This document shows positions 1-64,000 of a DNA stretch of 64,000 bases, in pieces. Position numbers and translations under genes: made by a program. This DNA comes from Eledone cirrhosa (taxonomy: Eukaryota), in the NCBI GenBank assembly GCA_964016885.1, contig OZ024762.1, positions 1,426,001-1,490,000 on the forward strand. Direction: 5' to 3'. Position 1 is the stretch's first letter; each line of letters opens with the position of its first letter. Under the pieces are notes generated by a model. It had not been told where the DNA came from. It saw only the letters and a program-made list of their open reading frames with translations, and did no database searches.

Positions 1-1291
1 GGGACTGGGGTGAAGTGTTGTGGGTGTTAGTAGAAGGGGACTGGGGTGAAGTGTTGTGGGTGTTGTTAGTAGAAGGGGACTGGGGTGAAGTGTAGTGGGT
101 GTTGTTAGTAGAAGGGGACTGGGGTGAAGTGTAGTGGGTGTTGTTAGTAGAAGGGGACTGGGGTGAAGTGTTGTGGGTGTTGTTAGTAGAAGGGGACTGG
201 GGTGAAGTGTTGTGGGTGTTGTTAGTAGAAGGGGACTGGGGTGAAGTGTAGTGGGTGTTGTTAGTAGAAGGGGACTGGGGTGAAGTGTTGTGGGTGTTGT
301 TAGTAGAAGGGGACTGGGGTGTAGTGTTGTGGGTGTTGTTAGTAGAAGGGGACTGGGGTGAAGTGTTGTGGGTGTTAGTAGAAGGGGACTGGGGTGAAGT
401 GTTGTGGGTGTTAGTAGAAGGGGACTGGGGTGAAGTGTAGTGGGTGTTGTTAGTAGAAGGGGACTGGGGTGAAGTGTTGTGGGTGTTGTTAGTAGAAGGG
501 GACTGGGGTGAAGTGTAGTGGGTGTTGTTAGTAGAAGGGGACTGGGGTGAAGTGTTGTGGGTGTTGTTAGTAGAAGGGGACTGGGGTGTAGTGTTGTGGG
601 TGTTGTTAGTAGAAGGGGACTGGGGTGAAGTGTTGTGGGTGTTAGTAGAAGGGGACTGGGGTGAAGTGTTGTGGGTGTTAGTAGAAGGGGACTGGGGTGA
701 AGTGTTGTGGGTGTTAGTAGAAAGGGACTGGGGTGAAGTGTTGTGGGTGTTAGTAGAAGGGGACTGGGGTGAAGTGTTGTGGGTGTTGTTAGTAGAAGGG
801 GACTGGGGTGAAGTGTTGTGGGTGTTGTTAGAAGGGGACTGGGGTGAAGTGTTGTGGGTGTTAGTAGAAGGGGACTGGGGTGAAGTGTAGTGGGTGTTAG
901 TAGAAGGGGACTGGGGTGAAGTGTTGTGGGTGTTGTTAGAAGGGGACTGGGGTGAAGTGTTGTGGGTGTTAGTAGAAGGGGACTGGGGTGAAGTGTAGTG
1001 GGTGTTAGTAGAAGGGGACTGGGGTGAAGTGTTGTGGGTGTTGTTAGTAGAAGGGGACTGGGGTGAAGTGTTTTGGGTGTTAGTAGAAGGGGACTGGGGT
1101 GAAGTGTTGTGGGTGTTGTTAGTAGAAGGGGACTGGGGTGAAGTGTTGTGGGTGTTGTTAGAAGGGGACTGGGGTGTAGTGTTGTGGGTGTTGTTAGTAG
1201 AAGGGGACTGGGGTGAAGTGTTGTGGGTGTCGTTAGAAGGGGACTGGGGTGAAGTGTTGTGGGTGTTGTTAGTAGAAGGGGACTGGGGTGA
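1..1291. repeat. G-rich 36/39-bp minisatellite in an MRE11 intron
   Basis: Tandem unit gttagtagaaggggactggggtgaagtgttgtgggt(gtt), running off the window start. Confidence 0.95.
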
Positions 1292-1356
1292 AAGAGGGGT
1301 GTAAAACAAACATAACTAAACAATTGTCTAAATAAATAAATATGCTGTTTCTGCAG

Positions 1357-2662
1357 AAATACCTACAGAAAAAGCAACCAATACCCGAGGAAGATATTTA
1401 CGAAATTGTACAACAATTTAAAGAGTCACGTTGTAAGGAAGGCAATGATGATGATGACTTGATTGAAGCAATGAAAATGTCGGAGTTCAGACCAATGTCT
1501 CTCAACTCAGCCACGTCTTCCAATGTCCAGCGTGGTAAAGATGGCAATGACAGCTCTAGCAGCAGTGAGTCCATATCTGTTGACGATTCTGATGACTTAG
1601 AGGCAGCAACTAGTAAGTCAAAACGTGGTCGTGGTCGAGGAAGAGGTGCAAAAGAAGCGGCCACTTCACGAGGGCGAAGTCGTGGACGAGGTTCTCGAGG
1701 CTCAAGATCTAAGGCTCCGGTGGCCAGTGGCAACAGATTAACCTCAGATATATCCTCTTACTACTCTCAGAGATCGAAACGGAAACTCTCAGAATCGGAG
1801 TAAGTATCCAGTTTTACCATTTCAGTAAATCTTGCATAGGTTTAGCCCAGATAATTAGTGGAGTTGTTACCCTAGATAATTAGTGGAGTCGTTAGTGTTA
1901 GTCCAGATAATTAGTGAAGTCGTTAGCCCAGATAATTGGTGGAGTCGTTAGTGTTAGTCCAGATAATTAGTGAAGTCGTTAGCCCACATAATTGGTGGAG
2001 TCGTTAGTGTTAGTCCAGATAATTAGTGAAGTCGTTAGCCCAGATAATTGGTGGAGTCGTTAGTGTTAGTCCAGATAATTAGTGAAGTCGTTAGCCCAGA
2101 TAATTGGTGGAGTCGTTAGTGTTAGTCCAGATAATTAGTGAAGTCGTTAGCCCAGATAATTGGTGGAGTCGTTAGTGTTAGTCCAGATAATTAGTGAAGT
2201 CGTTAGCCCAGATAATTGGTGGAGTCGTTAGTGTTAGTCCAGATAATCCAGTGAAGTCGTTAGCCCAAATAATTAGTGGAGTCGTTAGTGTTAGCCCAAA
2301 TAATTGGTGGAGTCGTTAGTGTTAGCCCAAATAATTAGTGGAGTTGTTAGCCCAAATAATTGGTGGAGTCGTTAGTGTTATCCCAGAGGGTAGTGAGGGA
2401 GATGCTTTGAAACAGTTATTCTAATTTGTGGGTGGCTAACTCCAGCCTAATAGCAGCAAGTAGGGGTTCAGTACAGGGGCCCAGAACACCAGAAATCTCC
2501 ACAGGTTCAATGAAAATTCTATTGACATATATCTGTCTCCACAGCAGTGACGACAACAGCAACATTTCAGATGTAAAAAGTGAGAGGACCTCAAAAAGAA
2601 CTCAGTCAACTTTGAAAACACTTTCCATGAAACGAGGAGTCATGTTCGAGGACGATGATTAA
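1357..2662 (+). CDS. MRE11: Double-strand break repair nuclease MRE11, last two coding exons (1357-1799, 2545-2662)
   Basis: KYLQKKQPIPEEDIYEIVQQFKESR...DDDDLIEAM...DDSDD...KRGRGRGRG aligns by eye with the MRE11 C-terminal region and GAR motif (human [26 protein letters not shown]...EEDDEVREAM...DSDDS...KGRGRGRG). The end KRGVMFEDDD resembles KGVDFESSEDD. Splice sites: ctgcag acceptor at 1356, GTAAGT donor at 1800, cacag acceptor at 2544 (phase-compatible), TAA at 2660-2662. Confidence 0.88.
1840..2387. repeat. ~56-bp composite minisatellite
   Basis: Tandem gttagcccagataattggtggagtcgttagt-gttagtccagataattagtgaagtc. Confidence 0.9.
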
Positions 2663-2684
2663 CTATATAATATAATATATATAC

Positions 2685-3350
2685 ATATACTTGGTATGTA
2701 TATATATATATATACTTGGGGTGTATATATATAATTGCTATGTATATATATACTTGCTATGTTTATATATACTTGCTATGTTTATATATACTTGCTATGT
2801 TTATATATAATATATATACTTGGTATGTATATATATAATATATATACTTGGTATGTATATATATAATATATATACTTGGTATGTATATATATAATATATA
2901 TACTTGGTATGTATATACATAATATATATACTTGGTATGTATATATATAATATATATACTTGGTATGTATATATATAATATATATACTTGGTATGTATAT
3001 ATATAATATATATACTTGGTATGTATATATATAATATATATACTTGGTATGTATATATATAATATATATACTTGGTATGTATATATATAATATATATACT
3101 TGGTATGTATATATATAATATATATACTTGGTATGTATATATATAATATATATACTTGGTATGTATATATATAATATATATACTTGGTATGTATATATAT
3201 AATATATATACTTGGTATGTATATATATAATATATATACTTGGTATGTATATATATAATATATATACTTGGTATGTATATATATAATATATATACTTGGT
3301 ATGTATATATATAATATATATACTTGGTATGTATATATATATACTTGGTA
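2685..3350. repeat. 28-bp AT-rich minisatellite
   Basis: Tandem tatatatacttggtatgtatatatataa. Confidence 0.9.
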
Positions 3351-4369
3351 AGTATATTTATAGTCTCACTGTATTGTTTGTTGTTTATTTTTATTCATAC
3401 TCATTCTGCTGAAATATTTCTAACTTGTTGAACACGTATATATAATTTGTGTAATATTGACGTACATGAGAATGAGTACTCAATACCTTGCAGTAAAGTT
3501 TAATAATACTCTATATTATGGCTGTGAGGAGTTTTGTGTCCTGACTTCACAGTAACAAGACTTGGCCATAATAAACATGGGGGAGGGGGATTGGCAGTGT
3601 CAGACACCATGTTTTACAGCCCTTTGCGTTCTGATTTCAAATTCCCCTGAGGTTAACTTTCATCCTTACGGGATCAATAAAATAAAATACCAGTTATGCA
3701 CTGGGGTAATTGCTGGCCTTGTGCTAAAAGTAGAAATAATTATTAAACTAGACTTTGGTATTGAGTACTCATGGGTTATATATATATCCACACACACCAG
3801 AGGAATATCTAGGGAAAACAGCGCCCTCCACTGCCCTTTAAACGTATTGCTGCTCTTTACCTTTCATCCATTCGAGGTCACTAAAAAATGTACCAGTCTT
3901 GTACTGGGGTCGATTCTTCTTCTTTATCTCTTTCTCACCTTATCTGGAAGAAATCTGCTGTACTCAGACCTGGAGATGAGATGGGTTCCAGCAGGTTTTA
4001 AAAAAAGAACCCTAATATGTCATATGACACCCACCTTGCAGATAATCATAAAATGCTCTGAGTCCTTGTGGTGCCCATAGCATGTACCTTCACCTAGCTA
4101 CACCTCTGATATCTGCCACACCCACACAAATATATTATACATACACATATAGGTGTGTGTTTTTCAGAAAACTTCAGTCATTTCTCATTGAAGACAATAT
4201 TATATTTTGATAATAAAATTTTTAGAGACATGTCTTGTCTTTTATTGTAAGTGCCTTGTTCACCTTTAGCTCCATTGTTGTTACAAATGGGAGGTTGTTA
4301 AGTTTTTCTCCCCAGCAAATGACTCTTTCACTACTTATGTTTGATGTTCCAAGGGGGCGTGACGCTCTT

Positions 4370-4800
4370 TAGGAAACTTTTCCTGGATTTAAGGTGGCTT
4401 TTGGCCGAAGAGAGGAGGCTTTTTGATCTGTAGTCTTGTTGACGCTCTTTCTTGCTTGCTACACTTCATTGTATCTTCTGGTGGGGCTATGCCTGCCAGG
4501 ATATACAGACAGTCCGTAGGTGTAGATTTCAGGGAGCATCTAACTTGTGGACAAGGACAGCTCGCTCCCATACTCAACAACTAAGTAGCTAGTGCAGTTA
4601 ACTTCAGAGTCTGTGGGTTTGCACCCCAGGTTGTGCCAGTCAGCTTGCGGTTGATGTTGTTCCTTGCATTCACTTTGTCCTCTCAATGTGGATCTTAAAA
4701 GAGAGACACCTGTCCAGGGTTACACCTAGATAAACCGGGTGCTCACAGGGGGGTTCCTGACCAGTTAGCCTTCGCAGGTGGAAGGCACACACCTGCGTCT
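4370..4800 (-). mobile_element. Degenerate non-LTR retrotransposon RT-downstream fragment
   Basis: Minus-strand HPVYLGVTLDRCLSFKIHIERTK contains the YLGV motif typical of LINE ORF2. Confidence 0.6.
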
Positions 4801-4840
4801 TGGAAAGATACTTATTACCAAAATCGATGGTTTGCATATT

Positions 4841-6270
4841 TGTTACCATCTTGAAGTAAGTATATTTACTTATATATTGTTCTGAATATATGTACAAAAT
4901 ACTAGTAGTTCTTCAATGGCTATATACCCTGTTATATATGTACAAAATACTAGTAGTTCTTCAATGGCTATATACCCTGTTATATATGTACAAAATACTA
5001 GTAGTTCTTCAATGGCTATATACCCTGTTATATATGTACAAAATACTAGTAGTTCTTCAATGGCTATATACCCTGTTATATATGTACAAAATACTAGTAG
5101 TTCTTCAATGGCTATATACCCTGTTATATATGTACAAAATACTAGTAGTTCTTCAATGGCGATATACCTTGTTATATATGTACAAAATACTAACAGTTCT
5201 TCAATGGCTATATACCCTGTTATATATGTACAACATACTAGTAGTTCCTCAATGGCTATATACCCTGTTATATATGTACAAAATACTAGCAGTTCTTCAA
5301 TGGCCATATACCCTGTTATATATGTACAAAATACTAGTAGTTCCTCAATGGCTATATATCCCGTTATATTTATATATATAGAAACGGAAAGAAAGCGAGA
5401 TAACACTCGGAATATGTCGTGTTATCTCGCTTTCTTTCCGTTTCTTTTTTTTTAAAAAAGAAAGAAAACTTTAGCTATAAGTATGACTATTTGACTCTGT
5501 AGAATTGCGGCTTGTGCGTGGCGCTGCACGTAGCGTTTCTGGCTTCGCTGTCGTACTTCGGTATGGCTGACCACTCGATCGTGTCTGAAGTTCGAATCGT
5601 TGCGGGGTCGGCCGGGACCGTTGCAGGCTGGCTTTATGCTGGCCTGCTCTCCCGCCTCGCATGAGTTTTTGCCAAAAAATTCGATGAGAGTTATCTCCCC
5701 CTGAATTGAATTATTTGCCCTTTGTTGACATTGAGCTACTTCCGGTTTGTGGAAATCTACTTCCGTTGTTGTCATTTTTTTTCAATGTATTGAAGAAGTA
5801 ACATCGTTTTATTTACTCTGGGACTATTACTGACATTGGTTTGGATCTTACTTTCGTGTTGAGAGGTTTGTAGAGTTCTATTTTAATACATTGCTACCAT
5901 ATACACACCTAACCTTCTCCATTATATACACTCACTCCTGTAAACAGTGTAGAGTTCTATTTTAATACATTGCTACCATATACACACCTAACCTTCTCCA
6001 TTATATACACTCACTCCTGTAAACAGTGTAGAGTTCTATTTTAATACATTGCTACCATATACACACCTAACCTTCTCCATTATATACACTCTCTCCTGTA
6101 AACAGTGTAGATATTGAGACATAAAAGCCAGTAATGTCTCCTATGTACAAGTCTCTCTAGGATATTGAGACACTACACTAGACACTCTCTCTATAAAGTA
6201 GACAATGTAATGTTTTTTTTATTAGAAATTCATTCTAAATGCCTTTCTTCTCAGATATTTGAGACAAAGC
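4841..6270 (+). repeat. Left arm of a long inverted repeat (48-bp array, 27-bp hairpin, GC-rich core, 79-bp array)
   Basis: Reverse complement of ~13525-15734. In the core, position x pairs with 20050-x (ORFs 5452-5775 and 14275-14598 mirror each other). Confidence 0.92.
5509..5670 (+). ncRNA. Candidate structured Pol III small RNA (~160 nt), family unidentified
   Basis: TATAAGTA at 5476, G start at 5509, B-box match GTTCGAATC at 5590-5598 and T5 at 5666-5670. The 5' GGCUUGUGCG-U-GGCG pairs with the 3' CGCC-U-CGCAUGAGUU. Internal hairpins include GUCGUAC(UUCG)GUAUGGC and GCAGGCUGGC(UUUAU)GCUGGCCUGC. Confidence 0.6.
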
Positions 6271-6949
6271 TACATTTTACTGTCTTTCGTTTGTTAGAGA
6301 TCCCCATTCATTCTTGTAAACAATGTCTTTCACATACCAGACTACATTTTACTATATTTTGGAAGAAACCTCTCCCTGTTAGAGATATACATATCTTTCA
6401 AACACTCGTTGATATTCTTGAGACATACCAGACTACATTTTACTATCCTCTGTAAGTAGGAATAACTTTAGAGATCTACACAAACGTCACTAGACATATA
6501 TATTTCTTTAACATCCAACATGGTAGCTTCTCTCCTACCATCGCACGTAAAGAAACCCTTTCGTGTCAACCATGTTTATTATCCTATTATATATTAAGGG
6601 CCCTATCTCTCCTACTTACTAACTGCCCCCTTTTTATTCCATAATGGGAACTCAATCCAGCTTCAAACTGCTGTGGTCATTCTAGAGCATCTTTACTATT
6701 GCTCTGCCATGTCTAGTTATACACACAACGTTTACCAGACACTCTACATACTTCCCAAGAAATTAGCTGGAGTTTACTTCTATATACACACCCTTTCCTG
6801 ACAATATATACCTTACACCTCTTGTAAGTAAACACTCTACTCCACATATAAACCTCACCTGTCTCCTATTACCAACAAGCTGCTACCTCCATCCAGGAAG
6901 ACAGGTAAATAATTGCCAAATTAAAGAATAAACAAAACTTTTGCGTTGT

Positions 6950-8282
6950 TGCTTTCTTATTATTATTTCTTCTATATATATATACTTATGTATATATATA
7001 TACATAACTATATACTGTATATATATATATACAGTAATCTAGAGTTGCTTTATTATTATATCTTCTATATATATATATATACAGTAATCTAGAGGTGTTA
7101 CTTTACTATTATATCTTCTATATATATATATACAGTAATCTAGAGGTGTTACTTTATTATTATTTCTTCTATATATATATATATACAGTAATCTAGAGGT
7201 GTTACTTTACTATTATATCTTCTATATATATATATACAGTAATCTAGAGGTGTTACTTTATTATTATTTCTTCTATATATATATATACAGTAATCTAGAG
7301 TTGTTACTTTACTATTATTTCTTCTATATATATATACAGTAATCTCGAGGTGTTACTTTATTATTATTTCTTCTATATATATACAGTAATCTAGAGGTGT
7401 TACTTTATTATTATTTCTTCTATATATATATATACAGTAATCTAGAGGTGTTACTATATTATTATATCTTCTATATATATATATACAGTAATCTAGAGGT
7501 GTTACTTTATTATTATATCTTCTATATATATATATACAGTAATCTAGAGGTGTTACTATATTATTATATCTTCTATATATATATATACAGTAATCTAGAG
7601 TTGTTACTTTATTATTATATCTTCTATATATCTATATACAGTAATCTAGAGGTGTTACTTTATTATTATATCTTCTATATATATATATACAGTAATCTAG
7701 AGGTGTTACTTTACTATTATATCTTCTATATATATATATATACAGTTATCTAGAGTTGTTACTTTATTATTATATCTTCTATATATATATATACAGTAAT
7801 CTAGAGGTGTTACTTTATTATTATAACTTCTATATATATATATATACAGTAATCTAGAGGTGTTACTTTACTATTATATCTTCTATATATATATACAGTA
7901 ATCTAGAGTTGTTACTTTATTACTATTTCTTCTATATATATATATATACAGTAATCTAGAGGTGTTACTTTATTATTATAACTTCTATATATATATATAT
8001 ACAGTAATCTAGAGGTGTTACTTTACTATTATATCTTCTATATATATATACAGTAATCTAGAGGTGTTACTTTATTATTATATCTTCTATATATATATAT
8101 ACAGTAATCTAGAGGTGTTACTTTATTATTATTTCTTCTATATATATATACAGTAATCTAGAGGTGTTACTTTACTATTATATCTTCTATATATATATAC
8201 AGTAATCTAGAGGTGTTACTTTATTATTATTTCTTCTATATATATATACAGTAATCTAGAGGTGTTACTATATTATTATATC

Positions 8283-8322
<40 letters not shown>

Positions 8323-8890
8323 TAATCTAGAGGTGTTACTTTATTATCATTTCTTCTATATATATATATACAGTAATATAGAGGTGTTACTTTATTATTA
8401 TTTCTTCTATATATATATATATACAGTAATCTAGAGGTGTTACTATATTATTATATCTTCTATATATATATATACAGTAATCTAGAGGTGTTACTTTATT
8501 ATTATATCTTCTATATATATATATATATATATACAGTAATCTAGAGGTGTTACTTTATTATTATTTCTTCTATATATATATATACAGTAATCTAGAGGTG
8601 TTACTTTATTATTATATCTTCTATATATATATACAGTAATCTAGAGGTGTTACTATATTATTATATCTTCTATATATATATACAGTAATCTAGAGGTGTT
8701 ACTTTATTATTATTTCTTCTATATATATATATACAGTAATCTAGAGGTGTTACTTTACTATTATATCTTCTATATATATATACAGTAATCTAGAGGTGTT
8801 ACTTTATTATTATATCTTCTCTATATATACAGTAATCTAGAGTTGTTACTTTATTATTATATCTTCTATATATATATATATATACAGTAA
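6950..8890. repeat. ~50-bp minisatellite with a variable (TA)n
   Basis: Tandem cagtaatctagaggtgttactttattattatatcttc(ta)n. Confidence 0.95.
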
Positions 8891-11800
8891 TATATATGTG
8901 TATATATATATACATACATACGTATGTATATATATATACACGTATGTATTTATATATACATATGTGTGTATATATACATACGTATGCATATATTCATACG
9001 TATGTATATATACATACATATGTATGTATACATACATATGTATATATATACACATATGTATTTATATATACATATGTATGTATATACATACATATGTATA
9101 TAGATACATATGTATATACATATGTATGTATATATATACATATGTATGTATATATACATATGTATGTATATAAGCATACATACGTATGTATATAAGCATA
9201 CATACGTATGTATATATACACATACATATGTATGTATATATACACATACATATGTATGTATATATATACATACATTGATATACACATACGTATGTATGTA
9301 TACATACATACGCATGTATGTATACATACATACGCATGTATACATGTATACAGACGTATGTATGTATACATACATACGTATAGATATATACGTATGTATA
9401 TATATACATACGTATGTATACATATGTATGTATACATACGTATATATGTATACATACGTATGTGTGTATATATACATACGTATGTATAGATACGTATGTA
9501 TGCATACATACGTATGTATATATACATATGTATGTATACATACATACGTATGTATACATACATACGCATGTATATATACATACGCATGTATATATACATA
9601 CGTATGTATATATATACATACGTATGTATGTATATACATACGTATGTATATATATACATACGTATGTATACATATACATACATATGTATATATACATACA
9701 TATGTATATATACATACGTATATATATACATACGCATGTATATATACATACGTATGTATATATATACATACGTATGTATGTATATACATACGTATCTATA
9801 CATACATATGTATACATACATACGTATATATACATGCGTATGTATATATACATACGTATGTATACATATACATACGTATGTATACATATACATACGTATG
9901 TATATATATACATACGTATCTATACATACATACGTATGTATATATATGCATACGTATGTATATATACATACGTATGTATACATACATACATATGTATGTA
10001 TACATACGTACGTATATATACATACGTATGTATATATACATACATATGTATACATACACATACATACGTATGTATATGTATACATACGTATGTATACATA
10101 CGTATATATATATACATACGTATGTATACATATACATACGTATGTATATATATACATACGTATGTATACATATACATACGTATGTATATACATATGTATG
10201 TATATATACATACGTATGTATACATACGTATGTATACATATACATACGTATGTATATATATACATACGTATGTATACATATACATACGTATGTATACATA
10301 TACATACGTATGTATACATACACATATGTATGTATACATACATATGTATGTATACATACGTATGTACATATGTATGTATATATACATACGTATGTATGTA
10401 TACATACATACGTATGTATATATATACATACGTATGTATACATACATACGTATGTATATATATACATACGTATCTATACATACATATGTATACATACATA
10501 CGTATGTATATATATACATACGTATGTATATATACATACGTATGTATACATACATACATATGTATGTATACATACGTACGTATATACATACGTACGTATA
10601 TATACATACGTATGTATATATACATACGTATGTATATATACATACGTATGTATATATACATACATATGTATATGTATACATACACATACATACGTATGTA
10701 TATGTATACATATACATACGTATGTATATATATACATACGTATGTATATACATACGTATGTATATATACATACGTATGTATACATATACATATACATACG
10801 TATATATATACATACGTATGTATATATATACATACGTATGTATATATATACATACGTATGTATACATATACATACGTATGTATACATACACATATGTATA
10901 CATACGTACGTATATATACATACGTATGTATATATACATACGTATGTATATATACATACGTATGTATGTATACATACATACGTATGTATATATATACATA
11001 CGTATGTATACATACATACGTATGTATACATACATACGTATGTATACATATACATACGTATGTATACATATACATACGTATATATATATACATACGTATG
11101 TATACATATACATACGTATATATACATACGTATGTATACATATACATACGTATGTATACATATACATACGTATGTATATATATACATACGTATGTATATA
11201 TATATATACATACGTATGTATATATAGACATACGTATGTATATATACATACGTATGTATACATATACATACGTATGTATACATATACATACGTATGTATA
11301 TACATACGTACATATATACATACGTATGTATATATACATACGTATGTATACATACACATATGTATGTATACATACATATGTATACATACACATACGTATG
11401 TATATATACATACGTATGTATATATACATACGTATGTATACATACATACATATGTATACATACATACGTATGTATGTATACATACATACATACGTATGTA
11501 TACATACATACGCATGTATATATATACATACGTATGTATATATATACATACGTATGTATATATATACATACGTATGTATATATATATACATATGTATATA
11601 TATACATACGTATGTATATATACATACGTATGTATATATACATACATATGTATATATATACATATGTATATATATACGTATGTATATATATACATACGTA
11701 TGTATATATATATACATATGTATATATATACATACGTATGTATATATACATACGTATGTATATGTATATATATACATATGTATGTATATATACATACGTA

Positions 11801-12106
11801 TGTATATATATACACATGTATGTATATATATATACATATGTATATATATATATACATACGTATGTATATATATACATACGTATGTATATATATACATATG
11901 TATGTACATATATATACATACATACGTATGTATATATATATACATACGTATGTATATATATATACATACGTATGTATATATATACATACGTACGTATGTA
12001 TATATATGTACATACATATGTATATATATACATACGTATGTATATATATATACATACGTATGTATATATATATACATATGTATATATATATACATACATG
12101 TGTATA
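8890..12106. repeat. ~3.2-kb alternating purine/pyrimidine compound microsatellite
   Basis: Mosaic of TA, TG, CA and CG dinucleotides dominated by the self-complementary tacatacgtatgta. Confidence 0.97.
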
Positions 12107-12803
12107 TCTAGAAATTAAACTATTATATACCTTCTCTTGACATAACTCTATATAATCTGAAGATAGAAACTCCTTGGATACTGTATATAAAGTTATCCAC
12201 TAGCTACTGTATATATATTCTATCTCACTAGACATACATATATAGCTGTGTATACATATACACACAGACTGAATGTTTCTAAAAGTAAGTTGAATACATC
12301 CTATATATAGAAATGTATATAATCCTCTGTAGAGGTATATATAATACTAATTGTATCTAGATTCATTAATATATACACACACACTTACTGTCGAGGCTGC
12401 AATAACTGTATATATTAATACATACTACTAAGTATATATACACAGAAAGCTACATCTTTATATAAATATTCTTCACTGTGTATATAATTAACTTCCTCCT
12501 ATGAACTGTCTAGATACATTTAGAGATAAAAAGGTATGATGTGTATATAGAATGTTTCTATATATACAGTGAGACAAAGAGAAGTGTATTCCAAAGAATA
12601 TAGAAACACTAATATATATACTTTCTAAATATAACAAGTACAGTAAATATATGTTATACACTTATATAATAAAGATGTATAGAATATGTATACACTTTCT
12701 TCTCTATACAGGACCAAGTACATGTAGCTACAACCTCTTCTGTGAAATAAAAGGCAATAAAGTACATTTTGTTGTTGGAGTTTTTTTATTTCTTCAATCT
12801 GTG

Positions 12804-12844
<41 letters not shown>

Positions 12845-13235
12845 TGTGGTGGCCTGACGTAGATCTTCAACATACCTGGAAAGAAACAAACGAGATGTTA
12901 ATGAATATAAAAACAATGACAGACATACAGCTATATATATATATAGAAACACCTGCTTCCTTTTATTCCATTAAGACAACACTATATATAAAGTTATATT
13001 GATATATATATACTGTCTCTTAACTTACAGCTATATTTATATTATTAAATGTAGGTCTGTATGTATATATACACTTATATTGATATATACTGTTTGTGTG
13101 TATACAATACAGTCTCCTGGTGTAAGGAACAGGTATTTACAGTACCTAGCAATATTTATGTGTCTCTATTATATAGTTTCTTATACACCTCTAGAGATGG
13201 GTATCAAACTCAACATAAAGGTAATTAGATATATA

Positions 13236-13513
13236 TATATAGAGGTGGGTTATATTGTAGATAGATAGATATATAGAGGTGGGTTATATTGTAGGTAGAT
13301 ATATACAGAGGTGGGTAGATATATATATATAGAGGTGGGTTATATTGTAGGTAGATATATACAGAGGTGGGTTATATTGTAGGTAGATATATACAGAGGT
13401 GGGTTATATTGTAGGTAGATATATACAGAGGTGGGTTATATTGTAGGTAGATATATACAGAGGTGGGTTATACTGTAGGTAGATATATACAGAGGTGGGT
13501 TATACTGTAGGTA
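13236..13513. repeat. ~32-bp minisatellite
   Basis: Tandem agaggtgggttatattgtaggtagatatatac. Confidence 0.85.
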
Positions 13514-14379
13514 AATATAGATAAGTTCAGTTTTATGTCTCAAATATCTGAGAAGAAAGGTTAAAACATTACAATGTCTACTTTATAGAGAGAGAGTGTA
13601 TAGTGTAGTGTCTGAATATCAGAAATGGAGTTAAAACATGTCTGTATATCCTAGAGAGACTTGTGTACATAGGAGACATTACTGGGTTTTATGTCTTAAT
13701 ATCTACATTGTTTACAGGAGAGAGTGTATATAATGGAGAAGGTTAGGTGTGTATATGGTAGCAATGTATTAAAATAGAACTCTACACTGTTTACAGGAGT
13801 GAGTGTATATAATGGAGAAGGTTCGGTGTGTATATGGTAGCAATGTATTAAAATAGAACTCTACACTGTTTACAGGAGTGAGTGTATATAATGGAGAAGG
13901 TTAGGTGTGTATATGGTAGCAACGTATTAAAATAGAACTCTACACTGTTTACAGGAGAGAGTGTATATAATGGAGAAGGTTAGGTGTGTATATGGTAGCA
14001 ATGTATTAAAATAGAACTCTACACTGTTTACAGGAGAGAGTGTATATAATGGAGAAGGTTAGGTGTGTATATGGTAGCAATGTATTAAAATAGAACTCTA
14101 CACTGTTTACAGGAGAGAGTGTATATAATGGAGAAGGTTAGGTGTGTATATGGTAGCAATGTATTAAAATAGAACTCTACAAACCTCTCAACACGAAAGT
14201 AAGATCCAAACCAATGTCAGTAATAGTCCCAGAGTAAATAAAACGATGTTACTTCTTCAATACATTGAAGAGAAATGACAACAACGGAAGTAGATTTCCA
14301 CAAACCGGAAGTAGCTCAATGTCAACAAAGGGCAAATAATTCAATTCAGGGGGAGATAACTCTCATCGAATTTTTTGGC

Positions 14380-14541
14380 AAAAACTCATGCGAGGCGGGA
14401 GAGCAGGCCAGCATAAAGCCAGCCTGCAACGGTCCCGGCCGACCCCGCAACGATTCGAACTTCAGACACGATCGAGTGGTCAGCCATACCGAAGTACGAC
14501 AGCGAAGCCAGAAACGCTACGTGCAGCGCCACGCACAAGCC
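14380..14541 (-). ncRNA. Second copy of the candidate structured Pol III RNA
   Basis: Reverse complement of 5509-5670 with no differences seen by eye; the TATA element is retained upstream. Confidence 0.6.
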
Positions 14542-15365
14542 GCAATTCTACAGAGTCAAATAGTCATACTTATAGCTAACATTTTCTTTCTTTTTTAAAA
14601 AAAAAGAAACGGAAAGAAAGCGAGATAACACGACATATTCCGAGTGTTATCTCGCTTTCTTTCCGTTTCTATATATATAAATATAACGGGATATATAGCC
14701 ATTGAGGAACTACTAGTATTTTGTACATATATAATAGGGTATATGGCCATTGAGGAACTACTAGTATTTTGTACATATATAACAGGGTATATAGCCATTG
14801 AAGAACTACTAGTATTTTGTACATATATAACAGGGTATATAGCCATTGAGGAACTGCTAGTATTTTGTACATATATAACAGGGTATATAGCCATTGAAGA
14901 ACTACTAGTATTTTGTACATATATAACGGTATATAGCCATTGAAGAACTACTAGTATTTTGTACATATATAACAGGGTATATAGCCATTGAGGAACTGTT
15001 AGTATTTTGTACATACATAACGTGTGTTGTATCTTTGAGCAAGACACTTTATTTCACTGAAGAAGTGAGATGATAGGGACTGGGGTCTATATCATTCCAC
15101 TGCAAAGTGGACGTGGAGGTGCCAAGCATCCAGCTGTAGAAATCAAACCAGAATCAGTTCCCGTCCCACCCTTGCAAGCAGGGAAAAAGCGGATGTAAAA
15201 ATGAAATGAAATAACAAGATACACACAAATAGAAGGGGGTCGACCTGTCAATATTTTCAGCAACTTCACATTCTACGTAAATAAGGTTTCTCAGACAAGA
15301 TAAGGTCACCTTATATTCGAGTATATTAACTGAGAAACACCTAGTATTTTGTACATCTATTCTTC

Positions 15366-15681
15366 TTGCTCGACGAGGCTGGAGTCATCCAAAGCCAGCG
15401 ATCTCAAAGTATCATCGTGGGTAGAGCCAACCAGGTCCACCAGAGATCTTCCCTGATGTCATCCAGCCGTGTGGGTCTGCGTCGAACGAGAGTAAGGCAC
15501 AGGTATCTGGCAAAGAACATGTCCGTACCAGCACATGAGTTGGGAAGCTATAGGCTGATGCACATGCAGCACCTTGTTACGAATGTGATGGTCCTCAAGG
15601 CTCTGCTATTGAAGCTGTCAATCCTCTTTGTGAGGGGCCACGTTTCTGCTCCATAGAGGAGAATGGAGAGGACTGATGCCT
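15366..15681 (-). mobile_element. RTE-like LINE remnant
   Basis: Minus strand reads ...SVLSILLYGAETWPLTKR, carrying the RTE-type LYG(A/S)ETW motif. Confidence 0.6.
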
Positions 15682-16419
15682 CTATTCAGAACAATTAATA
15701 TATAGGTAAATATACTTACTTCAAGATGGTAACATAGCCTTAGACAGATCTGTATATGGAATCAACATATAAATAACTCTGCTGGTACCTACTCTCATCA
15801 ACATGAAATAAAGAGTTTTTAAAGAACACTTGAGTGTATTGGCTGTGAACATAGGGCATTTTCTTAAAAACTGGCAGAGCCTATTTCCTCTCCGGGTCTG
15901 AATGCAACAGATTTATTTCAGAGAATGGAAGTGAGAAAGAGATATAGAAGATTTGACCCCAATATTAGACTGGTACTTTTTTTAGTGACCTCGGTAGAAT
16001 TTGAACCCTGTGCAACATAACTTCACAAACGCAGATATTAAATCCGTAATGTTCAGAAAGTCATGTAACCAGGCAAGCTGCACTTCATCAGCAGACCACC
16101 AAAGTCACTAGATCAGTCTATACATTGTGTAGTAACCATTACCACTGGATAAGATATCATAGCAGCTCTTGTTAGTCACACTTTGCCTGTAATGAAAATA
16201 AAGACTTCTATAGTAGACAAAAAGTGTGATTTAGTGGTTGAGTTCAAAGAAAAGAATTTGCACCAAAAGAAGAACTCAACCAGTTTATTGTATATATACA
16301 TAGCGAGGCATATAAAAGCTGATGTGCGATAGAAATCGAGCAATCAATATGTAATATTAGGAAACATAAACAAGAAGAAAAGTCTAACCTTATACAGGCG
16401 ATTCAAACCAGTATATATA

Positions 16420-17720
16420 TCGTTGCTTTTCCATGCTTGCATTGGTTGGACAGTCCTTCTCAGCATGGCATCTCTCTACTTGTCCTGTTCCTTCGTCATC
16501 TCCTCTGCCAGTCTTAGTGATTTGAAGTCAGCTCTCACATCTGCCCAGGTTTTTCTTGGTCGTCCTCTACTGCAACTTCCCTCCACTGGGATTTCCTGGC
16601 ATCTCTTCACCCATCGGTCATTGTCCATGAGCACCACTAGTCCATACCAACGCAGTCTTCTCTCCTGTACACCACCTCGGATTCCTCTGAAATCCCCGTT
16701 TCTCCCTTAACTCATCCAAGTTCTGCCTTTCTCACACTTACATTACACATCCAACAAAGCATGGTTGCTTCATTTCTCTCCAGTCTATACATGTCCCATG
16801 TAGCACCCCGTCCTCTACAGTCACAGCTCATGTTTCACTACCATGCAGCACCACGTCCTCTATAGTCACAGCCCATGTAGCACCACATGTCCCCTGCAGT
16901 CACAGCCCATGTTTCACTACCATGCAGCACCACGTCCTCTATAGTCACAGCCCATGTAGCACCACATGTCCCCTGCAGTCACAGCCCATGTTTCACTACC
17001 ATGCAGCACCACTTCCTCTATAGTCACAGCCCATGTAGCACCACATGTCCCCTGCAGTCACAGCCCATGTTTCACTACCATGCAGCACCACTTCCTCTAT
17101 AGTCACAGCCCATGTAGCACCACATGTCCCCTGCAGTCACAGCCCATGTTTCACTATCATGCAGTATCATACAGTCATTCTTTTTTAGGTAGGGAGAAAC
17201 CTTTTGTTATCAACAGTGGGAGTGATTCTTCCATCCTCTCCAACTATTATACTCTCGGTGCACCCTCCTCCACTATGAGTCCATCCTGTGACTCGGTGCC
17301 CCCTCCTCCACTGCTAATTAAGTCTCCTAGATAGCAGAAGCTATCAACCTCATCTATAAGTCCTCCCTGTCACTGTAAAAGGTTTATATCATTGCACTTT
17401 TCCTCTTGATTTCTCCTGTGCATCTTCTACAAGCAAAGTTCTCCCTTCCTGTTAGTCTACATGTTATCCCACTACATCTGCACATAGTATGGATTTTAAG
17501 TCTACCTTTTCCTACATATTCCCTGAGGGAATCTGGGCCCCATCTTTTTTACTCACTAGCACTTTAGTTTTGGTTAAGTTTCCCCTCAGACCTTTTGATT
17601 CCAAATTTATTTTCTAGTTCTTTTTCAGTTTCAGGCACAGGGAAGTTTCCATGGGCAACCAGTTTTAAACTGCTCTGTTATGGCCTGAAGAACTGATGTA
17701 CAGCAGTGGGCTAAGAACTT
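16420..17720 (-). mobile_element. Degenerate RTE-like LINE with an internal 79-bp tandem expansion (~16790-17165)
   Basis: Reverse-complement similarity to the RTE copy at 22706-23340 (segments resembling LRWYG, RGRPRKTW and FCYLGD). Confidence 0.7.
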
Positions 17721-18628
17721 TAACCCTTTAGCATTTAGATTACTCTATATTTACGAATGTATTTTCATGGTAAAGTCTTTACTTCACATAACATTTACAT
17801 TACTCTATATATATTATTGTATTTTCATGGTAAAGGCTTCACATACTATTAAATCTATGAGATTTTGTTATTTATTTAGAGAACAATACCTTAATATAAG
17901 TATGAGTCGCCAGTTACGGCTGGTTTGAACAGAAAGGGGTGAGGTTAACACTGTCACATTAGGGAGGTTGACATAACTGTAACAGCGTGGAAAAATGGAT
18001 ATAAAAGCGATGATGATATATATATCTCATGTGAGAATAAGAACTCAATACTGGGGTAGTTTATATATTCTTTATTATGGCTCAGTGAAGACTGTGGAGT
18101 TTCACCTAATAGGGTCATCAGGCAATACATATTGTGTGTATGGGAGAATGTATGTTGGAAAAACAGTTACATTATGTTGAATCATTTAGCCATAATAAAG
18201 TATATATATATCTGTATATGTATATATCTGTATACATATATATATCTGTATATGTATGTATATATATATATATGTTAGATAATAAAATGAAGATGTACAA
18301 ATAAAACCATCTCTCATTTATTATATGTATATATATATCTGTATACCTATCTTTATATATATACACACATATATATATTCATACATACATGGTTACTTGA
18401 TGTAGCAGAAATAGCAGCCACATCCAACTGTCTGAATAAGACATGTAGTGCAAATGTAATTCAAAATAGAATTCATCTTAAAACAATGCTGGAAAGGTGA
18501 TCATCCATCATAGGTCTGCCTGCTGAACGGCCTGGATCTGGACCGGGGCTAAATGACAGCCACCACCAACACATAAATGTATATAATATACGGATGACAG
18601 AAATTGTCTGCTAGGAATTGTCGTGGAA

Positions 18629-18860
18629 TTATTTGAAGTTGAAGCGTATCTTGACCAGGTATTTCATTTTCACCTGTTTTGTGTCGTATACAACATACTC
18701 GTTGTAGTTTAATGTGTAGCCAGATGGATTAGCAACACAGGTGTCTGTACCTCTGCCATACGGTATGATGGTACCATCTTTCCTGCAACGATACAATGGC
18801 AAAGATTAGAACTAAAACAACAAACCTCCTAGAGAAGTAAAAAAGATGAATTTGTGGGTT

Positions 18861-18909
<49 letters not shown>

Positions 18910-21432
18910 AAGTATGTATATATATATATGTGTGTAAGTGTGTGTGTGTATATATATATATGTGAAATATTCGATGTTTGAAAGCCACGACAATGTAGGT
19001 TTAGACAGAGAATAATTAAATGGTAAGAAACAGGGGTTGTTTTTTTACCTTAATTTATTCCTATATCCTGATATTTTGAGATTAATATCTCTTCTTCCTC
19101 GGAAGAAGAAATATCAGATACAATGCTTCAAGTAAACTACAAATTCCTTATATAACAAAGTATTATATATACATATATAAAACAAAGTGTTGTAGTTTGC
19201 TTGAAGCATTGTGGAATAAGAAATACAAATTTAAATAAGTTTAAATATCTGGAAGCCTGACAATGTGTGCGAGATAAAAAGTGCCAAAGTAACAGGAGTT
19301 ATAGAGAATAAAGGGACTGAGAACGGTAGAATTGTACCTTAGCTATTTTATTGATCTCAAATATTTTGTGATTTAAAAGCCACTCTCAAGAGAATCCATG
19401 GAGAGGGGCTTAGAGAGCAATTGGAGAAGAGTTGTTTGGCTGGCAGATTTAATTTAAATGTATATATATATATCATCATCATCATCGTTTAACGTCCATC
19501 TTCCATGCTTGCATGGGTTTGGACGGGAGTTTTCCCCCTTGAGGCAAGATTTGTTGTCCTGCTCGTATAGGACTGTCAGGCGGGTTTTCTACGGCTGGAT
19601 GCCCTTCCTAACACCAACCACGTTTACAGTGTGGACTGGGAGGTTTTTACCGTGTTACCTACACGGCCACATTACAGCGTGGACTGTGTTTTTTTTTTGT
19701 TGTGACACCTAACGACCTCATTTGTTAAATAATATTTAAACATTTTAAAATAAATAGTTGTATTGAGGTAACAGAGGCAATTTTAGGCAGTTTGATACAA
19801 AAAGGGTTAAATTTTGAAAAAATACTTACATTGTTTGATATGTGGTAGGGTGTGGGGCCACACGACCGAGACCCTTAACACTGCTTTTCCCTGGAGGTAG
19901 TCTATCGGCATAATAGTTTGCCTCTAACAGCTCATGACATTCTCCTAGGGACACCTGGTTAAAGATAAAGTTTTAACATTTCCTTAAATATAATATATAC
20001 CCCACAAGATTTCCTTAAATATAATATATACCCCACAAGATTTCCTTAAATATAATATATACCCCACAAGATTTCCTTAAATATAATATATACCCCACAA
20101 CATTCCTTAAATATAATATATACCCCACAAGATTTCCTTAAATATAATATATACCCCACAAGATTTCCTTAAATATATATACCCCACATTTCCTTAAATA
20201 TAATATATACCCCACAACATTTCCTTAAATATAATATATACCCCACAACATTTCCTTAAATATAATATATACCTCACAACATCTCCTTAAATATAATATA
20301 TACCCCACAACATTTCCTTAAATATAATATATACCTCACAACATTTCCTTAAATATAATATATACCCCCACAACATTTCCTTAAATATAATATATACCCC
20401 ACATTTCCTTAAATATAATATATACCCCACATTTCCTTAAATATAATATATACCCCACAACATTTCCTTAAATATAATATATACCCCACATTTCCTTAAA
20501 TATAATATATACCCCACATTTCCTTAAATATAATATATACCCCACAATATTTCCTTAAATATAATATATACCCCACATTTCCTTAAATATAATATATACC
20601 CCACATTTCCTTAAATATAATATATACCCCACATTTCCTTAAATATAATATATACCCCACATTTCCTTAAATATAATATATACCCCACAACATTTCCTTA
20701 AATATAATATATACCCCACATTTCCTTAAATATAATATATACCCCACATTTCCTTAAATATAATATATACCCCACATTTCCTTAAATATAATATATACCC
20801 CACAACATTTCCTTAAATATAATATATACCCCACATTTCCTTAAATATAATATATACCCCACATTTCCTTAAATATAATATATACCCCACAATATTTCCT
20901 TAAATATAATATATACCCCACATTTCCTTAAATATAATATATACCCCACATTTCCTTAAATATAATATATACCCCACATTTCCTTAAATATAATATATAC
21001 CCCACATTTCCTTAAATATAATATATACCCCACAACATTTCCTTAAATATAATATATACCCCACATTTCCTTAAATATAATATATACCCCACATTTCCTT
21101 AAATATAATATATACCCCACATTTCCTTAAATATAATATATACCCCACAACATTTCCTTAAATATAATATATACCCCACATTTCCTTAAATATAATATAT
21201 ACCCCACACTGAAGTAGTAAACAGGAGTTAGTAAGATTTAAAGCAAGATTTACCTCACAGAGAAGTGCGAGACCGATGTTCTTTTTCTTTGTAGCAAAGC
21301 AGTAGTTGGCACTCTTACTGGACATATCAGCAAAATAGATTCCTTTACCAAACTGTGGAGAAAATGTAGAATCAGCAATTAGACCAACACAGGACTGAAG
21401 AAGGGCTACTGACCTCCTAGACAGGCCAGCAA

Positions 21433-21470
<38 letters not shown>

Positions 21471-24400
21471 TTCCATTACCAAGTGAGTACTGAAGCAGTG
21501 GTTACTGATCTCCCAGATAAGCTAAGGGGAGAGAAAGATTTAAACTATATATTGACATGGAAGACCTGCCTCACCCTGTCTTTAAATAACCCTAGAATTC
21601 TGCTATTTTAGGGGAGAGAAAGATTTAAACTATATATTGACATGGAAGACCTGCCTCACCCCATCTTTAAATAGCCCCAGAACTCTGGTATTTTAAGAGG
21701 AGAGCATGGTTTAACCCTTTAACATTCACATTACTCTATATATACTATTATATTTTCATGGTAAATGCTTTACCTCACATAATTATCTTACATAATATCG
21801 AATCTATGAGATTTTGAAAGTATTCCCTTTGAGAACAATACCTTAACATCAGTATGAGTGGCCAGTTACAGCCAGTTTCAACAGAAAGAGGTAGAGAATT
21901 CTGGCCAGTTTTAGCCGGTTTGAACACTAAAGGGTTAAGCTACATGTTGACATGTTCTGGGAGCTAAATAACCTATGTATCACATTTGAACAAATCAGAT
22001 GGAAACACATCACATACAGACAGACATTTTCCTTTTTATATATATATAATAATCTCTATATATATATTATTTACAATTTGTGTGTAGGCAGGTCGCCCTG
22101 CAACTAGAGTTGGGGGTCACTGAATGTATTACATGGCCTTGAGAACCTCGGGTGTATAGCAATACAAAGATCAATACTCACCATGTAACCTGTGATGGGG
22201 GCATCAGGTGGGGCTATACGGAGTCCACGGCTGAGTATTCCAACCCAGTTGGTTAGTCGGGAGCCGTGCCATAACAACATTCTGGAAAATACAAATAACA
22301 AACATATTGAGGAACTGAACCAATGATGGGAGTGGTGTAGGGGGTGTAGTGTAGTGACATAGGGGGTGATGTGGTGTAGGGGGTATAGGGAGCATAAGGT
22401 GTGGCCTAGTGTAGGAGATGTCGTGGTGTAGGGTGCGATGTAGTGACATAGGCAGTGGTATGGTGGTGTCGTGGTGTAGTGTAGTGACATAGGCAGTGAT
22501 ATGGTTATGATGGTAGCAGTAGTATTAGTAAGTATTCAGTACTAACCTGTTACCACAGTCGATAAACTCGGTCTCTTTCCTACAACTGTAAACCTCAAGT
22601 AACTCCATGTTATAATTGTTGTGTGTCATGGCATGAGTGTTGAGTAAATACTCCTTGACGAGCTGAAAAATAAAACACAACACAACATTTTAATTAGTAA
22701 TCGCAGTGATAGACACGTTTCAAATGCAGGTGGGTTCTATAGAAGTGGTTGATAGCTTCCGGTACCTAGGTGATCAGATTAGCATGGGAGGGGGGTGTTC
22801 CGAGGCCATAGTATCTAGAATAAGGACTGGTTCGAAGAAGTTTAGGAAGCTGCTTCCTCTGCTTACAAAGAAGGGTTTCTCCCTGCATACGAAAGGCTGG
22901 TTATATGATGCCGATGCGCGATGCTGCATAGTAGTGAGACATGGGCAGCAACTGCAGAGGATATGCGACAGCTGGAGCGAAATGAAGCAAGCATGCTCCA
23001 ATGGATGTGCAATGTAATGTGTGTGAACACCAAGCATAGACGAGTTGAGAAAGAAACTGGGTATAAGAGGGATAAGTTGTAGTGTGCGGGGGAGAAGACT
23101 GAGATGGTATGGACATGTGATGCGCATGGAGGATGACCGGTGGGTAAAGAAGTGCCAAGAAATCCCAGTAGAGGTTGCCCACGAAAAACATGGGCGGAAG
23201 TGGTGAGAACAGACCTCAGATCGCTGAAACTCACGGAGGAGATGACAAAGGACCGTGACAAGTGGAGAGATGCTGTGCTGAATAGGACCCGTCCCACTCT
23301 TGCAAGAAGGGAAAAGCGGACATATGATGATGATGATGACAACACTTGTGTATTTGACTGAGTCGTTAAGACATCAGATAGAATGCTTTATGGAATTCGC
23401 CCCACCTCATTGCCTGCTCCGAGTTCAACTTTGCTTTTCATCCTTTCAAGCTCGATAAAAAAGTACCAGTCAAGTACTGGGGTCGATTCTTCCTTTATAG
23501 AAAAAAAATAATCGGCTGTGTTCAGACCTGGAGAGGGTTCGGCTCCGCCGGGTTTAAAACTGCCCTAGACACACCGTATGACGGGGCCTCTGTCACTTCA
23601 CAAGGAGTTATGGGATCTTTATCCTCACACACACATATATAAATGTGTGTGAGGAATAAAATTTGTTCTCCCCATCATACATTTCTGCTTATATCAATAA
23701 CAACAGTAACAACAATATACCCCTACTCACCCTTATCCCCTCTTTCAAGTGACTAGTGCCCTACTTTATAATGTGAAGAGACAGGTGTGAGGTCACGCTC
23801 CAGTGATTGAGTGTCTTACCTTATAATCTGGATGATCTGAAGTGACAGGTGTGAGGTGACACTCCAGTGATTTGTATGTTCTGTCCACAGGGTTCTCTGA
23901 CATGTCACCTTGCTTCAAGATATTGATGGCAATCTCGATATCTCCTAACGCCTGTCAAATAAATAAGAAACAAAGTTGAAAGTGGTCATGTAGGTGACAC
24001 AACAAAAAGCACCCAGTCCACACTGTAAAGTGGTCATGTAGGTGACACAACAAAAAGCACCCAGTCCACACTGTAAAGTGGTCATGTAGGTGACACAACA
24101 AAAAGCACCCAGTCCACACTGTAAAGTGGTCATGTAGGTGACACAACAAAAAGCACCCAGTCCACACTGTAAAGTGGTCATGTAGGTGACACAACAAAAA
24201 GCACCCAGTCCACACTGTAAAGTGGTCATGTAGGTGACACAACAAAAAGCACCCAGTCCACACTGTAAAGTGGTCATGTAGGTGACACAACAAAAAGCAC
24301 CCAGTCCACACTGTAAAGTGGTCATGTAGGTGACACAACAAAAAGCACCCAGTCCACACTGTAAAGTGGTTGTGTAGGTGACACAAAAAAAATCACCCAG

Positions 24401-26029
24401 TCCACACTGTAAATGTGGTTGTGTAGGTGACACAAAAAAAGCACCCAGTCCACACTGTAAATGTGGTTAGTGTTAGGAAGGGCATCCAGTTGTAGAAAAC
24501 CAGCCAGAAACAGTTCTGTATGAGTAAGACATGGTCACCCAACCCAAACTTGCCTCAAATGAGACAACCCATCTAACCCATGCTAGTGTGGAAAGTGGAC
24601 GTTAAATGATGATGATATATATATATATATGCTGATGGTAATGATGATGATGTAGTGGAGGAGGTTGATGAGGAGGGGGGGGAGGGGTCTCACGTTCCAA
24701 CGTTCAGGAGAGGTTGTCACGTCTTTTACATAACTGACGCTCCTCCCAACCCTTTGGCAAGATCTCTACAGTTGGATGCCCTTCCTATCACTAACCACTT
24801 TACAGTGTGGATATATCAGAGGTAGTCATTCATTTGCTCTGCTTCCGGGACATTTTAACAAAATAAAACTCACCTCAAGCAACTGGATCTTTTCTTTAAC
24901 TGTTTCCTTGTCACGGATGACTGGAGGCTTCCTCATACTGGAGGACGAGAATAGATAGGTATATAGATATATAGATAGAGACTGATAGATAGATAGATAG
25001 ACAGATAAATAGATAGATTATAAGAGCTTAGCTGCGTGGGTCATTAAATCAAATTGATTTATTTTAAACATTACATCGCCTGTATTTTCTTCACTTTCTA
25101 TCTCTGCTCGTGTCGGTCTATTTAGGGACTAATGTCCAACCTATCTCTTCCACCTTCATATTCTGTACTTACTTTCTTGGCTAATATATATATCTAGGGC
25201 GGGTAAAATTCCCGAGATCCATGGACGAGTTCTCTCCAGCAGTCTCTGTCCCTCATTATCGCTGTCATGTCCTGGGTCTCCAACAGACCAGTGTCTGTCC
25301 TTAGGGCATCAACATGTTAACCTCGGTCTTCCTCTTGCAGTGTGTCCATGTAGGGGCTAATATATTGGGCCTTATTTCCATCTCTTCTTCACATTTGCAG
25401 TACATTGGTTTGTAGTAATTTGTATTTTATTTGTAAATAACTGGAAGATCCATCATCTTTTCTTGTGTCCAGGTGCTACTGTTCTATGTACACTGGAGCT
25501 AATGGTATCAACCTTAATGAACTGAAATCACAAGGAGCTCCTGAGGTTGACTGATGAAAAGGGACTGCCTTGCATATTGTCTGTTTTTCATTGTCTTCAC
25601 CAATTTTTTAAAATTAATTACCCACCAGGGATGACTGCTATTATTTTAAAGGGCGGTGCCCCAGCATGGCCTTAGCTAGATGGTTGTAACAGGTTAGATA
25701 CATATGTCTCTACATGTGTCGTTATGTCCCAATGTATACTAGAATTAATGGTTTCAACCTTAATATACTGAAACTATAGTAATTTCCAGAGGTTGACTGA
25801 GGAGATGGGACTGTCTGTCGTTTGTGCACTCCCTCTTTTTGAATATATATATATGCCCTAAATATTGATATATATACATATATATGTCCTAAATATTGTT
25901 ATATATACACATATATATATGTCCTAAATATTGTTATATACACATATATATATATGCCCTAAATATTGTTATATATACATATATGTCCTAAATATTGTTA
26001 TATATACATATATATGCTGTAAATATTGT

Positions 26030-26069
<40 letters not shown>

Positions 26070-29000
26070 CTAAATATTGTTATATATACATACTCAAAGA
26101 ATTAAGTTGGTGTTAAGAAGGGCATCTAGGTGTAGAAACCCAGCCAAAATCAGTTCTGTATGAGCAAGACAAGGTCACCTGACCTAGCATTGCCCAAAAC
26201 AGAACAACTTGTGTAACCCACACTAGGATGGAAGAATGGACATTAAACAGCGATGATGATGACGTTGAAACATACCCGAATGTGTGAGGAATCCTTGTAT
26301 AAAATTCATCACATGCTGAGGTGAGGCTGGTACCAAAGTTTTTCTTTTCTATACAATCAGCAATTTTTTCCAGGGCCTGGTAACCAGCATTGATCTGTTT
26401 CTCTGTTAAACGACCTGGCAAAGATTAATTAAAGGAACTAATTATAAAATTGATCATCCATTGATGGATTTTTATTTGATATGAGCAATGTTTGACAACA
26501 ACAACAACAACAGTAACAACAACAGCAACTTACCGAGAGGAGCTTTCTGTGCATCATATTTCATTTCAACGACAGTTTCTTTCATTGTGTTAATGTCAGA
26601 GATTAACTGAATTAATTTCTGCAACAGAACATGGATAAAGTAACTTATAGTGTAGATAAGCAGGCAGAACATGGATATTATAGCTTATTATATATATATA
26701 TATAAATGTAAGAAGCAAAGAAAATTTCAGTGATACGAAAGATTTCCTGGTGGAAGCTCAGGTAGACTTTGGGTTTATATCTAGTTTTGGGGTGAAAATC
26801 CAACGAATTTGAGAGGTCCACATAAGCGTTATATATATGTACGTGTGTAAAAAGTAAACAGAAATAACAACACAATCGGTACAGTATATGGAAGGGATAC
26901 ATTAGGTTAACGCTTGAAATAACAGGAAGAGGGTCTTAACGTTTCAGACGCAAGTCCTTCATCAGAAGAAAGAATGAGAAATAAGATAGATTGAGGGGAC
27001 GGAAAAAATGTCTTTAGATAAAAATAACAGGTCCATTCATGTTGACATCTCTTGGATATATATATATATATGTGTGTGAGTGTGTGACAGCTCACACCTA
27101 TGTGTATGAGTGTGTGTGACAGCTCACACCTATACAGGTTTAGCTGGCCTCCTCCAAGGTATATCTCGTTGGAGGTGTCTTGGGTAATTAATAATAGGGA
27201 CCCCAGTCCCTATCATCTCATTTCTACAGCTGAGTAAACTGGAGTAACGTGAAATAAAGTGTCTTGCTGAAGGACACAACACATCACCCGGTCCGAGAAT
27301 TGAACTCACAACCTTTTGATTACAAGCCCAATGCTCCTACCACTAAGGCATGCGCCTTCACGATATATATATATATATATAGTGAAAAGATAACAAGGAC
27401 GATTGGTTACTCCTTCATTACATTTATTGGTTGGTGACTCGCGTCAATGTGATGGAGGAGTAACCAATCGTTCTTGTTGTCTTCACTATAATACACTCTG
27501 TCTAGCTCTACACCTCGACACAGAAGTGAACCTAAACATCGAGTGCTCACCCGGGTGAACCTACAGTAACTCCAAGTTACACTCCCTGTATATATACACA
27601 CACACACACACGCACATATCTATATAGTTATAGGGGTGGCGTATTGACATACAGCATTTCTTGGGTATGAAATCGCTCCTATACCAGCAACAAACATATA
27701 TCCCTGAGAGGGAGAGGGGAGTGTTGCAATATCAAAGACTTACCTGTAGAGATGGATCGAGTGTAGAATCAGGAACCTTGCAAATACTTTCTTTCTTTAT
27801 GTCGACACCATCAACATCGTCTTTTCCCTGTTAAACATAAACAACAAATATTCTGTCATATATATATACATATATATATAGAGAGAGAGAGGGAGAGGGT
27901 GAAATTAGAAATAGCACTGAAAATATATTTAAGGGTCTGTTTTTCCTTTCTTTGATTCATCAAAGTGACATTATTGAAAAAATGAGAAGGACAATTCTTT
28001 AAAAAAAAAAGAGAAGTATAACCGGTTTCGATGTATTAGTAAAATTAATCTTATCAAATGCTGAGTATTACAATTAAAAAGAATTAATAAGGATTAAAAA
28101 CTAAGAATTAAAGATTTAAAATTAAGTGTTGAGGTATGTTTTTTTCATCTTTCTTGTTGCAAATTCAAAATATGGAGATCACAAGACAAAGACAATGGAA
28201 AAAACACCTGAAAGAGGGACAATCCCATCTCACCAGATAACCTCTGGAGGTCTCTATGGTTTCGGTGCATTAAGGTTGATATGAAGATGAAGGTGATGAT
28301 TACCTCGGTACTGTAATCCATTTGGATCAAATCATATTTTCCAGAGACCTTTTTAAATTTGTGTCGTTCACTCCATTCATTCTTGGTTTTATCCTGGAAT
28401 CTACAAGAAAACAGAAAAGAGAAATATAATTAAACAAACCATCTAACCTTGACATTGGTTCTAAGATACCAGACCACCTGGCCCTGACCTTGGTTATAGG
28501 ACATCAAACCATCTGACCGTGACCCTGGTTCTAGTACATCAAACCACCTGAAACTGACATTAGTTGTAAGATATCAAACCACCTGGTTCTATGACATTGG
28601 TTCTAAGATACTAAACTATGTTTTAAACTGTTTACATTTATCAAAACCTTCCACCATTATTTTATATAATCACCTCTGTTATCTTCTAAACTTTCCATAG
28701 TTTAGGGTTCAATAACCAAACAATTATTTTCCATAGTTTAGGGTTCAATAACCAAACAATTATTTTCCATAGTTTAGGGTTCAATAACCAAACAATTATT
28801 TTCCATAGTTTAGGGTTCAATAACAAAAACAAAACAATATCTAACTTACTTTTTGGTGAAAACATCAATGGCACTGTTTAAGTTGGAGACACAGTTGACA
28901 AGGTTGGTCTGACCTTTATAGCCAACACGGCCCCATCTCAACCACACGTAGTAATTAGGTTTACTGTCTTGTTGGAGAAGTTGTATCAAGTAGAACTTGT

Positions 29001-31061
29001 TGTTGTTGTTAAGTGCATTGGTCTAGAGAGGAGAGGAGAAAAGAATATCTCAGGGAGAGTGGATGTTAAAACAACACATACATATATACACATACATATA
29101 TATACACATACACATACATATATATACATACACATACATATATATACATACACATACATATATATACACATACATATATATACATACACATACATATATA
29201 TATACATACACATATGCAAAAATGCATTATTAGACAATATGGAAAGTTTTAAGTGTAAAATAGAAAATTTTACCTGGTTTAGCATGCAGTCCCATACATC
29301 ATTTCCTTGTGTGAAGACATGGACACGACGCAACATTGGACATTCACTATCAACTGGGGCCTTTCCCTTGACCACAACTGTTTTTACTGAAATATACAGT
29401 AATTTATTATCATCAATGGGGACTGTATTGACTCAAATATAAGCTGACCCGTCCCCAACTATTTTATATCTGACTAATATGTAAAAATCCTAACGTCGTT
29501 TGTAAGTCAACACATGTTTACATGGTGAGGTTTTGATATTCTCATGAGTAGAGAATATATTTATGAAGTTTTAATATTCTGGTAATTAAAATGTTTTAAG
29601 TGTCGTTTAGAATAGTTTTTGTTTCACAACTCCATTACATAACAATGTTTTTACCAATTTCCACCCATTTTTAAGGCCGTATTCATTCAAAACATATCAA
29701 CCACAACAGGAGATATGAATTTCATGTCCAAAGTGAAACAGGTGTAATATTCACCTCTAAAGTGAAACAGGTGTAATATTCACCTCCAAAGTGAAACAGG
29801 TGTAATATTCACCTCCAAAGTGAAACAGGTGTAATGTTCACCCCCAAAGTGAAACATTTGACCAGGTAAAGCTATCAAACATGTTATGGAGGAAATGAAA
29901 TTAGAAAGAAGAAAGCTTTAACCCTTTAGCAATTACATTACTCTATATTTAACATTGTATTGTCATGGTAAACATTTTATTTCACATAATATTGAAGATT
30001 TTCATATTTATTTTGAGAACAATAATAACTTATCAGTATGAGTAACTGTAGAAAGAGGTGAAACAATTCTGGCCAGATATGGTTGGTTTGAACAGGAAGA
30101 GGTGAGAGAATTCTGGTCAAATATGACCAGATATATTCTAAAGGTTCAGTAATAGAACGACCACTTACTATCCTTGCTGTCCTCGTTGCTGTGTCCATTC
30201 TCTTCAGGCAATTCCTTCTTTATTTTGTTATCTCCCGAAGATGGACCGCTCTGCTTCCCAGTTTTCTTCCGGTTTGTCGTCGCCTGAGGCTGGGCTGCAC
30301 TTGTCTTGCGACTGCTGCGACTGCTACTACGGGAGTCGGAGACTGCGTCAGCTGAAGATGTGGAGCTTCCACCTGTGGGGTGAGAGAGAGGGGATGAAGG
30401 AGTGTGAGGGGGGTGAAGGAGAGTGAGGGAGAGAAGACAAACAGTAAACCTCTCATTGAAACATTAATGGGTTCTGTTTCTCTCTAGTATAATGGCTGTG
30501 GCCATGCTGGAGGCCTTGGCATATGTATATTATAACTGTGTGTGTAAATATATATATATAAAGAAATGGCTTCCACAGGACTAGAACTGTTTCATTCAAA
30601 GGAAATCATCAGGAAAGCCGACTGTCATTTCTATATTAAAAATTTATACTCTGCTATGTATTGACTACCTTTCTGTGGTTACCCCCGATTGAACCCGGGA
30701 TACACATATACACATATATATATATCATGGAGGCACATGGCTCAGTGGTTAGAGCATTGGCCTTGCAATCGAAAGGCTGTGAGTTCAATTCTCAGACCGG
30801 GTGATGTGTTGTTTCCTTGAGCAAGACACTTTATTTCACATTGCTCCAGTTTACTCAGCTGTAGAAATGAGATGATAGGGACTGGGGGTCCCTATCATTC
30901 CACTGCAAAGTAGTCGTGGAGGTGCCACGGCAAAAAAGCACCCAGCACTCACTGTAAATGAGGTTGGTGTTAGGAAGGGCATCCAGCTGTAGAGATCAAG
31001 CCAGAATCAGTTCCCGTCCCACCCTTGCAAGCAGGGAAAAGCGGACGTAAAATGAAATGAT

Positions 31062-31093
<32 letters not shown>

Positions 31094-33239
31094 GTGGAAC
31101 CTCGGTTCACAAACTTAATTCACTCCTGAAGGTTGTTCGTCACTTGAAATTTTCGTAAACCGAAACTATTTTTTCCCCATGTGAAATGTTGAGAGAGAAA
31201 TACAGAGAGACTGTATGTGAAAGACAGATAGATATCATCATAGTAACTAACTACACAGCAAGTGATGCTCTCCCACCAATACTCCTAGCTTGTTGCCAAC
31301 GACTCCATCCGCCCGCCTGTGCTACAGGAGGAGGTAGAGGAAGTTAAGAGATAAAAAGTTGACTTACACTTGATTCTCTGCACTGATGAGATAATATTGT
31401 CCACCTCGTTGGACTGTTTCAGGGTGTGAAGGTCAATCATGTATGACTGGTTACTTGTTACAATGTCCACCGTTGGCATGGCCTTCCTGAAGGCCTTCTC
31501 TAAAGCCAGACTGGACGGGATACAATACATCTCCCAGCGGCCATCTTCACCCTGCCATTGCCAACTGTAATATTCTGGGAACAACGTAGAGAAAACAGAA
31601 GGAATAATTAATAACTGATATATAACAAAAGTGAAGGCGTGTGGCTGATTGGTGAGAGAACTGGATTTGTAATCGTGAGTACTTTTTGATATACCCAGAG
31701 TAAATCAATGAATCAAAACAAAAAAAGTAATTCATATTTTTTCTTCATGTTTTTCTGTTCAACTTCTAGCTGTCTGCTGAGTTCATGACCAATATATATA
31801 TATAAAGATATGAGGCACGACAGCTGAGCTCTTGCCGTTTCAACAACTAGTTCCATTCAGAATATATATATAAATACATATATATCATCATCATCATCAT
31901 TTTACGTCCACTTTTCCCTGCTTGCAAGGGTGGGACGGGATCTGATTCTGGCTTGATTTCTACAGCTGGATGCCCTTCCTAACACCAACCTCATTTACAG
32001 TGAGTGCTGGGTGCTTTTTTGCCGTGGCACCTCCATTTCTACAGCTGAGTAAACTGGAGCAATGTGAAATAAAATGTCTTGCTCAAGGAAACAACACATC
32101 ACCCGGTCTGAGAATTGAACTCACAACCTTTCGATTGCAAGGCCAATGTTCTAACCACTAAGCCATGTGCCTCCATATATATATATATATATATGAGGTT
32201 GGTGTTAGGAAAGACATCCAGCTGTAGAAATCAAGCCAAAATCAATTCCCGTGGGAGCAAGACAAGGTCACCTGACCTAGCATTGCCCAGAACAGGACAA
32301 CTCATCTAACCTATGCTAGCGTGGAAGACTGGACGTAAAACGATGATGATGATACACACACATATATTTATACACATATACACACATGTATAAAGAGAAA
32401 AAGAGGACAGAAAATAAATCAATAAGAGGGATAGCTACAGGAGGTTGACGAAAAAGATAGAAGAGTGCTCCTTTAAGGGGAGATAATATAATCACCTTTA
32501 TCCTGCTCATCCTGAAAACAACAACGAATCCGTATTGCACCACGGGCTGATCTACCAGCTGTTGTTTTCTGTGTCAGATGTTCTAAGGATACATACAGCT
32601 TGCGGCCCCTGATACCAGACACTTCAACCTGGTGAGAAAGAAAATACATTTATAAATATCACCACCATCACCAGCACCGTCACTACCACTTTACAGAGTG
32701 TACTGGGTGTATTTTATCATGACACCAACACTACCACTTTACAGAGTGTATTGGGTGTATTTTATCATGACACCAACACTACCACTTTACAGAGTGTATT
32801 GGGTGTATTTTATCATGACACCAGCACTACCACTTTACAGAGTGTATTGGGTGTATTTTATCATGACACCAGCACTACCACTTTACAGAGTGTACTGGGT
32901 GTATTTTATCATGACACCAGCACTACCACTTTACAGAGTGTATTGGGTGTATCTTATCATGACACCAGCACTACCACTTTACAGAGTGTACTGGGTGTAT
33001 GTTATCATGGCACCAGCACTAGAGAGGTTGTCAAAGAAATAGACTTACTTCAGTATCGCCACCATTATATCGGTCTGTTAACTGTTCGGAGATGTTATCC
33101 GAGTAAGGCACCCATTTCCCAGTATCTTCATAGTGCCACTTTACTTTGAGTCCATCAATTTCCGATAACACATCCATCGGAATGGAAGTAGTTTTAAGTT
33201 TCTTGCCTGAGGTGCCATTACTGTCGACAACAGTTGCTG
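18629..33239 (-). CDS. PARP2: Poly(ADP-ribose) polymerase 2-like (WWE-WWE-WGR-regulatory-catalytic); 17 exons found, start exon not located
   Basis: Phase-consistent GT-AG exons: 33049-33239, 32496-32628, 31368-31574, 30169-30372, 29274-29386, 28850-29022, 28304-28400, 27744-27827, 26534-26618, 26276-26414, 24874-24937, 23820-23951, 22547-22662, 22182-22281, 21254-21352, 19830-19954, 18629-18782 (~737 codons). Motifs: [21 protein letters not shown]...WLRWGRVG (WGR), KAPLGRL...[21 protein letters not shown]...[34 protein letters not shown]. The H-Y-E triad is intact. Confidence 0.92.
19975..21208. repeat. 28/31-bp intronic minisatellite
   Basis: Tandem atttccttaaatataatatataccccac(aac). Confidence 0.95.
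22706..23340 (+). mobile_element. 5'-truncated RTE-clade LINE with a (GAT)n tail
   Basis: Frameshifted pieces [27 protein letters not shown] and [16 protein letters not shown]...RDKWRDAV; ends in gatgatgatgat. Confidence 0.85.
23979..24470. repeat. 48-bp minisatellite derived from a SINE segment
   Basis: About 10 copies of aagtggtcatgtaggtgacacaacaaaaagcacccagtccacactgta, running into SINE sequence (gttaggaagggcatccag). Confidence 0.9.
26934..26969 (-). ncRNA. Minimal type I hammerhead ribozyme motif
   Basis: UCUU-CUGAUGA-a-GGAC(UUGC)GUCU-GAAA-CG-UU-AAGA, with a loopless palindromic stem III (ACGU). Confidence 0.65.
27205..27360 (-). mobile_element. tRNA-derived SINE (family 1)
   Basis: Reverse complement of the element at 30729 (A/B boxes plus agcaagacactttatttcac core). 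Confidence 0.8.
28690..28826. repeat. 36-bp minisatellite
   Basis: Four copies of ttccatagtttagggttcaataaccaaacaattatt. Confidence 0.85.
30568..30619 (-). ncRNA. Type I hammerhead motif in a short dispersed repeat (relatives at ~33965, ~35300, ~37250, ~37370)
   Basis: GGCUUUC-CUGAUGA-UUUC(CUUU)GAAU-GAAA-CAG(UUCUAGUC)CUG-UG-GAAGCC. The sister copies have GUA at the cleavage triplet. Confidence 0.6.
30729..31062 (+). mobile_element. tRNA-derived SINE (family 1), near full length
   Basis: A box tggctcagtggttag, B box gagttcaattc, CORE-like ccttgagcaagacactt...ctgtagaaatg and an RTE-like 3' end. Other copies at ~31885-32175 (-), ~49230-49430 (-), ~55240-55355 (-) and ~33300-33400 (+). Confidence 0.85.
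32682..33021. repeat. 48-bp minisatellite
   Basis: Seven copies of actaccactttacagagtgtaytgggtgtattttatcatgacaccarc. Confidence 0.9.
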
Positions 33240-34384
33240 CTAATGAGAGGAGAAATAAAACAAAAAAAAACATTTTAACCTTTTAGTTATCAACCAGTAA
33301 AGGCACGTGGCCTTGTGGTAAGGGTGTTGGACTTACAATCATGTCATGGGTTTCATTTGTGGGCTGGGTAGCATCTTCTGTTCTTGAGCAAAACACACTC
33401 CCATAAAGTCCAGGGTCCTGGCTTTACTACAGGAATTGGTTGAGAACCATTGGCAGCCATATATCTGGTCCTCCTCTAATTACTGGTATTTTGTTCCTAG
33501 TGATGGAGCTTGGTTGTTTCAGTGTCTTAGCCACGCCTTCACCCATGGTAATACTGCCAGTGTTTTGGCATGCCTCAAAATTTTCCGTTGGGCCTAGTGA
33601 TATGACTGGCCCCAATTGTCACACTCCATGTGCATCACATGTCCATACCATCTCAGTCTTCTGTATATATATATATACACCACTCTCAGACACGTGTCTA
33701 CATGTTAAAACATATCTGAAGAGCTCCCAATTCTAGAGTCAGGTTCGATCACATCAATAGATCATACCTCGAGCTGATCGACAGTGAAACATATGTAATA
33801 TGTAATTAAATATGTATATGAGGTAACACTGATTCTTTGTTCCTTTATATATTAATACTACATATATATATATCGGGTGTGTTCAATCGAGGGTAACCAG
33901 AGTAAGTAAGGTACTCAATACATTAGTTGAGTGTATGTATATAACAAATTTAACATAGAAATGATTTCTACAGGACTAGAACTGTTTCATTCGAAGGAAA
34001 TCATCAGGGCTTTCCTGCTGTTATATGTATATATGGAAGAGGCTATGTAGCCGGTAAGAGTGTCAGACAATTTGAAATCTTTTCCACTAAGAAACAAGTT
34101 AATATCATTTATTCTTCCATTGGTAACGTTGCACTTTAGTTACATATACACTCATCTACACGTAAATACATACGTGTTGCGTCCTTTTATTGTTTACCGG
34201 CTATATAGCCTATTCGATTTACTTTATTGAAATTATTTATTAATCACCAAACGTAAATACGTGAATAGATACAGACAGCAGAAGGAAAAGGCTGGTGAAA
34301 TGCTATAGCGATGTGTGTTGCGTCCCCTTAGAGTTTACCGGCTACATAGCCCATTCGTGTATATACAGTATAGACAAAGATTCA

Positions 34385-34570
34385 CGGTGGATTGGCAGTA
34401 TCGGTAGAGGGTCGGACGCCATGCTTTCCAGCATAGTTACGTCCCTTTACGATCTGAGTTCAAATCCCGCCGAGGTTGACTTTGCCTTTCATCCTTACGG
34501 GGTCGATAAAATAAAGTACCAGTAATGCACTGAGTAATTGCTGGCCTTGTGCCTAAAGTAGAAACAATTA
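34385..34570 (+). mobile_element. tRNA-related SINE (family 2)
   Basis: tggcagtatcggtagag...gagttcaaatcccgccgagg...aaataaagtaccag...tagaaacaatta. A near-identical copy is at 63082-63260. Others at ~3585-3740 (+), ~40480-40985 (-), ~45100-45450 (-), ~46945-47060 (-) and ~60765-61075 (-). Confidence 0.85.
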
Positions 34571-35000
34571 TATATATATGTAACAGCGAGCTGGTGTGTA
34601 GGCAGAGCTATAGTAAGCCGTAACACCATTCATAATGTGGTTTTCGCGCCGATATTTGTGAATGGATGTTGGCATTTTAACAATGGCAGCCAAATACCAA
34701 CTAACAACATGCTTTACTGATGTCTGTGTGTATATATATATATATATAGATACACACACATAAATACGAAATAACATGGTTTACTGGTGTATATATATAT
34801 ATATACACACACAAAATACGAAATAACATGGTTTACTGGTGTGTGTGTGTGTATATATTATATAGACATTAAATAAAGTGGTTGTTTTAAAAATGAATGT
34901 AGCTCTCAATACATATGATCTTTACTTTTTGAAGAAATAGATAAAAGTGACTTCGAAGTTTTATAGATTGCTTCTTTATATACAATCTCCTATACACACA

Positions 35001-35036
<36 letters not shown>

Positions 35037-35171
35037 ACGTAGAAGTTAATAAAATGAAGTGTTATCTTTCATTCAGCTAAATTAATAAATACAGCGTGTC
35101 CCGCCAAAATGTATACTTATTTCAATAGCATTCTAACAAAAGTGTGTATACATTTTTTGGGACATCCTGTA

Positions 35172-35203
<32 letters not shown>

Positions 35204-36639
35204 CACGTGTGTGTGTGAGTCCCGAGTTCAATCGAAGGTAACCACAGTAAGGTACTCAATACATTAGTAGAGTGTAAACATCAAGTTTAATATAGAAATG
35301 GCTTCTACAGGACTAGAATTGTTTCATTCAAAAGAAATCACACACACACACATATATATATATATGTATATATATACATATATACATATGTAAGTATGTA
35401 TATATATATATATATACAGCTAAATTGTTATATTTAGTTCGGAAATGGCAGCACCGACTAACATGGATTAAATTTTTAATTATAATTTACGAAAGATAAT
35501 TATTAAAATGATTTACAATCGAAATAAAACCAATTCTGTCTGAAAAATAAATATTTATAAAAGCTCACCATTATTTCTAGTAAAATATTAAAATTTATTA
35601 GTTTATCTGCGTAATAAGGAACATGAAATTGTACAGGGGTAGTTTTTGATGTGTTTCTTATTTTGCAGGTGGTATATATACAAATATATATATAGGAAAA
35701 GGTATGACCCCGACGGCAGAGTTCAAGCCATTGCGACGGCTATTTCTGGTCCAGAAATAGCTGTCTAAACGGCTTGAGCTCTGCCGTCGGGGTCATACCT
35801 TTTCCTATTTCCTACTCTACTACCCTAAGTATTGAGTACTCTGGTGCGTTATGGTCCATCTGGTTCCTTACCACATTTCATTTCTTATATATATATATAT
35901 ATACATATATAAATGTATACATTTGGGGCACCTTATATATATAAGGTATCCCAAAAAATGTATATCATTTCAACAGAATTCTAATAAATATATGTATACA
36001 TTTTGGGAGACACCCTGTGTGTGTGTGTATATAAACATTATATATATATATATATTTTACCGGTTCCAGTCATTAGACATCGGCCATGCTGGGGCACCAC
36101 ATTAAACTTAATGTAAATTTTGTGTACACTTATACTTTATTCGATCATATCGGCTCCAGTTTATAAATTTTTTAGATCCTGGGCCCTAATTTATCGATCT
36201 GATAGATTGTGGGACATAGGAGAGACACAACCCCAACTGGAGTCTATCTCTGTAAAACATACTCAGACACTACATTATATATGTATTGAGTACTACATTG
36301 ATTTGTAGTCTTACAACCCTAAATACTTTATACAATACACACACACGTGTATATATATATATACTAGACATGAAAAATGCGCAAGCTCAAAAGTGCCACA
36401 GAATGTTATAATAAACCTTCAAAAGTGTGGGACTAGAGTTGTTGCTAAAAAATATTGTAATCATTATATATCGTACATTCTGTGGCATCCTTTATAAAAA
36501 TAGCTTAAACCAACGAAGCCTTTATTTTTACGCTATTTCACTTAAACCGGTAAAAACTTAAAAACTTAAAACCACAACTGAATACTAACCCATACAATCA
36601 CTAATACTCTTTTATTCCTAATTAAACCATTTTTCAACT

Positions 36640-37057
36640 GTGAACAATTTGTCAGCATTTTCTATTCCGTTTACCCAATTGATTCCATTCTTTAAGTATC
36701 ACTTTAGAAGGAGAATCAGGGTGGAGAGAGAGGCACTGCACCCCAGTAAATTTACTGAAAGGTGGGTGAATGAAGCGAAAATGGCCCGAGTGATTGGGCC
36801 TTCTCTGTTTATAAGCCTGTAGGTTGAGGAAGAGAGCAAAAGGAAGAAAGGAGCACTTGCACAACACGCTCCTTGAGTTGAGGGTTGTTCTATCGACGGG
36901 GTATTAAACAACCCATTTGTGGCGCCTCCCCCCTATTGGGGATTTCGATTGTTGAAATTGTTTGTTTTTATATTTTTTACACGACTGTATGTAAAATCCC
37001 CGGCATGTCTTTGTATTGTCCCCTTTCTTGTTGCGCCCTTGTGGCTAATAAAGAAAT

Positions 37058-37060
<3 letters not shown>
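36640..37060 (+). mobile_element. 3' end of an L1/Tx1-like LINE abutting (TA)n
   Basis: FFKYHFRRRIRVERE...KFTERW resembles the Tx1 ORF2 C-terminus. It is followed by a 3' UTR with AATAAA directly before a (TA)n tract. Confidence 0.55.
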
Positions 37061-37093
<33 letters not shown>

Positions 37094-37213
37094 GATCGTA
37101 AGTGATATTAAATGTTCTAAACACTCTTTGATTATTTATTTCGGTTCTGGATTGTTTATTTTACATCGAGTTATTCTCATACTTGTAATTGGATAATATT
37201 TAATATTACCCTC

Positions 37214-37251
<38 letters not shown>

Positions 37252-38100
37252 TTCTACAGGACTAATACCGTTTCATTCGGGAGAAATCATCATCTACTAA
37301 TGTATTGAGTACCTTACTGTGGTTACCACCGATTGAACCCGGGATAAACTTATATATATATAAATGAGATTCTACAGGACTAGAACTGTTTCATTCTTGA
37401 GAAATCATATTGATACAATCACATATACATATATATTAATTTAGCTGAAAAACGAAAGATCACACTTCATTTTATTAACTTCTGCCTTATATATACTACA
37501 CTAGACATATATAATATATATATATATACTATTCATGTTTATATACACTCTAGACATATATATATATATATATATACTATTCATGTTTATATACACTCTA
37601 GACATATATATATATATATATATACTATCTCGTACATGTTTATATACAACCGATACATACAAACTAATGAATGATTATATAGACAAATAAATAAATATAC
37701 ATAAATGTGTTGGCAAACCTTGTTTTCTTTTCGGCATATCTGTATATACACATGTATGTATATATGTGTGTATATATGTGTGTATAATGTGTATATATCT
37801 GTGAGACTGTAGTAATGTGCTACAATCCTCTCTAAAGCAACAACAACAATGTTACTTTCTTGGAAACTTGGCATTCACCCGACACCTAGCGGCCGTTCAC
37901 TGACACACGCTCTCACTCTCTCGTGCACGCACTCTTTCTCTCACTGACGCACACTCTCTCTGTAACACACTCACTCTCTCTCTAACACACTCACACTCTC
38001 TCTTACTCTCGTTCACTATCTTTCTCTCTCTCTCTCTCTCTCTCTCTCCATATATATATATATTTATTATTATGTAATAAACAACATAAGGCAATTATTC

Positions 38101-38154
38101 CATTTACCAGTGGTTTCTTAAAAGCAAAAGGTTTTGCTTTCAATCCTCAGAATG
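38101..38154 (-). ncRNA. Type I hammerhead ribozyme, intact core
   Basis: CAUU-CUGAGGA-UUGAAAGCAAA(ACCU)UUUGCUUUUAA-GAAA-CC(ACU)GG-UA-AAUG. Confidence 0.8.
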
Positions 38155-38425
38155 AAAAAATCCTGGTTTGTTTATTGAATTTGGATCTTAAAAAGCTCTG
38201 TTGCTTACATAGAGCACTCTTTTTTCCTGGACTTTTCCGACGGAATTACTTCATTTATATATATATATATTGTTATACTTTGGGAGGGTCATGTTGCCAA
38301 TAAGAAACACACGCACCAGTTGCTTTCACTTCAATTTAATTTATTAAATATTTATAAATTTACAAATTTATAAATTTCTGGTTGGTTGGTTGGTTCCACA
38401 ACCAGATAGTTGTTTATATATATAT

Positions 38426-38470
38426 AGTCATAGTTCTTTCGTCACACACTCTGTGACCTCTTCAGTGACT
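38426..38470 (-). ncRNA. Minimal type I hammerhead ribozyme
   Basis: AGUCA-CUGAAGA-g-GUCAC(AGAGUGU)GUGAC-GAAA-G(AA)C-UA-UGACU. Confidence 0.7.
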
Positions 38471-38759
38471 GGGGATTTCTTTCTTCGTTTCTGTGCCTTT
38501 CCTTTCTTCTATCCTACGCCATTTTGTTTGTGTGTGGGTTGCGTGCTCAGTTTGCGCATGCGCCACATCCGGGTGTCTGTGTGTGTTTGTGTTCATTTTT
38601 CTATTTTTTCTATTTATATTTTTCTATTTGTTTGTTTATTTATTTATTTATTGTTGGTTGGTTGTTTGTTCTATGTGTGTGTGTGTTTTCATTTTGTCTT
38701 GTGTGTGTTTTCAATTGTAAGTTGTTTGTTCTATGTGTGCGTGTGTTTTCATTTTGTCC

Positions 38760-39197
38760 TTAATTGTAAGTTGTGATGTTGCTGTTCCACTCATATTTTC
38801 TATTTAATTTTGGTTTTAATTCTTTTATGCTTACTGCCTCTGTAATTTGCCTAAACATTGCGTCTTTCTTGTGTGTGGATTCTATTTTTATTTCTATGCT
38901 CTCTAATTTTCCCCTGTGTTCTATCTTAGCATGTTGGTAGAGCACAGATGATTCTTTACTATCTTGGAGGTCTCGCCAGTGTTCATTTATTCGTTCCCCT
39001 ATACTACGAGCTGTCTCACCTATGTACACTATATTTTTGTTTCTACATTGTCCTTCAGTACATCTTATGCTATATACTACATTTCTAGTTTTACAGTTAA
39101 TATGGGGGCTTATTTTACAGGTTATACATTTCTTATCTATACATGAGGGTCTTTGGAACGGGTATGTCTTGCTAATATTAGCATAGTGTTGTATTTT
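38760..39197 (-). mobile_element. Penelope-like element 3' fragment: GIY-YIG endonuclease domain
   Basis: C..KKCITC...NCKTRNVVYSIRC...IVYIGETARSIGERINEH...LYQH...RQITEAVSI...PKLN shows the VVY/YIG, R, E and N residues of PLE endonucleases. Hammerheads lie downstream on the same strand. Confidence 0.88.
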
Positions 39198-39776
39198 GGT
39201 TAGGTCATGCTGCCAATAAAAACACATGTACTGTTTTGTTTTTCACTTCAGTTTTATTATCAACCAAGCAGATAAATATTTAATTAATTGATTGAGTAAA
39301 CTGTTCTTTCGACACAGCCTCTGACATACTGATGATGCTGTGTCTCTCATGCCTTTCCCCATCATTTACTGTTTCATCTTTTTGTTTCTCAAAGCCCAAT
39401 GGTTTATGTATAAATATACTTGTAGTTATTTATATATATTTTAATAGCTTAGAGAAATATGAAATACACTCTATTTTAATTAATTAATGAAGATTTTAAA
39501 GGTATTTAATCAGTAATTTAACATGGTTGTTACATAAAATTATTGTGGAAGATTTATATTTAAATAAGAACCCTTTAAAATGGGTGGTTTTGTTTCATAA
39601 AAGCACTGCTAGTTGGGGTTGTGTTGATATCTCAAGGGTTAAAGGAGAATTTTGAGGGATTTACTAATGTAATGTTCTTATATAAAATTATGTTGGAAGA
39701 TAGTTTTAGGGGCATGTTGATATCGAAAGGGTTCATATTTAAAATTTTACACGCCCTCTAAATTTACGGCCAAAAA

Positions 39777-40172
39777 TCAAGTTCCTTTTTTCATGGGGAG
39801 AGATACTATTTCAGTTCTAGGAATCCAAGCCATTTTCTTGTGGGCTTCTGGGAACATATGTTCCATGTTAATATCCACACATAAGAGAACTCCTTCGTGA
39901 CTGTTGTCAGGGCCCTCTCGGCACATGTCCAAGCAGGTTAGAAATTGAGTAAAAGTTTCTTCAAGAATAGATTGGCTTACCAAGCAGGTATCTCTACATA
40001 CTTCATAGCCTGATGGATAATATTGGTTTGGTTGACAGTCTATTCCAGTCATCATACATGTCATACATTTAGCAAAGCAATTCATTTTACTGTCAATAAA
40101 CCACTGGCAGGACACATGCGACACCAGTGCAGCAAACAGCAAACTGACGATCAAATACCGACAAATGTGCAT
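39777..40172 (-). CDS. Secreted Cys-rich protein A1 (131 aa, unknown family)
   Basis: ATG, hydrophobic signal MHICRYLIVSLLFAALVSHVSC and 9 Cys in the mature part. A pyrimidine-rich acceptor (ctctctttcccttcacag) lies ~30 nt upstream of the ATG. The paralog at 60079 keeps the ORF open. Confidence 0.85.
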   Translation of the reverse strand: MHICRYLIVSLLFAALVSHVSCQWFIDSKMNCFAKCMTCMMTGIDCQPNQYYPSGYEVCRDTCLVSQSILEETFTQFLTCLDMCREGPDNSHEGVLLCVDINMEHMFPEAHKKMAWIPRTEIVSLPMKKGT

Positions 40173-40310
40173 TGTAGTGTTTTTTTTTTATTGATGAAAG
40201 AAATCTGTGAAGGGAAAGAGAGAAGAAACTTCTTATCATTTGACTGATTCTATTGTTAATATAAACTACATATCTATAGTTAACTAATAAACAACATAAG
40301 ACAATTATTC

Positions 40311-40377
40311 CATTTACCAAAGGTTTCACGAAGACAGACAAGCTCGAGACAGACGTCTGAAATCGCTCATCAGAATG
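40311..40377 (-). ncRNA. Type I hammerhead ribozyme upstream of A1
   Basis: CAUU-CUGAUGA-GCGA...UCGU-GAAA-CC(UUU)GG-UA-AAUG. Confidence 0.75.
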
Positions 40378-41238
40378 AAATTTATTTGAAGTGGATAAAA
40401 GATATGGATTTAAAAACAAAAGCTAATACATTTTATTCCGTAATCTGCTGTAATACATAATACATATTTCTGTGGCATTAATAATTGTTTCTACTTTTGG
40501 CACAAGGCCAGCAATTAATCCAGTGTATTACTGGTACTTTATTTTATCAACCCCGTAAGGATGAAAGGCAAAGTTAACATTGGTGTGATTTGAACTCAGA
40601 ACATAAAGGACCATAACTCTATGCTGCAAAGCAGGGTGTCTGACACTCTACTGATTCTGCCAATCCACATAAATAATTGTTTCTACTTTAGGCACAAGGC
40701 CAGCAATTATCCCAGTGTATTACTGGTACTTTATTTTAGCGACCTCGAAAGGCAAAGTTAACCTCGGTGGGATTTGAAGTCCACATAAATAATTGTTTCT
40801 ACTTTAGGCACAAGGCCAGCAATTACCCAGTGCATTACTGGTACTTTATTTCATCGACCCCGTAAGGATGAAAGGCAAAGTCAACCTCGGCGGGATTTGA
40901 ACTCAGATTGTAAAGGGCTGTAACTATGCTGGAAAGCCTGGCGTCCGACCCTCTACTGATACTGCCAATCCACCGCCCACATAAATAATGATGCTAAGCA
41001 ATCATCACACAGTAACCAACACAACTTCTTTGGACAACATTTTAGGTAATAAAGTTGTTATATAATATATTTCTAATGAAGTACAGACTATTTGTGAAGG
41101 GATGGGCTTATATTCAATATAGCTCTCACAAGAGGCCCTTTAGTGTATATTGCAGGCTTGTGTGTTCGTGAATCGAGAGTTTTATGTGCGGAAATATTGT
41201 TCATGAGGGGCGCTTCTGAACTAAGGTCTGACTGTACT

Positions 41239-41641
41239 AGTGGTGGTGGTGGTGGTAGTGGTGGCTGTGGTGGTAGTGGTGGTGTAGTGGTGGTGCTGGT
41301 GGTGGTAGTGGTGGGGTAGTTGTGGTGGTGGTGGTGCTGGTGCTGGTAATGGTGGTGGTGGTAGTGTAGTGGTGGTGGTGGTGGTAGTGGTGGCGGTGTT
41401 GGTGGTGGTGGTGTAGTGGTGGGGGGTAGTTGTGGTGGTGGTGGTGCTGGTGGTGGTAATGGTGGTGGTGGTGGTGTAGTGGTGGTGGTGGTGGTGGTGG
41501 TAGCGGTAGTGGTGGTGGTGGTGGCGGTCGTGGGGGTAGTGGTGTGTGTGTGTGTGGGGGTGGGTGGTGGTAGTTGTGTTTTAAGTGATGGTGGTGGTGG
41601 TGTTGATGGTAGTGATGGTGATGTTAGTGGTGGTAGTATTG

Positions 41642-41681
<40 letters not shown>

Positions 41682-41737
41682 CAGCCGCAGCAGTAGTGGT
41701 AGTAGTAGTAGTAGTAGCAGCAGTAGTAGTAGTAGTA
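41239..41737. repeat. (GGT/AGT)n trinucleotide tract
   Basis: Direct reading; paralogous tract at 61970-62593. Confidence 0.9.
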
Positions 41738-41942
41738 CCAAGTAATTGACACCAAAATATTCAAGAAATAATTGACGAGAGGAAAGTTTTCAAGATTCCA
41801 TTCTTAACATTTATTGATCAGAAAATTAATATTTTTGAAATAAAATAAAAAGAGAAATTAAAACACGTACACCATAAACATACACACCCATGTACTCACA
41901 CACACACACTCAAATACCTTGATAATACAACAGTATTATATA

Positions 41943-41993
<51 letters not shown>

Positions 41994-42172
41994 GTATAGG
42001 ATTACCCAAGATGTAGTAATGGTTAATTACTACACTGGATATGGTTGACGTACGGTGAGAGGTTACTCTACGAGTTATGGAAGAATTGTTGAAGAAACTT
42101 AGTTCCTGATCCTTCTGTATTCCGGAGTGTATATAAAGAATGATTTATGATGTCTACCTGTTATTATTCATT

Positions 42173-42214
<42 letters not shown>

Positions 42215-42853
42215 TATATATATATATTATATATATATAGTATATATATATACTCTTTTACTCTTTTACCTGTTTCAGCCATCCGGCTGAGGCCATGCTG
42301 GGGCACCGCCCTTGGTATATAGTATATATATATATATATATACAATATTAATAAATGGAAACTATATTTATAAAACCATATTTATTTCATTATACATATT
42401 TCAGGGATACCAAATTAAATCATGGTATGCCTTCATCAGACAAAATACAATATATAACAGTTTTACAAATAAGCTTTGACGTACCCTTTTAAAATGCAAC
42501 CATTATTTTTGGAAGCCATCTGGATAGTGAATTGTTTATATTATTTTAATAAGTCTTAGTGTTAAGGACAATTAGAAAAAGATGGAGAGAAAGAAAAAAG
42601 ACGGAGATAGAGAAAAAAGAAAAAGAAAAAACGTGGAGAAATATCGGAGAGAGAGCATTGTATTTTGTCTGATGAAGGCATACCATGATTTAATTTGGTA
42701 TCCCTGAAATATGTATAATGAAATAAATATGGTTTTATAAATATAGTTTCCATTTATTAATATCGTATACCTACTCCAAATACTTGTCGAGTGCTTTATA
42801 TCAGTTATAAAAATATTTACTTGTTGTATCCCAACAATTTTAAATAGAACTTT

Positions 42854-42904
<51 letters not shown>

Positions 42905-43204
42905 TTATTTAAAATAACAGATTAAAGTTTAAGCAAAGAATTGCAGCGATTCTTTGCTTAAACTTTAATCTGTTATTTTAATAAATATTTGCTCTACGGT
43001 TCTTATATATTTGATATATATTTTTCCTTATCGAGCGCTCTTTGGAATTTAGTCTCCAAATTTATTATTATTACTATATATATATATAGTGTATATAGTA
43101 TTTATATTTACAGTTTGACTTAAGTCTGCATTTCCAGTGGTTTCCAGATGTAAACATGGCCATGTTATGTTATGTGTGTGTACAAGGATCAATGTCTTTT
43201 TTTT

Positions 43205-43573
43205 TTACATTTTACAGTCGACATCAAAGAATGTTTGGTAAGTGTCTGGTCGTCTTTTTCGAAAGTAATTAGATCGACATTTAAGAAATGTGGCGGGTTT
43301 TACAATGGCGCTACGACATACTGCCAAGCCATAGATGACAATATTTGGATTTCCTTCAGGAAGATCTTTCACAGTGATATTACACTCGGCACAGCAAGCA
43401 ATTGTACCATTTGTGGCAGGAACACCTCTTGTGCAGTCGTAGCCAAAGAGCAGACACATCAGGCAGCTACTAACACAGTTAACACGTGAATCAAGGAAGC
43501 ATTGGGGGTATCTCCTCCCCACGGAGACTGCAGTTATTGCTAGCAGAATAGCAAGTAGCACTTTCACTGCCAT
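43205..43573 (-). CDS. Secreted Cys-rich protein B1 (122 aa from the ATG at 43573)
   Basis: Signal MAVKVLLAILLAITAVS, 11 Cys and an NGT sequon. An acceptor (tcattgcag) lies 9 nt upstream of the ATG. Paralog at 63496. Confidence 0.85.
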   Translation of the reverse strand: MAVKVLLAILLAITAVSVGRRYPQCFLDSRVNCVSSCLMCLLFGYDCTRGVPATNGTIACCAECNITVKDLPEGNPNIVIYGLAVCRSAIVKPATFLKCRSNYFRKRRPDTYQTFFDVDCKM

Positions 43574-44030
43574 CGTGTGCAACTGCAATGACAAATAAAA
43601 TAGATAAATAGTAAATAAAGTAGAAGATTATTGTTGTCACTGTTCTTATTTAGCCCTAGGTCAGCTGTGGTCAAACTGACCTATAATCAAAGGCAATCTA
43701 ACCACGACCATCCCATCTTTACAGATATTGTGTTTATCTTCAGAAATGTCAAACTGTTTGGTAGAAATTATCCAATATGTTTTTCCAATTCTTCAAGATG
43801 GCAGAATGTGACTTGAGGTAATTTTAGACAGCTATTTCTAGCATGCCAAGTGAAAAGCTACAGGTGCATGTGTTTTTATTGGCAACATGACCCTCCCAAA
43901 ATATGACAGTGAAAGAGTGAAGAATAACATGGTCAACAGTTGAGTCAAAGAACGCCGAACGCTAAAACTATCAACAATACACAGTATTTACCTCTAACTG
44001 GATTACCTATAACGATAATTTGTGATCCCT

Positions 44031-44063
<33 letters not shown>

Positions 44064-44230
44064 ATGTATATATATATATATCAAATGTATATATTGAGTT
44101 AGAAACTCAAAATAGTCTCCTACAATTAAATAGTTCAAAGAAAGAGGTTTTTCTGATTTATTGTTTTAAATTGAGTCCGGCAAACCCTAACATATATGTA
44201 TATATCTGTGTTTATCTTTCTTTTATATTC

Positions 44231-44273
<43 letters not shown>

Positions 44274-45879
44274 CAAAAGTTCTATTTAAATTGTTGGGAT
44301 ACAACAAGCAAATATTTTTATAACTGATATAAAGCACTCGACAAGTTTTTGGAGTAAATATACGATATTAACAAATGGAAACTATATTTATAAAACCATA
44401 TTTATTTCATTATACATATTTCAAGGATACCATGTTAAATTATGGTATGCCTTCATCAGACAAAATACAATATATACCAGTTTTATAAATAAACATTGAC
44501 GTACCCTTTCAAAATGCAAAATGCAACCGTTACTTTTGGAAGACATCAGGATATATCCTGATGTCTTCCAAAAGTAACGGTTGCATAAATATGGTTTTAT
44601 AAATATAGTTTCCATTTGTTAATATGGTATATATATATATATATTGTTATACTTTGGGAGGGTCATGTTGCCAATAAGAAACACACGCACCAGTTGCTTT
44701 CACTAGTGAAAGCAACTGGTGCGTGTGTTTCTTATTGGTTTCAACACACGATTTCAGATAAAGAATCTTGCTAAACAAATTCAGAAACGAAATATATATA
44801 TATATATATATATGCGAATATTTTTCATTTAACATTTTGAATAAAATAATATATATAAACGGAAAAAATTAAACGAAATTTCATTTCTCACTCTTATACC
44901 AGAGTTATCTACCTTGATTTGTGTGCACTTGGGGCAAGTTACATAACTCTGCATCTTACAATACGTTCGATTTTATATTGAGAAAAACCAAAAGAAAACT
45001 ATTTCTAAATCAGGCTCCATTCGTTCTAAAGTTGAGCGAAATTGTTGATTATTTTCAAAATCAATTCTCTGTAAAGTTATGTTGGTGCCACAACATCCAG
45101 TCCTTTGGCACAAGGCCAGCAATTATCCCAGTGTATTACTGGTGCTTTATTTTATCAACCCTGTAAAGATGAAAGGCAAAGTTAACCTCAGCGGGATTTG
45201 AACTCAGACCATAAAGGGACGTAACTCTACCAATACTGCCAATCCACCACCCTTATTATACATTATATAATAATTGTTTCTACTTTCGACGCAAGGTCAG
45301 TAATTCCTTCAGTACATTACTGGTACTTTATTTTATCGACCTCGTAAGGATGAGAGGCTAAGTTAACCTCGGCGGGACTTGAACTCAGACTGTAAAGAAC
45401 CGTAACTACACGGGAAAGCATGTCTGACGCTCTACCAATTCTGCCTATAAGACCTACTTTAACTAAAATTTATATAAAAAAAATTAAAATGTACTTACCA
45501 AAAGAAGATTATTAATAATGATAATATTAATAATAATTTCTTATTCATGCACAAGGCCAAACATTTTTGTGGAGAGGGGAAAGTCGAATAAATCGACCCC
45601 AGTGCGTGACTGGTACTTTTGTTTATCAACTTTAAATGGATTACAGACAAAGTTGACCGCTGTTAGGGAATAAACCAACTTTGAAAGAAAATATATGAAA
45701 TAAATAATTCTACGTACTTACCAAAAGGAAATTATTAATAATAATAATTACAGTTCTATGAAGAGAATTGGTGGGAATTAGAAATGTCTTTGTTGTCCTC
45801 GTGTTGGAGACTGTGTCGTCTGTTTCTACTTCTTCTGTTAGAGACTTCAATCTGGCTCACAACACTGTTGACGATGTAT

Positions 45880-45947
45880 TTATACATACAGGCCTATATA
45901 TACACACTCATGTGTGTATATATATACACATATATATATATATATGC

Positions 45948-46041
<94 letters not shown>

Positions 46042-46340
46042 GTGTGTATATATATATATATATGTGTATATATACATGTGTGTATATATATGTGTGTGTA
46101 TATATGTGTGTATATATACATGTTTGTATATAGTGTATATATATATGTGTGTATATGTGTGTGTATATATATATATATATATATGTGTATATATATGTGT
46201 GTATATAGTGTGTATATATATATGTGTGTGTATTTAAGTATACATATATATATGTGTATATATATGTGTGTATATAGTGTGTATATATATATGTGTGTAT
46301 TTAAGTATACATATATATATATATGTGTATATATATATGT
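45880..46340. repeat. (TA)/(TG) compound microsatellite
   Basis: Direct reading. Confidence 0.9.
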
Positions 46341-46519
46341 CTTCGTAAATAACTTCATCCAAGTGTCTTATCCTTTTAGGTTTTCTCGCGAAAACAGACG
46401 TGAAAGATTTTAGACAAAAGGATGGTGTCATTTCCTGCTGTTGCTGTTGGTGTGGAGGGGGGGGGGTGTAGTGTAGGGGTCAATCATTTCTAGCAGCCTC
46501 AACCAAGTGCAGAGAATGA

Positions 46520-46860
46520 ACACCACCACACCACCACCACTACCCCAAACACCACCACCACCACCACCATACCACCACCACCACCTCTGCCATACCACCA
46601 CTACACCACCACCACCACCACTACACCACCACCACCACCACCACCACCACTACACCACCACCACCACTACCACCACCACCACCACCACCACACCACCACC
46701 ACCACCACCACCATACCACCACCACCACCATACCACCACCACCACCTCTGCCATACCACCACTACACCACCACCACCACCACCACCACCACCTCTGCCAT
46801 ACCACCACTACACCACCACCACCACCACCACCACCACCACCACCACCACCACCACCACCA
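46520..46860. repeat. (CAC)n trinucleotide tract
   Basis: Direct reading. Confidence 0.9.
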
Positions 46861-47082
46861 TCATGTCAACTCAGAACATTAAAATCCTAACTAGATACTA
46901 CAAAACCTTGTCCAACACCCTGATAATAATAGCAGTAATAATAATAATTTTCTACTTTTGGCACAAGGCCAGCAATTATCCCAGTGTATTACTGGTACTT
47001 TATTTTATTGACCCCATAAGGATGAAAGGCAAAGTTAACGTTGGCGGGATTTGAACTCAGTTCGGACGGTTGTTCATATATT

Positions 47083-47125
47083 GTCAAAGTTCTTTCATCA
47101 CACATTCTGTGACCTCATCAGTGAC
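47083..47125 (-). ncRNA. Minimal hammerhead motif, same family as 38426-38470
   Basis: GUCA-CUGAUGA-g-GUCAC(AGAAUGU)GUGAU-GAAA-G(AA)C-UU-UGAC. Confidence 0.65.
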
Positions 47126-47193
47126 TGGGGATTCTTTTCTTTGTTTTTGTGCCTCTCCTTTGTTCTGTCCTACGCAGATTCATCAGAAACGAA

Positions 47194-47240
<47 letters not shown>

Positions 47241-47279
47241 AAATTTGAAGACTAAAATCCAAAGAGGGGTCGATAAGAA

Positions 47280-47764
<485 letters not shown>

Positions 47765-48003
47765 GTTAAGATGTCAGATAGAATACCTTACAGTATTCAT
47801 CCCACCTCTTTGCGTGCCCTGTCTTCAACTTTGCCTTTCATCCTTTCGAGGTCGATAAAAAAGTACCAGTCTATAGAAAAAAATCGGCTGTGTTCAGACC
47901 TGGAGAGGGTTGGGCTCCGCCGAGTTTAAAACTGCCCTAGACACACCGTATGACGGGGCCTCTGTCACTTCACAAGGAGTTATGGGATCTTTATCATATC
48001 CTT

Positions 48004-48135
<132 letters not shown>

Positions 48136-48899
48136 ATATATATATATATATTAGTAAAAAGGAAAAGAAAATGCTGACAAATTTTTCCCAGTGAAAAATA
48201 GTTTAATTTGGAATAAGTATAAATTAGTAATAAGTATTAGTTAGTATTCAGTTTTAGTTTTAAGTTTTTACCGGTTGCGCATTTCTTGTGCTTTTCAAAA
48301 ATAATTTTGAGATAGAGAGCTCGTGATTTTTGCTCTAATATATATACATACTCAATTTTGCTCAATTAGGTAGAATGCTCGTGTATATATATATATATAC
48401 ACACACATAATGTTGCTCAATTTGCATACACATTTTTGTGTATATTTTTTGTTAAACCCATGTCGTTCTCTCATTTAAAGTTTTGTGAGCTTTGTTATAA
48501 ACCCCATATTTTAAACTGTTTGCTCACTTGACCTGTTGTCTCAATTTTAGTGACGTGACCCCTATCCTAAGCCTGTAAAATCTGTCCAGTAATTCTTTCC
48601 TGAGACATTGTAACCACCTATTCATAGTGATCCCTCAATTCGGAGATGTAGTGGCTCCACCTGGTGTGATCTCTGAATTAGGCACTCTCTCAAGTAATGT
48701 TACTCCAAAGATCCTTCATAGGAACCCTATTTCAGCCACTTGTATTTCTGATTGTTTACTTTCAGTCATTACCCAAAATTCATGACCAAAAGTAAGAGAT
48801 GGTACAAACACCAAATTGAAGATATTGAGTTTGGTTTGGGCTTTTACAGTTAACTCCCCTTTTTCTAATGACTGAGGGCTGAAGCTGGGTCATTGCTGC

Positions 48900-51800
48900 A
48901 CCAGATCCTGCTAAAAGATATCTCAAATATAAATTCAAAAAAGCTCTACATGATGCATATGATGGAAGGGTGGAGGGGATAGGCACGTATGACATAGCAA
49001 ACAATTGGAAGTTTCTATGAGACAACCTACTAGAGGCTACTGAAAAGAAGTGTGACTGGAGCAAGGTACCAGCTAGACGAAGGCAACCTGGAGTGAGAAC
49101 TGTAGGCAGAACCATTAAAGTTAAGGCATGGAAAGACTGAGAAAATAGGGACAAAAAAAGTCTGTCTGAATTCTTACCAGGCTGGGGCTTATTCTGGCTT
49201 CTATGGTGTTAAGCTACTGAGAGTACAAGACTCACCCCTGAACAAAACACCAGTCCATTGCAGGGTTAAAACCCCAGCTATTGCTGGTATTCATTTTCAG
49301 CTGAGTATACTGGAGCAATGTGAAATGAAGTATTTTGCTCAAGAACACAACACACAACCCAGTCCAGGAATGAAACCCAGAACATTATGATCGAAGTCCA
49401 ACACCCTTACCACTAGGATACATGCCTCAGCTTAGTATTGTTCTCTACAATACCAAGTAGCTAAAAAAGAAGCTAAATGACAGGTTTATACAGCATGTAG
49501 AGAAGCTGAAAGCAGGAGGTTTGTGAACATTATGCGACATGAGGACCATAGGTGTGAGGTGTTCTACATAGCAAAGCAGTGTGCCGGTGTGACCAGGATA
49601 TTGTAGGTGGGTTGGGAGAAAAGTATGTTTGAAATGACTCTGGTGTCTCACTGATAGTTAGAGAATATGTAAAAAGGAGAGAGACTATCTCCAGTTAAAT
49701 TGAGAGGGACCAATGGTTGAAGCTGACAGTTATTGGGTCAAAGAAGCAATTAGGGAAATGTCAAAGATAGTCACTGAGATCCTGAAATTATCTGGGGATG
49801 TAGTCAAACTAGTCAAAACCCATCATCAGGTACTACATAATGAGGGTCATATCTAATGACTGGTGTAGCTGTATAGTACATAAACTGGTGTAGCAGTATA
49901 ATTATTAATTGTTAGAATGGAGTAACTGCAGAGGCATAATACTGATGAACCAAATGATGAAAGAGGTATGTAAAGAGTGAAATTAGACACGATACAGTTT
50001 GGTTTTGTGCACTATAGAAACCCTCTTCTTGGTGAGACAATTACACGAAAAGTTCCTAAGTGTAATCTAGCTTTTGTTGATTTAGAGAAAGCCTTTGACA
50101 GAGTACCACGATCTGTTATCTAGTGGTCCTTAAGGAAACTAGGTGTAGATGAGTGGCTTGTGAGAGCAGTGCAAGCCATGAACAGAGGAGCTGTCAGTTA
50201 AGTGAAACTTAGTTTAGAGAGGAATTCTATGTACAAGTAGGTATTCATCAAAGCTCAGTCCACAGCCCACTCCTGTTTATTATAGTTCTTCAGGCCATAA
50301 CAGAGGAGTTGAATACAGGCTGTCCATGGGAACCTCTGTATGCTGATGACCTGGTCCTTATTACTGCATCTGTGGAAGAGCAGTAATTTAGGGTCAAAAG
50401 AACTCAGAGTAAACTAAGCAAAGACCAAAGTTTACTAAGTAGGAAAGAAGACAGGATTCTGGTCCCATCAGGGAAGTGGCCTTGCCCAATATTTAGAAAA
50501 GGTTTAGGTAGAAACTTCATATAATGTACACAATGTAAAACATGGGTAAACAAAGGATGTACAAGGGATAAAAAGGGATGTAGTGGGAATAGCAGGCAAC
50601 TTGGATGTTTTCTTCATTCCATATTCAAGTTTGTTTGCTGTAAGAGTACATTGGTGTTGTGGTTGTTGTTGTTGTTGGTGGTGGTGTTATTAGTGATGTT
50701 GGTGGTGGTGTTGGTGATGTAAAACAAGGGTAAACAAGGGATGTACAAGGATTGTGGACTGACTAACAGAAAAGGTAGACTTAGTATGTAAGAAATGCAC
50801 ATGCAATTAGTAATAAGAACCTTAGTATTATAAAGGTTTTATGATCGTTGGAAGATCTTTGCTCAGGAAGTTTAGTAGCTAGAAGAACAGGCTGGAAAAA
50901 GTTAAGAGAACAACTGCCTCGTTTGAGAACAAAAGGTTTCTCATAGATGACATCAAGCTGTACCTTGAGATAAAAAGGACAGATCCTGAACACTATAGAT
51001 CTTGTTTGCAGTCTGACCTGGACACAATGCAACAATGGATCACAGACTGGCAACTCAAGCTAGCTGTGGACAAGTGCACCACCATGAATTTTGGGAGTAA
51101 AAACCCAGCGTCCACATACTCCCTCCACAGTACTAATATCAAGAAGTCTTCTTGTGAACGTGACCTGGGTATTACGGTCAGCAGCGATTTGCGTTGGACG
51201 AAGCACGTCTCTAAAATTGTCAAGAGGGCCGAGGGTGTCTTAACATCACTCAGCAAGACCTTTGTCAGCCGCTCTCCAGCTATCTATTTAAAGCTGTACA
51301 TGGCTATGGTGTGGCCCCACTTAGAATTTGCATCACCAGTCTGGAACCCCTAACTAGCTCAGAACATTGACCGCCTGGAAACTGTTCAGAGACGTGCAAC
51401 CAAGCGAATACCCTCCATCAGGCATCTACCATACTCTGAACACCTTACTTCCCTGGGCATGGATACATTGAAGCTCCGAGGCTTGGCAACTGACTTGGTA
51501 AACACCCACAAAATTGTTAACCATCTTGCCAACAACAACCCTGAGTACCTTTTTGATTTCCATGTGTCTAACACATGTAGGCATGCCCACAAAGTCAGAA
51601 AACAGCACAGTTCTAATGACTTTCTGAAAAATTTTTTTATGCTCAGAGTTGCTGAAGCATGGAACAAACTACCTGCATCAGTTGTTAGCTGTCGAGACAC
51701 TGCATCCTTTAAAACCTCCATGCTTCCCGAGATTCGCCAACACTACACCTAATGTTCCCCCTCCATACACATATACACATGTATATCATGACTCATACAC

Positions 51801-52320
51801 TATTCACTTCCCTGACATTTGTATATTATTCTATGTACTATACATACACCTTTGACGAGTTGTAGTGCACCTGAGCACTTTACACAATAATTTCATTATT
51901 ATTATTATATAAATGAAAAACCAGTTGTATGATGTCTGCATGTGAAGTGTGCTGTTTCATGGAAATGAAACCTGAGCAGTAAATGCAGAGGATGGAGAGA
52001 AATGAAGCAAATAAGCTTCAATGGATGTGTGATGTTAATGTGTAGGAACAACAAAGCTTGGATGAGCTGAGAGAACAACTGAGTAAAAGGCAGATCAGAT
52101 GTAGTGTACAAGGGGGAAGACATGCACTGGTGTGGACATGTGATGTGTATGGTTGGTGGTTGCTGGGTGAAGAAGTGCTAAGAAATTTCAGTGGAAGGAA
52201 GCTAGAGGAAGATGTGAGCAGAAGTGGCGAGAGCAGATCTCAGAATGGTGAACCTGACAAAAGCGATGACAAAGGAACACAGACATGTTTATAGTACCAG
52301 TGATATACAACCAGCCTAAC
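48900..52320 (+). mobile_element. Old RTE-clade LINE remnant, interrupted by a SINE and a CR1 copy
   Basis: Degenerate RT motifs near 50070-50360 (LAFVDLEKAFDRVPR, a GIHQSSV.SPLLF segment, LYADDLV). The 3' part resumes after ~51920. Confidence 0.8.
50970..51908 (+). mobile_element. 5'-truncated CR1-clade LINE with an (ATT)n tail
   Basis: LQSDLDTMQQWITDWQLKL...ERDLGITV...PHLEFASPVWNP...LETVQRRATKRI...FFMLRVAEAWNKLP. Confidence 0.88.
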
Positions 52321-54489
52321 ACAATAGCTACACATATGACATGTTTATGGTGCCAGTGATGTGACCAGTGTGAGCTATAGACATACATGTGATATATGAC
52401 CAGTCTGAGCCATAAACATGCTTTATGAAGTCAGTGATGTATCACAAATGACATGTTTATGGTACCAGTGACGTATATGTCAGTAACAGATGGCACTGTC
52501 TTACTTCATTTCAACTATTAAATTGTTTCCCACTCACATTAAACTTGTTATACAGCAGTCGTAGTATATTTCTAATGACACACACAGGCCATAATATTTT
52601 TAATGACTAACACACTGACGAGGACTCTCAAATCATTTTCAAAGTAATCAACAGGACTTAATAATGAGAAGGTTCCATTACTGAGTTGGTGCTTGGAACA
52701 TAACATAACTTCTTACATGCTGATTCAGCCAGTGAATAGCATTATATATCTACACCAGGTGGTGCTATTAAGTTAGATATGGCTTGGGCCAATACTGGCC
52801 AAAACCTATCAAAGTTTTATCACCTTATACACATCAACATTGTTTTTACATCCATTTTACCATACTTACATGGGTAGGACAGGTCCTTCTCGACACAGCA
52901 CCTCTCCACTTGCTGTTTCTTTGTCATCTCCTCTGCAAGTCTCAGCAATTTGAGATCAGCTCACCCCCCAGGTCTTTCTCAGTCTACTTCTACTGCAGCT
53001 TCCACCACTGGCATTTCCAGCTCCATTTATCTTCATCCATGCACATCACATGTCCATACCAACACAGTCTTCTCTCCCACATACCACCTCAGATTCTTCT
53101 TAAACCTAGCTAAAATTATTTCATTACTGACATTGTAATTAAATAATTGGTTCTTGTATAAAATGTCAGAAGATTTTAATTTCAAATAAGAACCTTTTTA
53201 AAATAGGTGATTTTGTTTTGTGGTACCAAAGCTAGTTTTGACTGGATTGGTATCAAAAGGGTTAATCAAATTGTGAATATTATTAACTTTTTTAATTTTT
53301 GTCATCTCACATGTCTGTGTTCCATATTTCTAATGAAAAACACTGCCTATGGGTTTAGTAAAATAACTTTCTTATTAAACTTGTGTTAGGAACAGTTTTT
53401 CACATTAAATTATGATGGACGGTTTTAAACACTTTAACCCTTTTGTTTCCATATTTCTAATGAAAACACAATTTTCAAATAGTTTTGAAAATAATTATTT
53501 TGGAAGGATTTAGTAATATGTGTATACAAAAATTGAAACCCCAAGCAGAGGCAGCTAAACACATTGTTTAGATGGCATATATAAGCTGACCCATTTTACC
53601 ATTGATTTTTTGGTTAAATATTCCTCAGCTTATATTCAAGTATATACAGTAACTAACTTTTTCAGTATTAAGCTTGTGTTTGGAACATAACTTAAAAGTT
53701 CTTATATAAAACTATTATGGAAGGCTTCCACATTTCTAATGAAAAACACACTGCCAATGTGTTTCAATTAATATTGAAAATAGGTAAGAATTTAGAAGGA
53801 TTTTCTCATTATTAAGCTTGTGTTTCAAACATAGCTTAAAGTTTGACTTAAAATTATGAAGGAAATTTTTTTTTTTAAATAAAAAACTTGGAAATGGGTA
53901 GTATCACAAAACCAGAGTAGTTTTATGTAGGTAAGTATATAGTGTTTTTTGACCACTGTAGAAAATGAATGGTTTTGCCATTTTTACTATTTTATTTACT
54001 CCAATTTAGAAATAGTATCAGAAGGCGATAGGCTGCGTTTAATGTCAATTGGATTGGAACAACAAGATCTAGTCACAACAGTATGAACACAGAATATTTA
54101 TTTATCGAAGAACATATTTTTCAATTGTGTTTGTGAATGTGAACAAGCAGAATAGATTTGAACTTGTTAAGAGTACAAGGTTGTTTGCGAATAATACAAT
54201 GTTACCTCTACTGGTTGTCAAGACATTATGGATGTCTAATATCCAGTTGGTAGATTAAATATAGGACTCTCGGGTTAGCCATATTTCGTGCCACGTGTCA
54301 CATGTTGAGGACAGCAAATTATTACGTGTTTCTGGTCTGAAACTATCTGCTCTACTACTTGCTTTCGGTTGTGGCACAATGCATTACTCATCCGGTAGAT
54401 AACTGTATCGGATCGTTGACTGGCTAATATTTAGGTGAGGTGAGTTAGTGCAACAGGGATCAAGGTGTGTAAATTGACCTATTTATCTG

Positions 54490-54846
54490 TTCACTACAAG
54501 TATGAATTGAAAGGGTTAAAAGGTTATCACTACAAGTATGCAATGAAAGGGTTAAAAGGTTATCACTACAAGTATGCAATGAAAGGGTTAAAAGGTTATC
54601 ACTACAAGTATGCAATGAAAGGGTTAAAAGGTTATCACTACAAGTATGCAATGAAAGGGTTAAAAGGTTATCACTACAAGTATGCAATGAAAGGGTTAAA
54701 AGGTTATCACTACAAGTATGCAATGAAAGGGTTAAAAGGTTATCACTACAAGTATGAATTGAAAGGGTTAAAAGGTTATCACTACAAGTATGCAATGAAA
54801 GGGTTAAAAGGTTATCACTACAAGTATGCAATGAAAGGGTTAAAAG
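54490..54846. repeat. 36-bp minisatellite
   Basis: About 10 copies of tcactacaagtatgcaatgaaagggttaaaaggtta. Confidence 0.92.
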
Positions 54847-57525
54847 CTGTAAACAGCAACATTGGGTTAGGGAATGGTAGAAAGAATGGGGGGGAGGGGT
54901 GATTTAAAAAAGAATATTTTATTACAATTTATTTTATTGTGTAAAGAATATTTTATTGCTTTCCATTAATTCAAAGTTGATGACAACTTGGCAAAGCTGC
55001 TGTCATTACCAGCCATAAGACAATAAAACATACTGTTTGTTCTTCATGTAACAGCACTTCTGTCTAGAACATTTGAAAGGTGGAAGAGGAGATGCTATCC
55101 TAAAGCAATGACTACAGGATTTATATAAGACAACCTCCCATTTTACCATCGATTGTGTGGTTACATATTCCTCAACTTATATTCAAGTATATATGGTAGT
55201 TCTCAGAGTGATCCAGCACAAGACTGATGAGGCTGGTCCCGAGCAACACAAAATGAAGTAGCTTACTCAAGACTACAGCGAGCCAACTGGTTTCCGGAAT
55301 TGAACCCACAACTTTACGATCTTTAGTTCAACATGCTAACCCCTAAGCCATGCATGTTCAACAACTGTGATAATTCTAGTGTATGAAGGAAACAAATCCT
55401 GTTTTGTTGTAGCTATATCTCTGATGGTTCAATTCTCTGCTCCAATCAGGATGTTCCATTATATATAAAAATCAATAACAAAAATAATAGCAATAAGTAT
55501 ATAGAGATCAATACAATTGGCTTCACTGTACACCTAATCTGCAATAGACACAACAGGAACATTTGTATATCTTCTAAAATATATACATTCGTGTCTGTGT
55601 GTGGCTGTAGGTACATACAGATATACATATGTCAGTGTGTGTGTATTTATATATACACACACCTGTATACATACATATATATATACACATACAGTGGTTG
55701 GTTTAACAGGAAATATGGAAAGTGTCTGATAAGTGTTATATCTGGCTTGGATTCGAGGTTGTCTGATTTTCTGAGTGTTTTCTTTATGGGTTAGGGCAAG
55801 CAGTGGCCTCATTTGATGAATAACTGTAGTTTAAATATATTTACATATACACACACCTACGAATAATGTTTACATCAATATTTTACTTTTTGTTTACAGG
55901 TAAACCAAAACTCAATGAAAAAAAAAGGTATTACAAATTCACTGAAGTTATTTTTAATAAGTGTAAATTTAGTTCCCTTACAAAAACATTTGGATTAATA
56001 TTTCCAATACAAGTAGGTCTGTATTTCATTTGCAGTTAAACCAATTTATAGTTAAGTCATTAAACTTTGTTAAAAAGCCCACAATAATTAAGTCATTAAA
56101 CTTTGTTTAAAAAAAGGGCCCATAATAATTAAGCCATTAAATTTTGGTAAAAAAAAGACTGCAATAATTAAGTCAATAAACTTCGTTGAAGACCACAATA
56201 ATACTGTCATTAAACTTTGTTAAAGAAGACCACAATAATTGAGTCATTTGAATTCGTTAAAAACCACAATAATTAATTAGACTTCGTTAAAGACCTGTTG
56301 TATTTGTTGTTGCTATGGTACATACCCAGATTGTTTATTCATAGGTTCCATCAATATTTAACACTTTCACGCCCTTTTTTATGTAAAAACCTTTTAAGCT
56401 AATAACTTAATAATGAAAAAGTTAAGCTATATAACTAAATTAACTCAAATATTTTATTATTTTCAAAATAAATTGAAACACTAATCTGTGATGGCTAGAG
56501 GGACAGCAAGATGACGAGAGGGACAGCAAGATGGCCATAAATTGTACAATGTTAGATTTGTTATATGTATGTTATGATCTACACAGCTGTTACATATATT
56601 TATGTAATATATATATATATACAGATAGTGAGTCAGCTGCTTTTATTCCCCAATATTTCACTGAAAGCCATTGTTGTACTTTTAAATACTGCGATCTCCT
56701 GGCTGACTATTGAGGCCTATAAATATAACAAGGCAATTATTAATAATACTCTGACATTATATATCTTTACCTATCTATTGAAACATGTTACACCCCCCCC
56801 CCCCCCGCCTCATTAAATTGACATCAAATGTATCACTTGCAGGTTTTCAGTTGTCAATAATACAGTTTAGCTGACATGTAAGTATATTATAGAAAATCTA
56901 ACAGATCTTGTTGAAATACATCGGATGGAAAAGTAATTATATACTACACATGTAAACAAATGTTTTTTTTTTTTTATACAAGGTTTGTTTGTAGTCAACA
57001 ATCTTAGCCCATCAGATACCAAACTACCTAAAACTACCCCAGGTTCTACAATATAAAACTGTTTGTTTTAAGCTCTTTATATTTATATAAAAAACTTCCA
57101 TTATAATTTTGTGGAAGAGCCTTTCTTTGTATGTTTTGTTTGTAGTATATTGGCTTGACCCTTCTGATACTAAACTGACTGAAACCACTTCTCAACCAAC
57201 ACAATCTGTAAGTAACAACCACACCTACTTCCTAATATAACCACCAAGTAGGAATGAACCACTCTCAGATCTGACCACTGAACTTCACCAAAATACCCAC
57301 CTCAATGAGCTTCCTCTCACAATCAGTACATATATCCCTGAATGTTGTCAAGAAGTGACCCAAAAGGTTGGTGTAAAGAAGGGCATCTGGCTATAAAATG
57401 TTGCCTCAAAAGATCTTGTCCGATCCAAGTCGATGTAAAAACAATGATGTGAAGAAATTTCATCTCAGAATATGAAATGCTACATGTATTACCAATTAAA
57501 GGTTTAGCAAAAAGCCATAACTCAC

Positions 57526-57630
57526 CTCTTCAGGATAGAAACTTTGTAAGGTTGACAGGGAAAACACTGATTCAAAGCCCTCTTTAAAAGCTTCAAATTG
57601 TCTCGATACACCTTCAACAAGATTCCAAAG
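57526..57630 (-). pseudogene. TRIP12: Orphan exon fragment of a TRIP12-like HECT E3 ligase
   Basis: Translates [35 protein letters not shown] followed by a GTGAGT donor. This matches TRIP12 HECT ([35 protein letters not shown], from memory). No neighbouring exons were found. Confidence 0.7.
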
Positions 57631-57739
57631 GAAAAAAGAGTGCTCTATGTACAGAACAGAGCTATTTAATTAGAAAGTGAACAAAACAAAATATAACTGG
57701 TAATGGAGTAGTTATATTTTGTGTTGTTCACTTTCTAAT

Positions 57740-57787
<48 letters not shown>

Positions 57788-57789
57788 TA

Positions 57790-58035
57790 CATGGAACAAA
57801 CTACCTGCATCAGTTGTTACCTGTCGGAACACTGCATCCTTCGAAATCTCCATCCTTCCTGAAATTTGCCAACACTACACCTGATATTTCCCCTCCATAC
57901 ACACACATGCATGAATCTGTGTGTATATCATGACTCACACACTGATCCTTTTCCTGACGTTTCTACATTATTCTATGTGCTATACATGCACCTTTGATGA
58001 GTTGTAGTGCACCCGAACACTGTACACAATAATAT
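57790..58035 (+). mobile_element. Short CR1 3' fragment
   Basis: Homologous to ~51658-51895. Confidence 0.8.
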
Positions 58036-58082
58036 CCATTGTTATATATACATATATATATACATACATATACATACATATA

Positions 58083-59311
58083 TGGTGGCTGCCAACGCGT
58101 TTTCGAGTACGGCCACTACTTTATATCCATGTAGGAGAACTCCTACCGATGCGCTGAACGAGTGTGACTTTTTAGTCCAGCCAGTGACTTAAAAACTCTG
58201 GTACAAACACTACACTTGTGACAATTATTGACACATAGTGCTGGGCCCATGGCACCATGTGACGACAAGTGCAGAGAGATCTCCAGATATAAAGCAATGC
58301 CTGTGCTGTGAAGCTTTTATAGTGAGCAAAGGCACTGCACAAAGCCAGTCCCACTCTCTTAACCAAGATGATATTTACCAAAAAGAAGAACAAGTCAACA
58401 TCATTGGATACCATCAGGGTTGCAGGTGTTATATCAGAGTTTTCCTTCTCCTAGAATTCTGCCTTGACAAAGGCTAAGGGGTCATCTCTCCCGGTGATTT
58501 TGGATGGCTATTGAGTCTTAAGAGCTCCCTTGCCCTTTGACAGGTTTTGTTTTTAGTCCTGCAGGATGTCCAAAGTCACCCTCCTCACCAAGAAACCTTG
58601 GTGGGGTTGCCAGTTTAGTCGCCAACGACCCGACCATGAGACAGGTTGTACTGGGATACATGTTACCAGTAGCACCAACTGGTGACCTGACATACATATA
58701 TACATACATATATACATACATATTCATACATATATGATGGCTGCCCCCTCGTTATCGAGTATGGCCATTGCACGATATAACATTATTAATAATTATTAAT
58801 TAATTCTATCGTGCAATGCCTGTGCGTGAAGATATTTTTTAAAGTGAGGAAAGACTGTGCACTGAGCCAATCCCACTCTCTGAGAGACAGTAGCTATAAC
58901 CTGAAAAGAAGAAAAGATCAACATCATCTGTAACTACTGAGCCGCAGGTTTTATATCAGAGTTGTCCCAGAATGCCCTGACAAAGGCTAGAGGTCCTTCA
59001 CTCCCAGTGGTTTAACCGCGCGATCGGGTGTCCAGCCTGACTATTTCTATGTCCCCGCGCATATACATACACATGCACCCATGTATATACACATATACAT
59101 GCATATATACATGTGTATATACATATTTACACATTTTCGGATGACCGTTGGACTCTTATGAGTTCTTCCGCCCTTTGTCAGGGTTGTTTTTTGTCCTGCA
59201 AGGTGTCCAAAATCACCCTCCTCACCAAGAAACCTTGGTGGGGTTGCCAGTTTAGTCGCCAACGACCCGACCATGCGACAGGTTGTACTGGGATACAACT
59301 GGTGACCTGAC
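58083..59311 (-). mobile_element. Two tandem diverged copies of an unclassified repeat with an HDV-like 5' structure
   Basis: 58083-58691 and 58737-59311 share blocks such as caccctcctcaccaagaaaccttggtggggttgccagtttagtcgccaacgacccgaccatg. Each starts at a (TACA)n tract. Confidence 0.55.
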
Positions 59312-59361
59312 ATATACATACATACATACATATATACATATATATACATATATATACACAC

Positions 59362-59396
<35 letters not shown>

Positions 59397-59418
59397 TACA
59401 TATATATACATACATACA

Positions 59419-59450
<32 letters not shown>

Positions 59451-60078
59451 ATACATACATACATACATACACATATATTCATAGTGGTTAGGTCATGCTG
59501 CCAATAAAAACACATGTACTGTTTTGTTTTTCACTTCAGTTTTATTATCAACCAAGCAGATAAATATTTAATTAATTGATTGAGTAAACTGTCCTTTCGA
59601 CACAGCCTCTGACATACTGATGATGCTGTGTCTCTCATGCCTTTCCCCATCATTTACTGTTTCATCTTTTTGTTTCTCAAAGCCCAATGGTTTATGTATA
59701 CATGTACTTGTAGTTATTTATATATATTTTAATAGCTTAGAGAAATATGAAATACACTCTATTTTAATTAATTAATGAAGATTTTAAAGGTATTTAATCA
59801 GTAATTTAACATGGTTGTTACATAAAATTATTGTGGAAGATTTATATTTAAATAAGAACCCTTTAAAATGAGTGGTTTTGTTTCATAAAAGCACTGCTAG
59901 TTGGGATTGTGTTGATATCTCAAGGGTTAAAGGAGAATTTTGAGGGATTTACTAATGTAATGTTCTTATATAAAATTATGTTGGAAGATAGTTTTAGGGG
60001 CATGTTGATATCAAAAGGGTTCATATTTACAATTTTACATGCCCTCTAAATTTACGGCCAAAAATCAAGTTCCTTTTT

Positions 60079-60459
60079 TCATGCTTGAGTTGTTGAATCA
60101 ATTTGAAGAACCCAAGTCAATTTATCGTAGACTTCTGGGAAAACAGTTTTCATATGTTCTCTCACACATGATCCAAGAATGTTGTGGTCTCTTATAAGGT
60201 TTTCTCGGCAGGTGTGCAAGCTGTTTTGAATTGCCGGAAGAGTTTCTTCAAAGGTACCGGGTCTTAGCATGCAGTTAAATTCACATTCTTCATAGCCTGA
60301 TGGATAAGGTTGGTGTGGTTGACAGTCTATCCCAGTCATCATACATGTCATACATTTAGTGAAGCAATTCAGTTGACCATCATAAAACCACCGGCAGGAC
60401 ACATGCGACACCAGTGCAGCAAACAGCAAACTGACGATCAAATACCGACAAATGTGCAT
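60079..60459 (-). CDS. Secreted Cys-rich protein A2 (126 aa)
   Basis: Signal peptide identical to A1, 8 mature Cys and the same upstream acceptor. Confidence 0.85.
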   Translation of the reverse strand: MHICRYLIVSLLFAALVSHVSCRWFYDGQLNCFTKCMTCMMTGIDCQPHQPYPSGYEECEFNCMLRPGTFEETLPAIQNSLHTCRENLIRDHNILGSCVREHMKTVFPEVYDKLTWVLQIDSTTQA

Positions 60460-60597
60460 TGTAGTGTATTTTTTTTATTGATGAAAGAAATCTGTGAAGG
60501 GAAAGAGAGAAGAAACTTCTTATCATTTGACTGATTCTATTGTTAATATAAACTACATATCTATAGTTAAGTAATAAACAACATAAGACAATTATTC

Positions 60598-60664
60598 CAT
60601 TTACCAAAGGTTTCACGACGACAGACAAGCTCGAGACAGACGTCTGAAATCGCTCATCAGAATG
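60598..60664 (-). ncRNA. Type I hammerhead ribozyme upstream of A2
   Basis: Copy of 40311-40377 with the core intact. Confidence 0.75.
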
Positions 60665-61221
60665 AAATTTATTTGAAGTGAATAAAAGATATGGATTTAA
60701 AAACAAAAGCTAATACATTTTATTCCGTAATCTGCTGTAATACATAATACATATTTCTGTGGCATGAATAATTGTTTCTACTTTTGGCACAAGGCCAGCA
60801 ATTACTCCAGTGCATTACTGGTACTTTATTTTAGCGACCTCGAAAGGCAAAGTTAACCTCGGTGGGATTTGAAGTCCACATAAATAATTGTTTCTACTTT
60901 AGGCACAAGGCCAGCAATTATCCAGTACATTACTGGTACTTTATTTTATCGACCCCGTAAGGATGAAAGGCAAAGTTAACCTCGGCGGGATTTGAACTCA
61001 GATCGTAAAGGGACGTAACTATGCTGGAAAGCATGGCGTCCGACCCTCCACTGATACTGCCAATCCACCGCCCACATAAATAATGATACTAAGCAATCAT
61101 CACACAGTAACCAACACAACTTCTTTGGACAACATTTTAGGTAATAAAGTTGTTATATAATATATTTCTAATGAAGTACAGACTATTGGTGAAGGGATGG
61201 GCTTATATTCAATATAGCTCT

Positions 61222-61896
61222 TATAATAATGAAATTATTGTGTAAAGTGCTCAGGTGCACTACAACTTGTCAAAGGTGTATGTATAGTACATAGAATAAT
61301 ATACAAATGTCAGGGAAGTGAATAGTGTATGAGTCATCTTATACATGTGTGTATGTGTATGGAGGGGGAGAACATTAGATGTAGTGTTGGCGAATCTCGG
61401 GAAGCATGGAGGTTTTAAATGATGCAGTGTCTCGACAGCTAACAACTGATGCAGGTAGTTTGTTCCATGCTTCAGCAACTCTGAGCGTGAAAAAATGTTT
61501 CCAAACGTCATGGGAACTGTGCTGTTTTCTGACTTTGTGGGTATGCCTACGTGTGTTAGACACATGGAAATCAAAAAGGTACTCAGGGTTGTTGTTGGCA
61601 AGATGGTTAATAATTTTGTGGGTGTTTACCAAGTCAGTTGCCAGGCGTCGGAGCTTCAATGTATCCATGGCCAGGGAAGTAAGGTGTTCAGAGTATGGTA
61701 GATGCCTGATGGAGGGTATTCGCTTGGTTGCACGTCTCTGAACAGTTTCCAGGCTGTCAATGTTCTGAGCAAGATAGGGGTTCCAGATTGGTGATGCAAA
61801 TTCTAAGTGGAGCCACACCATAGCCATGTACAGCTTTAAATAGATAGCTGGAGAGCGGCTGACAAAGGTCTTGTTGAGTGATGCTAAGACACCCTC
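61222..61896 (-). mobile_element. 5'-truncated CR1 LINE inserted only in duplication unit 2
   Basis: Same family as 50970-51908. It is flanked by a GCTCT duplication, and the empty site atagctctcacaagag is at ~41119-41134. Confidence 0.88.
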
Positions 61897-62416
61897 GCTC
61901 TCACAAGAGTCCATCCCTTTATTGTATATTGCAGGCTTGTGTGTTCGTGAATTGAGAGATTTTATGTGCGGGGGGTGTAGTGGTGGTGGTGGTGGTAGAA
62001 GTGGTGTGGTGGTGGTAGTGGTGGTGGTGGTGGTGGTGGTGGAGGTAGTGGTGGTCGTGGTGTTGGTGTAGTGGTGGTGGTAGTGGTAGTGGTGGAGGTA
62101 GTGGTGGTGTTGGTGTAGTTGTGGTGGTGGTGGTGGTGGTTGTGGTTGTAGTGGTGGTAGTGGTGGTTGTAGTGGTAGTGGTGTAGTGGTGGTGGTAGTG
62201 ATGGCAATACTGGTGGTGGTTGTTGCGGTGGTAGTAGTGGTAATAGTGGTATTGGTGAAGGTGGTAGTTGTGTTTGTAGTGATGGTGGTGGTGGTGGTGT
62301 TGGTGGTAGTTGTGGTTGTAGTGGTGGTGTTAGCGGTGGTAGTATTGGTAGTAGTAGTAGTAGTAGTAGTAGTAGCAGCAGTGGTGGTGGTGGTGGTGGT
62401 GGTGGTGGTGGTGGTG

Positions 62417-62458
<42 letters not shown>

Positions 62459-62496
62459 ATAGTAGTAGCAGTAGTAGCAGTAGTAATAGTAGTAGC

Positions 62497-62540
<44 letters not shown>

Positions 62541-62826
62541 CAGCCGCAGCAGTAGTGGTAGTAGTAGTAGTAGTAGCAGCAGTAGTAGTAGTACCAAGTA
62601 ATTGACACCAAAATATTCAAGAAATAATTGACGAGAGGAAAGTTTTCAAGATTCCATTCTTAACATTTATTGATCAGAAAATTAATATTTTTGAAATAAA
62701 ATAAAAAGAGAAATTAAAACACGTACGCCATAAACATACACACCCATGTACTCACACACACACTCAAATACCTTACACATACACCTACACACACACACAC
62801 ACACACATATATATCTATATGTATAT

Positions 62827-62885
<59 letters not shown>

Positions 62886-63008
62886 TTTCAGAAGATCGTG
62901 TTAAGGGTGAAAGCAGCGATTCTTTGTTTAAACTTTAATCTGTTATTTTAATAAATATATATATATATATTTATATAAGGTAGATTCTATAAGTTGATAA
63001 TACAACTG

Positions 63009-63083
<75 letters not shown>

Positions 63084-63495
63084 CAGTATCGGTAGAGGGT
63101 CGGACGCCATGCTTTCCAGCATAGTTACGTCCCTTTACGATCTGAGTTCAAATCCCGCCGAGGTTGACTTTGCCTTTCATCCTTACGGGGTCGATAAAAT
63201 AAAGTACCAGTAATGCACTGGGTAATTGCTGGCCTTGTGCCTAAAGTAGAAACAATTATATATATATATATAATACTATATATATATATATATATATAAA
63301 TATATATACTATATATATATAATACTGTTGTATTATCAACTTATAGAATCTACCTTATACATATATATATATATATATAGTATATATAGTATTTATATTT
63401 ACAGTTTGACTTAACTCTGCATTGCCAGAGGTTTCCAGATGTAAATATGGCCATGTTATGTTATGTGTGTGTACAAGGATCAATGTCTTTTTTTT

Positions 63496-63867
63496 TTACA
63501 TTTTACAGTCGACATCAAAGAATGTTTGGTAAGTGTTTGGTCGAACTTTTTCAAAGAAATTAGAGCGACATTGATGAAAGTCTGTGGGAAGTCCGTTACT
63601 GGCACTACGACATGATGCCAAGCCATAGACGACAATATTTGGGTTTCTTTCAGGAAGTTGGTACACATTGATTTTACAGTCTTCACAGCAAGCATTTGTA
63701 CCATTTCTGATGGGAGAATCTATTGGACATTTCTTGCCAAGGATCAGACACATCAGGCAGTTACTAACACAGTTAACACGTGAATCAAGGAAGCATTGGG
63801 CTTGTCCCTGCACCTCGGAGACTGCAGTTATTGCTAGCAGAATAGCAAGTAGCACTTTCACTGCCAT
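63496..63867 (-). CDS. Secreted Cys-rich protein B2 (123 aa from the ATG at 63867)
   Basis: Signal identical to B1; all 11 Cys and the NGT sequon are conserved. Confidence 0.85.
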   Translation of the reverse strand: MAVKVLLAILLAITAVSEVQGQAQCFLDSRVNCVSNCLMCLILGKKCPIDSPIRNGTNACCEDCKINVYQLPERNPNIVVYGLASCRSASNGLPTDFHQCRSNFFEKVRPNTYQTFFDVDCKM

Positions 63868-64000
63868 CGTGTGCAACTGCAATGACAAATAAAATAGATA
63901 AATAGTAAATAAAGTATAAGATTATTGTTGTCACTGTTCTTATTTAGCCCTAGGTCAGCTGTGGTCAAACTGACCTATAATCAAAGGCAATCTAACCACG

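Follow-up and report, generated by a model that had tools for sequence, protein, structure and literature searches.

Here we describe a multicopy octopod family whose members, on comparison of their sequences, would each encode a discrete Pol III transcript of 160-190 nt and, overlapping it, a spliced non-coding transcript of Pol II, a reading to which we give a probability of roughly 55%. In the proposed mechanism, TFIIIC would bind the B box together with a weak A box and place TFIIIB at the TATA box; Pol III would then start near 5507-5509 and stop at the T-run, and the RNA would close into a terminal stem, a G-U-rich central helix of ~19 bp and a long 3′ hairpin. Pol II would begin either at this TATA box or in the pyrimidine/ACTTCCG stretch 3′ of the terminator, and its transcript would be spliced at a conserved donor and end about 1.1-1.7 kb downstream. 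The family would spread by DNA-level duplication, gene conversion would likely homogenise the arms of each inward-facing pair, and old dispersed copies would decay in a process of birth and death. To our knowledge, new Pol III RNA families are rare in animals. If the reading is true, cephalopod RNA biology would gain a new player, with more than 140 copies that retain a fold, are laid out as palindromic pairs and carry an overlapping spliced unit. The family would also offer a clean example, among non-coding genes, of birth-and-death evolution and of homogenisation between arms.

The window, a stretch of 64,000 nucleotides from Eledone cirrhosa, contains two facing copies of the structured body (Table 1), which the sequence-only reading had already paired and which are identical over 162 of 162 nt. 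That reading counted two copies; the genome has at least 143, as exact matches of one 18-mer. The TATA-like box TATAAGTA does begin at −33, the T5 proposed as the terminator is present, and the B box GTTCGAATC (+82), which had been called perfect, has matches within the window in the two copies alone. The adjoining ACTTCCG/CGGAAGT motifs, which we take to be ETS-like, were found at 5738 and 5759. Judged by the A-box and B-box promoter consensus sequences, the TGGC A box placed at +11 is rightly positioned but a weak match, and a second candidate lies at +23. There is a G at the supposed start, 5509, but the U6 and 7SK genes of the same genome have their TATA at −30, so the start is perhaps G5507. 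What the sequence-only reading overlooked was the 27-bp inverted repeat upstream and the conserved splice donor downstream. The inverted repeat, which may be a DNA palindrome or an RNA hairpin, is perfect in young copies and imperfect in older ones; considered as a pre-miRNA, it has 8 wobble versus 10 A-C columns (20 variants) and no strand bias, and three supplementary files of PMC9699675 held no match to it. A protein-coding small ORF was rejected, as the 33-codon ORF of the window copy does not keep its frame among the copies; no reading frame is conserved among them, and 1-nt and other frame-shifting indels are frequent.

Table 1. Coordinates of the inward-facing pair and its associated features in the window.
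Feature	Position	Strand	Remarks
Structured RNA body, left copy	5509..5670	+	terminal stem, central helix, 3′ hairpin, T5
Structured RNA body, right copy	14380..14541	-	same sequence as left copy
TATA-like box TATAAGTA	5476..5483	+	mirror 14567-14574, -
Two imperfect A-box candidates, +11 and +23	5519..5542	+	from sequence; variants tallied across copies
B box GTTCGAATC	5590..5598	+	mirror 14452-14460, -
T5, predicted Pol III terminator	5666..5670	+	T-run tallied in family
27-bp perfect inverted repeat upstream of TATA box	5380..5445	+	mirror 14605-14670
Two ACTTCCG motifs 3′ of terminator	5738..5765	+	from sequence
5′ splice donor GAG/GT	5860..5871	+	exon end 5865; mirror exon end 14185, -
Short second exon, right copy	12770..12875	-	acceptor 12875; AATAAA 12785-12790; common to other pairs
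Predicted 3′ end, left copy's transcript	6895..6980	+	conserved AATAAA (6927) and GT-rich stretch
Left arm, inverted duplication	5027..6111	+	98.1% identity to 13939-15021; 48-bp and 79-bp minisatellites
Right arm, inverted duplication	13939..15021	-	arms ~1.1 kb each
TA-rich satellite spacer between converging units	7018..12107	.	separates the two arms

Throughout the 3.0 Gb of genome searched, 100 of the 143 exact matches of the 18-mer were listed, and a 23-mer from the body had 70 exact matches, on four large and two small contigs; all 70 of the latter are called close copies here. As DNA queries, the window copy and a diverged copy returned 251 and 257 candidates, and the best 40 of each set have identities of 73-100%. 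The module has a fixed order of 27-bp inverted repeat, T/A tract, TATA box, body, T-run, ACTTCCG motifs and splice donor. Family homology spans about −250 to +375 of it, and the flanks common to most copies cover 200-250 nt upstream and about 200 nt downstream. In one subfamily (loci L069, L071 and L082) the upstream TATA box and hairpin are replaced and the donor reads G/GTTGG.

Most close copies (56/70) stand as 28 convergent, inward-facing pairs 3.1-14.2 kb apart, with 2 outward-facing neighbours among the 70, while diverged copies occur in pairs and also as singles, as tandem triples and as copies nested ~1.7 kb upstream of a young copy. Identity to the partner lies above the median identity to other copies in 28 of 28 pairs, and in three isolated pairs the partner stands at 1.0 vs 0.944, 0.991 vs 0.80 and 0.998 vs 0.903 for the best other copy; in many clustered pairs, a copy in the neighbouring pair is as close as the partner or closer. 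One old pair carries a single LINE-like frame in both its arms. We infer that segmental duplication spread the family, with conversion between arms and flipping of the spacer, because the family's flanks travel together without target duplication, its arms vary, its outer flanks are swapped and its partners are close to each other.

Hundreds of dispersed copies, convergent units around a repeat spacer, an old decaying set beside a young burst, and minisatellites in the arms are what one might expect if the pair were instead a non-autonomous mobile element (DIRS-like, or else Foldback- or Mutator-like with promoters inside long inverted ends) or a palindrome that copies itself neutrally, the fold being then a by-product or a cis signal. 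We think this improbable, since none of the eight pairs inspected has a target-site duplication, arm length across the inspected pairs varies between 0.6 and 4.2 kb with differing outer ends, one set of two outer flanks recurs, swapped, in different pairs, and singles, tandem triples and nested copies exist. The coding frames among those listed belong just to inserted fragments, which we take to be LINE, Gypsy-like and Helitron-like. The same absence of target-site duplication at 8/8 pairs led us to reject a fixed-end TIR/Foldback transposon, and the idea of a ZNF promoter was dropped with no C2H2 frame among the frames listed. The octopod pairs would resemble MuDR/Foldback elements and Y-chromosome palindromes in being transcribed convergently out of inverted arms and in having homogenised arms with spacers that flip; unlike them, they lack a transposase, fixed ends and target duplication, and have kilobase arms on many chromosomes. 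A high-copy SINE, which had been named earlier as a finding that would overturn the small-RNA reading, agrees with the copy number but fails otherwise: the upstream promoter is co-duplicated, both flanks are shared, target duplication is absent and there is no tRNA match (ARAGORN on the window returned 0).

The copies have kept parts of the module that a Pol III gene would use. A strict TATA box is found in 65 of the 70 close copies, and a TATA in 21 of 28 diverged ones. All 28 BLAST-selected diverged copies have the B box GWTCGAAT, whose second position alternates between T (34) and A (25) in 65 motif-collected bodies; the B-box consensus tolerates either base there. A run of T4 or longer lies at +145 to +158 in every close copy (70/70; T5 in 65), and a premature T4 occurs in 2/70 close and 0/28 diverged copies, so that the B box and T-run are conserved and internal T-runs nearly absent, as in a type-2/hybrid Pol III gene. 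Diversity among the 70 close copies is 0.045 in the body, with the selecting 23-mer excluded, as against 0.116 over the remainder of the exon and 0.069 upstream; among 29 diverged rows, which were selected by a query spanning the body and the TATA region, the central domain has 0.138 and the other parts 0.26-0.33. The retained B box and T-run, a body conserved beyond its flanks and the folds of the young copies lend indirect support to the suggestion of the sequence-only reading that this may be a new small RNA, lineage-specific and of Pol III type.

The donor is kept nearly as faithfully as the terminator (67/70 close copies and 23/28 diverged copies), and selection may therefore act on a spliced RNA instead. 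The family's shared block stops at this donor, ~200 nt 3′ of the T-run, and between the two lie ACTTCCG in 56/70 close copies and CTTCCGG in 16/28 diverged copies. In young pairs a short AATAAA segment follows each copy at ~1.1-1.7 kb, the left and right segments being different. None of the sequencing runs covered is catalogued as RNA. In run X1, which has no library record, one contig jumps from the donor to 12875(-), behind a pyrimidine-rich AG; the genome has 0 matches to this junction, which suggests that the right copy yields a spliced transcript. The same run also covers upstream and intronic sequence, and one of its unspliced contigs crosses the T-run of a related copy, while by a 31-nt criterion no spliced X1 contig bridges the T-run. 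Two further runs, X5 and X6, which bear other organism labels and carry no weight here, contribute one low-depth contig each, over 5481-5754 and 5511-5653. The earlier worry that the element could be a Pol II promoter was thus partly right, as the locus also carries a spliced unit of Pol II type. On the opposite strand, GTAAGTA or GTAGGTA occurs at about −170 to −330 of the module in 12/28 diverged copies, and an outward-pointing AATAAA segment resembling the left 3′ segment lies at ~−1.4 kb (e.g. L039:4470-4505); the two hint at a unit transcribed divergently, or at what is left of an older partner.

Carried to its end, this evidence would make the body the structured 5′ portion of a non-coding Pol II RNA of ~460 nt that is TATA-driven, spliced and polyadenylated, with no free short RNA and with the B box serving as a TFIIIC-binding DNA element (chromatin or promoter) or as part of a helix. 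The shared block that ends at the donor, the X1 splice joint, the AATAAA exons conserved among pairs and the unspliced contig over the T-run all favour such an arrangement, as does the TATA box 31 nt upstream of a T/G step at 5506/5507, an ordinary spacing for Pol II. We nevertheless consider it rather unlikely that Pol II acts alone, because the T-run stands at the foot of the terminal stem in 70/70 close copies, diversity rises from 0.045 to 0.116 just past it, T4 is nearly absent inside the body, and spliced contigs leave the T-run unbridged.

The predicted fold is consistent with a discrete Pol III transcript. The window copy has a minimum free energy (MFE) of −74 kcal/mol vs −58.5 ± 3.7 for dinucleotide shuffles (z −4.15, equalled by 0/200), which bears out the high degree of structure first seen by eye; its antisense strand is also well folded (z −3.18), and sense beats antisense in only 22/32 family rows. 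All 14 pairs of the panhandle described earlier can form, 4 of them as G-U, but the MFE structure has 12; the 10-bp GC-rich stem does form in it, as does the C(UUCG)G tetraloop, which is not family-wide, with UUAU, UUAA or UUAG in older copies. The layout consists of a terminal stem, a central helix that joins the A-box-like strand to the B box, and a 3′ hairpin. The majority sequence of 23 old rows, 191 nt long and folding at −89 kcal/mol, has the same three domains, and both there and in the window copy the terminal stem closes directly 5′ of the T-run. A reading of the 3′ end as an Sm site followed by a hairpin was abandoned, as the hairpin is lost across copies.

With 33 substitutions relative to the old majority sequence, the window copy folds at −74.2 kcal/mol vs −62.6 ± 4.5 when the substitutions are placed at random (3/200). 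The same test gives p<=0.04 in 7 of 9 young rows, which represent about 4 lineages and in which misaligned stretches inflate the result, and it is passed by only 1/23 old rows; many old copies have deletions. For covariation, 38 representatives were reduced to an alignment of 32 rows: 4 copies whose 5′ parts are absent or rearranged were dropped, as were 3 that nearly duplicate the window type, and the window copy was added. Five pairs in these 32 paralogs changed on both sides vs 7.4 ± 1.8 in shuffles, and the covariation score was equalled by 50/500 shuffles. Wobble columns outnumber mismatch columns by 17 to 8 in the central domain, a borderline asymmetry (p 0.054) that is absent in the two other stems. 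Short of proof, such a pattern is what one would expect of a fold that functions in the expanding subfamilies, and of old copies in decay.

The sequence-only reading had pointed to Rfam, where the window and three copies match no relevant family; at E<=10 the three copies gave chance matches only, and neither vault nor Y RNA was among them, contrary to its idea of a divergent vault/Y-like RNA. In 15 loci of 10 kb each that surround other copies (150 kb in all), Rfam likewise had 0 matches, so the introns scanned hold no known snoRNA or miRNA. The family shows no match to RF00019 (Y RNA); a bulged stem that binds Ro60 is the Y RNA motif, and it is absent in the window copy. Across the whole genome RF00019 was not found among 51 scored candidates, which leaves the Y slot of this genome unfilled. 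Nor is the promoter of the type-3 kind used by Y/sbRNA genes: the octamer that accompanies the TATA at −30 in the genome's U6 genes is lacking, and an internal B box is conserved. No match and no profile match was obtained with RF00100 (7SK) or RF00026 (U6), whose own genes lie elsewhere, 7SK as a single match at C2:194684573-194684851 and U6 as a tandem array at C19:31.78-31.84 Mb. A likeness to the SRP Alu domain seen by eye was rejected because shuffles score equally; alignment of the family to the genome's SRP RNA does no better than shuffles do (166 of 500 and 343 of 2000), and profiles also found nothing. The SRP genes form a tandem array at C12:42.10-42.13 Mb. Taken together, the family RNA, likely a folded RNA of 160-190 nt, appears to match no catalogued RNA family.

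Vault RNA deserves separate treatment. In old copies an A-box-like TAGC..GG is followed by ACTTCG, by eye as in the genome's vault genes (TAGCCGTGTGG-TT-ACTTCG), and this strand pairs with the B-box region, so that one could imagine a remote, elongated vault RNA paralog that is still vault-binding. We regard such descent as very improbable. The corresponding vault feature, an A box followed by UUACUUCG and paired with the B-box strand, has its similar motif in old copies by eye but without significance. RF00006 gave no match, the vault profile against 32 family rows and the family profile against 4 vault sequences returned nothing at E<=100, a family covariance model found no match on the 4 vault loci, and pairwise family-vault alignment scores lie within shuffles (49 and 351 of 500). 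In vault RNA the B box lies near the terminal stem's 3′ strand; here ~67-70 nt separate it from the T-run, with the hairpin domain between. Canonical vault genes of 87-93 nt also exist in this genome, in a cluster on contig C3 with 14 of 17 matches over the Rfam cut-off. This cluster (C3:221183987-221251257) has at least 14 tandem genes in two types, 87 nt and 93 nt long, which have a TATA and an A box and no canonical B box, and is a useful by-product of the search.

Among known systems, the closest analogue in origin and spread is snaR, the Alu-derived small Pol III RNA genes of African great apes (PMC3045588), which are likewise lineage-restricted and structured; segmental duplication accounts for most of their spread, and a core of ~0.5 kb is set in variable flanks. 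No sequence relation to snaR is expected. Unlike snaR, the octopod family has no parent that we could find, and it is arranged in dispersed convergent pairs with a conserved splice donor. It is like vault RNA and nc886 in its internal A and B boxes, upstream TATA, terminal stem and pairing of the A-box strand with the B-box region, and old copies share with vault RNA the ACTTCG after the A-box-like motif; it differs in having no statistical homology, a length of 160-190 nt instead of 87-93 nt, an extra long 3′ hairpin domain, and an A-B spacing of about 50-60 nt vs 31-44 for human vault genes (PMC10491885).

Adenovirus VA RNA, EBV EBER and BC200/BC1 are RNAs of ~160 nt with a type-2/hybrid promoter, a mid-gene B box, long imperfect helices and a T-run end. 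The family resembles them in length, promoter type, mid-gene B box, long imperfect helices and T-run end, and departs from them as a host multigene family that has no Rfam match at E<=10 and whose core 20-mer is absent in viral contigs; metagenome contigs gave 3 chance 20-mer matches, all in unrelated GC-rich DNA. If the RNA exists, it might serve, like snaR, nc886 or VA RNA, as a ligand or decoy for dsRNA-binding proteins, a tentative role suggested by its long G-U-rich helices and by analogy. Animals of the octopod type have the heaviest RNA editing known. A bolder and quite doubtful extension of the analogy would be an octopod-invented, amplified Pol III regulatory RNA, with more than 100 genes in gene-converting inward-facing pairs, dual Pol III/Pol II units and long G-U-rich helices, acting as the host's own VA/nc886-like decoy to tune ADAR editing or Dicer. 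In the open papers searched we found neither a description of this family nor a new Pol III RNA family in cephalopods, "cephalopod" with "vault RNA" retrieved 0 papers, and the term "polymerase III" is absent from the accessible part of an octopus lncRNA study (PMC9115989).

The rest of the window carries several other features. Exons of a WWE-containing PARP2-like gene lie at 26113-26424(-) and 31285-31704(-), and one PARP2 exon places the genome among the octopods: its identity is 87% to Octopus bimaculoides and 80% to Argonauta hians, the sole two of 13 candidates at E<=1e-12. A repeated block contains two small ORFs of ~120-130 aa, each duplicated, at 39777-40172(-), 60079-60474(-), 43205-43627(-) and 63496-63921(-), with signal-peptide-like starts, many cysteines and no Pfam match; a homolog search with one of these cysteine-rich ORFs found none. 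An exon at 1336-1803(+) has an RG-rich acidic tail, with only a sub-threshold FoP match in Pfam, and resembles the C-terminus of MRE11. At the gathering threshold, the only Rfam match in the window is a weak tRNA-like one at 30738-30795(+), barely over the cut-off and not called by ARAGORN, which is probably the head of a SINE.
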